A DNA stretch of 64,000 bases from Nitrososphaerota archaeon (GTDB taxonomy: Archaea > Thermoproteota > Nitrososphaeria_A > Caldarchaeales > Calditenuaceae), in the NCBI GenBank assembly GCA_041641295.1, contig JBEPYO010000001.1, positions 832,001 to 896,000 on the forward strand, in the 5' to 3' direction. Positions 1 through 64,000 of this stretch are shown here, piece by piece. A program made the position numbers and the translations under genes. Numbering within the stretch: the stretch's first letter is position 1; every line of letters begins with the position of its first letter. The notes under the pieces are model-generated. The model was not told where the DNA came from, ran no database searches, and was given only the letters and a program-made list of their open reading frames with translations.

Positions 1-190
1 GGTTCGCCGCGTTGGGTGCAGCCTCGACCGAGATAGGATTCAATCCCTTCTTGACCAGCTCTTGGATGACCTGCTGCAGGCTCGGCCCAGCGTCCGGAAT
101 CCTCGCCCCCAGGCCAACCACCCGCCTACCCGGAAAATGACCCAGCAGCAGGAGGTCCCTGAAAACAACGTCTTTATTCAACATGGCCAT
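1..190 (-). CDS. Partial hypothetical protein (N-terminus; runs off the window)
   Basis: Open frame from ATG at 190 (MAMLNKDVVFRDLLLLGHFPGRRVVGLG...) to the window edge, with an AT-rich promoter-like stretch upstream. Confidence 0.55.
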   Translation of the reverse strand, partial: MAMLNKDVVFRDLLLLGHFPGRRVVGLGARIPDAGPSLQQVIQELVKKGLNPISVEAAPNAAN

Positions 191-243
191 ACGTTTTTGT
201 GCTATTATTTATTTCTTACGTCGCGTCTAAATAAGATACACGT

Positions 244-1782
244 CTATTCGCCGTTCAATACTACGACGTCCAGCGCCATGTTCATCTCCCTGCAAAGCCT
301 GTAGATCCTCTTCTGACACTTCCTGACATACACCTTCATGTACTCTGGCGGGATCTCGATTCTCAGCTGGTCGCCCACCACCCTCAGCCTGTATCCGCGG
401 ATGTGCTTCCCAAGTATCGATGAGGCGATGTCCGCCACCTTGTTGTCTGCCCCACCCTCGCCGCGTCCGCCACCCTCGCCTGCAGGCACTATGAAAGTCC
501 TCTCGCCGAAGACGTATAGCTCATACTCGACATTCCCCGTCAGGAAGTCCTTCACCAGGACAGTCGGCCTGGCCAGGTCTGCCTTCCTCAACCCCCTCGG
601 AACCTTCACTACAACCTCTAGCGTGTATATCTTGGAGACAGCGCCCTTATCCATGAATATCACAGTGTCTATGACGGATGGGATTACGCCGATGTCGAGC
701 CTCTGGGCTATCCGCTGGATTGCGTCGATGGGCGTCGTCGCGTGGATGACGCCGACCATCCCAATCCCCGCCAGCCTCAGGTCGATGAATATCTTGAAGT
801 CGTCCGTATCCCTCATCTCGTCGAAGACAGTGTAGTCCGGCCTGCTGAGCAGGAGGACGTCGTAGAGCTCTCCATGCGTTGCCGCCGACTTAGAGTACTG
901 GGTGATCTCGCTCGAGACCTGTAGGTCGCGGGGGCTCTCAATCGTCTTGACTACCATGCCGAGAGACCTGTAATACTCCGCCAGGGCTTGGGCGAAGGTT
1001 GACTTACCCATCCCCGGCGGCCCCGCTACGAGTATGCCCTCAGCCTTCTCCACAAGCCTCGCCATGAGGCTCGGGTGCAAGTCATAGTCCTCGAGACTCT
1101 TCCTCACTATCGGCCTCACGACAGTAACTTCCAAGCCATCACTCAGCGGCGGCCTCGTGATTACTATCCTGAAGTCGCGGAGCTGGACGATCATGGTGTC
1201 GCCCTTCTCCACCTCTATGAACGACTCCCTCCCAAGCGTCGAGTAGACATCCATCATTATCTGGGCTATGATGAGCTCGAGCTCCTCCCTACTCATCGGC
1301 TTGGCAGACAGCTCCTCAAACCTCCACGCGCCAGGGACACCCTTCTTAACCCTCGGAGGAACGGACTCCTTAAGGTGGAGGGACATTACACTCCCTTGGA
1401 ATATCTTCTCGAGGTCTAGTATCTTGCTCGGAGCGAGGTATCTGAACTTGATTGAGAGGGCCTCGCAGAGCCTAGCTGTAACAGGGTCTGAGGTCACTAT
1501 CTCTCCTCCGCTATTCGCTGCAAGAGTCCTCAAGGCGGTCCTCAAATCCGCCGCGCCACCCTCAACGTCCACGATCTCCAGAGAGGCTCCAGCCCTCTCG
1601 CACGCCTCCCTCAAACTCTTGAAAGCGTTAATCCCCGCCTCATCCCCCCGCCTAAGCTTCTCCTCCAAACTCCTCAAAATCCCAGAGTATATCAGCACCT
1701 TACCGCCAAAACCATTCTCCAAAACCCACCTCTCCATAAGCCTAGACGTGATAACTAGCTCATCCGGAATAAGCACCCGCAT
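244..1782 (-). CDS. PIN-domain ATPase (PINA / PINc-VapC family ATPase)
   Basis: N-terminal PIN-like region; Walker A GPPGMGKST; IESPRDLQ, RPDYTVFDEMR and GMVGVIHA motifs. Confidence 0.9.
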   Translation of the reverse strand: MRVLIPDELVITSRLMERWVLENGFGGKVLIYSGILRSLEEKLRRGDEAGINAFKSLREACERAGASLEIVDVEGGAADLRTALRTLAANSGGEIVTSDPVTARLCEALSIKFRYLAPSKILDLEKIFQGSVMSLHLKESVPPRVKKGVPGAWRFEELSAKPMSREELELIIAQIMMDVYSTLGRESFIEVEKGDTMIVQLRDFRIVITRPPLSDGLEVTVVRPIVRKSLEDYDLHPSLMARLVEKAEGILVAGPPGMGKSTFAQALAEYYRSLGMVVKTIESPRDLQVSSEITQYSKSAATHGELYDVLLLSRPDYTVFDEMRDTDDFKIFIDLRLAGIGMVGVIHATTPIDAIQRIAQRLDIGVIPSVIDTVIFMDKGAVSKIYTLEVVVKVPRGLRKADLARPTVLVKDFLTGNVEYELYVFGERTFIVPAGEGGGRGEGGADNKVADIASSILGKHIRGYRLRVVGDQLRIEIPPEYMKVYVRKCQKRIYRLCREMNMALDVVVLNGE

Positions 1783-1920
1783 GCCCTTACGCTACGACCC
1801 TCTACACCACTACCACCCCCGCCTCTCTATTTTAAGATAGAGAGGCCGCCGAGACCACCCCCTAACCCCACCAGAGCCAAAAACTAAGGAATTTACGAGA
1901 ATCTTAGCGTCTCAGCACTA

Positions 1921-2985
1921 TCACTGGATTCTCTCCCACCTGCCGCTCTTCATAGACTTGTATGCTGCGTCTAGGATCTTGTTGACGAGGTAGCCGTCCC
2001 TGTAGGTTTCCCTCGGCATCCTCCCATCAGAGAAGGCCTGTATGAAGTGTTGGAGCTCGTGTAGGTAGCCGTAGAGCTCGTGTTCGCGCCATATTGGGTA
2101 CATCCATCCCCGAGCAACCTCCGCCTTCTCGACCACGTAGCCAACCTTCTCCTCCGGCGCCACCGTGAAGACCCTTACACCTGTCTCCCGCGTAACGTCT
2201 ATGAACGCTGCACCCTCAGAGCCGTAGACCTCGTATCTAAGGTCCAGCCCCCCATGGGCCGCCCAGCTGTTCTCAGACTGGCCCACCTGCCCGCCCCGAT
2301 ACCTGACAAAGGCGAGGCTGTTATCCTCAGCCCTAGTCCTCGCACCATGAACTAGTGTGGCGCCCCAGCCCATAACCTCAACCGGCTCATCACCGATAAA
2401 GTAGCGCGCAACCTCGACTGAGTGGCAGCCCATGTCTAGCAGGGAGCCGCCGCCCGAGAGCTCAGGGTTCCAGAACCAGTCGGAGTGCGGCCCGAAGTGA
2501 GCCTCCCTCGTCCTGACCCAGAAGACCCGCCCCAGCGCACCATTATCAATCATCTCCTTCACCCGAGTGATCTGGGGGGTGAAGACCTGGTTCTCGGCAT
2601 ATCCGTGGAGGACCTTATGCCTCTCAACCGCGTCAAGCATCTGCCTCGCCTCTTCGGCGTTCCTACCCAGGGGCTTCTCGCAGATTACGTTCTTCCCGTT
2701 CTCGGCAGCGTGTATTGTGGCTTGGAGGTGGAGGAAGTTGGGGAGACAGATGAGGACAGAGTCTATCTCCGGGTCCCTACACAGCCTCTCCAGATAGTTG
2801 TCGCCATGGTATGCCTTCTTCACGCCGAACTTCTTGGCCAGCTCCTCAACGGGCGCCTGCCTCCTACTCCCTATCGCCACAACCTCGACGTTTGGAATCT
2901 CCTTCAGGGAGGGTAGGTGGAAATAGGAGACGACGAAGCCGGAGCCCAGTACACCTAGCTTTACGGACCCCATACCGCGAACCAC
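1921..2985 (-). CDS. Gfo/Idh/MocA family oxidoreductase
   Basis: Rossmann GSGFV, CEKP and GGGSLLDMGCH motifs. Confidence 0.9.
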   Translation of the reverse strand: MVRGMGSVKLGVLGSGFVVSYFHLPSLKEIPNVEVVAIGSRRQAPVEELAKKFGVKKAYHGDNYLERLCRDPEIDSVLICLPNFLHLQATIHAAENGKNVICEKPLGRNAEEARQMLDAVERHKVLHGYAENQVFTPQITRVKEMIDNGALGRVFWVRTREAHFGPHSDWFWNPELSGGGSLLDMGCHSVEVARYFIGDEPVEVMGWGATLVHGARTRAEDNSLAFVRYRGGQVGQSENSWAAHGGLDLRYEVYGSEGAAFIDVTRETGVRVFTVAPEEKVGYVVEKAEVARGWMYPIWREHELYGYLHELQHFIQAFSDGRMPRETYRDGYLVNKILDAAYKSMKSGRWERIQ

Positions 2986-3039
2986 TCTATTATCTAGACC
3001 AGTAAAAATCTTTGCCTTCTGCTGGCCTCCGCCACAGAG

Positions 3040-3993
3040 CTAGGCGGCCCCGACCCGCGCCCGGCTCAGGGCCTCAACCCTCCTTATCGCTGCGAGCGAC
3101 TGGCCAAGCATGCACAGCCCCCAGAAACCGTTCACCAACGCGAGGGAGTAGTTTATGCTTGCGTAGAGTGAGCCGGCTAGCGACCCAACATCGAGACGGC
3201 CATTGTTAAGCTCGTTCAAACCAGACCAGAGAATCATGAAGGGAAGGGATGTGCCGAATAATAGGCCCGTGAACCAGAAGATCCTGTCATAGTGTATCAG
3301 CCTGGATATTCCGCTAAGCCACTTGTCAAGCGAGTACTGGAAGCCCTGAAGCTCGTCTCTCCCACCATTCAGAAGCCTATCTGCAAAGTGTATGCTCTGG
3401 CTGTAGAAACTCCTCTCTAGGTTTCTGGCCTGCTCAGCCCGCCTGACATAATACTCGGTTGTAGCGAAGAGTGGTGGGACTAGAGAGAGGGAGATAAGCC
3501 CAAGCAGTGGGCTGAGCTGCATCATAGCCGCGAGCGAGGCCAGCATAGTCAAGAAGTTTGGTAGAATCACGGTAAGGCTCGTTGAGTTGTTCCAGATAAC
3601 AAAGTCGACGTCGCTCACAATCCGCCCTATGACGTCTTTGGAGTCTCCCCCTATGGGGGCGGCGCGGTTCACAATACTCCTCTTAATCTCCACGATTCCC
3701 CGCGCCATGTATTGCCAGAAGGGCTTTAGAAGCCACTCGCTGGCCGAGACAGCTACCGCCACTACCCCGAGCGAAAGCAGTCCTTGGTTTAGAAGTCTAG
3801 CATCGGGGGGCGAGGAGCTTAAAGCAGCCACCACATCCCTCAGGATTAGTGGAAGCATCATGCCTAGGGCTATGGACCTTATGAGGAAGGTAGCCGAGGC
3901 GTAAACAATCCCCCTGAAGGTGTTTCCCCGCCCAACACCTTCAAGCATAAACCTCGTAGTAGTCCCGAGCATCTCAGCAATCTTCAGAACCAT
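3040..3993 (-). CDS. ABC exporter transmembrane-domain-only protein
   Basis: About 6 TM helices; DVIGRIVSDVD and GRLDVGSL motifs; ends before any nucleotide-binding domain. Confidence 0.7.
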   Translation of the reverse strand: MVLKIAEMLGTTTRFMLEGVGRGNTFRGIVYASATFLIRSIALGMMLPLILRDVVAALSSSPPDARLLNQGLLSLGVVAVAVSASEWLLKPFWQYMARGIVEIKRSIVNRAAPIGGDSKDVIGRIVSDVDFVIWNNSTSLTVILPNFLTMLASLAAMMQLSPLLGLISLSLVPPLFATTEYYVRRAEQARNLERSFYSQSIHFADRLLNGGRDELQGFQYSLDKWLSGISRLIHYDRIFWFTGLLFGTSLPFMILWSGLNELNNGRLDVGSLAGSLYASINYSLALVNGFWGLCMLGQSLAAIRRVEALSRARVGAA

Positions 3994-4187
3994 CGACGAG
4001 AATACAGCCTAAGCCCACCATTTTAGGCTAACCCAACTGAGACTAGGGAGAGAGTACAAACTCATTCAGCAGACCATCTCCGACAAGGACGCGCTTCCAG
4101 CCTGTCCATTCCCATAATTTGATTAACACATGTGATTTTAGAGGCGTTTATAGACGGGTTTATATTATCCACCGGTATTACCATTAT

Positions 4188-4451
4188 GTGTTGGCTGGCC
4201 TAGCCTCGGTTAAGGAGGTGAAGGTGAGTAAGACGCTCAAGCGCTACTGGAGGCTCCGGGTTCCGAGGGAGCTGGCCCGGGGCGCCGCCTTTATCGTGAT
4301 TGAGGCAGGTGGGGAGAGGTGGCAGGTAAGCCTGGACAGGCATGGAAGAGTCTACGTGCCCACTAGGCTCAGGCCAATGTTCGACAAGGCTAAGACAATA
4401 GTCATGAGGCGTGAGGACGACACAATAGTTGTCAAGCTCCTCAGCTTCTAA
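4188..4451 (+). CDS. Small AbrB/MazE/MraZ-like DNA-binding protein
   Basis: Two swapped-hairpin-like repeats (LKRYWRLRVPREL; LDRHGRVYVPTRLR); GTG at 4188 lies ~25 nt after a TTTATA box. Confidence 0.6.
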   Translation: MLAGLASVKEVKVSKTLKRYWRLRVPRELARGAAFIVIEAGGERWQVSLDRHGRVYVPTRLRPMFDKAKTIVMRREDDTIVVKLLSF

Positions 4452-4467
4452 AAACCCTGATTTCTCC

Positions 4468-4668
4468 CTATTTGGAGAAGAGCTTCCCCTTCACGAACAG
4501 AACCAAGACTAGAGTGTTCCAGAGGAGGCTAAACACAATCCAGAGGCTTATTTCCAAGGCTCCATAGAGCCTCATGCTCCTGAGGTATAGGAGGCCCAGG
4601 ATTGGTGGGAGAGCTAGTATGAGGGCGAGGGTCGTTGCACGGCCAAAAATCCTTGCATAATGCGCCAT
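4468..4668 (-). CDS. Small two-TM membrane protein
   Basis: 66-aa ORF with two hydrophobic segments. Confidence 0.6.
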   Translation of the reverse strand: MAHYARIFGRATTLALILALPPILGLLYLRSMRLYGALEISLWIVFSLLWNTLVLVLFVKGKLFSK

Positions 4669-4707
4669 TTCACAGCACGCCCCTCCCCTCCCACGCCTAT
4701 AGCCCCC

Positions 4708-4962
4708 TCAAGCCACCCCCTTCATCCCAGACCTAATCCTCGCTAGGAGCCGCCTATGGGTTTGGCTGGCCCTTATAAGCCCCGTCTTAAGCGCACCCCT
4801 CTCATCCCTGCTGATGTTCTGCCTCCTCTTCAAGTCTATCTTAACAGATTCCTCTATCCGTTTCACCGCCAGCCTGACCGGCTCGATCTCCTCCCTAATC
4901 CTGCTGGTAGACTGCGACCAGAACCCCCGAACTCTCAACTTGGTCTTAACATCAGCCGCCAA
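4708..4962 (-). CDS. Hypothetical basic protein
   Basis: ORF co-oriented with its neighbours. Confidence 0.5.
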   Translation of the reverse strand: MAADVKTKLRVRGFWSQSTSRIREEIEPVRLAVKRIEESVKIDLKRRQNISRDERGALKTGLIRASQTHRRLLARIRSGMKGVA

Positions 4963-4997
4963 TACGCCCTTACAGGGGCGGAGCCTGTATTTAGTGT

Positions 4998-5813
4998 CTA
5001 ACGCCTCCTCAGGTCCTGCTGCGCCTCACTAACCCTCGCCTCAAGGAGCCTCAGAACCCTCTCAGGCTCGAGGTCTATAGGCCTTCCGCAATAGCTGCAG
5101 TGGAGCCTGAAGAGTAGGTGTTTAGCGCCCGCCTCCCTGCAGACCTCCTCGCGGGGTAGGTGGAAGAAGTTCAGCTCCCTGCAGACTGTGCAGGGTATCT
5201 TGACTATCTCTCCCTCCATCGGGAGGGGGTCTTCTTCGAGGAGGCCTGAGACTATGTAGAGGCGCTGGACTGGGACTTCCCTACCACTCCTCTTGAGGAG
5301 CGTCTTGAGCCTCTCCAGCTCGAGCTCTTGCAGAGCAACCCTCTCCCTGAGCTGTGCAGTAGTCCTCTCCAGCGACCTGTAAACCCACCTGGGGACAAGG
5401 TAGCTCTGCAGGGCCGGCAGAAGGGCTCTGGCGACAGTCTCCTTGGCCCTCTCCGCCGCCCTCGAGTGAGCACCCTTCGCAACGGCTAGCCTAGCCAGGC
5501 TCTGGAGCGCCTCGGCGGCGTTCTCCAAGTTGTCAGGGTTAATGTCTCCGCTCAGTATTACGCGGGCTACCGCCTCGCCCAGCTCCGAGGGCTGGGGACG
5601 GCTCGCCCTCCTTGCCAGGGCGTCCTGCAATATCTCGAGCGCCTTCTCCCTCTCCGACAATACACCATGCCTCTCAAGCTCTCTCAGGACTGAGACTAGG
5701 AAGCTTGGCCCCGTGTTGAGTCTTCTGAGCTCGGCTATTAGCTCTCCGAACTCCGCTGAGGAGATGAAGACCATTGAGTCCCCGCTACTCTCATCGCCCG
5801 GCAGTAAATTCAC
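4998..5813 (-). CDS. Hypothetical protein with coiled coil and C-terminal Zn ribbon
   Basis: CTVC...CSYC pair; helical N-terminus; GGAGG upstream. Confidence 0.7.
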   Translation of the reverse strand: MNLLPGDESSGDSMVFISSAEFGELIAELRRLNTGPSFLVSVLRELERHGVLSEREKALEILQDALARRASRPQPSELGEAVARVILSGDINPDNLENAAEALQSLARLAVAKGAHSRAAERAKETVARALLPALQSYLVPRWVYRSLERTTAQLRERVALQELELERLKTLLKRSGREVPVQRLYIVSGLLEEDPLPMEGEIVKIPCTVCRELNFFHLPREEVCREAGAKHLLFRLHCSYCGRPIDLEPERVLRLLEARVSEAQQDLRRR

Positions 5814-6059
5814 CCCCAGCCCTCCACCAACACGTAGAAAAAAGCTTTAGCGAGATGACCGAGGAGAACCGACTTCTCAGAGAATACCCTGAGCATCTCT
5901 AACCACTATCCCATCCTCCAGAATCCACCCGTCACACATGTTGAGGTGGTCTCGAGAATGCGGACTGTCCTGAAAAATTCCTTTGATTGGGGCTTCAGAA
6001 AAATTGTGTTGAAAAGCTTAATATCTTCTCCGAGGAGCGGTTGCTGCCAGGCGGTTTGC

Positions 6060-6434
6060 ATGGGGCTTGGACTCTACGCCTCGGCTATCGCCCTCCTGAG
6101 CACGCTCGCAACAGCCTACCTGACATACGCCGATAACCCGGTGGGGTGGCTCGTCATACTCATAGGAGGGTTTGTCTCAGGCCTCCTATATGGGCTGGCC
6201 TACAGGTTCAAGGGCCTACTCCTCTCCCTCATGATAGCTGTGCTATTCGGCCTCGGAGTCTTCGCAGGGATTGCAACTAGACCCTACGTCTCCGGTGGCG
6301 AGGGCCTACTAGCCGGCCTAAGATTCATAGTGGTTCCGATAGCTGGCGCCGCCGGCCTAATCACCTCCCTGATAGGCGGAATAGTGGGCGCGTTGGCGGC
6401 GAGGAGAAGGCCTAGGGTTCTGAACAGACCCTAA
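6060..6434 (+). CDS. Membrane protein (about 4 TM)
   Basis: Hydrophobic Gly-rich helices; ATG at 6060 preferred as start. Confidence 0.65.
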   Translation: MGLGLYASAIALLSTLATAYLTYADNPVGWLVILIGGFVSGLLYGLAYRFKGLLLSLMIAVLFGLGVFAGIATRPYVSGGEGLLAGLRFIVVPIAGAAGLITSLIGGIVGALAARRRPRVLNRP

Positions 6435-6515
6435 ACCTCCACGCCTTTGAACATCTCCAGCAGGGTGGGGAGGGGCTGAAACATTTTATAAGACTCGCAG
6501 CGCGGCTCCTCTCCG

Positions 6516-7301
6516 ATGGCGGTCATAGGCCTAGTTGGTGGGTCTGGAATCTACAGCGCCGAGATGCTCAGCGAGGCTAGGCAGGTTAAAGCCTACACGC
6601 CATATGGCGCGCCGAGCGCGGCCCTAACTGTAGGGAAGATGGGCCCCCACAGGGTCGTCTTCCTACCAAGACATGGAGTCGGCCACAGCATACCACCCCA
6701 CATGATCAACTACAGGGCGAATATCTGGGCCCTGAAGGAGCAGGGTGTGGAGAGGGTGTTAGCTCCGAGCGCTGTTGGGAGCCTGCAGGAGGAGTATAGG
6801 CCGGGCGAGCTGGTCCTCCCCGACCAGTTCATCGACCGGACGTATGGGAGGGCCTCAACATTCTACGACGGCGGCCAAGTAGCCCACATATCCATGGCAG
6901 ACCCCTTCTGCCCAGAGCTGACCGACATCGTCTACAGCGAGGCCCTCAGGCTCGGCCTCCCAATACACAAGGGCGGAACATACGTCTGCATCCAGGGCCC
7001 AAGATTCTCCACACGCGCCGAGTCCAACATGTTCAGGGCCTGGGGCGGCCACATAATCGGCATGACACTCGTCCCCGAGGTCACGCTCGCCAGAGAGGCT
7101 AGAATGTGCTACCTAACAATAGCCATGATCACGGATTACGACTGCTGGAAGGAGGGGTGGAGAGTAACCGCTGAGGAAGTGGTCAAGACAATGGCTGCAA
7201 ACGTTGAGAAGGTCCAGAAACTACTCGCCCGCGTCATACCAGCCATACCCGAGACACGCGGATGCAGATGCGCCCACTACCTCGACGAAGCACTCCTCTA
7301 A
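6516..7301 (+). CDS. mtnP: S-methyl-5'-thioadenosine phosphorylase
   Basis: GGSG, RHG.GH, NYRANIWALK, GPRFSTRAES, IGMT and TDYD motifs. Confidence 0.93.
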   Translation: MAVIGLVGGSGIYSAEMLSEARQVKAYTPYGAPSAALTVGKMGPHRVVFLPRHGVGHSIPPHMINYRANIWALKEQGVERVLAPSAVGSLQEEYRPGELVLPDQFIDRTYGRASTFYDGGQVAHISMADPFCPELTDIVYSEALRLGLPIHKGGTYVCIQGPRFSTRAESNMFRAWGGHIIGMTLVPEVTLAREARMCYLTIAMITDYDCWKEGWRVTAEEVVKTMAANVEKVQKLLARVIPAIPETRGCRCAHYLDEALL

Positions 7302-7347
7302 AAGGAGCCCAGCAGGCATCAACATTTTGTAGAAAAATGATGGGATT

Positions 7348-7866
7348 TTAAAGGTCGATGCTGCCTACCAGTTCTAAATAGAAGGAACCATCACCAGTTA
7401 TTTGGCCAGTGTATGTTCCGGAGCCGTGGCCGTGTGTGAGAGGGTCGCCTAGTCTTTCAGCCACCCTAGTTATCTGCCAGCTGCCGCTAAGTAGTCCGCC
7501 GTCCATCAATCTGCCCTCAAACCTGCCCTCAACAACCTTGCCACCACTCAAATAGATGATGAACACGCCGCTATTACGCCCCTCCATCCCGACAAGACTG
7601 CACGGCCGCTTACATACCGAGTCTTCTATAATGACTATTGTTTCACCCTTTCCATCTCTATCTATGTCTTCGACAGTTCCATGGTACATGCGGTTTCTGG
7701 TGATGAGGTTTTCTCCAGCAGTGTATATGAAGCCCTGGCAGTGTTCATGACTATGGGCTGTGACAGTCACATCTAATATTGGCTGTGGGGGAGCGGCTGT
7801 TGCCACAGCGGCCAAAAAGACTACCACTGCAACGACAGCGGCTATGCCTAACAAAACTCTCTTCAT
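7348..7866 (-). CDS. Exported hypothetical beta-rich protein
   Basis: Signal peptide MKRVLLGIAAVVAVVVFLAAVATA. Confidence 0.7.
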   Translation of the reverse strand: MKRVLLGIAAVVAVVVFLAAVATAAPPQPILDVTVTAHSHEHCQGFIYTAGENLITRNRMYHGTVEDIDRDGKGETIVIIEDSVCKRPCSLVGMEGRNSGVFIIYLSGGKVVEGRFEGRLMDGGLLSGSWQITRVAERLGDPLTHGHGSGTYTGQITGDGSFYLELVGSIDL

Positions 7867-7969
7867 TGCAAAAAGAAGAATGTAAAAACAGGTAGATAAA
7901 ACTTGTCAATCACAAGGATGACAGTAGGCAGCAGCCCCAAAGACCATTTGTCTGCTGCGGGTGTGGGGG

Positions 7970-8857
7970 TTACGGTGTGACGCCGAAGCCTGCTAGGAAC
8001 TCTAGTGAGTCGCGGATGTCTGTCCTGTAGGCAAAGGCCGAGCCCTTACAATTGACGTTCAGCACGAAGCTGTTTACCGCCACTATCAGCTCCTCACCAT
8101 TCTCATTCCTGTGTAGGACTGGGCCACCGGAGTCGCCGAAGCAAGTGCCGCCTGGCCCAGTGCCGAGGCCGGGGTCATTAGAGTATTGGAGGTTGTAGCC
8201 GTCAGTGAGGGCGCTCCGCAGATTTATGAGAGTGACCGTCGCATTGTACCGCTCACGTATGCCCATGTAGATGGGCTTCACCAGCTGGAGCCCGTAGCCG
8301 ACAACCGTGAACTGTACTTCCTGTAGTCCGCGCAGTGTAGCTAGGGCGTCAAGATATCCGGCCGGTGCCAGCTTGCCGAAGCCCCTATTGGTTACAGGCT
8401 TCTTAAGCACGACAACACCTATGTCATGAGTATTCGGGATGGTTAGGTAGCCGGTCCATTCTGGGTGGGGGACAGGCTTGCCCCAGTAGCCGCCCGAGCA
8501 TGGATAGCCCCTATACCCAACACAGGATCCGTCGCCAGGATAGTTCCCCCAACGAATTGGCCCCGCATCGAACCAGACCTGCGCGTAGGATGGCTTTATG
8601 CCTGATTCAGGGTCGTATCCCGTACAGTGACCTGCAGTGAGGAGAATAGTTGGCGCGACCAGCGTACCGGTGCAGCGCCAGAGCGGCACCTTGTTCTCAT
8701 CATAGAAGACTACGAGGCCGACATACGGATGAGCGTTACCGTCAGGCTCACCATACTGGACCGCCGAGAAAGGTGTGAGAGCCACCAGCATGAAGAGCAT
8801 CACAACCATGGCTACGTGTACCGATGTGCGTACGCATCCTAGGATGTTTAGAGCCAT
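7970..8857 (-). CDS. Secreted trypsin-like (S1) serine protease
   Basis: Catalytic triad motifs TAGHC, HDIG and GDSGGP; signal-like N-terminus. The ORF-track extension to 9367 overlaps mptE and is rejected. Confidence 0.88.
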   Translation of the reverse strand: MALNILGCVRTSVHVAMVVMLFMLVALTPFSAVQYGEPDGNAHPYVGLVVFYDENKVPLWRCTGTLVAPTILLTAGHCTGYDPESGIKPSYAQVWFDAGPIRWGNYPGDGSCVGYRGYPCSGGYWGKPVPHPEWTGYLTIPNTHDIGVVVLKKPVTNRGFGKLAPAGYLDALATLRGLQEVQFTVVGYGLQLVKPIYMGIRERYNATVTLINLRSALTDGYNLQYSNDPGLGTGPGGTCFGDSGGPVLHRNENGEELIVAVNSFVLNVNCKGSAFAYRTDIRDSLEFLAGFGVTP

Positions 8858-8922
8858 GGCTATAGATTGCCTCAGCGCGTTTAAATTATTTTCTGAGATT
8901 GATTGTATGGAGAAGCTTGCCT

Positions 8923-9729
8923 TCAGGGCTTTAAGGCGCTTAGGGCCTCTTTGAGCGGTTTCTTCTTGAAGCCTTGGGGGAGCTGCCACTCGGCCTGGGT
9001 GGCGTCTATGAATTCTATGTCCTGTCTTGTCTCGGCGAGCCAGGAGAGGAGCCTGTGGGCGTAGTCGAGCTTCATCCTCTTCATACGGAGCCAGTCTGGG
9101 CTGGACGCCTTCAGCTCGGCTGAGAATCTTCCTATACGGCAGGTGAGGCACATTCCGATGGTTACTATTTTTCTGGCGCCGAGGGCCGCTGCGAGGAACG
9201 CTGCCCTGTCGCCGTCGGTGAATCCGCCGAAGTTGTGTATGTGGCCCCGTGGGGTGCATTGGCAGGTGGCCTCGACGCGCTCGGGCAGCAGTGGGAGGTA
9301 TTGTCTGAGCCTCTCGATGTTGTCTCCGTGGGCGTGGACAACCACGACCGAGCCCCTCCTCCAGCACTCGTGTATGTCCTCGAAGACGCCGTCCAAGTCC
9401 GTCACGACTATGTCTGGTGTGACTCCCGCCTCGAGCAGGGGTGTAGTCGCAGTATCGGCAGAGATAACTGCCACGCCCTTGTCCAAGTTTTCGGCGAGGA
9501 TTCTAGCTTCTTCGCCGACTGTGTCGTATGCGCCCACCACCACTACGCATCTGGCCCTGCTGAGCCTCGAGACCAGCTCCTCCCTCAGACACCTCTTATC
9601 CGACATGAAGCTGGAGAGTATCTCGGCGGCCTCCTCATCCCTCTCAGGGGGAAAGCCGAAGTCCCTGAGTATTCTCTGATACCAGTCCAGCCAGCCCCGT
9701 TCTAACATACCGACTAATGAAATATCCAT
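8923..9729 (-). CDS. mptE: 6-hydroxymethyl-7,8-dihydropterin pyrophosphokinase
   Basis: VTDLDG, HAHGDN and NFGGFTDGDRA motifs. Confidence 0.9.
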   Translation of the reverse strand: MDISLVGMLERGWLDWYQRILRDFGFPPERDEEAAEILSSFMSDKRCLREELVSRLSRARCVVVVGAYDTVGEEARILAENLDKGVAVISADTATTPLLEAGVTPDIVVTDLDGVFEDIHECWRRGSVVVVHAHGDNIERLRQYLPLLPERVEATCQCTPRGHIHNFGGFTDGDRAAFLAAALGARKIVTIGMCLTCRIGRFSAELKASSPDWLRMKRMKLDYAHRLLSWLAETRQDIEFIDATQAEWQLPQGFKKKPLKEALSALKP

Positions 9730-9821
9730 GTTCTACGGTATAAGTGTCTATGTATCCGTATTTACCATGCTAAACACCTGCCACTCCTTTCCATCGTGGG
9801 GTCTAGGTGCGATTATGCATC

Positions 9822-10300
9822 CTATCTCCCCATTCTTGGTGTAAGCTGTGATTCTAGAAGACTTTGATACGGCTGAGTTGCGTTGGCTGGTTTGTATAGC
9901 CTTACCTCTATAGAGGCGCTATTTTGTAAGGGCTTTATAAGCTCATAGATTAACACCCCATTAAAGTATCCGTATTCAACTCCCTCTACCTCTGTTATCG
10001 CCCTAGCGGAAATCTCCATAGAGCCGTCCTTAGAGTGGGACTTGACCGTAACTTTGTCATAAGAGATGGTGACCTTAACCTCATCAATAGTCTCGCTAAA
10101 GAGCTGTCTAAAAGACTTCATTACGATTAGAGCCTCGGCCACCTTCTCAAGGTTTTTAAGCCTAGGCGGTCTCCTCAACTCACAAAGTCCTTAAAAGACT
10201 TCCTGCCCTCGATACTACCGCTAACACGTATATCGATTTCGTAGTTCTCCTCGTCAAGCTTTGTGTAGGTGTATGTAACTACTGGGTCTCCCGTCAATAT
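9822..10300 (-). pseudogene. Truncated, frameshifted sliding-clamp (PCNA/beta-clamp)-like gene
   Basis: ORF 9822-10178 shows a clamp-like helix/strand pattern (EALIVMKSFRQLF..DEVKVTISYDKVTVKS..YGYFNGVLIYELIKPL..IEVRL). A 41-codon open frame upstream runs into CRISPR repeat 1. A paralogous remnant lies at 53872-54020. The fold assignment is inference. Confidence 0.5.
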
Positions 10301-12160
10301 CTTTCAATTCCTTCAAGGATTCAAGTGATTTGCTGCTCCGGGTTTGTCCACGGGTTGAACGCTATTGCTTTCAATTCCTTCAAGGATTCAAGGGATTTCA
10401 GCCCAACCCTATGCCTCGATGAAACAGAATACTCTTTCAATTCCTTCAAGGATTCAAGTGTTTCATGCGGCGGTATCATTTCGAGGAAGAAAGGAACTTT
10501 CAATTCCTTCAAGGATTCAAGCGAAGAGGGGGAGCACATCTATCTTGAAGACCCATTGGCTTTCAATTCCTTCAAGGATTCAAGTAAAGATAAACTTAAG
10601 CGTGTTTTGAGGCTTAAGAAATGACTTTCAATTCCTTCAAGGATTCAAGAAGTAAAGGCGGTACGACAGATAGGAGAAGAATCGCAAGTCTTTCAATTCC
10701 TTCAAGGATTCAAGGTGGTGGCAACGGTGTTATCTGGCCGGGACAAGGCATCGTACTCCTTTCAATTCCTTCAAGGATTCAAGACAGCCATACGTGTTTG
10801 AGCCTAATCACCTGATAACATTCTTTCAATTCCTTCAAGGATTCAAGGCTGTTTTCATTAAGGCTTTTGTTGATGCCTACAATAACTTTCAATTCCTTCA
10901 AGGATTCAAGTTCGTCTGGAGGGAAGGGAGATGAAGCCAAAAGTCATTAACTTTCAATTCCTTCAAGGATTCAAGATCCCGATGCTTGGGGCGTGGTTAA
11001 AAACCACATGACTCTTTCAATTCCTTCAAGGATTCAAGGAGAATGGTGAGGGACTACTGATAGACCCAGATGCAGGTAACTTTCAATTCCTTCAAGGATT
11101 CAAGAGGAAGAGCCTCAAATTCCTGAAGAGGACATGATGGTGATCTTTCAATTCCTTCAAGGATTCAAGGGACTGCGCATTGGCGTTGGGTACCGAACGA
11201 AACCGCAATCTTTCAATTCCTTCAAGGATTCAAGTAAGTTTAGTGCGCTATGCCCCGCCGCCGCAAGCAAGACCTTTCAATTCCTTCAAGGATTCAAGAT
11301 GGTGTTAAACTCACGCAGCAAGTCGGCTGCGCCTGTCAAGTTACTTTCAATTCCTTCAAGGATTCAAGCTACATAGCTGAAACCTTGGCGGTGTTAAATG
11401 TTGTGAATAACTTTCAATTCCTTCAAGGATTCAAGTAAGCAATATAAACGTAAGTATCATTATCAACGTACCTAACTTTCAATTCCTTCAAGGATTCAAG
11501 ATAAGCAAACCGCTAACAAACTCACGCCTTAACCTCACCAACACTTTCAATTCCTTCAAGGATTCAAGCAAAACATGCCACAACTTCAATCCATAACCTA
11601 TATCCATATTCACTTTCAATTCCTTCAAGGATTCAAGTGTAACCATACTAAGCCTTAGCGGCGCCGCCGATATTATAAACTTTCAATTCCTTCAAGGATT
11701 CAAGTTGGTTATGAGCCGAGAAGCATGACTTATGAATTGACATTACTTTCAATTCCTTCAAGGATTCAAGGGCCCAGTTTGGGATTCAGGGCAAGGATGC
11801 GATGCGTGTGATCTTTCAATTCCTTCAAGGATTCAAGGAACTAAACTATAACAACACAACCAAAAATAAACTACGGTCTTCTTTCAATTCCTTCAAGGAT
11901 TCAAGGGATTATGTACGTGAGTAGCGCAGAGGATTCAATTAAAACTTTCAATTCCTTCAAGGATTCAAGTATCGCAGACTGATTTAGCCAAGACATTCAT
12001 AATAAACTTTCAATTCCTTCAAGGATTCAAGAAGACGGGTAAAGGAATTAGAGGACAGGTTGGAAGTGCTCTTTCAATTCCTTCAAGGATTCAAGAGTAT
12101 GTTTCTCCGCTCAGCCACGCTCTCCACATATGCATCTTTCAATTCCTTCAAGGATTCAAG
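10301..12160 (-). CRISPR. CRISPR array 1: 29 repeats, 28 spacers; repeat CTTGAATCCTTGAAGGAATTGAAAG
   Basis: 25-bp repeats counted by eye with unique ~37-45 nt spacers. The ATTGAAAG 3' handle and the leader on the right give - orientation. Confidence 0.99.
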
Positions 12161-12318
12161 TGAAGCTATTTATTTTGGTTATGTGGTTGTATATAAATTT
12201 ATCATGCTTTTCTGGCTTGCCGTTAGTAGGACGTTTATTCTCTGGTGTTCTGTGCATTTTTGATTTTCAGGACCCCGCCTGGACTGGCTTCCTTTATATA
12301 GGTCTCCTGCGACCTATC
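12161..12318 (-). promoter_or_regulatory. CRISPR leader 1
   Basis: AT-rich; shares TGAAGCTATTTATTTTGGTT, TTTCAGGACCCC and CTTTATATAGG blocks with leader 2. Confidence 0.9.
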
Positions 12319-12906
12319 TCAGCTTAGCCCCGGTCTACAGTAAGCCCTATACCCACAGTTTACACATTTGGATGGTGGGGTAATTATTCCCGGATCCCTT
12401 TCTTCTAGAATCATCTTATGCATGTTGTCTATGATTTTTCTTGTGAGGTTTTTCAATCCCTCATCGATCACTAGTTCTGCAACACGTTTGTCTTTCAAAT
12501 AGTAGATGTATCCTCTCTTGACCGATGTTTTGAAGTTTTCCTCGATCAGGAGAGCGTAGGCTGTAAGCTGTAGTTTGTGGTCCCACCTTCCGCGCCCCTT
12601 ATCTGAGGAAGCCCATTTAACCTCGACTGGAACATACTCTCTATTCCTCGTTATTACTAAATAGTCTGGCTTGCCGCTTATTTTAAGCCTCTCACTCCGG
12701 AGCTCGACGGATCTTAGAACCCTCAGAGCCTTCAACTTCGCGATGAGGGGGGTTATTACGGCCTCGTCATGCTGCTCGAGCCCTGCTTCCATCGCCTCAC
12801 TCACCACCTCATCCAAGTGGAGGACATGTGTGATGAACACTATGCGGGGGCAGTATGCGTATCTCTTAAGCTCTACAACGGTTATGTCTCCCTCATCACA
12901 GCTCAA
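12319..12906 (-). CDS. cas4: CRISPR-associated exonuclease Cas4
   Basis: YCPR, PD..VEVK, QL.AY and C-terminal CxxCxxxxxC Fe-S motifs. Confidence 0.95.
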   Translation of the reverse strand: MSCDEGDITVVELKRYAYCPRIVFITHVLHLDEVVSEAMEAGLEQHDEAVITPLIAKLKALRVLRSVELRSERLKISGKPDYLVITRNREYVPVEVKWASSDKGRGRWDHKLQLTAYALLIEENFKTSVKRGYIYYLKDKRVAELVIDEGLKNLTRKIIDNMHKMILEERDPGIITPPSKCVNCGYRAYCRPGLS

Positions 12907-12909
12907 GGA

Positions 12910-13194
12910 CTACACCAGGTACCCCTCATCCTCGTAGCTCATCTCTACGCCTATGACCGTCCTCTGGCTGTAGCTGGCGGGTGTTAAGGGGTAGATTTGT
13001 ACGTTCGCCTTAGCGTCTTTGATCAGGCGCCGGATCCCAGCTTCAAGGTTAACCCTCTCACTCTGAGTGAGATCTCCCAGAAAAGCGCTCTTCTGAATTC
13101 GCTTCAACCCTTTAAGTTTGAGAAAGCTAGCAACTTTATTTCTCAACTCGTCGTCTGTGATATCGTAGATCACGAGCGTAAGCAGGCTCACCAC
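12910..13194 (-). CDS. cas2: CRISPR-associated Cas2
   Basis: LVIYDITDD...RIQKSAF. Confidence 0.96.
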   Translation of the reverse strand: MVSLLTLVIYDITDDELRNKVASFLKLKGLKRIQKSAFLGDLTQSERVNLEAGIRRLIKDAKANVQIYPLTPASYSQRTVIGVEMSYEDEGYLV

Positions 13195-14177
13195 CTAGAC
13201 TTATACGGCTCGTACTTGTGTACACCTTGGATATGAAGGACTAGCTTCCTTGCCTGAGAATTTATTAGCTCCGTGTGAGGAGGGCTGCTCTCCTTCATGT
13301 ATTTGAGTATGTGCGACCATATGATCCTAGATGCACCGCCGTCTTTCTTAGCGAGCTCGAGCATGACTTTCTTATCTGTTTTGGCCAGCCCGACTAGCGG
13401 TCTATCCACCGATACCGGCCTGAACTCCTCCATTAGGTCGAGAACCAGCGCAGGTCTCCCACCTCTGGGCTTGTGTAGGAAGCCGAGGTAGGGGTTCAGC
13501 CCCGCCAAGAAGACAGCTCTCCAAACCTCCTTCCTCAAAAGACCATACCCTATGTTTAGGGCGATGTTAAATGGGTCCAGCTCGCCTGGCGGAGGATTAC
13601 TTCTGGTATACCGATGGTTAAAACCTATCTCCTCAGGAAGAATATGGGAGATGCCTGTCCAGTACGCCTTTGCAGCGTGACCCTCCACCACGATTAACTC
13701 CTCCACACTACATGCTCTTCCCAGCTCGATCATCCGATCCATAATCTCTGCCGACTTCTCCTCCAATAATCCAGCATCTCTTCCACTCCCCCTAAACCTC
13801 CTAGCATATTCGAGCAAGACCATCCTCTGATTATGGAGCTTACCCTCCAAAATCTTCTTGGCTATAAAGACGGAGCCTCCACTCTCATGAAGCTTGACTT
13901 GGAGGGCCCAATTCCTCATCAACGTGCCATACTTGTATGGTATTATCCTTCCCACCGGCTTAGAGCCGCGCATGAACACCAAGTCAATCCCGAATGACAT
14001 GGCCAGCATTATGGCCGCCGAAGAGATCTAAACTCCCTCACTGACTATCACGATACTCTCTAGCTCAACTGGTGACAGATCCCACTTTATCTCCTTCCCC
14101 GTCTTTAGAACAAACCTGCCCTGCCTCACCCCCAGAAAAGCGCCATACTGCTCGATAAGTGCCGCTTTAGCGCCCAT
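13188..14177 (-). pseudogene. cas1: Cas1 interrupted by one in-frame TAG at 14028-14030
   Basis: MGAKAALIEQYGAFLG...SEGV*ISSAAIMLAMSFGIDL stays in one frame; catalytic EG.AA, GFLH and DLMEEFRP motifs intact. Confidence 0.9.
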
Positions 14178-15069
14178 CTCTACACACGCCCAAATAAGGG
14201 CAGTAAGGATCACAGTCCGCGGGTAAGCCCGGATCAACGTCTAGGTATGCTTTACTTGCGTAGAGGTCCCTCTTCTCTACGAACTCAAGCCTTAAGGAGT
14301 CGTCTATTCTTAGCACTTTCTCATAAGTTTTGAAGGAACTTGCATCTGGTGCAAACTCTATATATAAAATAACGGCGTGATTGACTGGTATTCTATATGA
14401 GCACTCAAAGATAAGCGCATATGCGGCTAGCGCAACCTCTACGTTCCTGTTTGGTCTTCTCGTCTTGAATTCTATAATTAGTGTTGGAGGGACCAGAGCA
14501 TCTATTCTGACAGCTCTATTTAATCCGAGTAATCTACCATCTAAGGGAAACTCGCAGATCCATGGGACTACTCTACTGACCAGCCCATCTATGCTCAAAT
14601 ATTTTGAGAGTTCGAGAACCTTGTCAAGTGAGGACGCATAAGTCAGCGCCGCCCTATTCCACAGGGCTTTGAAAGCTTTAATGTAACTCTCTGGGAGGCC
14701 CCGTACAGATAATATGTCTTCCATTCTCTTCGTCATCTTTTCATAGAGCTCACCACCGTTCTGCATGGTTGAACTGTAGAGTAGCGATTTAGCAGTAGAT
14801 GTGGCCATTGAGATTACTTTATGGATGAAGGACCCAAAATGGAGCCTCTCATCACCCTGTTCCTTCACCTTCATTTTATACCGCAGAAACGCTAGCCTAC
14901 CCGTCTGGCAGGAGAAGCTTAGATCAGAAACGTTTATCTGAGTCGTATAGGCTGGGAGGAGCGGTGGATTATGCCAATTCCACCCCCTTAATTCCTCGCT
15001 TATCTCACACGGCATCTCTTGGATCAGCTTCGATATACGTAGGACATCGTCGTAGCTGTAGAAGGGCAT
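14167..15069 (-). CDS. csa1: Type I-A Cas4-like protein Csa1
   Basis: SEELRGWNW.PPL.P, EFKT, LA.YAL and DPG...C..YCPY..VC motifs. Confidence 0.92.
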   Translation of the reverse strand: MPFYSYDDVLRISKLIQEMPCEISEELRGWNWHNPPLLPAYTTQINVSDLSFSCQTGRLAFLRYKMKVKEQGDERLHFGSFIHKVISMATSTAKSLLYSSTMQNGGELYEKMTKRMEDILSVRGLPESYIKAFKALWNRAALTYASSLDKVLELSKYLSIDGLVSRVVPWICEFPLDGRLLGLNRAVRIDALVPPTLIIEFKTRRPNRNVEVALAAYALIFECSYRIPVNHAVILYIEFAPDASSFKTYEKVLRIDDSLRLEFVEKRDLYASKAYLDVDPGLPADCDPYCPYLGVCRDGR

Positions 15070-15092
15070 CTGGAGAAAAAGGGACTACGTAG

Positions 15093-15818
15093 TTAATCTT
15101 TTTTATCCCGCAATTCGGATAAGATTCTTTCATCATTCTGCAAGATGTTTTTAAAATTCCTAAAGATAGGGGTATAATTCGCGAACCTGTCGCTCAAGGA
15201 GATGACCCTTAGCCGTTCCTCCACAATCCCCAATTTCTTCAGGAAAGAGACGATTCTGCTGACGCGGCTCTCGCTCACATCCAATGCCTCACAGATATCT
15301 TTTCTCTTAGCCTGCTTCTTCTCTGCGAGGAAGTAGAGAACATTTAAGACCGTCTTTGATGAGAGTTGCGCCGGAGATATGACCGGTATGCTCTTCCTTA
15401 CCCTCGTCACCTCAATGACATAGGTTAACTCGTCCACTAGCTGTGGGAACCATATCGAGAGAAGGCACATGATCACGGTTATCGCCCTTACCCCGCCCGT
15501 AAGCTCGAAATACACGTAGAAGCCTCTCCTCTTGAGTTCTATCAACATACCTAACAGCTCATCAATTGAGCTTGAAGCATCGGTGAGCTCAATCTCAATT
15601 TCTCTAAGCTCTATTCCTCGCCCAGTTGTTTTCAATGCATTTACATAGTTCTTAATCTGAGTCCTAGCCTGCTCGTTTCTGAGCTTCGATATATCGTCGG
15701 CTGTCTTGGGATATATGAGGACTAATAAGTCGTTGGAGGAGAGGGGGGTGGCTGATATTATATCTAGTGTTGCTGTGGGATCAAATCCCATGTTTACGAT
15801 GACAGCCTTTTTAACCAT
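15093..15818 (-). CDS. csa3: CARF-wHTH transcriptional regulator Csa3
   Basis: MGFD and LTGGVR CARF motifs plus a C-terminal HTH. Confidence 0.9.
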   Translation of the reverse strand: MVKKAVIVNMGFDPTATLDIISATPLSSNDLLVLIYPKTADDISKLRNEQARTQIKNYVNALKTTGRGIELREIEIELTDASSSIDELLGMLIELKRRGFYVYFELTGGVRAITVIMCLLSIWFPQLVDELTYVIEVTRVRKSIPVISPAQLSSKTVLNVLYFLAEKKQAKRKDICEALDVSESRVSRIVSFLKKLGIVEERLRVISLSDRFANYTPIFRNFKNILQNDERILSELRDKKD

Positions 15819-15861
15819 CTACTACTTCACTAGGGTTTTTGTTTAAATATCTGTTCCCGTG

Positions 15862-16689
15862 TCAGTTTATGCATTTTATTGATACGTGTCCGAATCCTGT
15901 GGCCCTCGACTTCCCTATTCCTACATACTGGGCGTAGTCAAGCAGGGCTAGTATCTTTTTCAACGAGGGCGTGCTCCTGCTTTTCCTCATGTCGTATAGT
16001 ACCCATCCCATCAACCCCCTAACTAGCCGCTTATTGTCATAGATGACTGTTACAGGCTTTAGGTGGAAGTCCGCCTCTAAGAGTGCATAGTTTGAATAGT
16101 AGGTTAGCCAGTATGGGTTTTTAATGTACATGGCGGGGTCTGAGTTGTTGTTCCAGTGCTCGATGAGGGAGCTGATAAGTAGTGATGGAACCGGGAATAG
16201 GGCGTACCTTCCTGCTTTACGCCCCCTGAAGCTCGGAAGCTGTAGGAGGACAGGTGATAGAAAGTTCAGCCTAATAGCGCTTGGCTTCTCAAACCCGAAT
16301 GAGTTGTACCGTCTCACCTCAACTCGCACACCCTCCAAGACTATCGAAGCCCCGAAAACATCCCTAATAACCGACTGCTCAAAGGAAATCAGCTCATCGA
16401 GCATAAATTCCTCACCCGTTATCAGGCAGCAATTAAACGAGTAAACATCCCCGTCGTTGATCATCAGTATCTGGTTCTCACCCTTTAACTTGATGAGGGG
16501 GTGCCCATCACGAAATAAAGGAGACACCGAGACAGGCTTAAAGGTGGTGTCTACTCCCGCCAATCTACGATATGCCTCTGACATCCTATACAGGATCAGC
16601 CTACTCACCTTTGCGGAAAATGGTGGAATTACAGCATTACCTACTACGCTAAACGTGACGGAGAGTCTAATGACGCTTTTGCTACCCAT
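15862..16689 (-). CDS. cas6: crRNA processing endoribonuclease Cas6
   Basis: C-terminal Gly loop GIGKSRATGFG; FLSP motif. Confidence 0.95.
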   Translation of the reverse strand: MGSKSVIRLSVTFSVVGNAVIPPFSAKVSRLILYRMSEAYRRLAGVDTTFKPVSVSPLFRDGHPLIKLKGENQILMINDGDVYSFNCCLITGEEFMLDELISFEQSVIRDVFGASIVLEGVRVEVRRYNSFGFEKPSAIRLNFLSPVLLQLPSFRGRKAGRYALFPVPSLLISSLIEHWNNNSDPAMYIKNPYWLTYYSNYALLEADFHLKPVTVIYDNKRLVRGLMGWVLYDMRKSRSTPSLKKILALLDYAQYVGIGKSRATGFGHVSIKCIN

Positions 16690-16781
16690 CTAAATGATTT
16701 AACCCCAGGATACTTTTTTAAGGTTTAAACTGCTAAGACCTTACCTAGGGTGGATTTGAGTGAGTATGCAAGATTGAAGAT

Positions 16782-16818
16782 AGATTTTACAGGAAATGTT
16801 TTTAAACCTGAAAAATCT
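16782..16818. promoter_or_regulatory. Inverted repeat flanking the TATA box of the Cascade operon (candidate Csa3 operator)
   Basis: AGATTTTACAGG-13 nt-CCTGAAAAATCT, 11/12 complementary, enclosing TTTAAA. Confidence 0.55.
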
Positions 16819-16830
16819 TGTGAGAAGTAC

Positions 16831-17220
16831 ATGAGCGCGGAGAGATATATTCAAATACCTAATATGCTTGCGGTCTTAGCATACGATGGTGATTACCATT
16901 ACATAGACAGACTTGGGAATGCCCATGCCAAGTCCTTGGCACTCCACTATCTCAGAGAAGCGTTGAGAGACTTTATAGCATTAAAGAGGTCACCGCCTAG
17001 CGATATGCCTGATGCTGTAAAGAGCTTAATGAATGGTGTAGACGATAGCTTTCTAGAATATGAAGTAGAGAGTATAAGAAATCTTCAGGGCACTCAAGAG
17101 TTGCGCGAAATCTTGTCGCTCATTTGCGCCAAGGCTCTTGCCAAGACCTCCAAATTCATAGGGCGACGTGAGGCGAGTGGAGAATCTGGAGTTCAGGAAG
17201 TAGGAGGTGCGAAGACCTGA
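16831..17220 (+). CDS. csa5: Type I-A small subunit Csa5 (Cas11)
   Basis: YIDRLGNA..LALHYLREALRDF...ICAKALA; first gene of the Cascade operon; ATG at 16831 preferred. Confidence 0.85.
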   Translation: MSAERYIQIPNMLAVLAYDGDYHYIDRLGNAHAKSLALHYLREALRDFIALKRSPPSDMPDAVKSLMNGVDDSFLEYEVESIRNLQGTQELREILSLICAKALAKTSKFIGRREASGESGVQEVGGAKT

Positions 17221-18182
17221 GGGACGTATTTGTCAGCATAAGAGGTAGAGTGCTTTTTAACGCGGAATCCCTTAACATGACGGAGTCTGTAGGAAACTAT
17301 GTGAAGCATAGACGCGTCCCCATGGTTGTGAGAGAAGATGATAACACATACGCTGTCTATTTTGTGCCAGCCATTTCGGGAGAGAGTATAGCTCACGGGC
17401 TCCAGAGGATAATATCGGAGAAATGCAAGGAGATAACACCATCTCTTCCAGTATGCAAACTCTGTGAGAAAGGAATCTTCCTTAAAAGCAGCAATAACGA
17501 CATATTCGCGGAATCATTTGGTGTCTCGCCAAGTAAGAGTGAAAAAAAGATAGATATAGAAGAGACCATAATTAGCAAATGTACCGTAGAGGATATAGGA
17601 GGGTTCTTATATGCTGAAGCGGAAAATATCAAGAGGACTTCAAACTTTTTCACTGGATATATGATTCCTGTGCAAGAAGCTTTGAGAAATGTGGTTATTG
17701 AGCCTCAGCTTCATAGCAGATACGCACTAGGCACAAAATTTGTTAAGGAAAGGGGGCAGATGTTATATTATGTTGAGATCACGTCGTCGCTCTACATGTT
17801 CAGCCTCGACATTGATACGAGATACATAGGAAGATTAACATTCAATGTGGAGAATGCTGGTAAACAAGTGATTAGTGATGATGAGAGGAGAAGAAGAATA
17901 GATGTATTATTAGATTCTGTTAGGGCGCTGCTCGTCGAGAACGGGTTTGGAGCGAAGAAGACAAGGTTCCTTCCATTAGTTGACTGGGAGAGCATGGTAA
18001 TAGCCGCATCAGATAAGCCTTGGACCGTTCCAAGCCCCTTCACGAGAGATTATATTGAGAGGACTAGGAAGAAGTTGGAGAAAATAAGCTATAACACCGA
18101 TATTCACATTTTTGATAGTGGAAGCTTCGAAGCGTTTGTGGCAGATGCAATAGACAAGATCAAGAGAAGAGTAGCCAGCTAG
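17217..18182 (+). CDS. cas7: Type I-A Cas7 (Csa2/DevR)
   Basis: NAESLNMTESVGNYVKHR, PAISGES, EDIGGFL and FGAKKTRFLP motifs; probable CTG start at 17217 after GGAGGTG. Confidence 0.95.
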   Translation: MRDVFVSIRGRVLFNAESLNMTESVGNYVKHRRVPMVVREDDNTYAVYFVPAISGESIAHGLQRIISEKCKEITPSLPVCKLCEKGIFLKSSNNDIFAESFGVSPSKSEKKIDIEETIISKCTVEDIGGFLYAEAENIKRTSNFFTGYMIPVQEALRNVVIEPQLHSRYALGTKFVKERGQMLYYVEITSSLYMFSLDIDTRYIGRLTFNVENAGKQVISDDERRRRIDVLLDSVRALLVENGFGAKKTRFLPLVDWESMVIAASDKPWTVPSPFTRDYIERTRKKLEKISYNTDIHIFDSGSFEAFVADAIDKIKRRVAS

Positions 18183-18199
18183 CAAGTAGGACATAGACT

Positions 18200-19024
18200 A
18201 TGATTGGATTCCTCGTTGATGTGGAATTTGTCTGGGGCTTTCAGTCCAAGGTCGTGGGCTATTCTAAGACATCCCCCTCATTCACTTACCCGCCCCCCAC
18301 TACAATTCTAGGAGCAATAGCTGAACACATTGCCAAAGAAAACGTACTAGGCGAGGGGAAGACGAGAGAAATTATACCAATGCTTAGCAAAAACCTGCTT
18401 GCAGTCGGGTTAAGACCCTTAAACTGTTTACCAGTAAAATTCTCTGATCTAAATAGATTAATAGCAACCAAGATCACTAAAGGCATACGATATCCGAGTC
18501 CTACCGACTTGTCCGGATCGTATGATGCACCGGCCACTGGAAAAACGATTCTCACATCATTGAACACAGAACCACCAAAACTCAGGCTTTACATAGTCTT
18601 TAAAGACGGTTTTGCGGGGAGAATCGGAGAGAAAGAGATCATCATCAATAAATATACCATGTGGAACATTCATAGACTTGGCTCAAAAGAGAGCATCGTC
18701 TCTGTTGTGGATGTGAAAGAATTCGAACCACAAAAATTAACTGGCGAATTAAGCACAAGATACTCATTCCCATTGATAGATGGTGTAACCACGATAGAAA
18801 GCGTCATTCGGAATTGGTCGCAAGAACTGTTAATTAACCCATTTAACCTGCCAATATACGATCCAGTGACACAGTACCTACTTGGTCAGAAAACAGTCAG
18901 GTTCTACGTACCAATTCTCGAACTCTTGGATGACCCGCCAACATATAGGCTAAAGGTCGCTGGAAACGCGTGTGGGTATAAATACGATGAGGAGGTGCTC
19001 ATAGGAATTTGCGCGGTAGCATAA
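18200..19024 (+). CDS. cas5: Type I-A Cas5
   Basis: WGFQ..., PPPTTILGA and RLGSKES motifs. Confidence 0.93.
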   Translation: MIGFLVDVEFVWGFQSKVVGYSKTSPSFTYPPPTTILGAIAEHIAKENVLGEGKTREIIPMLSKNLLAVGLRPLNCLPVKFSDLNRLIATKITKGIRYPSPTDLSGSYDAPATGKTILTSLNTEPPKLRLYIVFKDGFAGRIGEKEIIINKYTMWNIHRLGSKESIVSVVDVKEFEPQKLTGELSTRYSFPLIDGVTTIESVIRNWSQELLINPFNLPIYDPVTQYLLGQKTVRFYVPILELLDDPPTYRLKVAGNACGYKYDEEVLIGICAVA

Positions 19025-20211
19025 ATGTTGTGGTAAGCCTCCCACTCAACGATACCCTGACCAACCTCCTAATCTACGAGGGGCTCATATATCTGATATC
19101 AAAGGTACCAGCCAAGATAGAGGCCAGCGGAATAACAATACCAGACGACGGACTCGCGAAAGCATACAGCGGGCTTAGCAACGAAATCCTTAATAAAATT
19201 AGCATCAACACTGTTGGCAAAAATGATAACAGTTCTATAGAGAGATTCCTAAGAGGGCTAGGAATAAGTGGAAGAGAATTAGAGGAAAAGCTGGAATCAC
19301 TGAGCCCTGACGATCGTAGGAGAAAGGAAAAATCGCGAGTAACAAATTACCGAGAAATCCTATACATCCTCAACCGTAGTCCTGAAAAACTTAGACCCAT
19401 AACTAATAGTATTTTTATAGGTGCAACAATACGAAAAAATCAAATGATAATAGGAGATTTAAAGAACGATAAGGGACTAGCGCTCCAACTCCTCAAGTCT
19501 GAGCGGTACACAGGTCTAACTTCCACGGAGCATAAGTACACAACCCGTCAACTCACAACATACGTATCCCCCGAAGTCCTAATGCTGGCGTTGCTAGGCA
19601 TATATTCATCCTTTGTTTATAGAAGCTCTAACACATATTATTTCTTGTTCCTATCACCGATCGAAATAGGTGAAATACTATACTCTAATAAAGATGCTAG
19701 GACTATGTTATTGATAAGAGACAAGGCTCGTGAAGTACTGGAACAGATTCTAAAGAGACATTATAACGAAGAACTCGTAGCATTAGAGATATACTTAAAC
19801 GCAAAGTTACAGGAGGCATTAGCAGAACACAACGTGAGGAGCGCCTCTTTACTCCTGCTAAGGGTCGAACAGGAAGGACAGACATACAAATTATATGAGG
19901 CGATTCCCCTTACTATTTTACAGCGAGAAGGCAGAGAATCTTTCGCAGTGGTAGAGAAGATTATTGCACCTGATAGTATTGTACTTGATAGATTAAGGAA
20001 TAGTGATAGCGTTGAGTATAACAACTTAATGTCTGTAATAGTAGGTCTGTATAGATATGTAATATTAGATGACAGATATGGAATATACCAAGCCTTGCGG
20101 GAACTTCATAACGCCTACGTTAAAGTTGGGGGTGATGAGAAATTGAGATGGGCTGCCAAGAGGTATGAGACCTTACTGTGGGAACTTGGCAGGCTTGAAA
20201 AAAGCTTATGA
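19009..20211 (+). CDS. cas8a: Type I-A large subunit Cas8a
   Basis: Lies between cas5 and cas3'; GKND and QLLK.ERY.G motifs; 400 aa. Confidence 0.75.
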   Translation: MRGSINVVVSLPLNDTLTNLLIYEGLIYLISKVPAKIEASGITIPDDGLAKAYSGLSNEILNKISINTVGKNDNSSIERFLRGLGISGRELEEKLESLSPDDRRRKEKSRVTNYREILYILNRSPEKLRPITNSIFIGATIRKNQMIIGDLKNDKGLALQLLKSERYTGLTSTEHKYTTRQLTTYVSPEVLMLALLGIYSSFVYRSSNTYYFLFLSPIEIGEILYSNKDARTMLLIRDKAREVLEQILKRHYNEELVALEIYLNAKLQEALAEHNVRSASLLLLRVEQEGQTYKLYEAIPLTILQREGRESFAVVEKIIAPDSIVLDRLRNSDSVEYNNLMSVIVGLYRYVILDDRYGIYQALRELHNAYVKVGGDEKLRWAAKRYETLLWELGRLEKSL

Positions 20212-21910
20212 AAGATTATGCAGGCTTCACGGCTACCTAGGGGAACGCCCGTTCATCTCAATGGTCATAAAGGAGCTGGACAGATCATGGGATGATAAGA
20301 ACATTTTTGTCATAGAGGCTCCGACAGGGTACGGTAAGTCCAGCATTAGTGGGGCTATAGCACTGAAGGCGTACGAGGAAGGTGGAAAACTGATCATATC
20401 CTTCCCTATGAGAACTCTGCTTGAGGATCAATTCAACAAGATCAAGAAAATCGTCCCCACTGCTGATGGCCTCGTAGGCAAGAGGTATATGCATGAGCAC
20501 TCATCGCCATATTTGATCGCTCCCATAACTCTCACCACGATAGATACATTATCTCTAACCATGTTTGGACTAGCTCCCGAAGATTTAGATAAGGTGATTA
20601 AGGGGTGGCATGACTTGACAGGAACAATAGAAGGCACGTATGGGCATTACCTATTCTCACAATCCTCTGTCATATTCTCTGACCTAGTGTTGGATGAAGT
20701 CCACCTTCTTAGTGATGAGACAAAATCATTGACGTATCTATTCACGTTGCTGCTACACGCAATTGACTGCGATCAGAAAGTGGTTTTGATGTCTGCCACA
20801 ATACCGCAGAAATTAAAGGATGAGCTGAAGAATATACTGTATCAATTCGAGGACAAGGTCGAGTGGTTCGAGTTTGATCCATGTGCCGATGAAAAGTTTC
20901 TCCAAGATAGGATCGACAAGAAATATGAGATCAAACTAAAGCAACTATCGAAGAAAGATAAGTGGTGGGAGGAGATTAGAGGTTGGATTAGTGAGAGGTG
21001 GGAGGTGGGCTATAGGAGGGTACTCGTCGTCTTCAACACGGTCCAAGAGGCAATAAAATTCTATGACCATGTGAAGAATGATTTCAAGAATGTGTTGTTG
21101 ATACATTCCCGTTTCACAGAGTTGGATAAAAGGAGAAAGCATGAAAGACTAGATGCGCTGAAAGGGGAGAGAGAGTATCTCATAGTGGGGACACAATCTG
21201 TTGAAGCCGGCATAGATATCTCGTCAAACCTCTTGATAACCGATCTTGCCCCCGCCCATACGCTTGTCCAACGTTTTGGTAGGTTCCTTAGATACGACGG
21301 TGAAAAAGAAGGAGAGGCATATATTTGGAGGAGCGATGACGTCTTTGGGCAAAGGTACAAAGTCTATGACTGGGAGCTATGTAAGGAGACATTAGAATTT
21401 ATGAAAGCTCGTATCGGCAAATTGAACTTACATATTCCGAGTATCCCTAGTGGGGCAGCCGAAGTTGGGTACAGTGGCTATAAAGAGTTGATAGACAGTG
21501 TGTATAGGCTTGTCGAGATGGATGTGAATGTTAAGGAGATAGAGGATATGTTAAGAACCTTTACAAACCTTCACAGCATCGACTATGCTGTGGAGAAATT
21601 CTTTGAACTCGGTGGTAGCTTCATAAGAGAGTCTCCCTTGATACCCGTCCAAGTTGAGTCCGTCTCAGAGCCCATACCTATAGATTTTCATATATTCTTA
21701 AAATTATTGAAGTCTGGGAGGGTTAAGGGGTGGGTCAAAGAGAATAGGGGTGATGTCGTTAGGGAGCCGTTAGGATCCGACGACTCGTGGTTAAGGGATG
21801 CGAGAAAGCTCATCAAACTTATTTATACGAAAGGAATTAGGTCCTTCATTATTGATGGTGAATACAGCTACGAGTTTGGGCTCAGAATCAGTGAGGCAGA
21901 AGATGAATGA
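20165..21910 (+). CDS. cas3: Cas3' helicase
   Basis: APTGYGKS, DEVH, MSAT, HSRF and QRFGR motifs; true start may be TTG at 20186. Confidence 0.95.
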   Translation: MRPYCGNLAGLKKAYERLCRLHGYLGERPFISMVIKELDRSWDDKNIFVIEAPTGYGKSSISGAIALKAYEEGGKLIISFPMRTLLEDQFNKIKKIVPTADGLVGKRYMHEHSSPYLIAPITLTTIDTLSLTMFGLAPEDLDKVIKGWHDLTGTIEGTYGHYLFSQSSVIFSDLVLDEVHLLSDETKSLTYLFTLLLHAIDCDQKVVLMSATIPQKLKDELKNILYQFEDKVEWFEFDPCADEKFLQDRIDKKYEIKLKQLSKKDKWWEEIRGWISERWEVGYRRVLVVFNTVQEAIKFYDHVKNDFKNVLLIHSRFTELDKRRKHERLDALKGEREYLIVGTQSVEAGIDISSNLLITDLAPAHTLVQRFGRFLRYDGEKEGEAYIWRSDDVFGQRYKVYDWELCKETLEFMKARIGKLNLHIPSIPSGAAEVGYSGYKELIDSVYRLVEMDVNVKEIEDMLRTFTNLHSIDYAVEKFFELGGSFIRESPLIPVQVESVSEPIPIDFHIFLKLLKSGRVKGWVKENRGDVVREPLGSDDSWLRDARKLIKLIYTKGIRSFIIDGEYSYEFGLRISEAEDE

Positions 21911-22686
21911 TATCGGACGACGTCCTGAGCTATTATAAAAGGCTAAGGAATGGCCAGGAGCTAAAAGAGTTTCTGAAAGACCACATTAGAGATGGTATCA
22001 CGGTTATGGAGGATATTGACAATAGCCGTCTAGAGAAGTTCGTAACAGGCCGACTCCATGTGCATGATTTTAAGGATCTTGTAAGACTTGCAGTAGTATT
22101 CCACGACGCAGGTAAGGCATTCTACCAGACTGAGAGAAACTTAAGGGAAGATAGGGATAGTGGGGATAGGTATCTGTCGTTTACGGGTCATGAATTTATT
22201 TCAGCTTACATAGCTGATCGATTCGTCAAGGAGAAAAACATACAGGGATATGCGCCTGACCTCTACTCTGTTGTTTTTGCTGTCTATTTCCATCACCATG
22301 CAATAGACATTGATAGGAGGGAGAGAGAGGCGATATTTAGGCTGAGACACATTAGCCAAGCCGAGTTTGGGACTGCAAAGGAAAAATTGAAGGGGGTTCT
22401 TGAACTCTTTATACAAGGTGAGGATAAGGGGTTTCTTATGAAATGCTTAGACAGACTTAGTATTAGCAGATTGAATAACTTAGCCCTCCGACAAATTGGG
22501 AATGAAATCTACGATCGGATGGTGCATAGGCCTAATCCGCGGCTCAGGAAGCTATCCCTTATCGTCCTTGACTGCTTGATAGCGTGCGACTATCTATCAG
22601 CCAAAAACCGCGAGAGTAGTGAGTCAGAGTTTTCTCGAGTTATATCGAAATTCTATGATACTTGGATGAGAAGACATGTATCTTAA
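21907..22686 (+). CDS. cas3'': Cas3'' HD nuclease
   Basis: DH, FHDAGKA, HEFIS, HHH and DY.SA motifs. Confidence 0.93.
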   Translation: MISDDVLSYYKRLRNGQELKEFLKDHIRDGITVMEDIDNSRLEKFVTGRLHVHDFKDLVRLAVVFHDAGKAFYQTERNLREDRDSGDRYLSFTGHEFISAYIADRFVKEKNIQGYAPDLYSVVFAVYFHHHAIDIDRREREAIFRLRHISQAEFGTAKEKLKGVLELFIQGEDKGFLMKCLDRLSISRLNNLALRQIGNEIYDRMVHRPNPRLRKLSLIVLDCLIACDYLSAKNRESSESEFSRVISKFYDTWMRRHVS

Positions 22687-22823
22687 CAATACACCCTCAA
22701 CCCTACTATAGCTAAAAAACAAAATACATTATGACTAGCTCTACGATCTTCAACTAAATCAGAATTCTATGAAGAAATCTACCCACTAACAACGCTAAAG
22801 TTGTCTTTCCCAAATCTCTTACA

Positions 22824-25800
22824 CTCTCAATTCCTTCCAAAATTCAAGTTAAGGTGGTTACGCCTCTAACCTAGTCCAAAATCTTCTGCACAATCTTTCA
22901 ATTCCTTCTAGGATTCAGGATAACCTAACCAATATTTGTAGAGTCGCAGTCATGCTTCTCAATTTAACTTTCAATTCCTTCTAGGATTCAGGTTATTTCA
23001 ACTAATCCGAGCAGTCGCGCCCGCGTATATTGGCTTTCAATTCCTTCTAGGATTCAGGATCTCTTTTCTAAGCTGCTTAAACCTCTCATTCCTAGCTCTT
23101 TCAATTCCTTCTAGGATTCAGGTTACATCATGGTTCGAGACTGATGAGCTGACTGCCCTTATCTTTCAATTCCTTCTAGGATTCAGGTGACGTTAGGGTG
23201 ACCTCACAGTGGGACAGCGAGATTTACTTTCAATTCCTTCTAGGATTCAGGTTGACTATTGAAATAAATGAGTCGGATATTATAGAGCTCTTTCAATTCC
23301 TTCTAGGATTCAGGATGAATTTTTGGCCGCTCTTAAGAGGGAGGCCGAGGTGGATTAAACTTTCAATTCCTTCTAGGATTCAGGACCATATCCGATCCAA
23401 ACTCCTCTAGCCTCCGAGTATAACTTTCAATTCCTTCTAGGATTCAGGCCCTATACCCACCCGTAGCAGCCCTCTACATCCTAGCTAACCTTTCAATTCC
23501 TTCTAGGATTCAGGAGCCATAACCTACATAGTAGCTGTCTAGGGGTTGTGCCTTTCTTTCAATTCCTTCTAGGATTCAGGCCTATTTAGACGGCTATGTA
23601 GGTGTTGATAAGGTCCTAGCTTTCAATTCCTTCTAGGATTCAGGACGCATACTACTGCCCAGAAGAGCATCAAATAATAGTTAACTTTCAATTCCTTCTA
23701 GGATTCAGGTTGAGTTAGAAACTAAAAAGCCCAAGAATATTGATGTACCCGGCTTTCAATTCCTTCTAGGATTCAGGCTCGGCCAATTCTTTATCACGAA
23801 TCTTGAGCGATACTATATCTTTCAATTCCTTCTAGGATTCAGGATTGGTTCCCATAACCCGCCGCAAGTACACCACCATAGCACTCTTTCAATTCCTTCT
23901 AGGATTCAGGGTGTAATTGGGGTTTGCATAATGCGTGCAGGGGTTTTGTCTTTCAATTCCTTCTAGGATTCAGGACCAGACCTAGGGCCGCACACCATCT
24001 TTATCCCTGTCCGCTTTCAATTCCTTCTAGGATTCAGGGGCCGATAAAGACATGGTTTTCGGAAGTTTCACGCCGTCTCTCTTTCAATTCCTTCTAGGAT
24101 TCAGGTAGTTGTTCACGACCCATTCTTAGAGGATGCGACAGAGGCCCAGCTTTCAATTCCTTCTAGGATTCAGGAGACCTTGGCCGGGAATTCGTGGAGA
24201 TAAAAGCGATAGACGGCGAAGTCTTTCAATTCCTTCTAGGATTCAGGGTAATTTTGGTGAATTTCACTTAAAGGTAAACATAGTGGTTTCTTTCAATTCC
24301 TTCTAGGATTCAGGCCACCTAGGCGATGACTCGGTTGTCATGGCGTCGGTCTTTCAATTCCTTCTAGGATTCAGGCACTAGAGTATAGAGAGTGGGAAAA
24401 TATCGCGGCAATTGCTAGCTTTCAATTCCTTCTAGGATTCAGGATTGGTAAATTTCGGTCTAAGCCTATTCTGGGATTTGCTAAACTTTCAATTCCTTCT
24501 AGGATTCAGGAGGGCTAGATGATAGGCTAGCAATTGCGCAACTTGAGACCATTACTTTCAATTCCTTCTAGGATTCAGGAGATGGATATTGACATTAGCG
24601 AAGCCGCGTTTTTCAGGATGGCCTTTCAATTCCTTCTAGGATTCAGGCACAGCCAATATGTGCTTGCATTCCACGCCCCGGTATCGGTGGTCTCTTTCAA
24701 TTCCTTCTAGGATTCAGGCGTTTATCGTCTACTTTAGCCATAGGAGGTCCACCCTGTTATCTTTCAATTCCTTCTAGGATTCAGGTATTCCGAATTAATA
24801 TTATATGACAGGCAAATAGTTTTTCGCTTTCAATTCCTTCTAGGATTCAGGATTGAGTAGAGAGTTAAGGTCTCTGATACGTGAAATTTATGGTCTTTCA
24901 ATTCCTTCTAGGATTCAGGGCCATTTATTGCGGATGAGATATATGAATCAAGTATTGTTAACTTTCAATTCCTTCTAGGATTCAGGCTCTTTTGACTTGG
25001 CTGTGAATGTGAATCCTACGGTTTGGCTTTCAATTCCTTCTAGGATTCAGGGACTTTGGCCGTTATCGGGATTCAACCGTGGTCACGGCCATCTTTCAAT
25101 TCCTTCTAGGATTCAGGGTAGTTTGATGACCAAATTAGAATCATTTGCAATTTCTGCGTACTTTCAATTCCTTCTAGGATTCAGGTTCCTGCCCCGTTTT
25201 TCCTCTACTATTGGGATTGTGATACGTCTTTCAATTCCTTCTAGGATTCAGGTTATCTCTCGGATTATTTGTGGTCTAATGCCGTATTGATACTCTACTT
25301 TCAATTCCTTCTAGGATTCAGGGGAAATCCCAGCTTTAAGCTGGATAAATGGGTTGAGGACCCCTTTCAATTCCTTCTAGGATTCAGGATAATATAGATA
25401 ATATTGAGAAGCTGTTGGACGAGCCGCTTTCAATTCCTTCTAGGATTCAGGCTATATTCAGGATGGTCGTTTTGGAAAAAGGCTAGTGATCTTTCAATTC
25501 CTTCTAGGATTCAGGGATAAGGGTTTGGTGGGTGATTATCAGCCCAGAGAGAGAACTTTCAATTCCTTCTAGGATTCAGGTTACGAAATACGAAATTGAT
25601 TGGCGGCGTGAAGGACTAGTTAACTTTCAATTCCTTCTAGGATTCAGGATAAGCTCCGGCGGCGTCCACTCTCCTATCGGCGGCACACCTTTCAATTCCT
25701 TCTAGGATTCAGGTAGAAGCTCTGTGATATGGCGACCTTAGTTTTAGTTGACCGCTTTCAATTCCTTCTAGGATTCAGGGTATGGAGATGCATCGGTACA

Positions 25801-27361
25801 TTGGTAAGAGCGCTATACCCCTTTCAATTCCTTCTAGGATTCAGGAGTACCGCAGCAATGTTTCGTAAGCTCTATGAGGATTTATTTCCCTTTCAATTCC
25901 TTCTAGGATTCAGGAGATACTTCAGCTGATAGAGAAGTGGCCGGGGATAATCTCCTTTCAATTCCTTCTAGGATTCAGGCTGGAAGAATGGGTTAAGGCT
26001 GAAAGGGCCCTCACACTGTTTCGGGACTTTCAATTCCTTCTAGGATTCAGGGTTAAGGGATTTGCTGACACGGGTACGGCTGACATCTTTCAATTCCTTC
26101 TAGGATTCAGGAGAGGCTCTGTCGCCGAGAGGGTTACTGGCGGAGTCGTGACCTTTCAATTCCTTCTAGGATTCAGGGTAGGCTTAGCTTTGTTAAGTGG
26201 ATGCTTAATCTCAAAATCTTTCAATTCCTTCTAGGATTCAGGGTAAGCGTTTCCAGATTAGCTGGTTGATTGTTATGTCTGTCCCCTTTCAATTCCTTCT
26301 AGGATTCAGGAGAGAGAAGGGGCTATTGACAGGGATTCTAGAGCGTGTCTATCTTTCAATTCCTTCTAGGATTCAGGAACCGGTAGATGTACTTCATCCA
26401 CCACTCAAGCGTACGTCTTTCAATTCCTTCTAGGATTCAGGATCATCCTCAATAACCCGCAAGTCAGTCTTAATCTTATCACTTTCAATTCCTTCTAGGA
26501 TTCAGGTCGGTATTACAAGTGTAGATGTAGTGCTGCTTACCCGTTGCCTTTCAATTCCTTCTAGGATTCAGGTTAAGCGTGCCTGTAGGTGGAAAGGTAA
26601 AGCTTAGTGCAATCTTTCAATTCCTTCTAGGATTCAGGGAAACTTGGCAGCCGTTCACCGGTGATGTCGGAGCTAGTCGCGCTTTCAATTCCTTCTAGGA
26701 TTCAGGCTACCGCTACTACATCGTCTTGCAATCCTAAACCTCGTACTTTCAATTCCTTCTAGGATTCAGGGGTCGATATGGGCGATATACGCGAAGAGAG
26801 ATCCAAAGAGTCTTTCAATTCCTTCTAGGATTCAGGAGCATCCACTTAACAAAACTAAGCCTACGCCTAAGCTCAACTTTCAATTCCTTCTAGGATTCAG
26901 GGCCGGGTATGCCTGCGGCGATTAGAATTCGCAGTTGTACCCTTTCAATTCCTTCTAGGATTCAGGAGAAAAAAGAGCAAAGCTTATATACCCACCGCCA
27001 CCCTCTTCTCTTTCAATTCCTTCTAGGATTCAGGGCCCAGCACACGGGCCCGATGCCCCGCTGCACAGACCTGCTTTCAATTCCTTCTAGGATTCAGGTG
27101 CAGGCATTAATCGCTAGGCGGTAGAGCCATGCATAACATCTTTCAATTCCTTCTAGGATTCAGGATAGGAAAGTTAGGGCTTATGGAGTTGAAGCCTTGG
27201 TTTGACTTTCAATTCCTTCTAGGATTCAGGAGTGCGTAAGCTTGTGGCTAGGGAGAAGCCACATGTTGACTTTCAATTCCTTCTAGGATTCAGGTTAAAT
27301 CCAAAACCCAAAGTGATACCGCCGCTAGCCAAGGCTCTTTCAATTCCTTCTAGGATTCAGG
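22824..27361 (-). CRISPR. CRISPR array 2: 68 repeats CCTGAATCCTAGAAGGAATTGAAAG plus one degenerate trailer repeat (22824-22848)
   Basis: 25-bp repeats from 22895 to 27361, counted by eye; leader on the right. Confidence 0.99.
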
Positions 27362-27520
27362 TGAAGCTATTTATTTTGGTTGTGTGGTTCTATTTAAGTT
27401 TGACTTGTGTTTTAGTGGTAGGTACGGCTGTTTTTGCTCATCGCGGCTGTTTTCCGGCTTTCCATATTTCAGGACCCCCTCTGGAGTGCCCTACTTTATA
27501 TAGGGCTCCTGAAGAAGTCT
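27362..27520 (-). promoter_or_regulatory. CRISPR leader 2
   Basis: Homologous to leader 1; TATA (TATATAAA on -) near 27495. Confidence 0.9.
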
Positions 27521-27926
27521 TGGAAGCTATCTATCGTGGCAGGGTCCACTCCTTCGTGGGAAGTACTTTTCTTCCAAAAACACCTATGGCAGAGACTTCA
27601 TCAACCACTCTTAGTGTAAGAACCTCTGCGTTGGGCTCCCAAACTAATTTACTACTCATTTCCATATCATATAGATATAGATAATGGATGTTATTATAAG
27701 CGCTCCTCCAGCCAAGACATTAGTAATAAGAGCGTCTCTTGGTTCAGGAATTAGATATCGATTAAGACTAGAGTATGTTCCACCACCCACCATCAAGCAG
27801 CCAACAGAGAAGCCAAAGGTAATAAGCGTTGAAGTGTCAGAGAAGTCGGTGGAGGCCGAGGTTTGGGGTGAAAGCCATGAGAAATTGTCTCGGAATGGTA
27901 AATATAGAATACGTCCGCTCCAGATA

Positions 27927-28528
27927 TGCTTGGGAAAAGCCCTCAGAAGAGGGCCGCCAAAACCAATTCCGAAAAAAGGTAGGAAGCTTGAAGTGAGTGC
28001 ACGATCAAAGACACTCTATCAGCTTTTACAAAAACCTATAGACATTGAGAGGCTAGGACGGTTCATAGAGCACTGCGAGGACTGCAAGAGGAGTTTTCTG
28101 AGAGGATTCTTCGATAGCGAGGGTTCTGTGAATAAGGGAAATGGGGTAATTACTTGCTTTAATACAAATACTAGGCTTCTCAAATATGTCCAGAGACTTC
28201 TCCGGTTCTAGGTATCAGAACAACCGGACCGCAACTCATGAAGAAGAAAGGGACAACCTCTACAATATTTGGGAGAATATTCATAAGTAAAAAGAATGTA
28301 TACTACATCACAATAATGGTGAGAGACGTACTAAAATTCTATCAACTGGTCTGGTTCACTATAAGGCGAAAGCAACAACTCCTCGAGGAATATCTCAGGA
28401 GACGCGGGCTACTAAAGGAGAAGCCGCCTAACCAATTCTCACCCAATTATTTCTCCCCTAAAATCTCAACACACTCATCACATATAAAACTCTCCCCCAG
28501 CCTGGCGGGGGCTCGAGAATCATCCTAA
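27927..28528 (+). pseudogene. 5'-truncated, frameshifted LAGLIDADG endonuclease; paralogue of 54871-55935
   Basis: CLGK...SKTLYQLLQKP...FLRGFFDSEGSV aligns by eye with the intact copy; a frameshift near 28206 restores LGIRTTGP. Confidence 0.88.
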
Positions 28529-29448
28529 ACCTTATCCCTGAGGCTCTTCCTTATCTCGCCTAGGGTTGCTGAGAGCCGCGCCTCGAGGTCGTAGCTGTGA
28601 ATACTCTCGATACTCCTGACATGGACCGTGAGCAACGTCTTGTCGTCAAGCGAGGAGTATCTCTGGGATATCTGGGCAGCTACGAGCCTAGCCACGTCCT
28701 CGACGAAGAGCGGGTTGCTAAGCGCCTTCAAGACAACCCTACCCTCATCAATCCTCTTCAAGACCTCATAGGATGGAGCGCTCATACACCCTTTCACGAG
28801 GTCGGCGAGATCCAGAAGGTCTATGGTCTCACCGTCGACTAGGAAGAGCCTCACAGAGGCCATGGTCCTCTGCATGTGAGTCCCAACTATGTTATCGTCG
28901 CCGATGATGGAGTTTTTCTCCCACTCTGCGAGGGTCTTCACTGTCTGCTGTGCGCATGGGCATGCTGTGATTCCGCTCACCGTGACGCCTATCCCCCTCC
29001 GCGTCTTCACCTTTCCCTCGAGTCTCTCGGCCTCTGCGTAGGCCCAGACGGGTATGACCTCGTAGGCCTCAACCATGCTTGTGGGCGTCTTGGATATTCT
29101 GAACACCTCGCCCCTCAGCTCGCAGCTTGAGTGGGTGGAGTATTCGTGCCTGGCTAGGAGCTCCTCGGCGACACGCGCGCAGACGTCCTCAAGCCTCTGC
29201 CCCGAGAATGTTGACTGGTTCACAATCTTAAACACAGACTCGTAGCTCCTGCTCGCGTGTATTCCCCTCTGACTCTTTGGCAGGTCGACATAGACCTTGA
29301 GTAGCGGCCTCTGGACAACAACTACACCGTCGCCGAAGTGGACGCTGGCGTATGGGACTCGTATACCCACGAGCCCGACCTTCTTGACCCTTATAGGCAC
29401 CTTCGCGGGCTCTGACTGAATATCTGGCAGAACTGGGCGATTACTCAA
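28525..29448 (-). CDS. mptA: GTP cyclohydrolase MptA (FolE2 family)
   Basis: LPDIQ, RGIHASR, TACPCA, HMQR, KR.DE, NP.FVED and ESIH motifs. Confidence 0.92.
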   Translation of the reverse strand: MSNRPVLPDIQSEPAKVPIRVKKVGLVGIRVPYASVHFGDGVVVVQRPLLKVYVDLPKSQRGIHASRSYESVFKIVNQSTFSGQRLEDVCARVAEELLARHEYSTHSSCELRGEVFRISKTPTSMVEAYEVIPVWAYAEAERLEGKVKTRRGIGVTVSGITACPCAQQTVKTLAEWEKNSIIGDDNIVGTHMQRTMASVRLFLVDGETIDLLDLADLVKGCMSAPSYEVLKRIDEGRVVLKALSNPLFVEDVARLVAAQISQRYSSLDDKTLLTVHVRSIESIHSYDLEARLSATLGEIRKSLRDKV

Positions 29449-29536
29449 CTTTTAGTTCCTATGTCTGTCCATGGACCCCCGTATAAATACCATTCACATC
29501 AAGCCGCCCCACGTAATCTTGGCTCGGGGGCACCTT

Positions 29537-30823
29537 TTACGGCTGGACCCTTGTGGGTGTTCTGGGGAAGGGGGCGGCCATTCTGACGTGTGGCAGGTCG
29601 AGAATCCATTTGAGGACCCTCTCGACGCCCATCCCGAAGCCGGCGTGTGGGACCGAGCCATACTTCCTGAGGTCGAGGTACCAAGAGTAGTCCTCTGGCC
29701 TGAGGCCCTCCTCCAGTATCCTGCTCCTCAGCTCCTCGTAGTCGTCAATCCTCACACCGCTCCCCACAATTTCACCATTCCCCCGCGGCGCCAAGAGGTC
29801 TGCGCTCAGCGTAACCTCCCTGTTTGCGGGGTCCGGCTTGTGGTAGAAGGCCTTAAGCTTTTTCGGGAAGTGCGTGAGGAAGACGGGCTTATCGAACTCG
29901 CTGGATATTATCCTCTCCTCGTCGGCGCCTATGTCTATGCCCCACTCGGCGTCTACCCCATGCCTCCTTAAAATGTCCAAGGCCTCTGCATAGGTTATCC
30001 TCGGGAAGGGCCCCTCAACTTCTTCGGTCCTTATGCTCCTACCGAGAATCTTTAGCTCTCTCTTCGAGAGCTCGTCGACGCGCAGCACCACGTATCTTAC
30101 CAGCTCCTCTATAGTCTTGAGAAGGTCCTCGAAACCAGCGTAGGCCATCTCGGCCTCGACGTGCCAGAACTCTGTGAGGTGGCGGGTGGTGCGGCTCTTC
30201 TCAGCCCTAAAGCTGGGCTGGACGCTGTAAACCTTCTCCAGAGAGTAGATGGCTGCCTCTTGGTAGAATTGGACGCTCTGTGTAAGGTAGACCTTCTTGC
30301 CGAAGTAGTTTACCTCGAAGAGTGTCGCTCCACCCTCTACAGCGGCTGTGACTAGGGTGGGGCAGTCGATCTCGACAAACCCTCTAGACCTGAAGAACTC
30401 GTGGACCGCCCATATCAGGTTTGACCTAATCCTCATAACCGCAGTAACCCTCGGACTCCTCAGATAGAGGTGTCTGTTGTCGTAGAGGACTCTGGCTGTG
30501 ACGCCTTTTCTTATCGGGAAGTCGTCGAGCGACTGGCCTATCGTCTTGAAGTATGTGCAGCGGACCTCCACGCCCCCAGGCGCGCGCGGGTCGTGGGCGA
30601 CGGTGCCGCGGAGAATTACTGAGGATTCGCGGCCGGCCCTGCTTGCCTCCTCGAAGCTCTCGGGGCCAACCCTGCTGGCGTTGACTGCTACCTGTATGAC
30701 TCCTGTCGAGTCGCGAAGGTCGATGAAGAGGAGACGACCGTGGGATCTCTTCCTCCATACCCAGCCCCTAAGCTCGACCTCCTCGCCCTCAGGTGCGTCA
30801 AAGACCTCCCTAACACTCCTCAA
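29537..30823 (-). CDS. asnS: Asparagine--tRNA ligase
   Basis: OB fold; EGGATLF, FRAEKSRT.RHLTEFWH.EAE and PHAGFG.G.ER motifs. Confidence 0.88.
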   Translation of the reverse strand: MRSVREVFDAPEGEEVELRGWVWRKRSHGRLLFIDLRDSTGVIQVAVNASRVGPESFEEASRAGRESSVILRGTVAHDPRAPGGVEVRCTYFKTIGQSLDDFPIRKGVTARVLYDNRHLYLRSPRVTAVMRIRSNLIWAVHEFFRSRGFVEIDCPTLVTAAVEGGATLFEVNYFGKKVYLTQSVQFYQEAAIYSLEKVYSVQPSFRAEKSRTTRHLTEFWHVEAEMAYAGFEDLLKTIEELVRYVVLRVDELSKRELKILGRSIRTEEVEGPFPRITYAEALDILRRHGVDAEWGIDIGADEERIISSEFDKPVFLTHFPKKLKAFYHKPDPANREVTLSADLLAPRGNGEIVGSGVRIDDYEELRSRILEEGLRPEDYSWYLDLRKYGSVPHAGFGMGVERVLKWILDLPHVRMAAPFPRTPTRVQP

Positions 30824-30863
30824 CCCAGACCATCATAGCGTGTGGGAGACCAATTATACATAG

Positions 30864-31520
30864 TTATGTCTGGCTTGTGGGTTGTGTTCTTGTCTCTGAG
30901 CCTGCCTCGTATGTGCCGAGCAGTATCATGGTTAGGGCGACAAGCTGGGCTGTGTGGCCGAGGATGTAGTATAGAACGTTCAGGGGGGTTAGGAAGAAGA
31001 AGACATGGCTTAGGAGGAGTGCTAGGAACCCGGTAAATATTTCTCCAGACCCTCTCGGCCTCCCGCTGGCCCAGTTGTGGGCTGTCTCCACTACCACGTA
31101 GACCAGTAGCCCCGCAGAGATGATCTCGAAAAGGGGGTTGTAGATGGTGAGCAGCAGGGGGGAGAGGGCCTGCACAGCTTGGGTGGGCCTGAGCCTAGAC
31201 GCGGCGTAGGCGGCCATGAAGATGACATAGGCGACGACCCTGACCACCGAGTAGATGACCTCTACAGTGATAAGGCCTAGGACTGGGTAGAGTAGAGACC
31301 TGCCTAGAGGCCCGGCCACCGCGACCACAAACCCTACCACCGCGACCCTGAAGAGCATGGCTGCCGACATGAAGGCGAACCCCACTCCGAGGAGAAGGAA
31401 GCCCCTAGAGCCGAGAATCCTGTAGGCCCTGAAGGACTGCACAGCTATGAAGATTCCTATCAATAGGCTTATGGCCTCAAAGACCACGTCGATTCTCAGG
31501 AGCGAGAGTATGCCTAACAA
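30864..31520 (-). CDS. Polytopic membrane protein (about 7 TM)
   Basis: Hydrophobicity pattern. Confidence 0.7.
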   Translation of the reverse strand: MLGILSLLRIDVVFEAISLLIGIFIAVQSFRAYRILGSRGFLLLGVGFAFMSAAMLFRVAVVGFVVAVAGPLGRSLLYPVLGLITVEVIYSVVRVVAYVIFMAAYAASRLRPTQAVQALSPLLLTIYNPLFEIISAGLLVYVVVETAHNWASGRPRGSGEIFTGFLALLLSHVFFFLTPLNVLYYILGHTAQLVALTMILLGTYEAGSETRTQPTSQT

Positions 31521-31574
31521 CCGCTAAACCCTAATGGGGGTGGGAGAAAAAATACGTATAGTCTTGCGGCATTC

Positions 31575-32159
31575 CTAGGCGTTTCCCGTGTAGGAGGTTT
31601 CTGGTGCTGGGCCGCCCCCGCGGAGATGAGGTCTTGCCGCGTATGCGTGGAGCCCGGTGGTCTGGTCTATTAGCTCTTTGAGGAGGTAGAAGCTTCTCTG
31701 GGAGCCGTCCTGCCTCGTCATCGTCACTCTATAGACGATTAGCTGGACTTGGTCGCCACTATTGAGCTTATCCTCGAAGGCGAGCCTGATTGTGCTTACC
31801 GACTTGTTGTCAACTAGCAGCCACATGGGAGTCTTAACCAAGACCCTGTCTGCTCCCGTCTCGATGACTAGGTAGCCCCTGTCCAGCTCGACAAGCCTCC
31901 CGGAGAGCTGGACCTCCTCGGTTGATACTGTGAAGTTGGGAGGTGGTCCACGCCCCCACCCTCTATGGTGCATCGATTGTGGACCCATGCCACCATGCAT
32001 CGCGTTGACCCCTAGGCATGAGGACCACTGACAGCCAAGGCCAGCTCCCGGCGCTGCCTGGGCGTAGACGTTGGGCGGCTGATACAGCAGTATCGCCGCG
32101 ACCAGCAGACTCGCAACACCCACAGCGACTACAGCCGATATCTTAAACCCACGATTCAT
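31575..32159 (-). CDS. Membrane-anchored or exported protein with Gly/Met/His-rich linker
   Basis: N-terminal TM; MHGGMGPQSMHH; OB-like beta C-terminus. Confidence 0.65.
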   Translation of the reverse strand: MNRGFKISAVVAVGVASLLVAAILLYQPPNVYAQAAPGAGLGCQWSSCLGVNAMHGGMGPQSMHHRGWGRGPPPNFTVSTEEVQLSGRLVELDRGYLVIETGADRVLVKTPMWLLVDNKSVSTIRLAFEDKLNSGDQVQLIVYRVTMTRQDGSQRSFYLLKELIDQTTGLHAYAARPHLRGGGPAPETSYTGNA

Positions 32160-32216
32160 ACAGCCCTCAACACAGTATACAGGACAGGCGTGATAAAAGC
32201 CACATGTACGAATCGT

Positions 32217-33047
32217 CTAACGCGGCCTCTTGGCCCCCTTGCCGGACTCAGCGAACCTCAGCAGGTTTACGAGAATCGCGATATCTGTGCGAGGTATCCT
32301 TAGACTTCCCGAGCCCTCTGCCTCGAGCTGTGCATAGCCCTTAGCAAGCCTCAGCCTGTAGCCTGTGTTGCCGCGGCACTCGTAGACTTCCTCTCGGGTT
32401 AGGGGGTCTGAGTAGATGAGGCGGGGCCTGGAGGCGATTATCCTAGCCAGCGCTTCTTCTGGTCCGAGAGGGCCGTAGAGCTCTATCAGCCTCCGAACCT
32501 CGCGAGAGGATAGAGCATTCTCTCTCGCTAGCTCTACGACGCGACCCTTGTCCTCCTCCGGCAGGTCCGATGCGGCCACGATGGACTTTGCACTGATGCT
32601 CAAGCCCTCCTCGCGAACCCTCCCAGCCCTCTCCAACTCGTAGTACCAGGCCCTGCTTATCCCGAAGTGTCTGCAGGCCTCCTCGACACTCTTGAATACC
32701 TCCCGCTGGATCATCAGGTCTATGTAGTTTAGGAGCTCTTCGGGCGTCAGGTCTTCTTGGCTCAGGTGTATTGAAAAGGCTATCTTCATCGCCTCCTCCT
32801 CGGATACCTCGTAGACTATTGCTGGGACCTCCTGGAGGCCCGCCCTCCTCGCCGCCTCTAGTCTGCGGGAGCCGTCAAGGACCTCGTACCTGCCATGCGC
32901 GCTGTTCCACCAGAGGATTAGGGGCTGCGTGACCCCCATTTGTCTGATGGACGTGGTGAGGGCTTCGAGCCGCTCCCTATCCACCACCTGCCTCGGGTTT
33001 ATCGGGGTTTTATGGATCTGGCTGAGGGGGATTGGGGCTACTTTCAT
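32217..33047 (-). CDS. parB: ParB/Spo0J family protein
   Basis: NPR, L..SI...GV.QP, DGSRRLEA box, followed by an HTH. Confidence 0.9.
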   Translation of the reverse strand: MKVAPIPLSQIHKTPINPRQVVDRERLEALTTSIRQMGVTQPLILWWNSAHGRYEVLDGSRRLEAARRAGLQEVPAIVYEVSEEEAMKIAFSIHLSQEDLTPEELLNYIDLMIQREVFKSVEEACRHFGISRAWYYELERAGRVREEGLSISAKSIVAASDLPEEDKGRVVELARENALSSREVRRLIELYGPLGPEEALARIIASRPRLIYSDPLTREEVYECRGNTGYRLRLAKGYAQLEAEGSGSLRIPRTDIAILVNLLRFAESGKGAKRPR

Positions 33048-33325
33048 GGCTGCTTTATTCTCAGCCTCAGGACTGGCTTCTTATTGTCGAGAACTTCGAG
33101 CACCCAGCGGGGGGTCTCGACTACCTGCTGGCAGAAGTATTGGAGGGCCATCGAGGTCAGGTCTCTCGCCCTCGTATCTGGTAGTAGCCTCCGGTAGAGG
33201 GCCCTGTACTCGGCGGAGCCTACCACGAAGTCCCGCCCCTTAACTCCCGAGAGCTCATCGGCTAGGAGGTCGCCCAGCCTCCAGACAAGCCTGAGAGCGA
33301 GCCTCTTATCCCTGAGCCGCGGCAA
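33044..33325 (-). CDS. Small hypothetical protein translationally coupled to parB
   Basis: 4-nt ATGA overlap with parB; GGTGG upstream. Confidence 0.65.
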   Translation of the reverse strand: MPRLRDKRLALRLVWRLGDLLADELSGVKGRDFVVGSAEYRALYRRLLPDTRARDLTSMALQYFCQQVVETPRWVLEVLDNKKPVLRLRIKQP

Positions 33326-33344
33326 GGCAGCACCACCCGGCCCA

Positions 33345-33491
33345 TTAGAGCCCCAGCGCGCTCCTCAGAATCCTCCGTATAAGCAAGGAGACAGGCACCC
33401 CCTCTGATGACGCCCTCTCCTCCAAAGCCCTATACAAGTCCTGTGGTAGGCGGATATGGATGTCCCTTGAATCTTTAAGCGCCCTCTTCAA
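33345..33491 (-). CDS. CopG/RHH DNA-binding protein
   Basis: IHIRLPQDLYRALEERA...VSLLIRRIL; TTG at 33491 after GGTGGTGG. Confidence 0.8.
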   Translation of the reverse strand: MKRALKDSRDIHIRLPQDLYRALEERASSEGVPVSLLIRRILRSALGL

Positions 33492-33589
33492 GCTCCACCA
33501 CCCCCAGCCGTGGATCACCACTGTCCAGAACCATACAATGGTTATCCATACCGATACCACCGTCTGACACCACCCCATGGATTCGCGAC

Positions 33590-33603
33590 AAGATATATAT
33601 CTT
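33590..33603. promoter_or_regulatory. Perfect palindrome, probable bidirectional TATA box
   Basis: AAGATATATATCTT between two divergent RHH genes. Confidence 0.5.
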
Positions 33604-33607
33604 AAGA

Positions 33608-33988
33608 GTGTTAGGTGAAAGTGTGCCGAGGCCCACGTCTGCGAGGGAGGCTGTCTGGAGCATCAGGCTGAAGCGGGAGATAGACGAGATTTTAGAGAAG
33701 GAGGCCAAGAAGCGGGGAATAAGCAAGAACGACCTCGTGAAGTCCATCATACTCGACTGGGCCTACAGGAACGGATACAACAAGGTGCTCCACTTCAACT
33801 TCCGGAACACGACAATCACCCTCTGGGACTTCCTACTCAACCAAACCGTCGACATCACATACACGGGCGACAAGCGTCTCTTCTGCGAGCACTGCAGGAC
33901 GCATAACTGCGGCCACGTATACTACGCAGTCACGAGCATACCGGAGGTTGCTAGGAAGGTTAGGCGCGGCGAGATAAGGGTTGACTAG
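33608..33988 (+). CDS. RHH protein with C-terminal CxxC-CxH Zn finger
   Basis: WSIRLKREIDEILEKEAKKRGISKNDLVKSII; CEHC...CGH. Confidence 0.8.
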   Translation: MLGESVPRPTSAREAVWSIRLKREIDEILEKEAKKRGISKNDLVKSIILDWAYRNGYNKVLHFNFRNTTITLWDFLLNQTVDITYTGDKRLFCEHCRTHNCGHVYYAVTSIPEVARKVRRGEIRVD

Positions 33989-34029
33989 ACTCTGAGGAAT
34001 ATTTTGCGGCAGGTGGATGGGCTGTCCCT

Positions 34030-34341
34030 GTGGGACTGCTCTACAGGCTCGGCCTTCTAGCCGCCATCATTGTTCTGGTAGTCGTCGGGGTTGTCCTTCT
34101 CGCCGACTGGCCGGTGGGGCTTGGCGAGTATTCCATCCAAGTCTGCAGGGGGATTGTGGAGGGCGGCCCAGCTGGTGGGAGGGTGATCTGCGAGGAGAGG
34201 AGATTTAACCTCTTCCGGGGAAGCCAAGTTTCAGGGATTCTAGGCACCGCTATACTTTCCTTGGCCCTAAACCTCATAGTTTTCTTTGTGAGAGAGTTTG
34301 CCAGGTTTTTGAGATTCTTTCATGGGGGTGGACAGGCCTAA
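34030..34341 (+). CDS. Small two-TM membrane protein
   Basis: Two hydrophobic segments with a Cys pair in the loop. Confidence 0.6.
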   Translation: MGLLYRLGLLAAIIVLVVVGVVLLADWPVGLGEYSIQVCRGIVEGGPAGGRVICEERRFNLFRGSQVSGILGTAILSLALNLIVFFVREFARFLRFFHGGGQA

Positions 34342-34742
34342 AATCCCTTGAGATCCCCGCCTCTGCATTCACAATATCACTGACGCCACCCTGTTGCCCT
34401 GTATGGAATACATAGTAAGGTAAGAAGCTGACACATTCTCATCGACTTCTACTTGGCTGGGACTATTCTGACTGCTCTGCCGACCGTAAGCATCCTCCAC
34501 CCTCTCCCCTACTTGGTGCATAGACTATGCGGATTCCGATCTAACCTAGCCCTAGCTGTCTGAGTGGATGTGAAGAGACTGGCAGCTTGGGGCAGCCGTG
34601 TCTAGGGTCTGGGATTGGCCAATCGGTTGGCGTAGCCTCCCCGCAACACTGGCTGGAGATTTGATAGATGACATGGCCCCGGTATGATCACGGCCATTCC
34701 ACAGGAAGCCCGCTAGCCAAAACAAATATAATGTGAGAGAGT

Positions 34743-35165
34743 TTGGGGCCGGGCCTGGAGGCTTTGCCTGCGAAGAGGAGGGTTAGGGTAGAGGTTGTGA
34801 GCGACGACGGCGACAGATTAACAGTCATACTTGAGGGGAGGGTTACGAGGGAGAAGATCATGCAGCTTGCCGACCTCGTGGACCTCTACGGCGGAGGCGC
34901 CTCCCCCCAGCAGCCCATAGAGAACAAGCTGACGAGGTTGGCCAGGATGATTGAGAAGAGGTTCCCCTACGCCGAGTTCACCTCACGGGACGTGGTTGAG
35001 GCCTATGAGGCCGAGTATGGAGAGAAGCTGACCCTGAGCACGGCCTCCACCTACCTCTCGAGGCTTGCTGAGAGGGGGTTCTTGGAGAGGGCCGGCGGCA
35101 TGCTAAATAATATTAGATATCGGCTGCTCAGGGGCCGGGTTGAGGAGGTTGAGGGCGACCAGTAG
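34743..35165 (+). CDS. Protein with C-terminal winged HTH
   Basis: FTSRDV...LSTASTYLSRLAERGFLER. Confidence 0.75.
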   Translation: MGPGLEALPAKRRVRVEVVSDDGDRLTVILEGRVTREKIMQLADLVDLYGGGASPQQPIENKLTRLARMIEKRFPYAEFTSRDVVEAYEAEYGEKLTLSTASTYLSRLAERGFLERAGGMLNNIRYRLLRGRVEEVEGDQ

Positions 35166-35550
35166 CCCTCCCGGCCAGCTTCTCCAGTATCTCTAGCGCA
35201 TCCTCCATCTCTCCGCTCTCCAAGGCCTGACTGAGCTCTAGCAGCCAGGCGAACCGTCTCTCGCCTAGGAGGCCTAGGTATCCGAGGAGTAGGAGGGTGT
35301 GGATGGATTGGGAGATGTTACGCAGGGCTTGTCCGAGTATTTTGGCGTAGGTTCCGCGGGAGACGCCGAGTAGCCGTGCCTTCTCTTCAAAGGTCCTCCG
35401 AGCCCCGGTCGCATAGTCCTCGGCCTCCAGCCTGAGTGCTTCAAACTGCCTCCTCGTGAGGGATGAGCCCCGGAGTAGGGCCCTGAGAACCGGGTCTTCC
35501 CCCGGAATAGAGCCCCTCTCCTCCAAAAGGAGCTCAAGCGGATAAGTCAA
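35128..35550 (-). CDS. Tfx/sigma4-like HTH protein
   Basis: SLTRRQ...EKARLLGVSRGT...LLLLGYLG. Confidence 0.7.
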   Translation of the reverse strand: MTYPLELLLEERGSIPGEDPVLRALLRGSSLTRRQFEALRLEAEDYATGARRTFEEKARLLGVSRGTYAKILGQALRNISQSIHTLLLLGYLGLLGERRFAWLLELSQALESGEMEDALEILEKLAGRATGRPQPPQPGP

Positions 35551-35598
35551 GCATCGCCCACCTCCCTGCTAGACATTTTTGTCAACGCCACTCCCTGA

Positions 35599-36435
35599 TT
35601 AGTGCTCGCCACCCTCAAGACCCACCCCACTCTCGATAGACTCTCCACGTATTACCTCACCCCTAAGCCTCGCCAACACCTCCTCGGCCAAGGCCGCATA
35701 CGCCCTCGCAGCATCCGAGTCGGGGGCATAGATTACTAGGGGTGTCCTGTGGAAGTGGCCCTCCTCAGCCTTGACGCTCATGGGGATCTCGGTCGAGAGG
35801 AGGCCGTCGCCGAGCCTGGCCCGGAGGTCGCTCCGAACCTCCCGCGTAACACGGTACCTGTTGTCGACCATCGTGAGGAAGTGACCTAGAATCTCGATCC
35901 TCCTCCCCAGCCTCTTCCTCATCAAGTGTATTATCTGGTATAGCCTTCTAAGCCCCTCTATGCTGTAGAGCCTGGGCTGGATTGGGACGAGTACGTGGCT
36001 GGAGGCGTATAGGGCGTTGAATGTCAGGACGCCGAGGCTTGGCGGAGTATCCACCAATACGACGTCGTATTTGGAAAGTTCCGGCTCCAAGACTGTGGCC
36101 AAGACGGCCTCCCTGCCGGGCTGACGGGCAATCCTATCCTCTGCTGCCGCAAGCGACTCGTTACTAGGTGCGACATATAGCCCCGGAATCCCCGTCTCCC
36201 TGACAACTTGGCCTAGGCCTTGGACTCCGATGAGGGCTGCTGTAACGGTTCTCGAGGATTCGCCAGTGTCTATGCCGAGGGAGAGGGCGAGGTGTCCCTG
36301 GGGGTCCATGTCGACTGCCAGAACTTTGAGGCCGTGCCTCAGGGCGAGGGCTGATGCCAAGTTGACTACGCTCGTCGTCTTTCCGACGCCGCCCTTTTGG
36401 TTGCTAACGGCTATCACCCACGTCACACACGTCAC
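35599..36435 (-). CDS. parA: ParA/Soj (SegA-like) ATPase
   Basis: NQKGGVGKTT, DMDPQG and DTPPSLG motifs. Confidence 0.95.
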   Translation of the reverse strand: MTCVTWVIAVSNQKGGVGKTTSVVNLASALALRHGLKVLAVDMDPQGHLALSLGIDTGESSRTVTAALIGVQGLGQVVRETGIPGLYVAPSNESLAAAEDRIARQPGREAVLATVLEPELSKYDVVLVDTPPSLGVLTFNALYASSHVLVPIQPRLYSIEGLRRLYQIIHLMRKRLGRRIEILGHFLTMVDNRYRVTREVRSDLRARLGDGLLSTEIPMSVKAEEGHFHRTPLVIYAPDSDAARAYAALAEEVLARLRGEVIRGESIESGVGLEGGEH

Positions 36436-36779
36436 CCCTGTCCCCCATGCCCCACACGGGCGACAAGTTCCCTAATCCCAATCTTCACCGACATCCTAAG
36501 CACCTTTGAGTAGAGCCCCCGCGGGTCGCCTAGGGGCCCCTGCATCTCGGCCAGCCTCGAGACAACACCCTCCAGCAGCTCATAGTCCTCCGGGTCTATG
36601 TAGAAGTGGACCTTCCTCCGCCTCTGCCTATCTTGGGCCCCGGGCCGGGTGGCAGGCTGCTCCGCCGGGGTCTCGGGCGATAATAGGTCCTCGATCGTTG
36701 GTAGAAGCCGGTCTAGATAATCGGATGGTATCCGCCTAGACGATGGGTCCGGCATGACGAGAGCACCCACATCACCCAC
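36432..36779 (-). CDS. RHH protein with disordered N-terminus (SegB/ParG-like)
   Basis: KVHFYIDPEDYELL...YSKVLR; overlaps the parA start by 4 nt. Confidence 0.65.
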   Translation of the reverse strand: MGDVGALVMPDPSSRRIPSDYLDRLLPTIEDLLSPETPAEQPATRPGAQDRQRRRKVHFYIDPEDYELLEGVVSRLAEMQGPLGDPRGLYSKVLRMSVKIGIRELVARVGHGGQG

Positions 36780-37211
36780 GTATTATAGGTTGCACACGTC
36801 ACCCATGGGAGACATGTCCTCCGTAGTACCATAATTTATAGCCACCACGGACCTTTTACAACGTTCCACCGGATTATTCTTGTATTGTAATACTAGGTTT
36901 AAATATTAGTTACTTTCTATACTCGACTACTAAAAATATGTAGTCTATACTTGTATCTTCTCTTTTTATTGATGAGTTTAAGGGGATGATTAACAATTCT
37001 CAGCAAGTTTATCAGTGTGCGCAAACATGGTATCTTTTAAGCTGCGTGCGCACATCTCCTGATAATCAGAATTGTCCTACTGACTAACTGACCATTAACA
37101 CGCGTTATCTAAAGTATTTCGCTGTAATACAGATATTATATAATGTTTTCGTTATCTCCTAGTGATTTATTACTCTTACTGCGGGTCCCCATATTTCGCT
37201 GGTGGGTTGTA

Positions 37212-37472
37212 ATGGCGGATACCGTGCTACTTCAGGTTAGGGTCAGTTCAGCTTTGGTAAGGAAGATTGATGAGCTATGCAGTGAAGGTATCTTCAGAAA
37301 TAGGAGTGAGGCAGTAAGCGACGCGATACGGATGCTCATAGCTAGGTACTCGAAGACCTCTCCTGAGGCCCGCACAACAGCACTCTACCTGAGCGGGAGG
37401 CTCAACAGGGCCGGCAACCCCGAGGACTTGGTCTTTACAGCTGAAACAGAGATCGTTGATAAGGAAGAGTAG
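37212..37472 (+). CDS. CopG/RHH protein
   Basis: LQVRVSSALVRKIDEL...FRNRSEAVSDAIR. Confidence 0.8.
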   Translation: MADTVLLQVRVSSALVRKIDELCSEGIFRNRSEAVSDAIRMLIARYSKTSPEARTTALYLSGRLNRAGNPEDLVFTAETEIVDKEE

Positions 37473-37728
37473 TGCATAGCCATTAATGCTAATTTTTCTA
37501 TTTTTTACACCATCTAACGCTAATGAGCGACCTAATAGGGCGAGACAGAATCGTTTATAGAGCGGGCGGGAAGGGTAAAAATAAATAAAAAGGTGAGACA
37601 CAAAAAGACACCCATCAGCATTGATGACATATTTAATCTTTACTACAAAATAAAGACAAACATATATATTACTAAAAGCACACTATATTCAGCAGTATGA
37701 TGAATGAAATATACATATCCCATACAAG

Positions 37729-38436
37729 ATGCAAAGCAATAAGGGGGTGTCGGAGGTGGCTAGCCTAGGGGTTAAAGCCAAGACAACAGCCGAGAGGAAG
37801 GGCTCTCCAGAGGACATTCTGCGGCAGATCGAGGAGCTCCGCGAGCCGATTGAGAAGACCCTCACGGACATTCGGGAGATGATAAGCGCCCTCGACAACC
37901 CGTTGATCGGGGTTATGGAGGAGCCGCCGCCCCAGCCGCGCGGGGAGCCTCTCACGAGGAGGGGGCGGGATGGTGAGGCTGAAGCTGGCCGCATAGGGTC
38001 TCCACCCCATGTAGGCGGGGCCGCTCTTGAGGGTGTGGCCAGCGGTGAGACGGCCGGGCCGCCAGCCCCTCCACCAATCCCCCAGACCCCACTCTCCGCA
38101 AGCGCCAGCGTCTCACGGTTCAACGCCACCGCCATCGCCTCCCTCGCAGTCTGGCTCCTAGGCCGCGACGTCTTCGAGAGGCTTGTAAACTCCCTCGCAC
38201 TCAACTCTCCCAGCAACCTCTATCTAACGGCACTCCTGAGGGAGTCCGCCGACTTCGTGGCAGCGACGCTCCGGGACGAGCGCGTCTTCGCTAGGGCAGG
38301 CTCAAGCCACGAGGCCTACCTGCTATGCGTCATGCTCCTCGAGCTCTACCTCTCCAACCCCTCTCTCTCCTCCATCGGGATTGTCGCCTCTCTGATTCAG
38401 AGGCTCCTCTCACATGGTGGGGTGAAGGGCGCGTGA
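37729..38436 (+). CDS. Archaellum accessory protein (ArlC/D/E-like)
   Basis: Coiled coil ending DIREMISALDNPL, then a Pro-rich linker; first gene of the operon. Confidence 0.55.
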   Translation: MQSNKGVSEVASLGVKAKTTAERKGSPEDILRQIEELREPIEKTLTDIREMISALDNPLIGVMEEPPPQPRGEPLTRRGRDGEAEAGRIGSPPHVGGAALEGVASGETAGPPAPPPIPQTPLSASASVSRFNATAIASLAVWLLGRDVFERLVNSLALNSPSNLYLTALLRESADFVAATLRDERVFARAGSSHEAYLLCVMLLELYLSNPSLSSIGIVASLIQRLLSHGGVKGA

Positions 38437-38933
38437 GCCCCTCAGGCATAGTTGGTGAGGCCTACCTTCTCATCGTCTCCATCATCATCCTCGCAGGCTT
38501 CTCCACCGTCTACTACAGCAGCTACTCCTCGCTGGGTGAGGCGGTGAGGCTTGAGGCGCTGGAGGCCAGGGATAGGGTTGAGAAGAGACTAGTAGTCGCA
38601 GCCATCAACTACGACGCCAGCCAGGGAGTCCTCGAGGTCTACCTGAAGAGCGTGGGGGCGCGTGGCATCTCAAGGGGCGAACTCCAAGCCTCCTCAATCT
38701 ACCTAATCTCAAACGGGTACTTCCAGCACTTCGCCTACTCGGAGGGCGGAGGACCCGGCACATGGAGCCTCGAGCTCGTCTCAGACAGCCTCGGGAACGG
38801 AGTCCTCGACAGGGGAGATACTGCTAGGGCGGTCCTCAGGCCTTCTGGAGCCCTGGCCAACGGGACGTATGTGGTGAGGGTGGTGATGCCGACTGGCAGG
38901 GTTGTGGAGGAGGTCTTCTCCGTCGGGGGGTGA
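38433..38933 (+). CDS. arlG: Archaellum protein ArlG (FlaG)
   Basis: N-terminal TM, YLKSVG and W.....D..GNG.LDRGDT; GTG at 38433 overlaps the upstream stop. Confidence 0.75.
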   Translation: MSPSGIVGEAYLLIVSIIILAGFSTVYYSSYSSLGEAVRLEALEARDRVEKRLVVAAINYDASQGVLEVYLKSVGARGISRGELQASSIYLISNGYFQHFAYSEGGGPGTWSLELVSDSLGNGVLDRGDTARAVLRPSGALANGTYVVRVVMPTGRVVEEVFSVGG

Positions 38934-38942
38934 GGAGCGGGT

Positions 38943-39458
38943 ATGGGCTTGAGCACGGCGGTCACCGCCTCCTTTGCCCTCATGCTCCTGATAGGAGCTA
39001 TGGCAAGCCTGCTCACACTCTCCTCCGAGGTCAGGAGCGGCCTACTGGAACTCTCGGAGAAGATGCGCTCCGACGGATGCCAAGCCCGGTCAGCAGTGCT
39101 AGAAGTGAAGTGGATAAATGGTTCAGAGGTGGGGGCGGGTCTGAGACTCCACTCGGGCTGCGGCCTCAAGCTCCGCGACCTAGCCTCCTCAGACCTCTAC
39201 GCCTACTATTGGACCCTCTCCGGCGCCCGGGGGTTCAGCAGGCTCAGACCGGACCAAGACTGGAGAGTCTTAGAGGTAAGGGGGCCGGCGGGCTTGGAGC
39301 TCCTGAACCCCTCAACACCCGGGGCGTGGGAGGGCGTCCTAGACCCTGGGGAGGAGGCTGTGATGCTGGCTAGGCTTCCCGGAGAGTTTGACGCGGGCAG
39401 GGGAGCCGTCTTGGTTCTAGTTACGCCGGATGGTGATAGGGTGGTGGGTGGGGGTTGA
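38943..39458 (+). CDS. arlF: Archaellum protein ArlF (FlaF)
   Basis: MGLSTAV TM, LDPGE and LVTPDG; position before arlH. Confidence 0.75.
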   Translation: MGLSTAVTASFALMLLIGAMASLLTLSSEVRSGLLELSEKMRSDGCQARSAVLEVKWINGSEVGAGLRLHSGCGLKLRDLASSDLYAYYWTLSGARGFSRLRPDQDWRVLEVRGPAGLELLNPSTPGAWEGVLDPGEEAVMLARLPGEFDAGRGAVLVLVTPDGDRVVGGG

Positions 39459-40174
39459 GCGACGGGTCGAGGCACCTAGTCCTAAAGCTCCAGAACGAGG
39501 AGCTTGACAGGCGGATAGGCGGGATAGCCCTCCCGGCCCTGATAGTCATTGAGGGGCCGAACGACTCGGGGAAGAGCGTCCTATGCTACCAGCTGATGCA
39601 CGGAGCCCTCGCGGCAGGCCTCAGGGTATGCCTCATCTCCTCGGAGGGAGGCGGCAAGACAATCGTCAAGAACATGGAGAGCCTCAGCTTCACAGCCTCG
39701 AGACACTACCTGACAGGGAGGCTCCACGTCATCTCCTTCTACGTCAAGGACACCAAGTGGAGGCCAGAGTACTCGAAGGTGATAATGGACAGGCTCCTCA
39801 CATACATCGGCTCCAAGGCCGAGAAGTTCGACATATTCGTCATAGACTCACTCACGGTCTTCGTCACCGGCGGAGACCAGGAGGACGTCCTAACCTTCCT
39901 CTCTAGGCTCAGGATGATTTGCGAGAAGAGCGAGGTGAGCATGGTCCTAACCGTCCACCCCTACGCCCTCACACAGGAAACACTCATCAGGATAAGATCC
40001 CTCGCCGACGCCCACTTCCTCCTCTCGATCAAAGAGGTCGGAGACAAGATCTTCAAGACGATGCAGATACTCAAGGTGCGGGGCGCCTCGAAGTCCTCCA
40101 GCCAGACGATAAGCTTCGACGTCGACCCCGTCTTCGGGATAAAGATCCTCCCATACACGCAGGTGAAGGTCTAG
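39455..40174 (+). CDS. arlH: Archaellum RecA/KaiC-like ATPase ArlH (FlaH)
   Basis: ELDRRIGG, GPNDSGKS, IDSLT, TVHP and FDVDP.FGIKI motifs. Confidence 0.92.
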   Translation: MSDGSRHLVLKLQNEELDRRIGGIALPALIVIEGPNDSGKSVLCYQLMHGALAAGLRVCLISSEGGGKTIVKNMESLSFTASRHYLTGRLHVISFYVKDTKWRPEYSKVIMDRLLTYIGSKAEKFDIFVIDSLTVFVTGGDQEDVLTFLSRLRMICEKSEVSMVLTVHPYALTQETLIRIRSLADAHFLLSIKEVGDKIFKTMQILKVRGASKSSSQTISFDVDPVFGIKILPYTQVKV

Positions 40175-40175
40175 C

Positions 40176-42986
40176 ATGTCGGAGGAGCTTGGAGGGTTCG
40201 GTTCGCTCGAGGAGGCGCTGAGGAGCAACCCACACCTCGCCGAGTATCTCGAGACGCTTGAGGGCGAGCAGCCGGTCTACGCAGTACAGCTTACGAGGGA
40301 GATGCGATACATGACGCCCGTCAACGTCCTCTACCCGATAGGCGACCCCTACTTCGTCCACATCTACTCAGACCCAGCCGGCGTCTGGAACAACTACAGG
40401 GTAGTAATGCCCGAGATACCGCCGGGCGCTTGGAGCAGCCTCAAGGCGGTGGAGGAGGCGCTCGCCGTGCGGCTTGCAGAGCGGGACCCTCCCGAGAGCC
40501 CCGAGGAGAAGCGGGAGCTCCTCTCGGCCCTGCTGGAGGAGGTGGTGTCTGAGGACCCGTCGATGGGTCGGGGCGAGTATAGGGAGCTGAGGAGGAGGGG
40601 GGCGGTGGTGGGTGTTGTAGCAAGTCCCGAGCTTGCCGTCGCGATAAGGTATGCGGTCATCTCCGAGAAGGTTGGGCTCGGAGTGCTTGAACCCCTCATC
40701 AGAGACCCCTACATCGAGGACGTGAGCTGCAACGGAGTCGGCGCAGTCTACGTTGTCCACAAGGTCTTCGGCCCCTGCCGGACGAACATATTCTTCGAGG
40801 ATGAGAAGACTCTAGACCAGTATGTCTACAGGCTCTCCCTCAGGGCGGGCAGGCCTGTGAGCATCAGGTCCCCTATAACCGACGCGGTCCTGCCCGACGG
40901 CTCCAGAGTCAACATAGTCTACGGCAGCGACATCAGCAGGAGGGGCACAAACTTCACGATAAGGAAGTTCACCGAGAACCCGATCAGCATAACCCAGCTG
41001 ATAAGGTGGAACATGATAAGCGCGAGGTGCGCCGCCTACCTCTGGCTCCTACTGGAGCACAACCTCAACGTCTGGTTCGTCGGCGAGACCGCCTCTGGGA
41101 AGACAACACTCCTCAGGGCCGCCTCCGTCTTCATAGACCCCTCAGCCAAGATAGTCTCGATCGAGGATGTCCCGGAGATAGTGGTTCCGCACGAGAACTG
41201 GGTGAGCGAGGTGACGCGGCAGGCCCAGGAGGCCGGAGAGGGCGTCGAGCTCTTCGACCTCCTCAAGGCCGCCCTCAGGCAGAGGCCCAACTACATTCTC
41301 GTGGGCGAGATTAGGGGGAGGGAGGCGGCGATAGCCTTCCAAGCCATGCAGTGCGTGGCCGACGCCTACGTAGCCAGCCCCGGAGGCGTCATCAGCATCC
41401 CAGAGCTCTACAGCTCCGCGGCCGCCGGAGTGGGGGCCGCATCGAACGGCGAGGTGAGGCTCAACGACCCCTTCTACGTATACGCCACCGCTCCGGGTGA
41501 GGGGGTCGGGCTCGCAAAATGCGTAGGGGTCAAGAGGATGTGGGCCGCATCAACGGTCAGGGTCGAGACTAGCGACGGCCTCTCAATAGTCGTCACACCC
41601 AACCACAGGTTCATAACGCTGGCAGGCGGTCAGGAGGTGGAGATAGCAGCCGAGGAGCTACTAAACAGGTGGAGGGCTGGTGAGAGGTCGATAGCCCTGG
41701 CCAAGAGGCCGCCCCCCAACCCCTGCATCCCCCTGAGCATCTACTCGGAGAGCCGCAGCCTAGTCCTCAGCGGTGATTCCTGGTGGGCCCTCGGCAGGCT
41801 GGCGGGCGGAGACTTCCTCACCATCACGCCCAGAGGGTTTGAGTGGGTTACTTGGGGGAGGGGCGCGGGCCTCGAGAGGCTTCGGGCCGCCCTCAGAAGG
41901 CTTGGCTGGAGGGGCGGTGAGAGGTGGGCAGAGGTTAGGGGGAGACGAGCAACCATCCTAGAGAACATCGACCACAGGCTCGTCCACTGGGCCCTGATGC
42001 AGGGCCACCTCTACCGGCAGGGCGAGGCGCTGCTGGGCACGGACAGGGCGGTCGAGCCGGCCTACAGGGCCCACTACCTGAGCGGAGCCTACTCGGCCAT
42101 CCGCGACGCCGAGCCCCTCCTCGAGGAAGGCGCAGGCATCTGGGCAAACGGGCTGAGCCCGCCGCGGACCAAGAAGCCTACACCGCCGGAGGAGCTGGAC
42201 CCACAGCCGGACTGGGAGCCCCCAACCACTAGGTTCGAACTCCACTACGTGAAGACTGAGCCTTGGACGGCCTACAGGGCAGGCTGCCTAGCCTGGGTCC
42301 TGGGCTGCAGCACCGCCGTCCACAAGGCACATGGCACCGCCTACCTCTACCACCATCCATCAGCCGAGGCGTGGATCACCTCTGTTGAGCCGGCCGGAGG
42401 AGCCGCTGTCTACGACCTAGTCTTGGAGGGGGGTGGCTACTACATGGGGGGCCTCGGCCCGGCTCACCCGATACAGGATACGGGGCATGGCGTGCTCTCC
42501 ACGTTCCACGCGGGGAGTGTCCAGAAGCTGGTCCAGAGGCTGACTGGAGACCCCATAAACATTCCCAGGACATTCGTCGACAACCTCAACTGCATCGTCA
42601 TCCTCAGCGCGGTCAGACACCCTGTCACGGGGAAGCTTGAGAGGAGGGTGCTGAGCGTCAACGAGCTCCTAGGCCTAGACCCGGAGACCGGGGGCGTCAA
42701 CTATGTCGAAGTCTTCACCTGGAACCCCGTCGACGACTCCTTCGAGTTCAGGGGCGAGGGGACCAGCTACCTCCTCGAGGAGAAGATAGCGAAGATGAGG
42801 GGTATACCGAGGCACAGGCTCAGAGAGGTATACGAGGAGCTGAGGAGGAGGGCGGGCTTCCTCCAGAGGCTGGCCGACGCAGGGGTCCTGGACTACAAGC
42901 AGGTCTACAGGGCCGTGGCGGCTGCCTACAACCTCGGCCTGGAGGAGGCTGAGAGGGTTGCTCTCGAAGGTGCTGGGGAGGCCTAG
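40176..42986 (+). CDS. arlI: Archaellum ATPase ArlI (FlaI) containing an intein
   Basis: GETASGKT, RQRPNY, GEIRG and AFQAMQ|intein|TGH...TFHA. Confidence 0.95.
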   Translation: MSEELGGFGSLEEALRSNPHLAEYLETLEGEQPVYAVQLTREMRYMTPVNVLYPIGDPYFVHIYSDPAGVWNNYRVVMPEIPPGAWSSLKAVEEALAVRLAERDPPESPEEKRELLSALLEEVVSEDPSMGRGEYRELRRRGAVVGVVASPELAVAIRYAVISEKVGLGVLEPLIRDPYIEDVSCNGVGAVYVVHKVFGPCRTNIFFEDEKTLDQYVYRLSLRAGRPVSIRSPITDAVLPDGSRVNIVYGSDISRRGTNFTIRKFTENPISITQLIRWNMISARCAAYLWLLLEHNLNVWFVGETASGKTTLLRAASVFIDPSAKIVSIEDVPEIVVPHENWVSEVTRQAQEAGEGVELFDLLKAALRQRPNYILVGEIRGREAAIAFQAMQCVADAYVASPGGVISIPELYSSAAAGVGAASNGEVRLNDPFYVYATAPGEGVGLAKCVGVKRMWAASTVRVETSDGLSIVVTPNHRFITLAGGQEVEIAAEELLNRWRAGERSIALAKRPPPNPCIPLSIYSESRSLVLSGDSWWALGRLAGGDFLTITPRGFEWVTWGRGAGLERLRAALRRLGWRGGERWAEVRGRRATILENIDHRLVHWALMQGHLYRQGEALLGTDRAVEPAYRAHYLSGAYSAIRDAEPLLEEGAGIWANGLSPPRTKKPTPPEELDPQPDWEPPTTRFELHYVKTEPWTAYRAGCLAWVLGCSTAVHKAHGTAYLYHHPSAEAWITSVEPAGGAAVYDLVLEGGGYYMGGLGPAHPIQDTGHGVLSTFHAGSVQKLVQRLTGDPINIPRTFVDNLNCIVILSAVRHPVTGKLERRVLSVNELLGLDPETGGVNYVEVFTWNPVDDSFEFRGEGTSYLLEEKIAKMRGIPRHRLREVYEELRRRAGFLQRLADAGVLDYKQVYRAVAAAYNLGLEEAERVALEGAGEA
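41352..42479 (+). mobile_element. Intein (376 aa) in ArlI; Cys1 ... Gln-Asp / Thr+1; degenerate endonuclease
   Basis: Block A CVAD, block B VTPNHRF, block F VYDL; removing it restores FQAMQTGH. Confidence 0.9.
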
Positions 42987-44445
42987 GAGACGGGAGACAG
43001 GGCTGGGAAGGGATGCAGCCCTACTATACCTCTCAGCCCTAGCCTCAGCCATCCCCGACGACAACACATTCCTAGCAGCAGTAGCAGAGACCGAGGGCCC
43101 GCTCTCAGGCAGGCTCCAACCCCTGAAGAAGGCGGTAAGACTTGTGAATGGCTGGAGCTACCCAGTCCCCGCCGCACTCTCGGCCGCCGCGAAGACCGAG
43201 CCGCGGGACGAACTCGGCGAGCTGGCTGAGAAGATGTCCAAGGCGGTGAACATCGGGATGAGAGCCTCCAGCCTCGTCTCGACCGAATATGAGAAGATGA
43301 GGGAGCACTCTCAGATAAACTTCGAGAGGGCGATGGAGAGGGTCAAGACGATGGGCGACGTCTTCTCCACAATCCTCAGCTCCAGCAGCTTCCTCCTCAT
43401 CTCCTTCATGATAGCCTCGATAGTCTTCAGCGGGATAGACCCCTACGCAGTCCTCGCCCTAGTCTTGGGCGGAGTCTCGGCAGGCCTGGCCGGGATAGTC
43501 TACTACGTCTACAGGGTGAGCGGAGGGGGCAGCCTCCTAAACCCCTCACCCTACAGGCCCCTGACAGTATACATCGCCTCGCGCGCCGCAGCCCCAAGCC
43601 TAATCGCCGCACTAGCCATCGTCCTCACGGCCGCAGCCCTCCTCCCCCTACAGCACGCCAGACTCCTCCTCGCAGCAGTCCCAGCAGCCCTCATAGCAGC
43701 CTACGCCCTCCCAGCCCTAAAGGTAAGGAGGGTCCCTGCGATAGATGAGCAGCTGCCATTCTTCATGAAGAGCCTCTCGGAGACGCTCGGCTCGGTCCAG
43801 CTCCCCGAGAGGGTCCTAGAAATCCTGAGGCTCAACGACTACGGCGCCTTGAAGAGGTATCTGGAGCGGCTCTACCTCCGCGTCAAGAGCGGTGTGGACT
43901 TCTTCCTCTCGCTGAGGGTGATGGCGGGAGAGTCGTCGAGCGGCCTCCTATACGAGGCGGTCGAGGTCTTTGTCGAGTCCCTCAGGAGGGGCGTGCCGGC
44001 AGGAGCCCTCGGCAGGAGGCTCTACGACTACTTGGCAGATAGGCTCGCGATGAGGAGGCGGAGGGCCCAGGTCTCCTCCTACATCAGGGGTATACTCCTG
44101 CCAACCTCCTGCGCGGTGGCGGCTATCCTCGGCCTGATGGACTCGCTCTACATACTCCTCGCAAGCTACAGCTCTCTCGCCGCGACCATCCTACCCCTCT
44201 CCCCGGCTGCGCCGCCCGAGGCCGTTACCCGCGCCTCCATGGTCATGGTAACCGTCTTCTCACTCGCGGGGAGCTTGGTCCTCCACTTCGCCGAGAGGAG
44301 GAGCGGGATACATCTCTGCCTCACATTCGGAACACTCCTACTCTCCTCAGCCCTCACATTCCTAGCCGTCAGCGCGGGCACACACATGATCCTAGACACG
44401 ATGACCGGGTATGCGAGGAGCCTCAGGGAGATGGTGCCATCTTGA
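42958..44445 (+). CDS. arlJ: Archaellum membrane platform ArlJ (FlaJ)
   Basis: Two T2SSF-like repeats, multiple TM, DYG.L...L.RLY.R motif. Confidence 0.85.
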   Translation: MLSKVLGRPRRRETGLGRDAALLYLSALASAIPDDNTFLAAVAETEGPLSGRLQPLKKAVRLVNGWSYPVPAALSAAAKTEPRDELGELAEKMSKAVNIGMRASSLVSTEYEKMREHSQINFERAMERVKTMGDVFSTILSSSSFLLISFMIASIVFSGIDPYAVLALVLGGVSAGLAGIVYYVYRVSGGGSLLNPSPYRPLTVYIASRAAAPSLIAALAIVLTAAALLPLQHARLLLAAVPAALIAAYALPALKVRRVPAIDEQLPFFMKSLSETLGSVQLPERVLEILRLNDYGALKRYLERLYLRVKSGVDFFLSLRVMAGESSSGLLYEAVEVFVESLRRGVPAGALGRRLYDYLADRLAMRRRRAQVSSYIRGILLPTSCAVAAILGLMDSLYILLASYSSLAATILPLSPAAPPEAVTRASMVMVTVFSLAGSLVLHFAERRSGIHLCLTFGTLLLSSALTFLAVSAGTHMILDTMTGYARSLREMVPS

Positions 44446-44903
44446 CACAGGGCGAGCTAGTCTTCGCCGCCATACTAGTCGTAACGGCCGCGGCGCTGGT
44501 CGGCCTCTGGCTCTCCACTAGGACTCCCAAGAGTAGGGAGGAGCCGGTAGACCTCTACCTCCAGCCCCAAGCACAAGCCCCGCGCCCCCAGAGGACCCTG
44601 CAGCCCGAGCCCAGCCGAGCGAGGCCCAGGCAGAAGCCGCCGAGCCAGCCCCAACAGGCACCACCGACGCAGAGACCAAAGATGGTGGGAGGAGCTGAGG
44701 CGGCCCGGCCCGCGGGTGTGGAGGCTGAGAAGTCGGTGGAGGGTGGCGCGGAGACTGGAGGGCCTAGGCGGGAGCAGCCCGTGGCTGGGGGAGGGTCGGT
44801 GGCGGAGGCTGAGAGGATGCTTGAGGAGGTGCTGAGCCTCTACTCAGACCTCCTCAAGGAGATGGAGCGGCTCAAGCAGCGGCTAGGGGAGAAGCTCTCT
44901 TAG
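44442..44903 (+). CDS. Single-TM, Pro-rich, coiled-coil protein (ArlX-like)
   Basis: TM, disordered linker, then EEVLSLYSDLL; coupled to arlJ. Confidence 0.5.
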   Translation: MTQGELVFAAILVVTAAALVGLWLSTRTPKSREEPVDLYLQPQAQAPRPQRTLQPEPSRARPRQKPPSQPQQAPPTQRPKMVGGAEAARPAGVEAEKSVEGGAETGGPRREQPVAGGGSVAEAERMLEEVLSLYSDLLKEMERLKQRLGEKLS

Positions 44904-45368
44904 CCTCTCCACCAGCCTCCAAACCCTGTCTCCAGGGTGGTGGATGTTCTCGGCGACCCGCCCCCGGCTCCTAGGCTGTAGCGAGCCGCTCTCAACCAGC
45001 GCCCTACATATTGCCAGGGCCTTGCCATGCCTCTCATCCCTGACGACTACCAGGTCGCCCACACCAAAGCTCCCCCGGACCTCGACGACGCCGGGCCCCA
45101 TGACGTCCGCCCCTCCAGCAATCTTCGCGACAGCACCCATATCGACTACGAGGCTCGGCATCGAGCCCAGCAGCGCCGCGTTTGCCCGCTCGTCTAGGGC
45201 GGGGAACCGGAGCCCGCTCTCTTCTGCAAGTATCAGGCCGTCGAGCCAGTAGAGCCTGACGCCCTCATCCTCCAGCACCGTCCCCTCCTTCACACCCCCA
45301 ACCCCTAGGCCCGCAAACCCCTCACAGACCCTCCGCAAATCACTCTTACTCAGCTTGTGGAACTTCAA
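44883..45368 (-). CDS. PUA-domain RNA-binding protein
   Basis: VVDMGAV..I.GGADVM.PG motif. Confidence 0.88.
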   Translation of the reverse strand: MKFHKLSKSDLRRVCEGFAGLGVGGVKEGTVLEDEGVRLYWLDGLILAEESGLRFPALDERANAALLGSMPSLVVDMGAVAKIAGGADVMGPGVVEVRGSFGVGDLVVVRDERHGKALAICRALVESGSLQPRSRGRVAENIHHPGDRVWRLVERLRELLP

Positions 45369-45432
45369 GCCAGCTACACGATGTTTAGTCTACTGCCAAG
45401 CCATAAAAGCTGCGGTGGGGCGGGGGCGTGTG

Positions 45433-45747
45433 ATGCCTAAGCGTCTGAGTAGAGCTGAGGCGGAGGAGCTAGTGGCCAAGGTTAGACCCTGGAGGCTCCG
45501 TGGAAGATACATTGTCAGGAGCTTGAAGACGCGCGACTTCGCCGAGTCCCTCGACCTCTTGAAGAGGATTGCCAGGGCTGCGGAGAGGATGGGGCACCAC
45601 CCCGACGTGGAGCTAGGCTATGGATACTTGAGGCTGAGGCTCACGACCCATGACGCCGGAGGACTGACGGTCCGCGACTTCAGGCTTGCTGAGAGAGTCG
45701 AGAAGATTATTGAGGCGTGGGGCAGGTCTAGGCCTGCTGGGAGATAA
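45433..45747 (+). CDS. Pterin-4-alpha-carbinolamine dehydratase
   Basis: HHPD and TTHDAGGLT..D motifs; ATG at 45433. Confidence 0.9.
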   Translation: MPKRLSRAEAEELVAKVRPWRLRGRYIVRSLKTRDFAESLDLLKRIARAAERMGHHPDVELGYGYLRLRLTTHDAGGLTVRDFRLAERVEKIIEAWGRSRPAGR

Positions 45748-46777
45748 GCCTCAGGGCCTCTAGCGTCAGCTTGTAGGCCGCCTCTAAGTCCCTCAGGTCT
45801 AGGACTAGGTGGGGTGAGTGGAGGTATCTGCAGGGCACGCCGACCACGCCGGTAGCCACACCCCTACCGTGAAGGTGAATCCTACCCGCATCCGTCGCGC
45901 TCCCAAAAACTATCTGGGACTGATAGCCCACACCAGCCCTCTCAGCCGCCCGCACCAAGAGAGAGTAGAACCTCCTGTTCGTGATCATTGAGGAGTCCAT
46001 CAGCCTCAGGGCAGCTCCGCGGCCGAGCCGGGTTATGCGGCTCTGCTCCGGGACACCGGGCGTGTCAGCAGCCACCGTCCCCTCCAAGACAATAGCGTAC
46101 TCTGGGTTGACGCTGTTCACGGCAGTCGCTGCGCCCCTCAGCCCGACCTCCTCTTGGACGGTGAAGACTGCGTGGAGCTCGACTCCTACCTCCTCTGCCG
46201 CCGCTGCCCTAGCCACTAGGGCTGCAACGACACATCCGACCCTGTCGTCGAAGGCCTTACCCATGACCCGTGTGCCGAGGAGTCTAGCGAAGTGGGCGGG
46301 GAAGGTGGCGTAGCTTCCGACCTTGACGCCGGCGGCCTCCGCCTCCTCCCTGCTTGAGGCGCCTATGTCTATGTGGAGCTCCTTCAGCTCCGGGGCCCTC
46401 TTAGCCTCCTCCTGCGTCGTGATGTGGGGTGGCTTAGCGCCTATACACCCCTCCAGCGGCCCCCTTTCAGAGTGGACCACGACCCTCTGCCCCACTAGGA
46501 CCCGCGCGTCGAGACCACCCAGGGGCGCGAAGCTCAGATACCCTTCCTCGTCAATCCAGCTAACCATCATCGCAACCTCGTCCATGTGGGCCGCAAGCAT
46601 AACCCTCGGCCCCCCACTGCCAATCCTGACAATCAAGTTCCCCATCACATCTCTCTCCACCGAGCCGGCATACTCCTCGAGGAATCCTTTGATAATCTCG
46701 GCAACCGCGTCCTCACCGCCCGGCGGCGCATAGCTCGTACTCAGCTTCTCTAAAAGCCGTAGGGCCTCCTCCATCAC
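45728..46777 (-). CDS. M42 (TET) aminopeptidase
   Basis: AHMDE, KAFDDR, QEEVGLRGA, TDAG and RYLHS motifs. Confidence 0.93.
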   Translation of the reverse strand: MMEEALRLLEKLSTSYAPPGGEDAVAEIIKGFLEEYAGSVERDVMGNLIVRIGSGGPRVMLAAHMDEVAMMVSWIDEEGYLSFAPLGGLDARVLVGQRVVVHSERGPLEGCIGAKPPHITTQEEAKRAPELKELHIDIGASSREEAEAAGVKVGSYATFPAHFARLLGTRVMGKAFDDRVGCVVAALVARAAAAEEVGVELHAVFTVQEEVGLRGAATAVNSVNPEYAIVLEGTVAADTPGVPEQSRITRLGRGAALRLMDSSMITNRRFYSLLVRAAERAGVGYQSQIVFGSATDAGRIHLHGRGVATGVVGVPCRYLHSPHLVLDLRDLEAAYKLTLEALRLISQQA

Positions 46778-46868
46778 AAAACCGAGACCGCTGGCTCAGC
46801 ATAAAAACGGTTGTTCCAAACACAACTCCGGGCATGTCTTTATCACCAGGCATCTGGCTAGGGCTAGC

Positions 46869-47660
46869 TTGGTTGGAGGGTGGCTCGGCCTGGCTAGGCT
46901 CCTCGTCCTGAAGCTCGGAGGCTCCCTAGTCACGGAGAAGAGGATGGGTGGGGCTGTGAGGGTGGAGGCGTTGAGAAGGCTCGGAGAGGCGCTCTCAGGA
47001 ATCACTGACAGGCCCTTGATAATTGTTCACGGAGGTGGGGGCAGGGTCCACGAGGTGGCTGGCCAGTACCAAGTCGCCTTGGGCTCGGCCTCTCCCCACG
47101 GAGTCGAGGGGTTCATCAAGACCTCCATCGAGACCAGGAGGCTCAACCTACAGGTGACAGAGATACTCGCGGAGGCGGGGCTCAAATGCATAGGGCTTCC
47201 CTCAACCGCCGTATTCCAGACGAGGAAGGGAAAGATAGTCTCGGCCGGCCTAGACCCGATACTCGCCGCCCTAGACCAGGGCCTCGCGCCAGTCCTCACA
47301 GGCGACGTGGTCTTCGACAGGGAGCTCGGCTTCACAGTCCTCTCAGGCGACACGATAGCAGTAGACCTCTCGCTGAGGCTTGGGGCGGAGAGGCTCGTCT
47401 TCGCCACAGACGTGGACGGAATCTTCGAGCACCCCGGCGAGGGTGCTAGACTGCTGAGGGAGCTGGACAGAAAGACCCTAGCCTCGGTGAGGTTTGGAGA
47501 TGTAGGAGACGTGACTGGCGGGATGGCGGCGAAGGTTGAGGAGGCCATGAGGGCCGCGGAGGCGGGTGTTGAGGTCTACGTCGTTAACGGCCTTGAACCG
47601 TCTAGGGTTGTAGACGCGCTGCTAGGAAGGGAGACGATAGGGACACATATTCTAGGATAG
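46869..47660 (+). CDS. ipk: Isopentenyl phosphate kinase
   Basis: KLGGS..T.K, HGGG, SGD and DVTGGM..K motifs. Confidence 0.88.
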   Translation: MVGGWLGLARLLVLKLGGSLVTEKRMGGAVRVEALRRLGEALSGITDRPLIIVHGGGGRVHEVAGQYQVALGSASPHGVEGFIKTSIETRRLNLQVTEILAEAGLKCIGLPSTAVFQTRKGKIVSAGLDPILAALDQGLAPVLTGDVVFDRELGFTVLSGDTIAVDLSLRLGAERLVFATDVDGIFEHPGEGARLLRELDRKTLASVRFGDVGDVTGGMAAKVEEAMRAAEAGVEVYVVNGLEPSRVVDALLGRETIGTHILG

Positions 47661-48668
47661 CTTTACTGGCGCACCGCTGGCCGCGGACCTGTAGCAGGCA
47701 TCCTTGAAGAGCGCCACCCTCAAGCCGTCCTCCGCACTGGCTGCAGGCTTCTCCAACCCCCTGATGGCTCTGACAAAGTTGGCGAGCGGGCTCGAGGAGG
47801 GTGGGACCTCCCCCATAGGCCGCCTCACACTCTGGGCCTCACGGTCCATAAACCAGACGTTCCTAGAGCCGAGCTCGTCGAGATAGGCAAGGAGGCCGCC
47901 TGGACAGTATATCCTCAGCCTCTCGGACCAGATTGGCGCGTCGCCCATCAGAGAAATGCTTGCCACACAGCCGTCAAACCTGGCCGTGATTGCTGCCATA
48001 AGTTCTGCGCCCCACCCCTCCTTCGAGGATAAGGTTGCGTAGACCTCGCGGGGTAGCCCGCCCAATATCCAGAGCACCATGTCTATGATGTGGCTTCCAG
48101 AGTCCATGAGGAAGCCCCCGCCGGCGAGCTTCGGGTCAGCCCTCCAAGTCCCCTTCGACAGCCTTGTCCAGTCCTGGGAGAGCTGGTGCTCTATGTATAC
48201 GGGCCTGCCGAGACCCTCGGGCGAGGCCATCCGCTTGATGTATCCGAATAGACCGTCTGTCCGCCTCTGATACCCTACAGCCACTACGCGGCCCGACTCC
48301 TCAGCAGCCCTCACCACTTCCCGCGCATCCTCCACGCTTGAGACCATGGGCTTCTCGACGAGGACGTGGAGGCCTCTCTTCAGGGCCGCGAGTATCTGCT
48401 CCTTGTGGTAGGCGTGGGGCGTGAGTATTAGGACGCCGTCGAGGGCTTCGCGGTCAAGCATCTCGATGTAGTCTGAGTATTCCTTCGCGCCTCCGAGGTG
48501 GGGTGCGGCTCCCTTCAGCCTAGCGATAGCTTCCCTGTTCGTGTCGCAGAGGGCGACGACCTCAGCGCCCAGCTCTCCGGTGAGGGACCTAGCGTGGAAG
48601 CCGGCTATGCCTCCGCAGCCTATGAAGGCGAGCCTCAGCCTCTCACTCATTGAACCTTCCCTTGGCAT
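47652..48668 (-). CDS. Gfo/Idh/MocA family oxidoreductase
   Basis: GCGGIA, EKP and GGGFLMDSGSH motifs. Confidence 0.9.
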   Translation of the reverse strand: MPREGSMSERLRLAFIGCGGIAGFHARSLTGELGAEVVALCDTNREAIARLKGAAPHLGGAKEYSDYIEMLDREALDGVLILTPHAYHKEQILAALKRGLHVLVEKPMVSSVEDAREVVRAAEESGRVVAVGYQRRTDGLFGYIKRMASPEGLGRPVYIEHQLSQDWTRLSKGTWRADPKLAGGGFLMDSGSHIIDMVLWILGGLPREVYATLSSKEGWGAELMAAITARFDGCVASISLMGDAPIWSERLRIYCPGGLLAYLDELGSRNVWFMDREAQSVRRPMGEVPPSSSPLANFVRAIRGLEKPAASAEDGLRVALFKDACYRSAASGAPVKLS

Positions 48669-48785
48669 TTGTCGCAGACCCTCTTACCCTTAACCATTAC
48701 CAGCTTCTCAGTCTTCCTGCCGCAGAGCTGGCACCTGGGCATCCCCTCCCCAACACCCCCAAACCCCCCAAAGGCCTAGCAGGGC

Positions 48786-49616
48786 TTAACCCTTTCTCCA
48801 GCCCATGCGGGCGGCCAAGGCCAGCTTACCCACCTGCTCCAGCGAGAGCTCAGCCGGGAACCCTACAAGAAGCCTCACACCGCTAGAGGCCAAGCCCGCA
48901 ATCCTCTCAGCCGCCTCCCCGACACTCCCCACAATCGAGACCCTACAAGCCTCCCGCAGACCCGGAGACCCACCCCCCAAAGCCCCTACAAGCCTCTTCC
49001 TCCGCCGCGCATAGGAGACCAAGACCCTCTCAGCCTCCCCAGATACACCGTCGCCTATGTAGAATGGCGCATAGACCGCTACGCCCCTCGGCGATGAGTC
49101 GGCGAATCTGCGGGCCTCCTCCTCCACACCCTCGTCAAGTAGGAGGAACGCCGTGCAGCCTAGGCTTCTGCAGATTCGTCTAGAGACGTTCTCGACATTC
49201 TCGGTCCCAAGCAGCATCAGCCTCCCATTCAACACCTCTCCCGCCGCACTACACGCAGACCAGAGGAGCCTGCCAGGCCTGATGGAGGCCTCCTCGGCGC
49301 TCAGGTAGGCTGGGTTCCCCGCAACGATACAGAGCCCCATCGAGTCGCGCCTAGAAAGTATCTCGAGGTAGCGCGGCAAGAGGCTGCTGAAGTCGCCACG
49401 CCTCACCGGGACCGTCGGAACAATAACAGGCCCCCCTACATCCTCGGAGAACCTTGCAGCGGCCTCGACGTCTGCGGGGTGGAGGTCGTCAACCACCCTC
49501 TCAGAGTCCAATACTATAACATCGAAGCCGGTACTAGACGCCGTCTCGACTATGCGGATAAGCTCTTTCCTCTTAGCCTCGCGGCTTTGACCTAGCATGC
49601 TGGGCTTCAGAGCCAA
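48786..49616 (-). CDS. Hypothetical TIM-barrel protein with luciferase/Mer-like C-terminus
   Basis: VAGNPAYL and SIVGS..EAAERI..L...G. Confidence 0.55.
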   Translation of the reverse strand: MALKPSMLGQSREAKRKELIRIVETASSTGFDVIVLDSERVVDDLHPADVEAAARFSEDVGGPVIVPTVPVRRGDFSSLLPRYLEILSRRDSMGLCIVAGNPAYLSAEEASIRPGRLLWSACSAAGEVLNGRLMLLGTENVENVSRRICRSLGCTAFLLLDEGVEEEARRFADSSPRGVAVYAPFYIGDGVSGEAERVLVSYARRRKRLVGALGGGSPGLREACRVSIVGSVGEAAERIAGLASSGVRLLVGFPAELSLEQVGKLALAARMGWRKG

Positions 49617-49900
49617 GCCCAGCTGGAACTAGACCACCACTCATGCCTTACCGGTACGTGGCCCCGCACGAGCTTTTAAGGATTACCGGCCCCGCCCCGC
49701 AGCTATCAGCCGCAGACACGCGGCCCACAGCATCCACAGCCCCGACCTCCTCTACCCGCGGCGAATTTTAAGGGCATATAGTCATTGATTGTTGGCGCAC
49801 CTGCTTTTTTAAACCTATCACAATCTTCAGAAGCCGATCACCGGGAAAAAGGGATAGTTGGGGGCTTTGGTCTCTGGACGGGTCTTGGCGGCCTAGGCGT

Positions 49901-50284
49901 CTAGCCCTTGTACGCTATCGCGTCTATCTCTACAAGAAGCCCCTCGGCAACCATCTTGACTGCGACGGTGGTCCTGGCTGGCGGCTCCTCTGGGAAGAAT
50001 TCTCTGTAGACCTCGTTCATGGCCGCGAAGTCCTCCGGCCTCGCGAGGTAGACATTCACCTTCACTACGTCTTTAAGACTTGCACCCGCGGCCGAGAGTA
50101 TCTCCCTAATGTTCTCCAAAACCCTCCTCGTCTGCGCCTTCACGTCTCCACCAACCAACTTACCGGTCGCAGGGTCTATTGCCACCTGTCCTGCCACGAA
50201 GATCCATCCACCCGCCTTTATCGCCTGTGAGTAGGGCCCGACTGGGCGGGGTGCTTTCTCGGTGAAGATAACCTCTCGAGCCAT
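49901..50284 (-). CDS. ridA: RidA family deaminase
   Basis: GPYSQA, AGQ, PART and VEIDAIA motifs. Confidence 0.93.
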
Positions 50285-50321
50285 AGCGTATCGGCGATAG
50301 TAATTTGTGGGGTGTAATAAA

Positions 50322-51674
50322 CTAACTGCCGCGCCTCTCCTCCTCTACAATCCTGTAGAGGAATTCTGCTATGAGTGGTGCTAGGCCCAAGTATTCCTCT
50401 GCGCTCTTCGGTAAAATCTCGGAGGGCCTGAGTCCCTGCCTCTCCAATAGGGCCTTAACCCGCTCCAAGTAGTCGGCGCCGCCCACCCCGAGGGCCCTAA
50501 GCTCGTCAAGCAGGTCTACACCCCTCAGCCTAGCCCTTATCTGGATGGCCTCGGCGAGGATCTCAGGGTGCCTCTCCAAGTCCCTCCTAGCCTCATCCCT
50601 GTCAACCTCCATTCGCTCGAGGAAGGCTGAGAGGTTCTTGGCTCCGATTAGGAGGTGGGCTAGGGCTACCCCGTAGTTTCTCTTGATTGTCGAGTCGGAG
50701 AGGTCCCGCTGGAGTCTTGAGACTAGGAGTCTGGAGGCGAGGAATGAGAGCATGTTCGAGGCAATCTCTAGGTTTCCCTCAGCGTTCTCGAGTTCGACTG
50801 GGTTGCTCTTCTGCGGCATGGTGGATGAGCCTACGCCGCGCGGCCTCGGGTAGACTATGCCGAGCATTGTCAGGAGCCAGAGGTCTCTGCAGAGGTCGAC
50901 GAGGACCATTGAGGCGACTGAGAGCTCGTAGAGGAGGCGTGAGACGTCGTCGTGTGGAATTACCTGCTTCGTCGCGAGCCAGTGGACGAGGCCCAGCGAC
51001 TCGACCAGCCTCCTCGAGGCCTCCAGCGCGTCGCTTCCGAAGACCTCTACGAGGCCCGCATAAGTGCCCACGGCTCCTGAGACCTTCCCCGGCAGCCGCA
51101 TCTCACTAACCCTCCTGAGACATGTTAAGAGCCTATAGGCGTGGACTGCCAACTCCTTTCCCAGAGTTGTCGGGACTGCTGGGCGTCCATGGGTCCGCGC
51201 AACAATCGCGGTGAACCTCTCCCTATACGCGGTCTCTACTATGCTTCGCAGAAGCCTCTCTAGGGCTGGGATGATTGCTGCTGAGATTGCGTCTCTCAGC
51301 GCCAGTGAGTGGGCCAGATTATTCACGTCCTCAGAGGTGAGGCCGATGTGTACTAGGTGGCCGACCTCCCTGAGGCCCTCCCGCTCAAGCCTCTCCCTCA
51401 GAAACCGGACCACAGCCTCCACGTCATGCCTCGTCTCAGCCTCAATCGCCTTCACAGCCTCGACGCCGCCCTCATCGAACCGGGAGACTATCTCGTCGAG
51501 CTTGGCTGAGAGCCTCCCTAGCAGGTGGGGTGCAACGCGTTCCGCGACCAGCTTCAGATACTCTGACTCGACCCTGAGCCTATACTTCATCAGGGCCTCC
51601 TCAGAGAAGTATGACTGGAGCTCGGAGACCAGCGCCCTATAGCGCCCGTCGACAGGCGATATCGCCCCTCTCAC
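50322..51674 (-). CDS. purB: Adenylosuccinate lyase
   Basis: SPVDGRY, TSED, RTHG and GSSTMP.K.NP motifs. Confidence 0.93.
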
Positions 51675-51758
51675 ACAGTCTAGCTGCAGGATGGAGGCTT
51701 AATCCCTTTCCACCTCTCCTCGGGAAGAGTAGATTAAGCCGGCTTAACCACTAATCCC

Positions 51759-52331
51759 GTGCTAACCCCCCTCGAGAAGGCCCTCCTGGAGGGTGAGCTG
51801 GGAGGACAGTCGAGGTGGAGGGCTGGGTATCTCGTAGCAGAGGATTCTGGGGAGGATGGCTCGATAATGCTCACCCTCTCTGAGGATGTTGGGGAGGGCT
51901 TTGCGGGGGTTCACAGGGTCAGGTGTTATCTCGGCAGGTTCCCCCTCAGGGCCGGCACAGTGGGTGGAGCCGTAGTCAGGCAGCACAGGGGCCCAGACAC
52001 CCTCAGCCTGATACTGTTCGAGGTCAACAGGGCCCTAGTTGATGGGGGCGCACTAGTCCTCTCGGCAGAGGTCGACAACCCTGAGCGGCTGCTTGTTAAG
52101 CACGGGTTTGCCCTCATCTCGGAGCACAGACCGGGTGGCGGCGGCTTCTCGGTAACCTTCTCGAGGAAGGCATGGAGAAAATATCTAGGCGACGCATGCC
52201 CGAGATGTGGCAGCACCCACATACTCCCACTAATCCCGCCCGACGCAAACGTCAGGAAGATCTGGACACTATACTGCTCCTCCTGCTCCTATAACTGGAG
52301 CGTCGAGGAGCCGATAACCGAGTGGATTTAG
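51759..52331 (+). CDS. Hypothetical protein, degenerate methyltransferase-like, with C-terminal Zn ribbon
   Basis: EVNRALVDGG.L and CPRC...CSSC. Confidence 0.55.
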   Translation: MLTPLEKALLEGELGGQSRWRAGYLVAEDSGEDGSIMLTLSEDVGEGFAGVHRVRCYLGRFPLRAGTVGGAVVRQHRGPDTLSLILFEVNRALVDGGALVLSAEVDNPERLLVKHGFALISEHRPGGGGFSVTFSRKAWRKYLGDACPRCGSTHILPLIPPDANVRKIWTLYCSSCSYNWSVEEPITEWI

Positions 52332-52911
52332 CCGGAAGATATAGAAGGCCTTCCGACTGGTCTCCGAGGGCTATGCATCTGCCTCTGTGGTGGAGTAGGG
52401 CGACGTAGGCGCAGGTCGCTGCGTCAACCATGTCTAGGCTCAGGGAGTGGGGCAGCTTGAGTCCAAGCCTCCTCAGCCCAGATGTGATGGACACCGCTCT
52501 CCTCTGGCCGCGCCTCCAGATGCCGAGAACCCTCTGAGCACCGCTCGGAAAAGTCTCAATCACCTCGAATCCCATCTCTCTGAGGAGCGCTGCAAGCCTC
52601 ACACCCCTCTCCGCCAAAAGCCTCATAGACGGGAGGGAGACCGGGAAGATCCCAATACCCAGCCTCCTAACCTCCCTGTCGCAGAGCCTGTAGCCGCGGC
52701 CCCAAGCCCCTGAAGGATAGGATAGTGGTGCATCGATAGCCACGCAGGCAGGCGCGCTGGCCCGGGCCAATCCAGCTATCTCCTCGTCAAGCCAAGCCTC
52801 GTAAAAAACCGCCACTAGGCGCGCCGATAAAATGCAGATGGAGGAGGCCCTGCGCGGTGATGCGGTCAGGTCTATGCCCATGAACCGTCTAGGCGTCAAA
52901 ACCCGCCACAC
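52252..52911 (-). CDS. DUF429 family (RNase H-like) protein
   Basis: GIDL, AIDAPLS, R.CD, IETFP and DA..CA motifs. Confidence 0.85.
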   Translation of the reverse strand: MWRVLTPRRFMGIDLTASPRRASSICILSARLVAVFYEAWLDEEIAGLARASAPACVAIDAPLSYPSGAWGRGYRLCDREVRRLGIGIFPVSLPSMRLLAERGVRLAALLREMGFEVIETFPSGAQRVLGIWRRGQRRAVSITSGLRRLGLKLPHSLSLDMVDAATCAYVALLHHRGRCIALGDQSEGLLYLPAKSTRLSAPRRSSYRSRRSSIVSRSS

Positions 52912-52973
52912 TAGCTTGTCTGGGAAGTTAAACCCTCTCCACGGCCTCTAGCGGCGCGGAGGCATGACTAGTG

Positions 52974-53762
52974 CTACAGCTTCCTCAGCACTCTCTCGAG
53001 CCACTCGGCCGTAGCGGATATGGCCTTCCACTCCACCTCAGGGCCCGTAAACGTGTGGTCCCCATCCTCAACCACAAACTTCTCCCGAGGCTCACCGGCC
53101 CTATTGTATAGCATGTCCGCGTGGCTCGGAGGGACGACGCTGTCCCTACCACCATGGACTATGAGCAGAGGCCTTGGAGAGATCTTGGAGACTGCCTCTG
53201 ATATGCTGTAGGACAGGAGGTCTCGGATGAACCTCATGCTCATCCTATACCCCGATGGCAGGTCTATGTATTCGCCGGAGGCCGCACCACCCTTTAAGAG
53301 GGTCTTCGCGTACTCTGCCAGTGCTAGGAAGTCTGCGGGAGCGCTCCACGTGCAGACAAACCTAATCCTAGGGTCGCGTGAGGCCCTGACTAGGGAGACC
53401 GCGCCACCCATACTCAAGCCCAGCACCCCAATCCTCCCAGCGTCAACGTCAGGCCTCCCTGAGACATAGTCCAGCACACTGCCTAGGTCCTCAACCTCGC
53501 TTGTAAAAGTCGCCTCACTAAACTCTCCCTCACTCTCGCCCGAGCCATAGAAGTCGAACCGCACCACGAGAAGACCCCTCCTACAGAACTCCCGGGCAGC
53601 CCTCACAAATAGGCGGTGAGCCTCAATCCTATTCCCAGTAAATCCATGGCACATAATGAGGCTGGGGGCTGGGGAATGGTTGGGAACGTGGAACATGCAG
53701 GCGAGCCTACCCCGAGGCCCCCCCACCCAAACAAACTCCTCCCGCACAACCCAGAGCTGCAC
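52974..53762 (-). CDS. Alpha/beta hydrolase
   Basis: HGFTG, GLSMGG, HG..D and DH triad motifs. Confidence 0.9.
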   Translation of the reverse strand: MQLWVVREEFVWVGGPRGRLACMFHVPNHSPAPSLIMCHGFTGNRIEAHRLFVRAAREFCRRGLLVVRFDFYGSGESEGEFSEATFTSEVEDLGSVLDYVSGRPDVDAGRIGVLGLSMGGAVSLVRASRDPRIRFVCTWSAPADFLALAEYAKTLLKGGAASGEYIDLPSGYRMSMRFIRDLLSYSISEAVSKISPRPLLIVHGGRDSVVPPSHADMLYNRAGEPREKFVVEDGDHTFTGPEVEWKAISATAEWLERVLRKL

Positions 53763-53839
53763 ACCTCAATACAAATAGGTTATATACGCTAGGACAGAGA
53801 TGCCCATCCACCTGACCACCCAGCTGTACCGACGGAGAG

Positions 53840-53871
53840 TGGGGCCGGCCGGATTTGAACCGGCGACCTCC
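53840..53871 (-). repeat. Isolated tRNA 3' half (att-like direct repeat of 55985-56016)
   Basis: GGAGGTCGCCGGTTCAAATCCGGCCGGCCCCA; 28/32 identical to the tRNA-Pro 3' end, all 4 changes compensatory in the T-stem; no adjacent 5' half. Confidence 0.85.
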
Positions 53872-54020
53872 ACATCTTTGAGTTCTCCATTAAAATATCC
53901 ATATTCAGTGTCTTTAGCCTTCTGTTGTAGCCTCTATTAATGCTTCGGAGAACTCGCTTCGTTATATCGGGTCTTAACCGATGGTCTTTAATAGGCTCAG
54001 ACTATGATTACTACATAGGC
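53872..54020 (-). pseudogene. Degenerate remnant paralogous to the clamp-like gene at 9822-10178
   Basis: EALIEATTE/AKDTEYGYFNGEL versus EISARAITEVEGVEYGYFNGVL; CCATTAAA.TATCC.TATTCA shared at DNA level. Confidence 0.7.
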
Positions 54021-54094
54021 TGAGCTATTGTGTTGTGGTATTTTCGCTCTGGTGCCTATTCCTTTATATCTATGGGTTTGTTTGTTGGTCTTAG

Positions 54095-54870
54095 ATAGGC
54101 TCATCGGGAGCCCCGCAGCCTGATGGATCGATGAGTCGGGTGGGCCGACGAGACACCATCTCCAGAGGCGGTGGAGGTGGTGTGGAGTGTGCGTCAGGCT
54201 GTAGTAGTAGAGGCGCCCGCTGGTGACGTGTGATGTTAGTTCCACGTCTACAGAAGGCGCTGGGCTCCGCCGCTAGGCTGAGGCCGCGCGCCCAATAGAA
54301 AGACGCGGCTATAGGCCTAGACAGAAAGATTAGACGACCATAACCACATACTCTTCCCCCAATTCTCACCCTAGCATGGGTGACCACCCCACCGTCTTTT
54401 TTGGACGGGGTGGCGGGGGGAGGGGTTGGCTGGGCTAGGGGCCTTGGGGCGGTTCGCTTGGACCGACCACGCGCCAGGGCGGCTCGCTTGGGCTGACGGA
54501 CGCGTGGAGAGGGACGAGGAATACCGACGACTCCTAAGGGATTGCTGGATGGTTTCAGATGTTACGGTTGATTCTAAAGGAAGATGGTCTAGGAATTAGG
54601 CCCCGATAGGAGGTCCCCTATCTCCGCCGGAGGGGTGTGCTCTCCGGCGGGAGGGGGTGTTATTCCTCCTGTCGGGGAGTCCCGTCTTTCTGGCGGCCTG
54701 GGCCTCCCGGGAAGGCCATGTCTCAGGACATGGCTTTTAGGGTTCCCCAGCACCTTGGGGGTGGGTTGGTGGCTGGGGATAATAGGGAGCAATATGCTCC
54801 CTCCACAAACCCCACGGCCCCTCCTGGTCCCGGGAGGAAGGCCGCCATGGATGGGACGGGGGAGGATAGG
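54095..54870 (+). ncRNA. Putative large structured RNA upstream of the LAGLIDADG gene
   Basis: More than 15 nested stems with G-U pairs favouring the + strand; TTTATAT at 54063-54069; no credible ORF. Confidence 0.6.
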
Positions 54871-55935
54871 ATGGAGAAGACTAGGCGAAGACTAACACCG
54901 GAGAAGAGGGCTAGACTCTTAGATGCGTTGAGGAGGGGTGTGGAGAAGGGGTACGGCTACGTTGATGTTTGGAGGGAGCTGAAGAAAAGCGGGATAGATG
55001 TTTCTAGGAAAGCCGTTGAGTACTGGTATTACAAGTGTTTTCCAGAGAGGGTTAGAAGAAGGGGAGAATACCTCCCAAGAGAACTGAGAATAAGATTGTA
55101 TGAAGAAGTCAGAGAGCTGAGAAGAAAAGGCCTAGGATACCGGAGAATAAGGAAGAATATCAAAGAACTTTACGGAGTTACGCTGAACAATGCTGTAATT
55201 AGTCATTGGTGTCGTGGAATTCACACACCATACAACGGTGCAAGGATACCCACAATAGACCATCTAGAACCATCCCCAGAGCTCGCCTATGTTATAGGTG
55301 TGGTTGCCGGTGATGGGTGGGTGGTAAAAATAAGCACAAGGAGTGGAGGATATAGGATTGGTGTCAAGGCGAAGGACAGAGAGTTCATTGAGGAGTTCGC
55401 GAGATGCTTGGGGAAAGTCCTCGGAAGAGAGCCGCCGAAGCCAATAACTGTAGAGGGTGGGAAGCTTGAAGTACGCGTCCAATCGAAGACACTATATCAG
55501 CTTTTACAGAAACCCTTTGACATTGGGATGATAAGACCACTCGCAGAATACTCCGAAGACTGTATACGAAGTTTTCTGAGAGGATTCTTCGATAGTGAGG
55601 GTTCTGTGGATAAAAATAAGGGAGAGATTTGTTGCTATAATACTGATATCAGGCTTCTCGAATACGTCCAGAAACTACTAAGGGCTCTAGGCATTGAGAC
55701 AACGGGGCCGAGAATCAAAGCGAGAAAGGGGTCAATCTATAAAATATGCTATAAAATATGGGAGAGAACAACTGTGAAGAGAAAGGACGTATATTGCATT
55801 GAAGTCAGGGCAAAGGATAGACTAAAATTCTATAGACTGGTAGGGTTCACTATAAAGCGAAAGCAACAAAACCTAGAAGAACACCTTAAGAAACGCGGAC
55901 TTCTGGTGACAAGCCACCAACCAACCCTCCCCTAA
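54871..55935 (+). CDS. Free-standing two-motif LAGLIDADG endonuclease with two N-terminal HTH-like repeats
   Basis: LAYVIGVVAGDG and FLRGFFDSEG; GGAGG before ATG at 54871; no intein splicing blocks. Confidence 0.9.
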   Translation: MEKTRRRLTPEKRARLLDALRRGVEKGYGYVDVWRELKKSGIDVSRKAVEYWYYKCFPERVRRRGEYLPRELRIRLYEEVRELRRKGLGYRRIRKNIKELYGVTLNNAVISHWCRGIHTPYNGARIPTIDHLEPSPELAYVIGVVAGDGWVVKISTRSGGYRIGVKAKDREFIEEFARCLGKVLGREPPKPITVEGGKLEVRVQSKTLYQLLQKPFDIGMIRPLAEYSEDCIRSFLRGFFDSEGSVDKNKGEICCYNTDIRLLEYVQKLLRALGIETTGPRIKARKGSIYKICYKIWERTTVKRKDVYCIEVRAKDRLKFYRLVGFTIKRKQQNLEEHLKKRGLLVTSHQPTLP

Positions 55936-55984
55936 TCCCTTCCCCCCACTTAATGCCCTCAGACTCATTTGCTCATTTGAAAAA

Positions 55985-56093
55985 TGGGGCCGGTGGGATT
56001 TGAACCCACGACCTCCTTCCCCAACTTGGGGGTGAAGCCCCAAGTTGACCGGGCCCGAGCCGGGCATCTTAGACCATGCTCGACCACGGCCCC
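55985..56093 (-). tRNA. tRNA-Pro(CGG) with a 33-nt non-canonical intron at about 42/43 (56016-56048)
   Basis: GGGGCCG/CGGCCCC acceptor; CCCGG-CTCGGGC-CCGG|G anticodon arm; TTCAAAT T-loop; intron hairpin CAACTTGGGG/CCCCAAGTTG. Confidence 0.9.
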
Positions 56094-56150
56094 CCTACCG
56101 CTCCAAGCAGCCGCGCAAAAAATAAACGTAATCCGGTCTGGGAGGGGATG

Positions 56151-56381
56151 TTAGACGACTATAGCGGTTTCGGTCCTCTCAACGCCGTCGATCGTGTGTA
56201 TCTGGGATAGGACCGTGTCTGTCAGCTTCTTCAAGTCCTCAGCCTCTACTAGGACCAGTACGTCGTATCTGCCGGTTATCATGCACGCGAGTTTACAGCC
56301 CGAGATCTTTCCAACCTGCTCGACAACATTCTTCGCCTTACCCGCCCTAGCCCTAATGAAGACGTATGCTTGGACCGCCAC
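56151..56381 (-). CDS. Lrp/AsnC ligand-binding domain protein
   Basis: ITGRYDVL...I..IDGV.RTET. Confidence 0.88.
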   Translation of the reverse strand: MAVQAYVFIRARAGKAKNVVEQVGKISGCKLACMITGRYDVLVLVEAEDLKKLTDTVLSQIHTIDGVERTETAIVV

Positions 56382-56431
56382 GAAGTATCCACTGCCCTAA
56401 ACGCTTATATCCTTTCCTCCCCCACAAACCC

Positions 56432-56900
56432 TTCACAGGACCACGCAGAATCTGTGAACTGTGGAGGGCTTCTCTGTGAAACTGTGAAGTGTGAAATAGG
56501 ACTCTGAGAATCTCTGAAACAGACCCATAGATGGTTCATGTATTACCATTGTATGAATGATTGCAGTTTCTGCGTATCTCTCAGGGATGCCTGATTGTTG
56601 CAGAAAATGAGCATTTCTGAGCCATTACAGTCGTGTCATAGGGCCCTTAACGATCCATAACTTTACCCGGTGAATATGGGTGGTGAAGGGTGGACGCCAA
56701 CACTCCACACGCTCCACTGGAAAAGGAGGGGTTCAACAGACCTAACCCCCATTCACAGTGAAAAGCCGCGAAAAACAGCTCTTCGAACAGGATAGGCAGA
56801 TTTCGGACCTGAGGCCAAAGGCCTACGACCGGCACCTCAAAGAGGTGGAATAGCCAAACTCGCTTTAACACGCCCACCCCACCAGTTCTAATGGAAATTA
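56432..56900. promoter_or_regulatory. Probable replication origin (oriC) with ORB elements
   Basis: ORB CTCCACTGGAAAAGGAGGGGT (56712-56732); inverted ORB TTCCATTAGAACTGGTGGGGT (56876-56896); directly upstream of cdc6. Confidence 0.75.
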
Positions 56901-57014
56901 ACTAAAATCAACACAAACGGAGGAGGGAAAAAGAAATTAGATAAATAATTCCTCTTATCCTAGAAATTTCTCTCATGGCTACCGATAACACTGCTGGCTA
57001 GCCCTTCAATTGTT

Positions 57015-58286
57015 GTGGACGACTTTCAGTTGAAAGAGAGGGGTGACCCCCTCAGCGACCTGCTGGCGCGGGTCTCAGCCTCGTCGCGGATATTCAAGGA
57101 TAGGGAGGTCTTGCGGGCCGACTATATTCCTGGCAACCTGCCGCATAGGTGGGAGCATATCAAGAGGCTGGGTGAGATCGTCTCAACAGGTCTCAAGATG
57201 CATAGGCCGAGCAACGTCTTCATATACGGCAAGACTGGGACAGGTAAGACAGCTGTCGTCAAGCACGTCTTCAAGAGGTTCTCCGCGGAGGCTGAGAGGC
57301 TCGGCATTCCACTCCGCTTCGTCTACATCAACTGCAGGATTGCGGGGACTGAGTACAGAGTCTTGGCCGAACTCTGCGAATCCCTCGGCGTACAAGTACC
57401 ATTCACGGGCCTCTCAAAGAGCGAGGTCTTCAACAGGTTCAGGAGAGCCCACACCTCATCACAGAACCTCCTGATAGTATGTCTGGACGAGATTGACGTC
57501 TTGGTTAAGGGGTTTGGGGACGCCCTGCTATACGAGCTGACTAGGATAAATGAGGGGATTGAGGGGAGCAAGCTCTCCCTCATCGGAGTGTCGAACGACC
57601 TCATGTTTAAGGAGATGCTGGACCCGAGGGTTTTGAGCAGTCTGAGTGAGGAGGAGATCGTCTTCCACCCCTACACCGCTGTAGAGCTCGTCGATATTCT
57701 GAGCGAGAGAGCTAGACTTGCCTTTCACGAAGGAGCCGTCCCCCAGTCGACCATAAACCTCTGCGCAGCCCTTGCAGCTGCTGAGCACGGTGACGCTAGG
57801 AGGGCGCTCGACCTCTTGAGGGTGGCTGGTGAGATTGCTGAGAGGAATATGGCTGAGAGGGTTGAGGAGCAGCATGTGCGCATGGCGCTTGGCGTGATTG
57901 AGCAGGGCCGCGTCTTCGAGGCCTTGACGACTCTCCCTCTCCACGGCAGGATCGTCCTCCTCGCAGTCTATCACGCGACTCTCCGCTCACCAAGCAAAAT
58001 AACCTCAGGCCTGGTCTACCAGCACTACCGCTCGCTCTGTAGCCAGCTGGGCCTCGAGCCTCTCACGGACAGGAGGATCAGCACCCTAATCTCGGAGCTA
58101 GACATGCTCGGGGTCCTCTCGAGCAACGTCATAAGCTATGGGAGGTATGGGAGGACTAGGAAGATTTCCTTGAAGATTCCGGTGGACGAGGTTAGGCAGG
58201 CGCTGGAGCGAGACGAGTTCCTATCCCACCTCTTGGACCAGGAAGTGGCTCAGGCGGGTAGCGTGGAGAGTGAGCGAGGTAGCTAG
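57015..58286 (+). CDS. cdc6: Orc1/Cdc6 replication initiator
   Basis: YGKTGTGKT, LDEID, HGDARRALDLLR and wHTH GRYGRT motifs. Confidence 0.96.
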   Translation: MDDFQLKERGDPLSDLLARVSASSRIFKDREVLRADYIPGNLPHRWEHIKRLGEIVSTGLKMHRPSNVFIYGKTGTGKTAVVKHVFKRFSAEAERLGIPLRFVYINCRIAGTEYRVLAELCESLGVQVPFTGLSKSEVFNRFRRAHTSSQNLLIVCLDEIDVLVKGFGDALLYELTRINEGIEGSKLSLIGVSNDLMFKEMLDPRVLSSLSEEEIVFHPYTAVELVDILSERARLAFHEGAVPQSTINLCAALAAAEHGDARRALDLLRVAGEIAERNMAERVEEQHVRMALGVIEQGRVFEALTTLPLHGRIVLLAVYHATLRSPSKITSGLVYQHYRSLCSQLGLEPLTDRRISTLISELDMLGVLSSNVISYGRYGRTRKISLKIPVDEVRQALERDEFLSHLLDQEVAQAGSVESERGS

Positions 58287-59706
58287 GAGGCTTGCGGTCA
58301 AGGCGATTGAGCGGGGCTACCAGCTCTCAGCCGAGGCCCTGGAAAGACTGCTCAAGGATGAGAATCCTCTAGGCCTCCTCGACGAGCTTCTCGCTTGGCT
58401 TGAGGGTAGGCGCACCAGCCAAGTAATAATAGACAGGCCCACGCTCGAGTTATTTCTGGCGGGCAGGGTTGCTCGGGCCGGGGCCCCAGAGGAGGAGCAG
58501 CCCCTAGAGATTGTCCTCGAGTCCCCCACCTATGAGGACTTGGCGATAGAGGGTGTGGCTGAGGAGCAGCGAATCTACCTGCTCTCTAGGTTCCAGTCCA
58601 TTCGACGGGTCTTCGAAGAGCGGGGCCTAAGCCTCAGGCCCGCCAAGGAGCTGATGAGAGAAGGGGGCGAAGGCTATGTCGTGGGAATGGTCTTGAGCAT
58701 CGTGCGCCGAGACACACACTTTCTAGTCGAGATGGAGGACCCCGTCGATACTTGGAGCCTGATAGCCCCCACACGAGACAGGGCCCTGGCGGCGAAGATG
58801 GAGTACATTCTGCCGGACATGGTCGTCGTCTTCCGTGCGAGGTCTAGGAGGGGTCCATTGGTGGCCAGCGACGTCTATCTACCCGACACAGCGGGGAAGA
58901 AGCAGGCTTGGAGAGGCCCCGACAAGAACATCTGTATAATCTCGGACCTTCACATAGGCAGTGAGAGACACGCGGCAGAGAGGCTCAAAAGCTTCCTCGA
59001 CTGGATCTGCGGCCCCGAGAACGAGGCCGAGAAGACAACACTCCTCATAATCAATGGAGACTTGGTCGACGGGGTGTATGTGTATCCTGGGCAGGAGTCC
59101 GAACTCAGCCTGAAGTCGTATGCCGAGCAGTTCGCTGCAGCGGCCAGAACCCTCTCAAGAATCCCGGAGCACGTCAAGATCATCTACGTGCCGGGAAACC
59201 ATGAGCCTTGCAGGAGGGCCCTCCCCCAGCCTCCTGTCCAAGCAAGGTATCGACAGCTGCTCGGGGGTGGTGGTAGGATAGTCTATGCAGGCAATCCCGC
59301 GTGGATTAGGGTCGGAGGCCTAAAGATACTCGCGTTCCATGGCCAGACTCTCGACGACGTGATACAGGCCGGGACACTCTTCAGCTACTCGACACTCCGT
59401 GAAAGGTCTAGCGAGATGATGGAGCTACTCCTCAAGGCCAGACACCTGGCACCCACACTGGGCCTCTCAACACCCATACTCCCCACGAGGACCGACTATC
59501 TCGCAATACCCGAGCAGCCCGACATCCTCTGCCTAGGACACACCCACGTAGCGGCCTACACAACCTACAAGGGAACACAGCTGGTAAACAGCGGCTCATG
59601 GCAGGAGCAGACAAAGCTCCAAGAGAGCATAGGCCTTGAACCAACTGTCGGAACAGTGGTCCTGCTAAACCTCAAATCACTGTCAATACGCTTCCTATCC
59701 TTCTAG
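58270..59706 (+). CDS. polB: DNA polymerase D small subunit DP1
   Basis: SDLHIGS, GDLVDG..VYPGQ, PGNH, RHLAPT.G, GH.H and NSGSWQ.QT motifs. Confidence 0.92.
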   Translation: MSEVARRLAVKAIERGYQLSAEALERLLKDENPLGLLDELLAWLEGRRTSQVIIDRPTLELFLAGRVARAGAPEEEQPLEIVLESPTYEDLAIEGVAEEQRIYLLSRFQSIRRVFEERGLSLRPAKELMREGGEGYVVGMVLSIVRRDTHFLVEMEDPVDTWSLIAPTRDRALAAKMEYILPDMVVVFRARSRRGPLVASDVYLPDTAGKKQAWRGPDKNICIISDLHIGSERHAAERLKSFLDWICGPENEAEKTTLLIINGDLVDGVYVYPGQESELSLKSYAEQFAAAARTLSRIPEHVKIIYVPGNHEPCRRALPQPPVQARYRQLLGGGGRIVYAGNPAWIRVGGLKILAFHGQTLDDVIQAGTLFSYSTLRERSSEMMELLLKARHLAPTLGLSTPILPTRTDYLAIPEQPDILCLGHTHVAAYTTYKGTQLVNSGSWQEQTKLQESIGLEPTVGTVVLLNLKSLSIRFLSF

Positions 59707-59816
59707 CTGGATCGGCAGGTAGGGACTGGTGTTTTTCTGCATTTGCTATATCAATTTTTCCACCCATTAAAGCCGGGTAGGATTATTTATAGAGGTCTGG
59801 CTGTTCTGAAGGCGGT

Positions 59817-61700
59817 TTGGAGGCCTCTGGAGGGAGATTTAAGCGGGAAATAGGCTGGTTCAGCGCCTTCTCCATGGGCTTCGGCGACGTAGGGGCCGAC
59901 GTATTCATAGCCCTAGGGGTTGTGATGCTCTACGCAGGTGGGGCTGCTTTCATAGCCTTCGCGGTCACGGCCATAGCCTATGTAGCCATCAGCCTCTCAT
60001 ACGCTGAGCTGGCGCCGGCCTACCCCTACGCGGGAGGCGTACAGGTGTACTCCCTCAGGGCCTGGGATACTTTTGGAAGCTTCATCGCAGGCTGGGCAAT
60101 ACTACTTGACTACGTGCTATGCCTCTCACTCTTCGCCACGGCCGCAGCCGGATACTTCAAGTTCCTAATCCCCCAGGTTAAGGATTTAGCCCTGCAGCTG
60201 GGGCCCATAACCATTGGAAGCCTCGGCACTATAGCCGCTGCGATAGTCCTCCTCCTAATCGCGCTAAACTATTTTGGCATCAAGTATTCGGCCGGGGTGG
60301 TTGCAGGGATAGTCGCGTTCGGACTTATCATCCAATCACTCGTGATCATTCTGGGATTCTTGACGGTCTTCGACCCGGCTAGATTCTCCTCCCAGCTCTT
60401 CGTGGTCGGAAACCCCGAGCCCCAAGAGGAGGTATTCTACCCTCCGGGCCTCAGCTTCTCTGAGAGCAACTTCCTATACGGTCTGACGATAGCCATGGCA
60501 TCATACATTGGCGTAGAGTCGATAGCCCAGGCGGCTGAGGAGACGCGGAGGCCGCACCGCTGGATACCTAGGGCTACGATGCTCTGCGCAGTCATGGTTC
60601 CGCTCTTCGTCTTATTGTTCAGCTCAATCGCGTTGGGTGCCACAGACTGGCGGAATATCGCCGCCGCGATCGAGAACCCCATAGCAACCCTAGTGAGCAT
60701 GTATCAGGTATTCGGCGCGGAGTTAGCCATGCTGGTCTCGTTCACGGCGATAATCCTCACTACCGCCTCCTCGAATACCGGGCTTATAGGGGTCACGCGG
60801 CTGGCCGCGAGCATGGGGAAACTCGGGCTCCTACCCCAATGGCTCTACGTAATCCACAGGCGATATGGGACGCCTACGCGAGCTATAATCTTCTTCGGCA
60901 TCATAGGCCTCCTACTAACCCTCCCCGGCGACATACCCTTCCTAGCTAGCCTCTACAACTTCGGCGCCTCCCTCAGCTACATCATGCTCCTCCTCTCACT
61001 GATCATCCTCAGAAACAAAGAGCCACTCGTCTACAGGCCGTGGAAATTGAAACCAACCCTTCGACTAAAGCGCGGAGATAGGGTCTACGAGATACCCCTC
61101 CTCAGCCTCATAGGCCTCATAATAGTCTCAGCAATATTCGCCCTATTCCTCCTCCTACACAGCATAGGACGCATCCTAGGCGTCGTATGGATGGCCGTCG
61201 GTGTAGCGGGCTTCTACATCTATAGAAAGCATTTTCTGAAGCGGCCTGTGAGGAGTGTTGAGGAGCAGGCCCTCGCAGTCCCCGCCGGCTACCTAATGCG
61301 TCTAACAGTTCTAGTGAGGCCGAGGGAAGATCCGAAAACGGTGGAAGAGACTCTACGCCGCTCGCTCGACAAGCGGTTCTCGCTAAAACTGCTCTCGGTA
61401 GTAGACCCGGAAGTAGAGGATGATGTGGAAGAGACGAGGCTTGAGGCTGAGAGGAACTTGGAGGAGGCCCGCAGGATGCTTGCATCTAGCGGCTTTGAGG
61501 TCGAGCACGAGGTGAGGGTGGGTAGCTACGACGAGATAGTGGATTGGGAGGTTGAGAAGGGTGGCTCCGACTTCATAGTCCTGCTGGTCAGGAGGTTTGA
61601 GAAGGCCGTGTTAGAGAAAGAGTCCATGCTAGACTCGAAGGTACACTCAGTCCTAGTGAGGCATCCTGCTAGAGTAATGTTGCTGAGAAAGCCAACCTAG
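59817..61700 (+). CDS. APC family amino-acid permease with C-terminal USP-like domain
   Basis: About 12 TM; YAEL...YP.AGG, G.ESIAQ.AEE and TP.RAI motifs. Confidence 0.88.
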   Translation: MEASGGRFKREIGWFSAFSMGFGDVGADVFIALGVVMLYAGGAAFIAFAVTAIAYVAISLSYAELAPAYPYAGGVQVYSLRAWDTFGSFIAGWAILLDYVLCLSLFATAAAGYFKFLIPQVKDLALQLGPITIGSLGTIAAAIVLLLIALNYFGIKYSAGVVAGIVAFGLIIQSLVIILGFLTVFDPARFSSQLFVVGNPEPQEEVFYPPGLSFSESNFLYGLTIAMASYIGVESIAQAAEETRRPHRWIPRATMLCAVMVPLFVLLFSSIALGATDWRNIAAAIENPIATLVSMYQVFGAELAMLVSFTAIILTTASSNTGLIGVTRLAASMGKLGLLPQWLYVIHRRYGTPTRAIIFFGIIGLLLTLPGDIPFLASLYNFGASLSYIMLLLSLIILRNKEPLVYRPWKLKPTLRLKRGDRVYEIPLLSLIGLIIVSAIFALFLLLHSIGRILGVVWMAVGVAGFYIYRKHFLKRPVRSVEEQALAVPAGYLMRLTVLVRPREDPKTVEETLRRSLDKRFSLKLLSVVDPEVEDDVEETRLEAERNLEEARRMLASSGFEVEHEVRVGSYDEIVDWEVEKGGSDFIVLLVRRFEKAVLEKESMLDSKVHSVLVRHPARVMLLRKPT

Positions 61701-61707
61701 CACACAC

Positions 61708-62004
61708 TTACTCCCAAGTCTCCACGCCGTTCTTCTTATGCGTGTGCAGTATAACAGATGTCACAGAGCTCTTAACACCCTCCACACCGGACAGCACCTT
61801 GGATATGAACTCTCTCAACTCCTCAACACTCGAAACAGCAACCACCACTATAGCGTCATACTCGCCCGTCACCTCATAGACGTCCAGAGTCTGAGGAAGC
61901 TTGGCAAGCCTCTCACAAACACTCTCAAGCTTCCCCGCCTCGACGAAGAGGTGAAGCACCGCCTTAACACTAGCAGACAACTCCATTAACTCGGGCACTC
62001 TCAA
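61708..62004 (-). CDS. Lrp/AsnC ligand-binding domain protein
   Basis: VYEVTGEYD...EGVKSS.T. Confidence 0.85.
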   Translation of the reverse strand: MRVPELMELSASVKAVLHLFVEAGKLESVCERLAKLPQTLDVYEVTGEYDAIVVVAVSSVEELREFISKVLSGVEGVKSSVTSVILHTHKKNGVETWE

Positions 62005-62031
62005 GCTCCCTAATTAATTTGGACCCTTATA

Positions 62032-62138
62032 TGGGGCCGGTGGGACTTGAACCCACGGCTTCCGGGTTTCTTCTGTGCCAGCTACGCTTGTTGATGGGAT
62101 CTGGAGCCCGGCGCCCTACCTTGCTAGGCCACGGCCCC
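62032..62138 (-). tRNA. tRNA-Trp(CCA) with a 33-nt intron at 37/38 (62068-62100)
   Basis: Full cloverleaf after intron removal; CCGGG-CTCCAG|A-CCCGG. Confidence 0.9.
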
Positions 62139-62252
62139 TTCCGCCTCTCTGAGAGGTGGAAAACTACAATTAATCCTTTTCCCGTTTGATCGCTTGGCGG
62201 GAAACGTTAAAGCATGGTCTTGAAGTATTTTACCCGTCTGGTGTGATGCTCT

Positions 62253-63137
62253 GTGAAGCTGGCCAGGTTTAGGATTGGAGAGCTCACGACCTACGGGTTT
62301 GTTGAGGGGGACTACGTGGTTTCTAGAGAGGAGTTGGAGGAGGCTGTGGGCCTCGCACTACCACCCTACTTCTCGGACTTTGTTGAGAGGCTTGTCGTCG
62401 AGCAGGATTTTCGAAAACTGGTGCTGGAGGCCGCTGGGAAGGTTCCGCGCGTCTTGAAGCTCAGCCAAGTCAAACTCCTCGCACCAACCGATAATAAGCC
62501 GAAGATAATCTGCATCGGGCTCAACTATAAGGACCATGCTGAGGAGTCGAAGGCCGAGGTGCCCGAAGAGCCTATAATATTCATGAAACCCCACACGGCC
62601 CTGACTGGGCCATACGACCCTGTCGAGTATCCCTCAATCGTCACGCAGCTCGACTATGAGGCAGAGCTTGCTGTGGTTATTGGGAGGAGGTGTCGGGGCG
62701 TGAAGCCGGGCGAGGCACCAGACTTTATCTGCGGCTACGCTGCCTTCAACGACATATCTGCCAGGAACCTCCAGTTCAAGGACAAGCAGTGGACCCGCGG
62801 AAAATCATTCGACACATTCGCGCCCATGGGCCCGTGGATAGTCACGCGCGACGAGATACCTGACCCTCAGAACCTTAGGATAATGTCCCGCGTCAACGGG
62901 GAGACGAGGCAGGACTCGAATACGAGGAACATGATCTTCGGAGTCTACTATCTGGTCTCGTTCATAAGCATGGTTATGACGCTTGAGCCGGGCGATGTCA
63001 TAGCGACGGGGACTCCTGCAGGCGTCGGGATATTTGCCAAGCCGGAGCCGAAGCTACTCAAGATTAATGACGTGGTCGAGGTGGAGGTTGAAGGCATAGG
63101 AGTGTTAAGAAACACAATTGTTAAGGGCCGTGTATGA
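62253..63137 (+). CDS. Fumarylacetoacetate hydrolase family protein
   Basis: GLNY..H, DYEAEL, NDISAR, GKSFDTF and TGTP.G motifs. Confidence 0.93.
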   Translation: MKLARFRIGELTTYGFVEGDYVVSREELEEAVGLALPPYFSDFVERLVVEQDFRKLVLEAAGKVPRVLKLSQVKLLAPTDNKPKIICIGLNYKDHAEESKAEVPEEPIIFMKPHTALTGPYDPVEYPSIVTQLDYEAELAVVIGRRCRGVKPGEAPDFICGYAAFNDISARNLQFKDKQWTRGKSFDTFAPMGPWIVTRDEIPDPQNLRIMSRVNGETRQDSNTRNMIFGVYYLVSFISMVMTLEPGDVIATGTPAGVGIFAKPEPKLLKINDVVEVEVEGIGVLRNTIVKGRV

Positions 63138-63278
63138 GCCTGTTTTAGCTTCGTGCATCAAGATTTATGCTATTGAGGCATAAAGCATCTTTTTTGATGC
63201 AACAACACAAGAGTAAGCGGAAAACAAATATGAGAAGCCTTATTATCTCTTAAGCATCATCTAGGGTGTGGTGGGTTA

Positions 63279-64000
63279 TTGGATCAGGTAAAGCTTGGGG
63301 AGCTGGCTGTAAAGTATTCGAGGCTTTATGGAGGTAAGATAGAGGTTCATCCAAAGGTCCCGGTCAGGGGGCTTCAGGACTTCTCGATCTGGTATACACC
63401 AGGTGTTGCTGAGGTTTGCAAGGCTATTGTGAAGAACAGAGACGAGGCCTTCAGCCTGACCAATAGGTGGAACACGATAGCGGTGCTGACCAATGGGACG
63501 CGTGTTCTGGGTCTAGGTAACATTGGACCAGAGGCGGGCCTGCCGGTGATGGAGGGAAAGGCGCTGATCTTCAAGTATCTCGGCGGAGTCGATGCGATCC
63601 CCTTGGCCGTGAGGGCTGAGTCTCCGGAGCAGTTCATACAGGTTGCGAAGGCGTTGGAGCCGTCCTTCGGAGGCCTAAACCTCGAGGACATCCAATCACC
63701 CGACTGCTTCTACATACTTGAGAGACTCATGTCGGATCTGGAGATTCCGGTCTGGCACGACGATCAGTTAGGAACGGCCGCTGCGACGCTTGCAGCTCTC
63801 ATCAACGCTCTCAAACTTACGGGCCGCTCACCTAGAGAGTGCAGGGTGGTCCTACTAGGTGCTGGTGCTGCGAACATAGCTACGGCCGTCCTCCTCGAGA
63901 AGTACTGCTTCGACCCTGGTAAGATGATCCTAATCGATAGGAATGGGATACTCCACTCTGAGAGGGAGGATATGGACTCGCTGATGCTGAAGAATCGCTG
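63279..64000 (+). CDS. NAD(P)-dependent malic enzyme (partial, runs off the window)
   Basis: [33 protein letters not shown] and GAGAA motifs. Confidence 0.92.

Follow-up and report, generated by a model that had tools for sequence, protein, structure and literature searches.

The tRNA-Pro(CGG) gene of a hot-spring archaeon hosts a selfish cassette of about 2.2 kb. Within the window, meaning the whole stretch of 64,000 nucleotides that was analysed, positions 53871-56048 are a mobile cassette that landed in this gene where anticodon stem and variable loop meet. The likeliest account of its origin, to which we give roughly an even chance, is that the nuclease drives the invasion of tRNA genes and that the leader comes from an IS110-like element.

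The interrupted tRNA-Pro(CGG) gene

The tRNA-Pro(CGG) gene lies on the minus strand at 55985-56093, as a sequence-only reading of this DNA had proposed, and is called by Rfam (tRNA, 44.9 bits) and, with introns, by ARAGORN. Between its anticodon stem and variable loop sits a clean inserted block of 2,178 bp (53871-56048); besides a single gene, it contains a 33-nt hairpin insert and a 3' exon that takes the place of the original one. The original 5' part of the tRNA, positions 1-43 (56049-56093, minus strand), matches the sister genome G003 without a difference as far as the insertion point; the upstream flank resembles G003 too. The original 3' exon, consisting of variable loop, T-arm and the 3' strand of the acceptor, is orphaned at 53840-53870/72 on the minus strand; this is the second tRNA 3' half, in the same orientation as the tRNA, that had been described earlier. 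It is identical (32/32 or 33/33) to the 3' end of the same-locus tRNA-Pro in G003, G002 and G001, and its T-stem departs by two compensatory pairs from each of the three tRNA-Pro genes in this genome. Among 14 T-arm motif matches outside predicted tRNAs genome-wide, it is the sole orphan that is joined by an acceptor-like 3' end. Sequence comparison identifies 55985-56015 (minus strand) as the replacement 3' exon carried in by the insertion, which is 100% identical to the 3' end of tRNA-Pro(TGG) of this genome and also to the same-locus tRNA in G004, G007 and G006. The tRNA is still complete because the insertion supplies its own 3' exon, the original one being stranded 2.1 kb away. A split tRNA or a giant-intron tRNA was considered for the orphan half and rejected, because the orphan equals the exon of the sister genomes and this genome has its three tRNA-Pro isoacceptors, each of them whole.

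The 33-nt insert (56016-56048, minus strand) lies at tRNA position 43/44 and is missing from the intron-less same-locus tRNA of G001, G002, G003, G004 and G007. It folds as an 11-bp hairpin with unequal flanking loops, and none of the MFE and suboptimal folds contains a canonical bulge-helix-bulge (two 3-nt bulges and a 4-bp helix). An intron and an enlarged variable arm are equally possible readings of the insert. The distal end of the insertion (53871-54099, plus strand) is AT-rich, with 39% G+C against about 60% in the flanks. A candidate TATA-like heptamer lies there at 54063-54069, and a promoter-like motif at about 54040-54075 has two further copies in the genome (C1:1051927 and C1:632033); the ORFs behind these copies have no visible kinship. 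A decayed clamp-like gene, suggested for this part of the unit, was not recovered: when 53873-54110 was compared with the whole genome by tblastx, nothing but the self-match beat E 0.08, and six tested ORFs within 53800-54870 matched no Pfam family at E≤1.

Relatives of the host show the locus in its empty state. In four sister genomes (G003, G004, G002 and G007) the site holds a 76-79-nt tRNA and no nuclease gene, which bears out the earlier proposal of an integrase-less, discrete unit at a tRNA gene. These genomes keep the order hydrolase, tRNA-Pro, AsnC and Cdc6, with an uninterrupted, intron-less tRNA; the locus is filled in the present genome (G000). The junctions show no homology at either end and no target duplication. 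Among the public runs checked, contigs of X2 and X3, which belong to a different study, show the occupied form over 53300-56014 without a single difference, and no contig bridges an empty site. One 76-nt contig skips the 33-nt insert but has two other letters, and is most likely the paralogous tRNA-Pro(TGG). A joint in X8 was disregarded, as one of its sides was 24 nt at 90% likeness.

As in archaeal viruses and plasmids that integrate into tRNA genes, a complete tRNA and a partial tRNA copy flank the element, and a tRNA 3' part in direct repeat around a block is the standard att geometry. The cassette might accordingly be the relic of an element with an SSV- or pNOB8-type tyrosine integrase, mostly deleted since, and pNOB8-type integration is what Sugahara et al. 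(2012, PMC3293823) propose for a related insertion in Caldiarchaeum subterraneum. We consider this very unlikely. The direct-repeat geometry pointed out in the sequence-only reading is real, but the repeats are not identical: the orphan and working 3' exons at the block edges agree at 28/32 nt, the differences being two compensatory T-stem pairs, so an identical att-type core repeat is not seen. Unlike elements with a tyrosine integrase, the block is only 2,178 bp long, carries a 33-nt insert exactly at one junction, and holds neither an integrase nor an integrase fragment. Pfam gives a family for the nuclease ORF only, and the flanks (hydrolase, AsnC and Cdc6) are syntenic core genes. The presumed recombinase ORF of the Caldiarchaeum insertion is most probably IS110-like and not a tyrosine integrase.

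The LAGLIDADG nuclease and its relatives

The single gene of the cassette is an intact ORF of 354 aa, counted from its ATG, at 54871-55935 on the plus strand, opposite to the tRNA as had been claimed. It matches Pfam LAGLIDADG_3 in two stretches (E 5.7e-22). The nearest solved structure, both by sequence (E 3.7e-6) and by fold, is I-DmoI, the enzyme of an archaeal 23S rRNA intron, whose chains make up about the first 30 matches in Foldseek (TM by target 0.69-0.74). The AlphaFold model (pLDDT 87.6) has two N-terminal three-helix modules and the double-domain alpha-beta-beta-alpha-beta-beta-alpha fold of LAGLIDADG enzymes. As in I-DmoI, the core is monomeric with a double motif, and the GDG and SEG of the protein align with the catalytic Asp and Glu of that enzyme. 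Unlike I-DmoI, the gene does not lie in an intron, and the protein has about 130 extra N-terminal residues forming two HTH modules. Pfam, fold and motifs together show the predicted product to be a free-standing I-DmoI-like LAGLIDADG homing endonuclease with two N-terminal HTH modules and intact catalytic residues, in keeping with the earlier remark that it belongs to neither an intron nor an intein.

Homologues of the nuclease number 366. Matches occur in 28 of the 41 related genomes and range from 0 to 45 per genome, and many carry stops or sit at contig ends. A decayed paralogue had been placed at 27927-28528 of the window; it is present at 27888-28414 (plus strand), as two tblastn pieces in different frames with in-frame stops and 50-58% identity, and no tRNA adjoins it. 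The suggested tie of this family to tRNA loci is upheld. Of 52 nuclease copies, 30 (16/29, 11/19 and 3/4) have a convergent tRNA 3' end no more than 300 bp away, against a chance expectation of about 0.005 per copy (48 predicted tRNAs in 1.56 Mb), or about 0.2 for 52; the other 22 have none. In the present genome, each of the five intact copies stops some 50-90 bp short of a convergent tRNA 3' end, and in the cassette the spacer between nuclease stop codon and tRNA 3' end occupies 55936-55984. At locus L007, tRNA and nuclease gene are on the same strand.

The nuclease tree was built from 45 HSPs of at least 230 aa from 48 loci, shorter HSPs being excluded; copies were labelled "none" where the neighbouring tRNA is known only as a T-arm motif or was missed by ARAGORN. 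Copies cluster by genome and not by tRNA. The Pro, Thr and Ser neighbours of G001 form one clade with 100/100 support, and the Arg, Val and "Leu" neighbours group in G006. Nuclease lineages specific for one tRNA were therefore rejected, and the family is shown to have multiplied within genomes and hopped between different tRNA genes. Newly duplicated copies have only the ORF and the 3' spacer in common: two copies of recent origin in G006 agree at 88% over 946 nt, a stretch that runs from near the start of the ORF to the 3' end of the tRNA and stops there, and their unit lies just after the tRNA and not within it. An orphan exon accompanies 3 of the 52 copies only (the window, L002/L040 and L005). 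Since the G006 unit follows its tRNA and orphan exons are this scarce, the architecture of the window is atypical for the family.

All three orphan exons start at the same tRNA position. No conserved termini were found among the three insertions, whose far ends are unrelated. The nuclease-linked exon differs from the orphan in the T-arm in 3/3 pairs. G001 is the counter-example: other LAGLIDADG copies lie at a tRNA-Pro in G001, G005 and G006, and in G001 the gene is found beside an "old-type" exon without any insert, so exon type alone is not the immunity determinant in all lineages. Three of the five nuclease-adjacent tRNAs of the present genome have an insert between positions 38 and 47; no enrichment for introns is claimed, because this genome has many introns in any case (in about 14 of 48 ARAGORN calls).

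WhiA is also among the fold matches of the nuclease, which has kept its HTH modules and a constant place beside tRNAs. These proteins might thus be domesticated WhiA-like DNA-binding factors with a host function beside tRNAs, the duplication in the window being an unrelated local rearrangement. This seems most improbable, for the catalytic GDG and D-x-E-G are unchanged in 36/36 aligned family members, copy number varies as widely as stated above with many copies decayed, presence differs at one locus within the genus, and copies group by genome across different tRNAs.

The upstream RNA and the IS110-like family

The DNA upstream of the nuclease gene encodes a genuine conserved structured RNA. 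Densely paired non-coding DNA had been reported here, and the description holds: 54090-54870 has no Pfam-recognisable ORF, and the fold of 54090-54530 beats all 100 shuffles (z -4.4). The conserved structured RNA, module A, occupies 54100-54520 on the plus strand, with the core model R1 at 54271-54437. A seven-copy alignment of module A has compensatory changes in 22 of 93 predicted pairs, and its G-U pairs are compatible with the plus strand only. In the RNA core, 97% of cells are paired, compared with 41-55% when the partners are slid. In Rfam 15, which includes HEARO and group I/II introns, nothing but tRNA reaches the gathering score in the window, and a search at E≤1 over 53500-56400 gave nothing credible besides tRNA. 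Module B (54596-54717, plus strand) is a long irregular hairpin leader that ends at a conserved ATG context; it is 70-87% identical in nucleotides to many copies in G005, G006 and G027, which sit upstream of both LAGLIDADG and IS110-like ORFs. The strongly conserved open-frame stretch that follows (54718-54870, plus strand) has about 85% or more nucleotide identity among copies of the genus, above that of the ORF behind it. It is in frame with this ORF, open in most copies and missing from more distant homologues; judging from these comparisons, it is possibly a Pro/Gly-rich N-terminal extension of the nuclease or else part of the leader.

The sequence-only reading had the nuclease work with this cis-encoded RNA, by analogy with HEARO/OMEGA pairs, so that the RNA directs or licenses LAGLIDADG cleavage of tRNA loci. 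RNA core and nuclease gene are indeed on the same strand, 434 nt apart, the stretch that directly precedes the ORF exceeds it in conservation, and the pairing occurs in four genomes of two families, with nucleases that are 43-71% identical. This recurrence could reflect more than passive inheritance. LAGLIDADG enzymes, including I-DmoI, read DNA through protein, and I-DmoI is the fold match here. Whereas the expected tRNA association of homologues was found, the upstream RNA is not kept in most of them. Among 30 copies of R1, 15 precede a gene for an IS110-like protein, 226-1,114 nt upstream of the ORF and on the same strand, and 4 precede a LAGLIDADG gene; the usual protein partner of the RNA has an RNA-guided fold. 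The present genome has two R1 copies against five intact LAGLIDADG genes, and R1 is lacking at four of these five. The RNA-LAGLIDADG units of G024 and G038 have no tRNA nearby. Because half of the R1 copies precede an IS110-like gene and only 4 a LAGLIDADG gene, and most LAGLIDADG copies of this genome have no R1, an RNA-guided LAGLIDADG enzyme is unsupported, and we rate it as hardly probable at all.

IS110-group elements encode a bridge RNA upstream of the recombinase ORF. The RNA family of the window resembles the elements IS621 and ISCro4 in that it normally lies upstream of a recombinase-like protein, and differs from them in that a LAGLIDADG gene takes the place of the recombinase gene in the window; a guide role of the RNA is putative, by analogy. 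In fold, the model of the IS110-like protein resembles the bridge recombinases of ISCro4 and IS621 (E about 1e-6, TM 0.62-0.67), and the protein atlas agrees. A PDB sequence search with this protein gave no match, the fold search alone giving one, and the Pfam IS110 models miss the family. Five IS110-like paralogues are present in this genome, all outside the cassette, which itself does not encode a recombinase with DEDD/RuvC-like and Tnp domains. At L115, a LAGLIDADG ORF abuts a truncated IS110-like ORF. Homing endonuclease genes colonise a divergent IS110-like family.

One of the five genomic recombinases, with the RNA as its guide, might have placed the cassette in the tRNA gene in trans. 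The cassette would then be a non-autonomous IS110-like hybrid that retains the promoter and the bridge-type RNA, with a LAGLIDADG gene in the recombinase's stead. The preference of R1 for IS110-like genes, the match of their product to bridge recombinases and the clean block without target duplication fit this explanation, and R1 scores 169.9 bits here, near the 179-190 bits of the copies ahead of IS110-like genes. We nevertheless hold it to be rather unlikely, since tRNA adjacency tracks the LAGLIDADG gene and not the RNA. No tRNA was seen near the five IS110-like paralogues, and no tRNA or orphan T-arm within 1.5 kb on each side of the RNA at the 15 R1/IS110-like loci, where the DNA mostly ends in or just after the ORF. 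The lack of conservation at the far ends of the three orphan-exon insertions also counts against it. As for guide pairing, the RNA shares with the target or the end junction, in either sense, only runs below 11 nt; this is weak counter-evidence, since known guides are shorter and the comparison has little power below 9 nt, and the 9-10-nt matches of the RNA lie away from the junction.

In G024, an IS110-like ORF has the same layout of repeat region, ORF and then a tRNA-Thr with introns, which is the arrangement described for C. subterraneum (PMC3293823) and speaks for placement in trans. That source reports a 1.87-kb insertion at tRNA-Thr(GGU). Like the cassette, the insertion measures about 2 kb, lies inside a tRNA gene and brings a replacement exon and an intron, leaving an orphan fragment; it also has a repeated non-coding region followed by one ORF with its 3' end toward the tRNA. 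Unlike the cassette, it replaces the 5' exon (PMC3293823). C. subterraneum belongs to the same archaeal order as the host of the window. By sequence likeness, its ORF "b" (813 bp) most probably belongs to the IS110-like family and not to LAGLIDADG. A 270-aa protein attributed to C. subterraneum is 43% identical to the IS110-like protein here, and G024 encodes it without a change, 314 nt upstream of tRNA-Thr(GGT) with introns. An assignment of ORF "b" to LAGLIDADG, based on 271-aa Caldarchaeum members, was dropped, as the 270-aa protein and the G024 copy are IS110-like. For intron gain and splitting of archaeal tRNA genes, the study is the only population-level case in print, and it invoked a recombinase without identifying one. 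The terms "homing endonuclease" and "LAGLIDADG" were not found in that text, where neither protein is recognised.

A proposed nuclease-driven invasion of tRNA genes

Free-standing homing endonuclease genes beside their targets are known, e.g. SegB in the tRNA cluster of phage T4, and in "collaborative homing" an intron is served by a neighbouring nuclease. The window resembles these systems in having a nuclease outside any intron or intein and directly beside a conserved gene, copies that multiply and then decay, presence that is polymorphic at one locus, and, in the three exon pairs, a conserved-sequence variant linked to the nuclease. It differs in that the enzyme is of the LAGLIDADG type, resides in an archaeal chromosome and occupies many different tRNA genes, and in that the cassette lies inside the tRNA gene with a spare exon, the 33-nt insert and an orphan exon. 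In the open-access full-text literature searched, no paper tying LAGLIDADG genes to tRNA gene disruption was found.

In the preferred reading of nuclease-driven invasion, the LAGLIDADG nuclease would be the engine. It would cut a sequence common to many tRNA genes, comprising the variable loop, T-arm and 3' end, and host repair would copy the gene, at times together with neighbouring DNA, from the occupied locus. The linked variant exon and 33-nt insert would protect the occupied allele against renewed cutting. The upstream RNA is probably not a partner of the nuclease but a leader or guide-type RNA of the IS110-like element family. LAGLIDADG genes may repeatedly invade or replace the recombinase gene of such elements; the RNA here would therefore be a promoter and 5' leader at most. 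Several observations stand against homing, among them the 22 copies without a convergent tRNA and the position of the recent G006 unit. A clean block without junction homology fits a site-specific recombinase and is not the simplest product of homologous repair, and the design of patch exon plus insert is also seen with an IS110-like gene in G024. A working hybrid would join both routes: a LAGLIDADG gene would replace the recombinase of a bridge-RNA element, which would then have RNA-guided placement in trans as well as a homing route. We hold this combination, as a general source of introns, orphan halves and split tRNAs, only tentatively and judge it unlikely as a whole. If it is true, patch-carrying elements, each with a spare exon and an insert that can be spliced, would be a general source of non-canonical tRNA introns and orphan tRNA halves, and after rearrangement would also yield split tRNA genes in archaea.

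The IS110-like proteins described here make up a divergent family of the IS110/bridge-recombinase-like kind, which occurs in thermophilic archaea and has a large conserved RNA upstream. It has long been asked how archaeal tRNA genes come to be split and to have introns at odd positions. Comparison of the filled and empty locus shows that the insert gained at 43/44, the exchanged exon and the stranded tRNA half all go back to one 2.2-kb insertion, whose sole gene is a recognisable nuclease. The nuclease family is a marker of tRNA genes throughout a whole order of archaea, and the intron-gain hypothesis is therefore directly testable.

A 2.18-kb insertion inside a tRNA-Pro gene

The window comes from an archaeal genome of 1.56 Mb and 52.5% G+C (G000), in which a tRNA-Pro(CGG) gene occupies 55985-56093 on the minus strand (Rfam, 44.9 bits; ARAGORN with introns allowed). 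The sequence-only reading placed beside it an intact LAGLIDADG gene on the opposite strand and a second tRNA 3' half in the orientation of the tRNA, and both are present: the gene is a plus-strand ORF with two LAGLIDADG motifs at 54871-55935 (Pfam LAGLIDADG_3, E 5.7e-22), and the second 3' end lies on the minus strand at 53840-53870. Neighbouring genes encode an alpha/beta hydrolase (52974-53762), a small AsnC-type protein next to the tRNA-Pro gene (56151-56381) and Cdc6/Orc1 (57015-58286), and the order hydrolase, tRNA-Pro, AsnC, Cdc6 is kept across genomes of the same genus. Empty-site alleles, which the earlier reading had proposed to look for, were found in G003, G004, G002 and G007, where the tRNA gene is uninterrupted (76-79 nt) and no LAGLIDADG gene lies between hydrolase and tRNA. 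The first observation was largely right, and because empty sites exist the locus is more informative than its author could know. In the intergenic stretch at 56400-57010, upstream of Cdc6/Orc1, a short CTGTGAA-like word recurs in several close copies, and this stretch could be a replication-origin region.

Compared letter by letter, G003 matches the window over the upstream flank and the tRNA's first 45 nt (56049-56093), and then runs straight into the exon at 53840-53870 (32/32 identical). Since G003 joins the 5' part directly to this displaced (orphan) exon, the window carries 2,178 extra bases (53871-56048), with a border that may slide by one shared G. The tRNA is thus cleanly interrupted at position 43/44. 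Along the tRNA strand, the block begins with a 33-nt insert containing an 11-bp hairpin (56016-56048) and a spare 31-nt 3' exon (55985-56015, minus strand), followed by a 49-nt spacer, the antisense LAGLIDADG gene, non-coding DNA rich in G+C and, last, an AT-rich end. The 33-nt insert shows no canonical bulge-helix-bulge motif; it may be spliced out, for a mature tRNA of 76 nt, or be kept as an enlarged variable arm in one of 109 nt. Two compensatory T-stem pairs separate the new exon from the displaced one. The new exon is identical to the 3' end of tRNA-Pro(TGG) of G000 and, at the orthologous locus, to that of the tRNA in G004, G006 and G007. Contigs of two runs from another study carry the filled form with zero differences over 53300-56014, and no empty-site contig was seen among the independent-sample contigs.

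The block was described earlier as integrase-less, and Pfam indeed recognizes a family only in its LAGLIDADG ORF; with no integrase in 53871-56048, it is very unlikely that the block is an integrase relic. A decayed clamp-like gene, also proposed, finds no support in similarity or Pfam evidence.

Orphan 3' exons upstream of a nuclease gene occur at two further loci, L002/L040 (G005) and L005 (G006). All three orphans share one starting point in the tRNA, where the variable loop begins, and in 3/3 the T-arm differs from that of the nuclease-adjacent exon. The insertions measure about 1.45, 2.2 and 3 kb, and their far ends have no common sequence. A whole-genome scan of G000 gave no other orphan with a tRNA-like 3' end.

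Several observations on tRNA genes stand apart. At the orthologous hydrolase-AsnC locus (window 56049-56093 against L034, L035, L036, L037, L098 and L099) the anticodon varies, the tRNA being Pro(CGG) in G000, G001 and G003 and Pro(TGG) in G002, G004, G006 and G007, and two T-stem types are mixed among these genes, a pattern that points to anticodon switching or to gene conversion among the tRNA-Pro paralogues. L005 (G006:C3) has two identical 96-nt tRNA copies (2587-2682 and 2814-2909), 227 bp apart and directly behind the LAGLIDADG gene, each with a 21-nt insert at 43/44, the position of the window's insert. In L122 (G006:C2), the tRNA behind a LAGLIDADG copy (4780-4880) has an insert of ~33 nt in the D-arm region; it was mis-called by ARAGORN as tRNA-Leu with an 892-nt intron, and its anticodon loop reads by eye as Arg(CCG). 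Judged against the tRNA set expected of a genome, ARAGORN with introns allowed lists for the whole of G000 no tRNA-Gln, tRNA-Gly(CCC) or tRNA-Leu(TAA or CAG), and gives several tRNAs implausibly long "introns" (2,101 and 298 nt); G000 may contain heavily interrupted or split tRNA genes.

The LAGLIDADG family and tRNA 3' ends

The nearest solved relative of the 354-aa LAGLIDADG protein by sequence is I-DmoI (E 3.7e-6), and in the alignment the GDG and SEG of the window's protein fall on the catalytic Asp and Glu of I-DmoI. In the AlphaFold model (pLDDT 87.6) a double LAGLIDADG core is preceded by two N-terminal modules of three helices each; I-DmoI chains are the best fold matches, and the two catalytic motifs are invariant among 36 aligned family members. 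The free-standing nuclease gene, the sole gene of the block, is apparently active; that it is a domesticated regulator is highly improbable.

A protein search returned 366 relatives from thermophilic archaeal metagenome bins, called "LAGLIDADG family homing endonuclease" or "intein-encoded endonuclease-like" where named. Matches occur in 28/41 related genomes, with 1 to 45 per matching genome, many of them with in-frame stops or at contig ends. G000 holds five intact copies and one decayed, in agreement with the duplication and decayed paralogue noted earlier. All five intact copies stop about 50-90 bp from a convergent tRNA 3' end (Pro-CGG, Ile-GAT, Arg-TCT, Arg-CCT and His-GTG). When each related genome is represented by a single locus, 16/29 loci have a convergent tRNA 3' end within 300 bp (three of the 16 seen as a T-arm motif only), and a same-strand tRNA occurs at one more. 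A second sample gave 11/19 new copies and the remaining four G000 copies gave 3/4. The proposed check on homologues therefore shows a tRNA association: 30/52 copies face a tRNA 3' end, against a chance expectation of ~0.005 per copy from tRNA density. A different layout is seen in more distant copies (genomes of family f2: L021 about 1415, L023 about 408, L124 about 4884), where the ORF is preceded at ~90 nt by a lone T-arm-like motif on its own strand.

In a maximum-likelihood tree, copies cluster by genome and not by adjoining tRNA; the G001 copies beside Pro, Thr and Ser form one clade (100/100 support), and the G006 copies beside Arg, Val and "Leu" another. Within one genome, then, a lineage spreads over different tRNA genes. 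Two recent G006 copies share 88% identity across 946 nt, a stretch that reaches from roughly the ORF start, by way of the spacer, to the tRNA 3' end; their upstream DNA is unrelated, so the usual moving unit is the ORF and its 3' spacer, placed directly behind a tRNA gene. The tie to tRNA 3' ends is family-wide, copies spread within genomes, and the family acts like selfish DNA tied to tRNA genes.

The upstream RNA and the IS110-like proteins

The large structured RNA reported upstream of the nuclease gene is well supported. The fold of 54090-54530 beats all 100 shuffles (z -4.4), and an alignment of seven copies, from three genomes and a further metagenome contig (L001), has compensatory changes in 22/93 consensus pairs, with G-U pairs that fit the plus strand only. 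Over a 172-position core 97% of cells pair, against 41-55% with the partners slid, a comparison favoured by drawing the structure from the same alignment. No Rfam family matches the RNA. A promoter-like motif (a conserved T-rich block, then a TATA-like box) at 54040-54075 also occurs at G000 C1:1051927-1051978 and C1:632033-632106, three places in all, and the ORFs behind the latter two look unrelated.

A covariance model of the RNA core (R1) finds two copies in G000 and 30 in 11/41 related genomes, in two families. In 15/30 a 297-aa protein lies 226-1,114 nt downstream on the same strand; a LAGLIDADG gene follows in 4/30 and lies on the other strand in 2/30. The other nine have neither gene (four within ~400 nt of a contig end). 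The 297-aa protein has no Pfam match and no PDB sequence match and is recognized by fold only. The atlas aligns its model to a cluster with both IS110 Pfam domains (TM 0.73), and with a second model of the protein (pLDDT 86.7) the matches are the ISCro4 and IS621 bridge recombinases and a TIGR-Tas nuclease (E about 1e-6, TM 0.62-0.67); by predicted fold the protein is IS110-like. The regular partner of the RNA is therefore a protein of RNA-guided recombinase fold. IS110-group elements encode a bridge RNA upstream of the ORF, the same position as that of the R1 RNA. The upstream RNA thus belongs to another mobile-element family, and the partnership proposed between RNA and nuclease is not supported by the 15/30 against 4/30 count; an RNA-guided LAGLIDADG enzyme is hardly to be expected.

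Module B (54596-54717), a leader directly before the ORF that ends in a conserved start context, is common to LAGLIDADG and IS110-like genes. The ~150 nt after it are conserved above the level of the ORF and the frame is open; they may be translated, in a 405-aa form of the nuclease that would start at 54718. In L115 (G038:C6, 3951-5158), a 116-aa N-terminal IS110-like stump overlaps the start of a 292-aa LAGLIDADG ORF by 22 nt; a homing endonuclease gene has apparently landed inside a recombinase gene, so nuclease genes do land in IS110-like elements.

The 297-aa proteins form a divergent IS110/bridge-recombinase-like family, seen in G000 at C1:1092081-1093857 (L048 1331-3107; the protein itself is encoded at 1092964-1093857), with paralogues at C1:1028956-1029846, 809212-810087, 1341350-1342123 and 1135593-1136372, five in the genome. 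Its members are named only "hypothetical protein" by sources, and related genomes often carry, upstream of the gene, a structured RNA several hundred nt long (about 430 nt here).

Precedent and mechanism

A related case in print is an insertion of 1,868 bp at tRNA-Thr(GGU) of Caldiarchaeum subterraneum. Its parts are a repeated region "a" of 545 bp, an ORF "b" of 813 bp predicted to act in DNA binding or recombination, an intron and a new 5' exon; the former 5' fragment stays in place as a remnant, and the authors read the event as pNOB8-type integration (Sugahara et al., 2012; PMC3293823). The IS110-like family includes a 270-aa protein attributed by one source to C. subterraneum (43% identity). 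The related genome G024 encodes the identical protein as an 813-bp ORF, 314 nt upstream of an intron-bearing tRNA-Thr(GGT), so ORF "b" is most probably IS110-like. The 545 nt upstream of this ORF are a repeat of 7-8 copies in G024, pieces of which lie upstream of 2/3 LAGLIDADG matches there. A full-text literature search, with subscription journals outside it, found no paper joining LAGLIDADG genes with tRNA gene disruption. The element is a variant of free-standing homing endonuclease and tRNA-disrupting insertion, with partial precedent in print.

Homing, by nuclease cutting of tRNA genes and repair copying, is the likeliest mechanism, with about an even chance of being correct. The nuclease would cut a sequence common to tRNA genes and repair would copy the nuclease gene from an occupied locus; in the window, the donor's exon, the 33-nt insert and the leader would have been copied along, and the recipient's own 3' exon joined on without homology. 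Such homology-free joining would account for a breakpoint that is constant in the tRNA although the far ends are unrelated. Junctions without homology also count against homing, as do the same patch-exon design with an IS110-like gene and the recurrence of the RNA-nuclease pairing in four genomes. These features leave room for insertion of the block in trans by an IS110-like recombinase with the RNA as guide, which is conceivable but rather improbable. The cassette matters for understanding how introns enter archaeal tRNA genes and how such genes lose a half.

Follow-up and report, generated by a model that had tools for sequence, protein, structure and literature searches.

The question raised by this locus is what ~800 nt of deeply conserved structure are doing directly in front of a LAGLIDADG endonuclease gene. 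We analyzed a window of 64 000 nt (G000:C1:832001–896000, from a 1.56-Mb archaeal genome; all positions below refer to this whole stretch), in which a first-pass annotation, made from the sequence alone, had placed a putative structured RNA of ~780 nt. The fold, the homologues and the covarying helices described below confirmed a long structured RNA on the + strand; however, the ~780 nt do not form one unit, and instead comprise two modules, A and B, that also occur apart. All 20 strings that had been quoted as stems were present exactly once in 54000–54900, each where the annotation had placed it, with GGAGGATAGG running from 54861.

We computed the minimum free energy (MFE) of the region 54085–54880 using RNAfold and compared it with the values obtained from 20 dinucleotide-shuffled sequences. 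The + strand yielded –413.4 kcal/mol, compared with –348.9 ± 9.2 kcal/mol for the shuffled sequences (z = –7.0), and none of the 20 was as stable, so that the proposed RNA folds better than shuffled controls. The – strand yielded –343.5 kcal/mol (shuffled sequences, –288.1 ± 7.9 kcal/mol), and its z value was also –7.0. The MFE of the + strand was lower than that of the – strand by 70 kcal/mol, and the extra stability from G·U pairs is therefore on the + strand, as had been proposed from the wobble pairs. Rfam 15 offered no family for the stretch at the gathering threshold or at E ≤ 10, and the initial annotation had likewise not recognized it as RNase P, SRP or a group I/II intron: at the gathering threshold, the whole window contained two tRNAs only, and in a scan of 53700–56200 at E ≤ 10, the region 54063–54870 produced only microRNA/sRNA noise, the best match scoring 22 bits against a cut-off of 140 bits.

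The stretch lies within an insertion. In L012, a genome of the same genus, an intact and intron-less tRNA-Pro(CGG) of 76 nt has the same flanking genes as the window, and at this syntenic empty site the 3΄ part of the tRNA directly abuts the 5΄ part, with nothing between the halves. The 3΄ part is 100% identical to 53840–53871 of the window (– strand, 32 nt), the displaced native 3΄ part that forms the left border of the insertion, and the 5΄ part equals 56049–56098; the flanks are collinear with L012 at 75% (52984–53816) and 83% (56049–57602) identity. The empty site and the collinear flanks therefore identify 53872–56048 as an insertion of ~2.18 kb at tRNA position ~42/43, with a border ambiguous by one G. 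It contains, in order, an AT-rich arm with a TATA-like box, the structured region, an HTH + LAGLIDADG gene, a 49-nt spacer and an antisense tRNA 3΄ part. When four DNA runs were compared, three of them, which came from two studies, had contigs that covered the insertion fully and without change. None of the four runs revealed an empty allele, and their 'skip' joints belonged to other tRNAs. A search of RNA runs returned none that contains the stretch.

Within the left arm (53872–54084, + strand; GC content 0.47–0.49), 53888–53946 has a counterpart (78%) in the left arm of c4, a further endonuclease copy, and 54039–54098 matches the promoter/5΄ end of copy c3. The TATA-like box of the arm, tttatat at 54055–54061, lies ~27–30 nt before the start of similarity to the homologues (~54085), where a TATA box ~30 nt upstream had been predicted, and a promoter near 54055 would be of the TATA type. 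The gene behind the structured region (54871–55935, + strand) encodes an HTH + double-motif LAGLIDADG endonuclease (Pfam LAGLIDADG_3, E = 5.7e-22) and has a GC content of 0.40–0.49, compared with ~0.58–0.62 in the flanks. Five full-length copies and one broken copy of this gene are present in the genome, and all five full-length copies end 52–83 nt from a convergent tRNA; in the window, 49 nt lie between the stop codon and the antisense tRNA. We infer that the endonuclease family docks at tRNA 3΄ ends and that the unit arrived with it in tRNA-Pro(CGG).

Module A (~54085–54530) comprises several helices on the + strand, built around a very strongly conserved core with a three-way junction and hairpins in tandem. 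In its 5΄ domain (54085–54345), RNAalifold applied to six homologues returned many pairs with changes on both sides; the domain comprises a closing helix (54087–54092/54254–54260), the long hairpin I (54115–54123/54194–54202 and 54153–54164/54172–54183) and, in the consensus fold, hairpins II (54228–54232/54243–54247) and III (54273–54289/54302–54320). The stems read by eye from the single sequence fared unequally here. The stem 54115/54192 was paired at 9 of 11 positions in all seven homologues, with up to six double changes per pair, and the stem 54153/54173 was largely kept; of the 7-bp stem 54107/54262, the inner 2–3 pairs were conserved but the rest were not; and the crossing stem 54098/54129, on which a pseudoknot or switch had been based, was broken in most homologues.

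The core of module A (54349–54468) was described by a covariance model, R1, which scores 103.6 bits in the window. The core consists of a three-way junction with an outer helix, UCCCCC/GGGGGA, and two hairpins, CACCC/GGGUG and CCACCCC/GGGGUGG, together with a helix GGCU/GGCC and the first of the twin hairpins; its variable loop is a hairpin extension of variable length. The twin hairpins (54450–54465 and 54480–54495), which had been noted as a pair, were kept in the homologues in one to three copies, with all seven pairs changed on both sides in helix 5 of the R1 test, and the second appears from the sequence to be enclosed by a stem CCACGCG/CGCGUGG (~54469–54475/54502–54508). When 76 genomes of the order were searched with R1, 14 of them, from 3 of 15 genera, yielded a total of 34 matches. 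Metagenome contigs added two matches (2 of 29 pattern matches were real), and the single pattern match to the core motif among the viral contigs scanned was rejected by the covariance model.

Covariation across homologous loci, which had been named as a check on the RNA, was found in the core. In the alignment of the 34 sequences (31 pairs), 92.9% of cells were paired, compared with 85.9% in shuffles, and double changes occurred at 16 of 31 pairs and in 84 cells, compared with 8.1 pairs and 23.9 cells expected; none of 500 shuffles reached any of these values, figures that are generous, with shuffle counts that overstate significance, because the model itself guided the alignment and the sequences share ancestry. 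When the partners were slid along the same alignment as a control, pairing fell to 41–56%. Despite the fitting, the pair types in the core are clear, with UA/CG/AU at one position and GC/AU/GU at another. Approximately 35 positions are invariant, and mean column identity is 71%. The structure is thus conserved and covarying, and its strand is +.

Module B (54598–54870, + strand) was detected by nhmmer at 19 further distinct loci. Its outer helix (54601–54613/54665–54677) and inner hairpin (54624–54634/54640–54650) were kept in 13–15 of 17 sequences; the module also comprises a conserved CCUCCCGGGAAGGCC-AUG, a start-codon hairpin (54715–54734), a further hairpin (54784–54802) and a long-range pairing (54691–54699/54839–54847). 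The stems 54624/54640, 54715/54727 and 54784/54796, all first proposed from the single sequence, were retained in homologues, several through compensatory changes, and the changes in the outer helix and inner hairpin, U·G to C–G and A–U to G·U in either direction, pair only on the + strand. These named stems were counted by script; RNAalifold on the full module B alignment gave 16 pairs only, because the 3΄ half was misaligned. At ~25 nt ahead of module B, there is a TATA-like TTCTAAAG in an AU-rich linker.

Within module B, CCAUG was invariant or nearly so in 17 sequences. Its AUG (54718–54720) lies 51 codons upstream of ATG 54871 in the same frame and is the probable true start of the endonuclease frame, which would then comprise 405 codons (54718–55935). 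Of 20 distinct copies, 16 have all three bases of the AUG paired locally, as part of the 5΄ strand of an 8–9 bp hairpin in which the stems after the AUG vary (GUC/GAC, GUCC/GGAC, GGAA/UUCC and ACC/GGU); the AUG was without local pairing in four. In L062, where the AUG is replaced by ACA, the hairpin partner is changed to UGU. The fate of the AUG differed among the 20 copies: it was in frame with the endonuclease in all six endonuclease-type leaders, two of which (L022 and L027) lack the inner start codon; it was fused to the TasR-like gene in one copy, opened an upstream ORF of 52–63 codons in seven, started other ORFs of 82–213 codons in four and ran off the contig end in one, and in L062 63 codons are open from the ACA.

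Homologues differ by a 1-nt indel within a conserved block of module B, and the conservation is therefore not at the peptide level. In the extension 54718–54870, differences were distributed over the three codon positions as 48/101/72, with a synonymous:non-synonymous ratio of 23:115; the corresponding values for the endonuclease core were 505/435/904 and 546:730. A protein-coding gene or pseudogene was considered as an explanation of the leader and rejected on the basis of the indel and of the lack of a third-position excess in 54718–54870, where only the openness of the frame is kept (6/6). We read 54718 as a conserved initiation codon held in a hairpin, followed by what would be a translated stretch constrained in structure and unconstrained in peptide.

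The inner start, ATG 54871, stands behind GGAGG at 54861, and a stem 54617/54861 had been proposed to sequester this ribosome-binding site. The CCTATCTCC insert, found in endonuclease-type leaders only, is complementary to the SD region of its own gene in three of five copies; however, the duplexes barely beat shuffles (fraction of shuffles as good, 0.013–0.073), and the stem is best regarded as suggestive. The invariant AUG in the hairpin 54715–54734 is better supported as a control point than this anti-SD stem, and between the initiation codon and the SD, it is AUG 54718 that was found paired in conserved structure. With this AUG conserved and favored as the control point, translation probably also covers the final 153 nt of the 'RNA'.

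We then scored the next co-oriented gene downstream at the 30 loci that could be fetched for the 34 core matches. A TasR/IS110-like protein of ~290 aa without a family, here termed protein X, followed the core at 16 of the 30 loci and a LAGLIDADG gene at five. No next gene was recognized at nine, three of which were cut by contig ends; four of the nine carried an operon of a Zn-ribbon protein and a DUF87/TrwB-type (HerA/TrwB-like) ATPase, which is typical of integrated conjugative-type elements. At 21 loci, the core was co-oriented with the recognized gene and lay 190–1020 nt upstream. Endonuclease-type and protein-X-type leaders were alignable to ~60 nt before the start codon. Module B alone, with its own TATA-like box, precedes endonuclease copy c2, and module A without a recognizable module B precedes protein X copy X1 of G000. 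The leader is thus a portable cassette of two modules that sits before different genes, and it heads several unrelated mobile-element genes, namely a TasR/IS110-like nuclease, a LAGLIDADG endonuclease and a HerA/TrwB-like ATPase operon. Endonuclease copies c3–c5 lack module A or the whole leader, and TasR-like copies X2 and X3 lack the leader; that both gene families also occur in this way counts against the leader model.

We found 53 relatives of protein X; almost all are annotated as hypothetical proteins, from Caldarchaeum or Nitrososphaerota, and a single assembly can have as many as eight. The source names of such relatives put the genome of the window in Caldarchaeales (Aigarchaeota). 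It matched no Pfam, NCBIfam or PHROGs family, and a TasR-like profile searched against PDB sequences returned nothing below E = 0.09. An AlphaFold model (pLDDT 87.2, pTM 0.82) matched, over the whole length, TIGR-TasR (9mty_A; Z = 15.8, 246 residues, rmsd 3.3 Å) and ISCro4 (Z = 14.7, 258 residues, 4.3 Å); the IS621 bridge-RNA recombinase was matched with Z = 14.6–14.7 (255–256 residues, 4.2 Å), and the C-terminal half matched TasH, Nop56/58-type proteins and Prp31. The model thus suggests a TasR/IS110-like protein with a RuvC + Nop-domain fold. The family was previously unannotated; the supplementary tables of the TIGR-Tas and IS110/Nop5 papers may already list it.

All 14 protein X copies examined, including the leaderless ones, carry a conserved 3΄ hairpin of ~190 nt that overlaps the stop codon, ends in a T-rich segment and has two variable internal-loop strands of 13–17 nt on either side of a terminal hairpin that is itself variable. 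It resembles the stem-loop type of tigRNA characterized in PMC12045711, and it is a better guide candidate than the leader. When the variable strands of the 3΄ hairpins of three copies were compared with their own genome, tandem matches were at chance level or to the copies themselves. Because the flanks in the two genomes map to different places, a comparison of G021 with G024 revealed no empty site for a TasR-like element, and its borders are therefore approximate. A guide role for the leader is improbable, given that the TasR-like gene comes with a guide-like 3΄ RNA of its own.

The reading that we favor, with moderate confidence, is that 54085–54870 represents the structured 5΄ leader of the endonuclease mRNA, which would act in cis and throttle translation. 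Leader and endonuclease gene would be transcribed on the + strand from the TATA-like box near 54055, and translation of potentially harmful nuclease genes would start at the invariant AUG (54718), where the start-codon hairpin would keep it low or conditional; in endonuclease-type copies, further pairing with the inner SD would have the same effect. The frame downstream of the AUG would be kept open without selection on its peptide. Module A would be either the upstream part of the same leader, as a protein-binding or stabilizing platform, or a separate small-RNA gene, and the whole unit would have entered tRNA-Pro(CGG) together with the endonuclease gene. A less likely explanation makes module A, or possibly the entire leader, an independent and stable non-coding RNA that mobile elements carry and that acts in trans, as a protein scaffold or 'ornate' large RNA, its place upstream of the genes being incidental. 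The family is tied to mobile elements, core conservation (~35 invariant positions, 71%) far exceeds that of the downstream proteins (42–70% among endonucleases), the modules occur apart (B before c2 behind its own TATA-like box, A before X1 of G000) and the linker ahead of module B contains the TATA-like motif; however, the core stands co-oriented upstream of the recognized gene at 21 of 30 loci, and no terminator is evident between modules A and B. It is rather improbable that the leader serves the TasR/IS110-like protein as guide, bridge or scaffold RNA and has been stranded or borrowed before the endonuclease here. Such a role would fit the 16 loci at which this protein follows the core, its structural matches (pLDDT 87; Z = 15.8 to TasR and 14.7 to ISCro4 and IS621) and the position of IS110 bridge RNAs, which lie in the 5΄ non-coding end according to PMC12045711 and PMC11208160, but all 14 protein X copies examined own a guide-like 3΄ hairpin, X2 and X3 do without the leader, and endonuclease and ATPase genes also follow it. 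Moreover, leader matches to the empty tRNA site and junctions (7–10 nt) and matches of the variable core loop to the genome (11–13 nt) were at chance level.

The conservation might instead reside in the DNA, as a recombination or homing platform (a homology arm or single-strand hairpins) for cassette swaps. We regard this as very unlikely. The leader is found with mobile-element genes only, and different genes follow a near-identical module B up to ~60 nt before the start, an arrangement that requires recombination at or behind the leader; nevertheless, the asymmetry between strands, on which many kept pairs are G·U or U·G and would be A·C on the other strand, speaks for RNA, the structure ends exactly at the start codon and no recombinase is linked to the leader. 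There is hardly any reason to assume an intron-like RNA, of group I or of the archaeal bulge-helix-bulge type, that carries the endonuclease gene, although LAGLIDADG genes commonly reside in such introns. Archaeal group I introns do exist, as in the C. subterraneum 23S rRNA (PMC6125680). However, 53700–56200 gave no RF00028 match at E ≤ 10, in line with the first annotation, which had not recognized the stretch as a group I intron, while the same Rfam scan detected the published C. subterraneum LSU (23S) intron as a positive control (26.1 bits, E = 7e-4); this comparison used the RF00028 model alone, and a very divergent core may escape it. Furthermore, the leader has no sequence similarity to the C. 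subterraneum intron. The unit has the opposite orientation to the interrupted tRNA, its stop codon is followed by only 49 nt, and neither the borders (53871/53872 and 56048/56049) nor the hybrid tRNA described below allowed a bulge-helix-bulge motif to be drawn.

Hairpins that occlude the start codon or ribosome-binding site are known from mRNAs of selfish nucleases and transposases, such as the phage T4 homing-endonuclease genes and IS10, with its fold-back inhibition. As in those cases, a mobile-element nuclease gene here has its initiation codon in a cis hairpin, which 16 of 20 copies retain with compensatory changes; the T4 and IS10 hairpins are single and short, whereas the present leader is a multi-domain structure of ~790 nt, conserved across genera and exchanged between unrelated genes. 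By analogy, the leader most resembles the start-codon-occluding leaders of selfish nuclease genes, on a larger, multi-domain and portable scale. This ~800-nt deeply conserved structure far exceeds the need of a start-codon hairpin, which counts against reading it as a brake only.

Large 'ornate' RNAs linked to mobile elements, such as HEARO/omega RNA, GOLLD and ROOL, are all represented in Rfam. The leader shares with them its size, its dense conserved structure and its mobile-element and tRNA neighborhoods, but it does not match them in sequence or structure, is an archaeal RNA and leads straight into a start codon. As for IS110 bridge RNAs and the tigRNAs of TIGR-Tas (PMC11208160 and PMC12045711), a structured non-coding RNA stands beside a gene for a RuvC + Nop-domain protein (Z = 14.6–15.8), and as for bridge RNAs it is 5΄ of the ORF; this adjacency was seen at 16 of 30 loci but not in the window, where the LAGLIDADG gene follows, and, in contrast to those RNAs, loops that could be programmed to match target or donor DNA were not found in the leader, a guide role being better suited to the 3΄ hairpin that the partner gene carries separately. 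With the ORF-bearing archaeal rRNA introns encoding LAGLIDADG enzymes (PMC6125680), it shares a GC-rich stable RNA joined to a LAGLIDADG gene in a thermophilic archaeon; unlike them, the unit is not in sense orientation within an RNA gene and has neither a splice motif nor a group I core.

A full-text literature search found no description of this leader RNA family. What is new here is the exact insertion with its empty site, the two-module anatomy, the invariant AUG with its hairpin, and a TasR/IS110-like protein with its own 3΄ guide-like RNA as the commonest partner. To our knowledge, it is rare for a large conserved RNA to have no assigned family, and hardly any such RNA has been described from an archaeal mobile element. 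The leader RNA has good support from covariation, and selfish or mobile genes of three unrelated kinds exchange it with one another. It therefore offers a concrete handle on the control of toxic nuclease genes by hyperthermophilic archaea or their parasites, and it provides a natural case of regulatory hardware common to two homing nucleases, one protein-guided and the other RNA-guided. A bolder and doubtful proposal is that modules A and B together form a new class of large structured RNA of archaeal mobile elements that is more than a translational brake, as an RNP platform or an archaeal counterpart of the ornate RNAs. As an RNP platform, it could conceivably bind a shared factor, L7Ae or the Nop-domain TasR-like protein, that coordinates the expression or mobility of competing selfish nuclease cassettes. 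If such a class exists, its sharing by a protein-guided and an RNA-guided endonuclease would identify it as a 'docking' module that homing elements at tRNA genes have in common.

The locus is also a dated case in which such an element split a tRNA gene, as the empty site is still present in a sister genome; this bears on the origin of disrupted and intron-bearing archaeal tRNA genes. ARAGORN reported no tRNA in the window, and the tRNAs discussed here came from the Rfam scan instead. At the right border, that scan identified a hybrid tRNA (55985–56093, – strand; Rfam tRNA, 44.9 bits) composed of the native Pro(CGG) 5΄ part (56093–56049), a 33-nt insert (56048–56016) and a 3΄ part (56015–55985) identical to that of the tRNA-Pro(UGG) paralogue of the genome, 55985–56017 being 100% identical to G000:C1:602143–602175. 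The 33-nt insert joins the new 3΄ part to the native 5΄ part and folds as a plain 11-bp hairpin.

In several leaders of the type that precede a TasR-like gene (the homologous loci L045, L063 and L090), the invariant AUG of module B was found to open an upstream ORF of 62-63 codons, and the encoded peptides were alike (MS.GDMV.GPA...DGELSPKRGL). These ORFs stop approximately 25 nt ahead of the main start of the TasR-like gene, and the two reading frames could be translationally coupled in these leaders. At loci L055 and L011, the ORF beginning at the invariant AUG comprised 56 codons and encoded a peptide unlike that of the other three loci.

Several copies of an unannotated protein family of ~290 aa were observed in Caldarchaeales, and in the genome carrying the window (G000, contig C1), members of this family were located at 1092964-1094050 (outside the window), 1028956-1029846 (-) and 809212-810087 (-). 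Structure comparison assigned the family to the TasR/IS110 fold, consisting of RuvC, coiled-coil and Nop domains, with a Z-score of 15.8 against TasR. According to the residues in alignment A1, S, A or G occupies the third Asp position of the family's KTDxxDA-like motif, and no conserved Ser was seen in the C-terminal domain. A conserved hairpin RNA of ~190 nt, in which two internal-loop strands are variable, lies 3' of every TasR-like copy examined and looks like a stem-loop tigRNA. At four other loci (L017, L050, L054 and L076), the module-A core precedes an operon for a small membrane protein with a Zn ribbon and for a P-loop ATPase of the DUF87/TrwB-like type; this operon probably belongs to an integrated conjugative-type element of Caldarchaeales.

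A broken gene copy of the same family as the LAGLIDADG gene (54871-55935) was found at window positions 27912-28417 (+), where residues 174-346 are retained in two pieces with in-frame TGA and TAG stops, and no adjoining tRNA was called. The Rfam scan detected two tRNA genes in the window, neither of which was detected by ARAGORN. One of these (55985-56093, -) is a hybrid of a tRNA-Pro(CGG) 5' part, a 33-nt insert at approximately position 42/43 that folds as an 11-bp hairpin, and a 3' part that exactly matches the corresponding part of the tRNA-Pro(UGG) gene at G000:C1:602143-602218. Because no bulge-helix-bulge motif was found in it, the hybrid tRNA may be non-functional or may bear an odd extra arm. 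The other (62032-62138, -; Rfam, 58 bits) is 107 nt long and therefore contains an intron. In a same-genus genome (locus L007), two tRNA genes (2585-2678 and 2812-2905, both -) with equal Rfam scores and a spacing of 133 nt lie downstream of the endonuclease gene, an arrangement that looks like a duplication of the whole tRNA at the endonuclease docking site.
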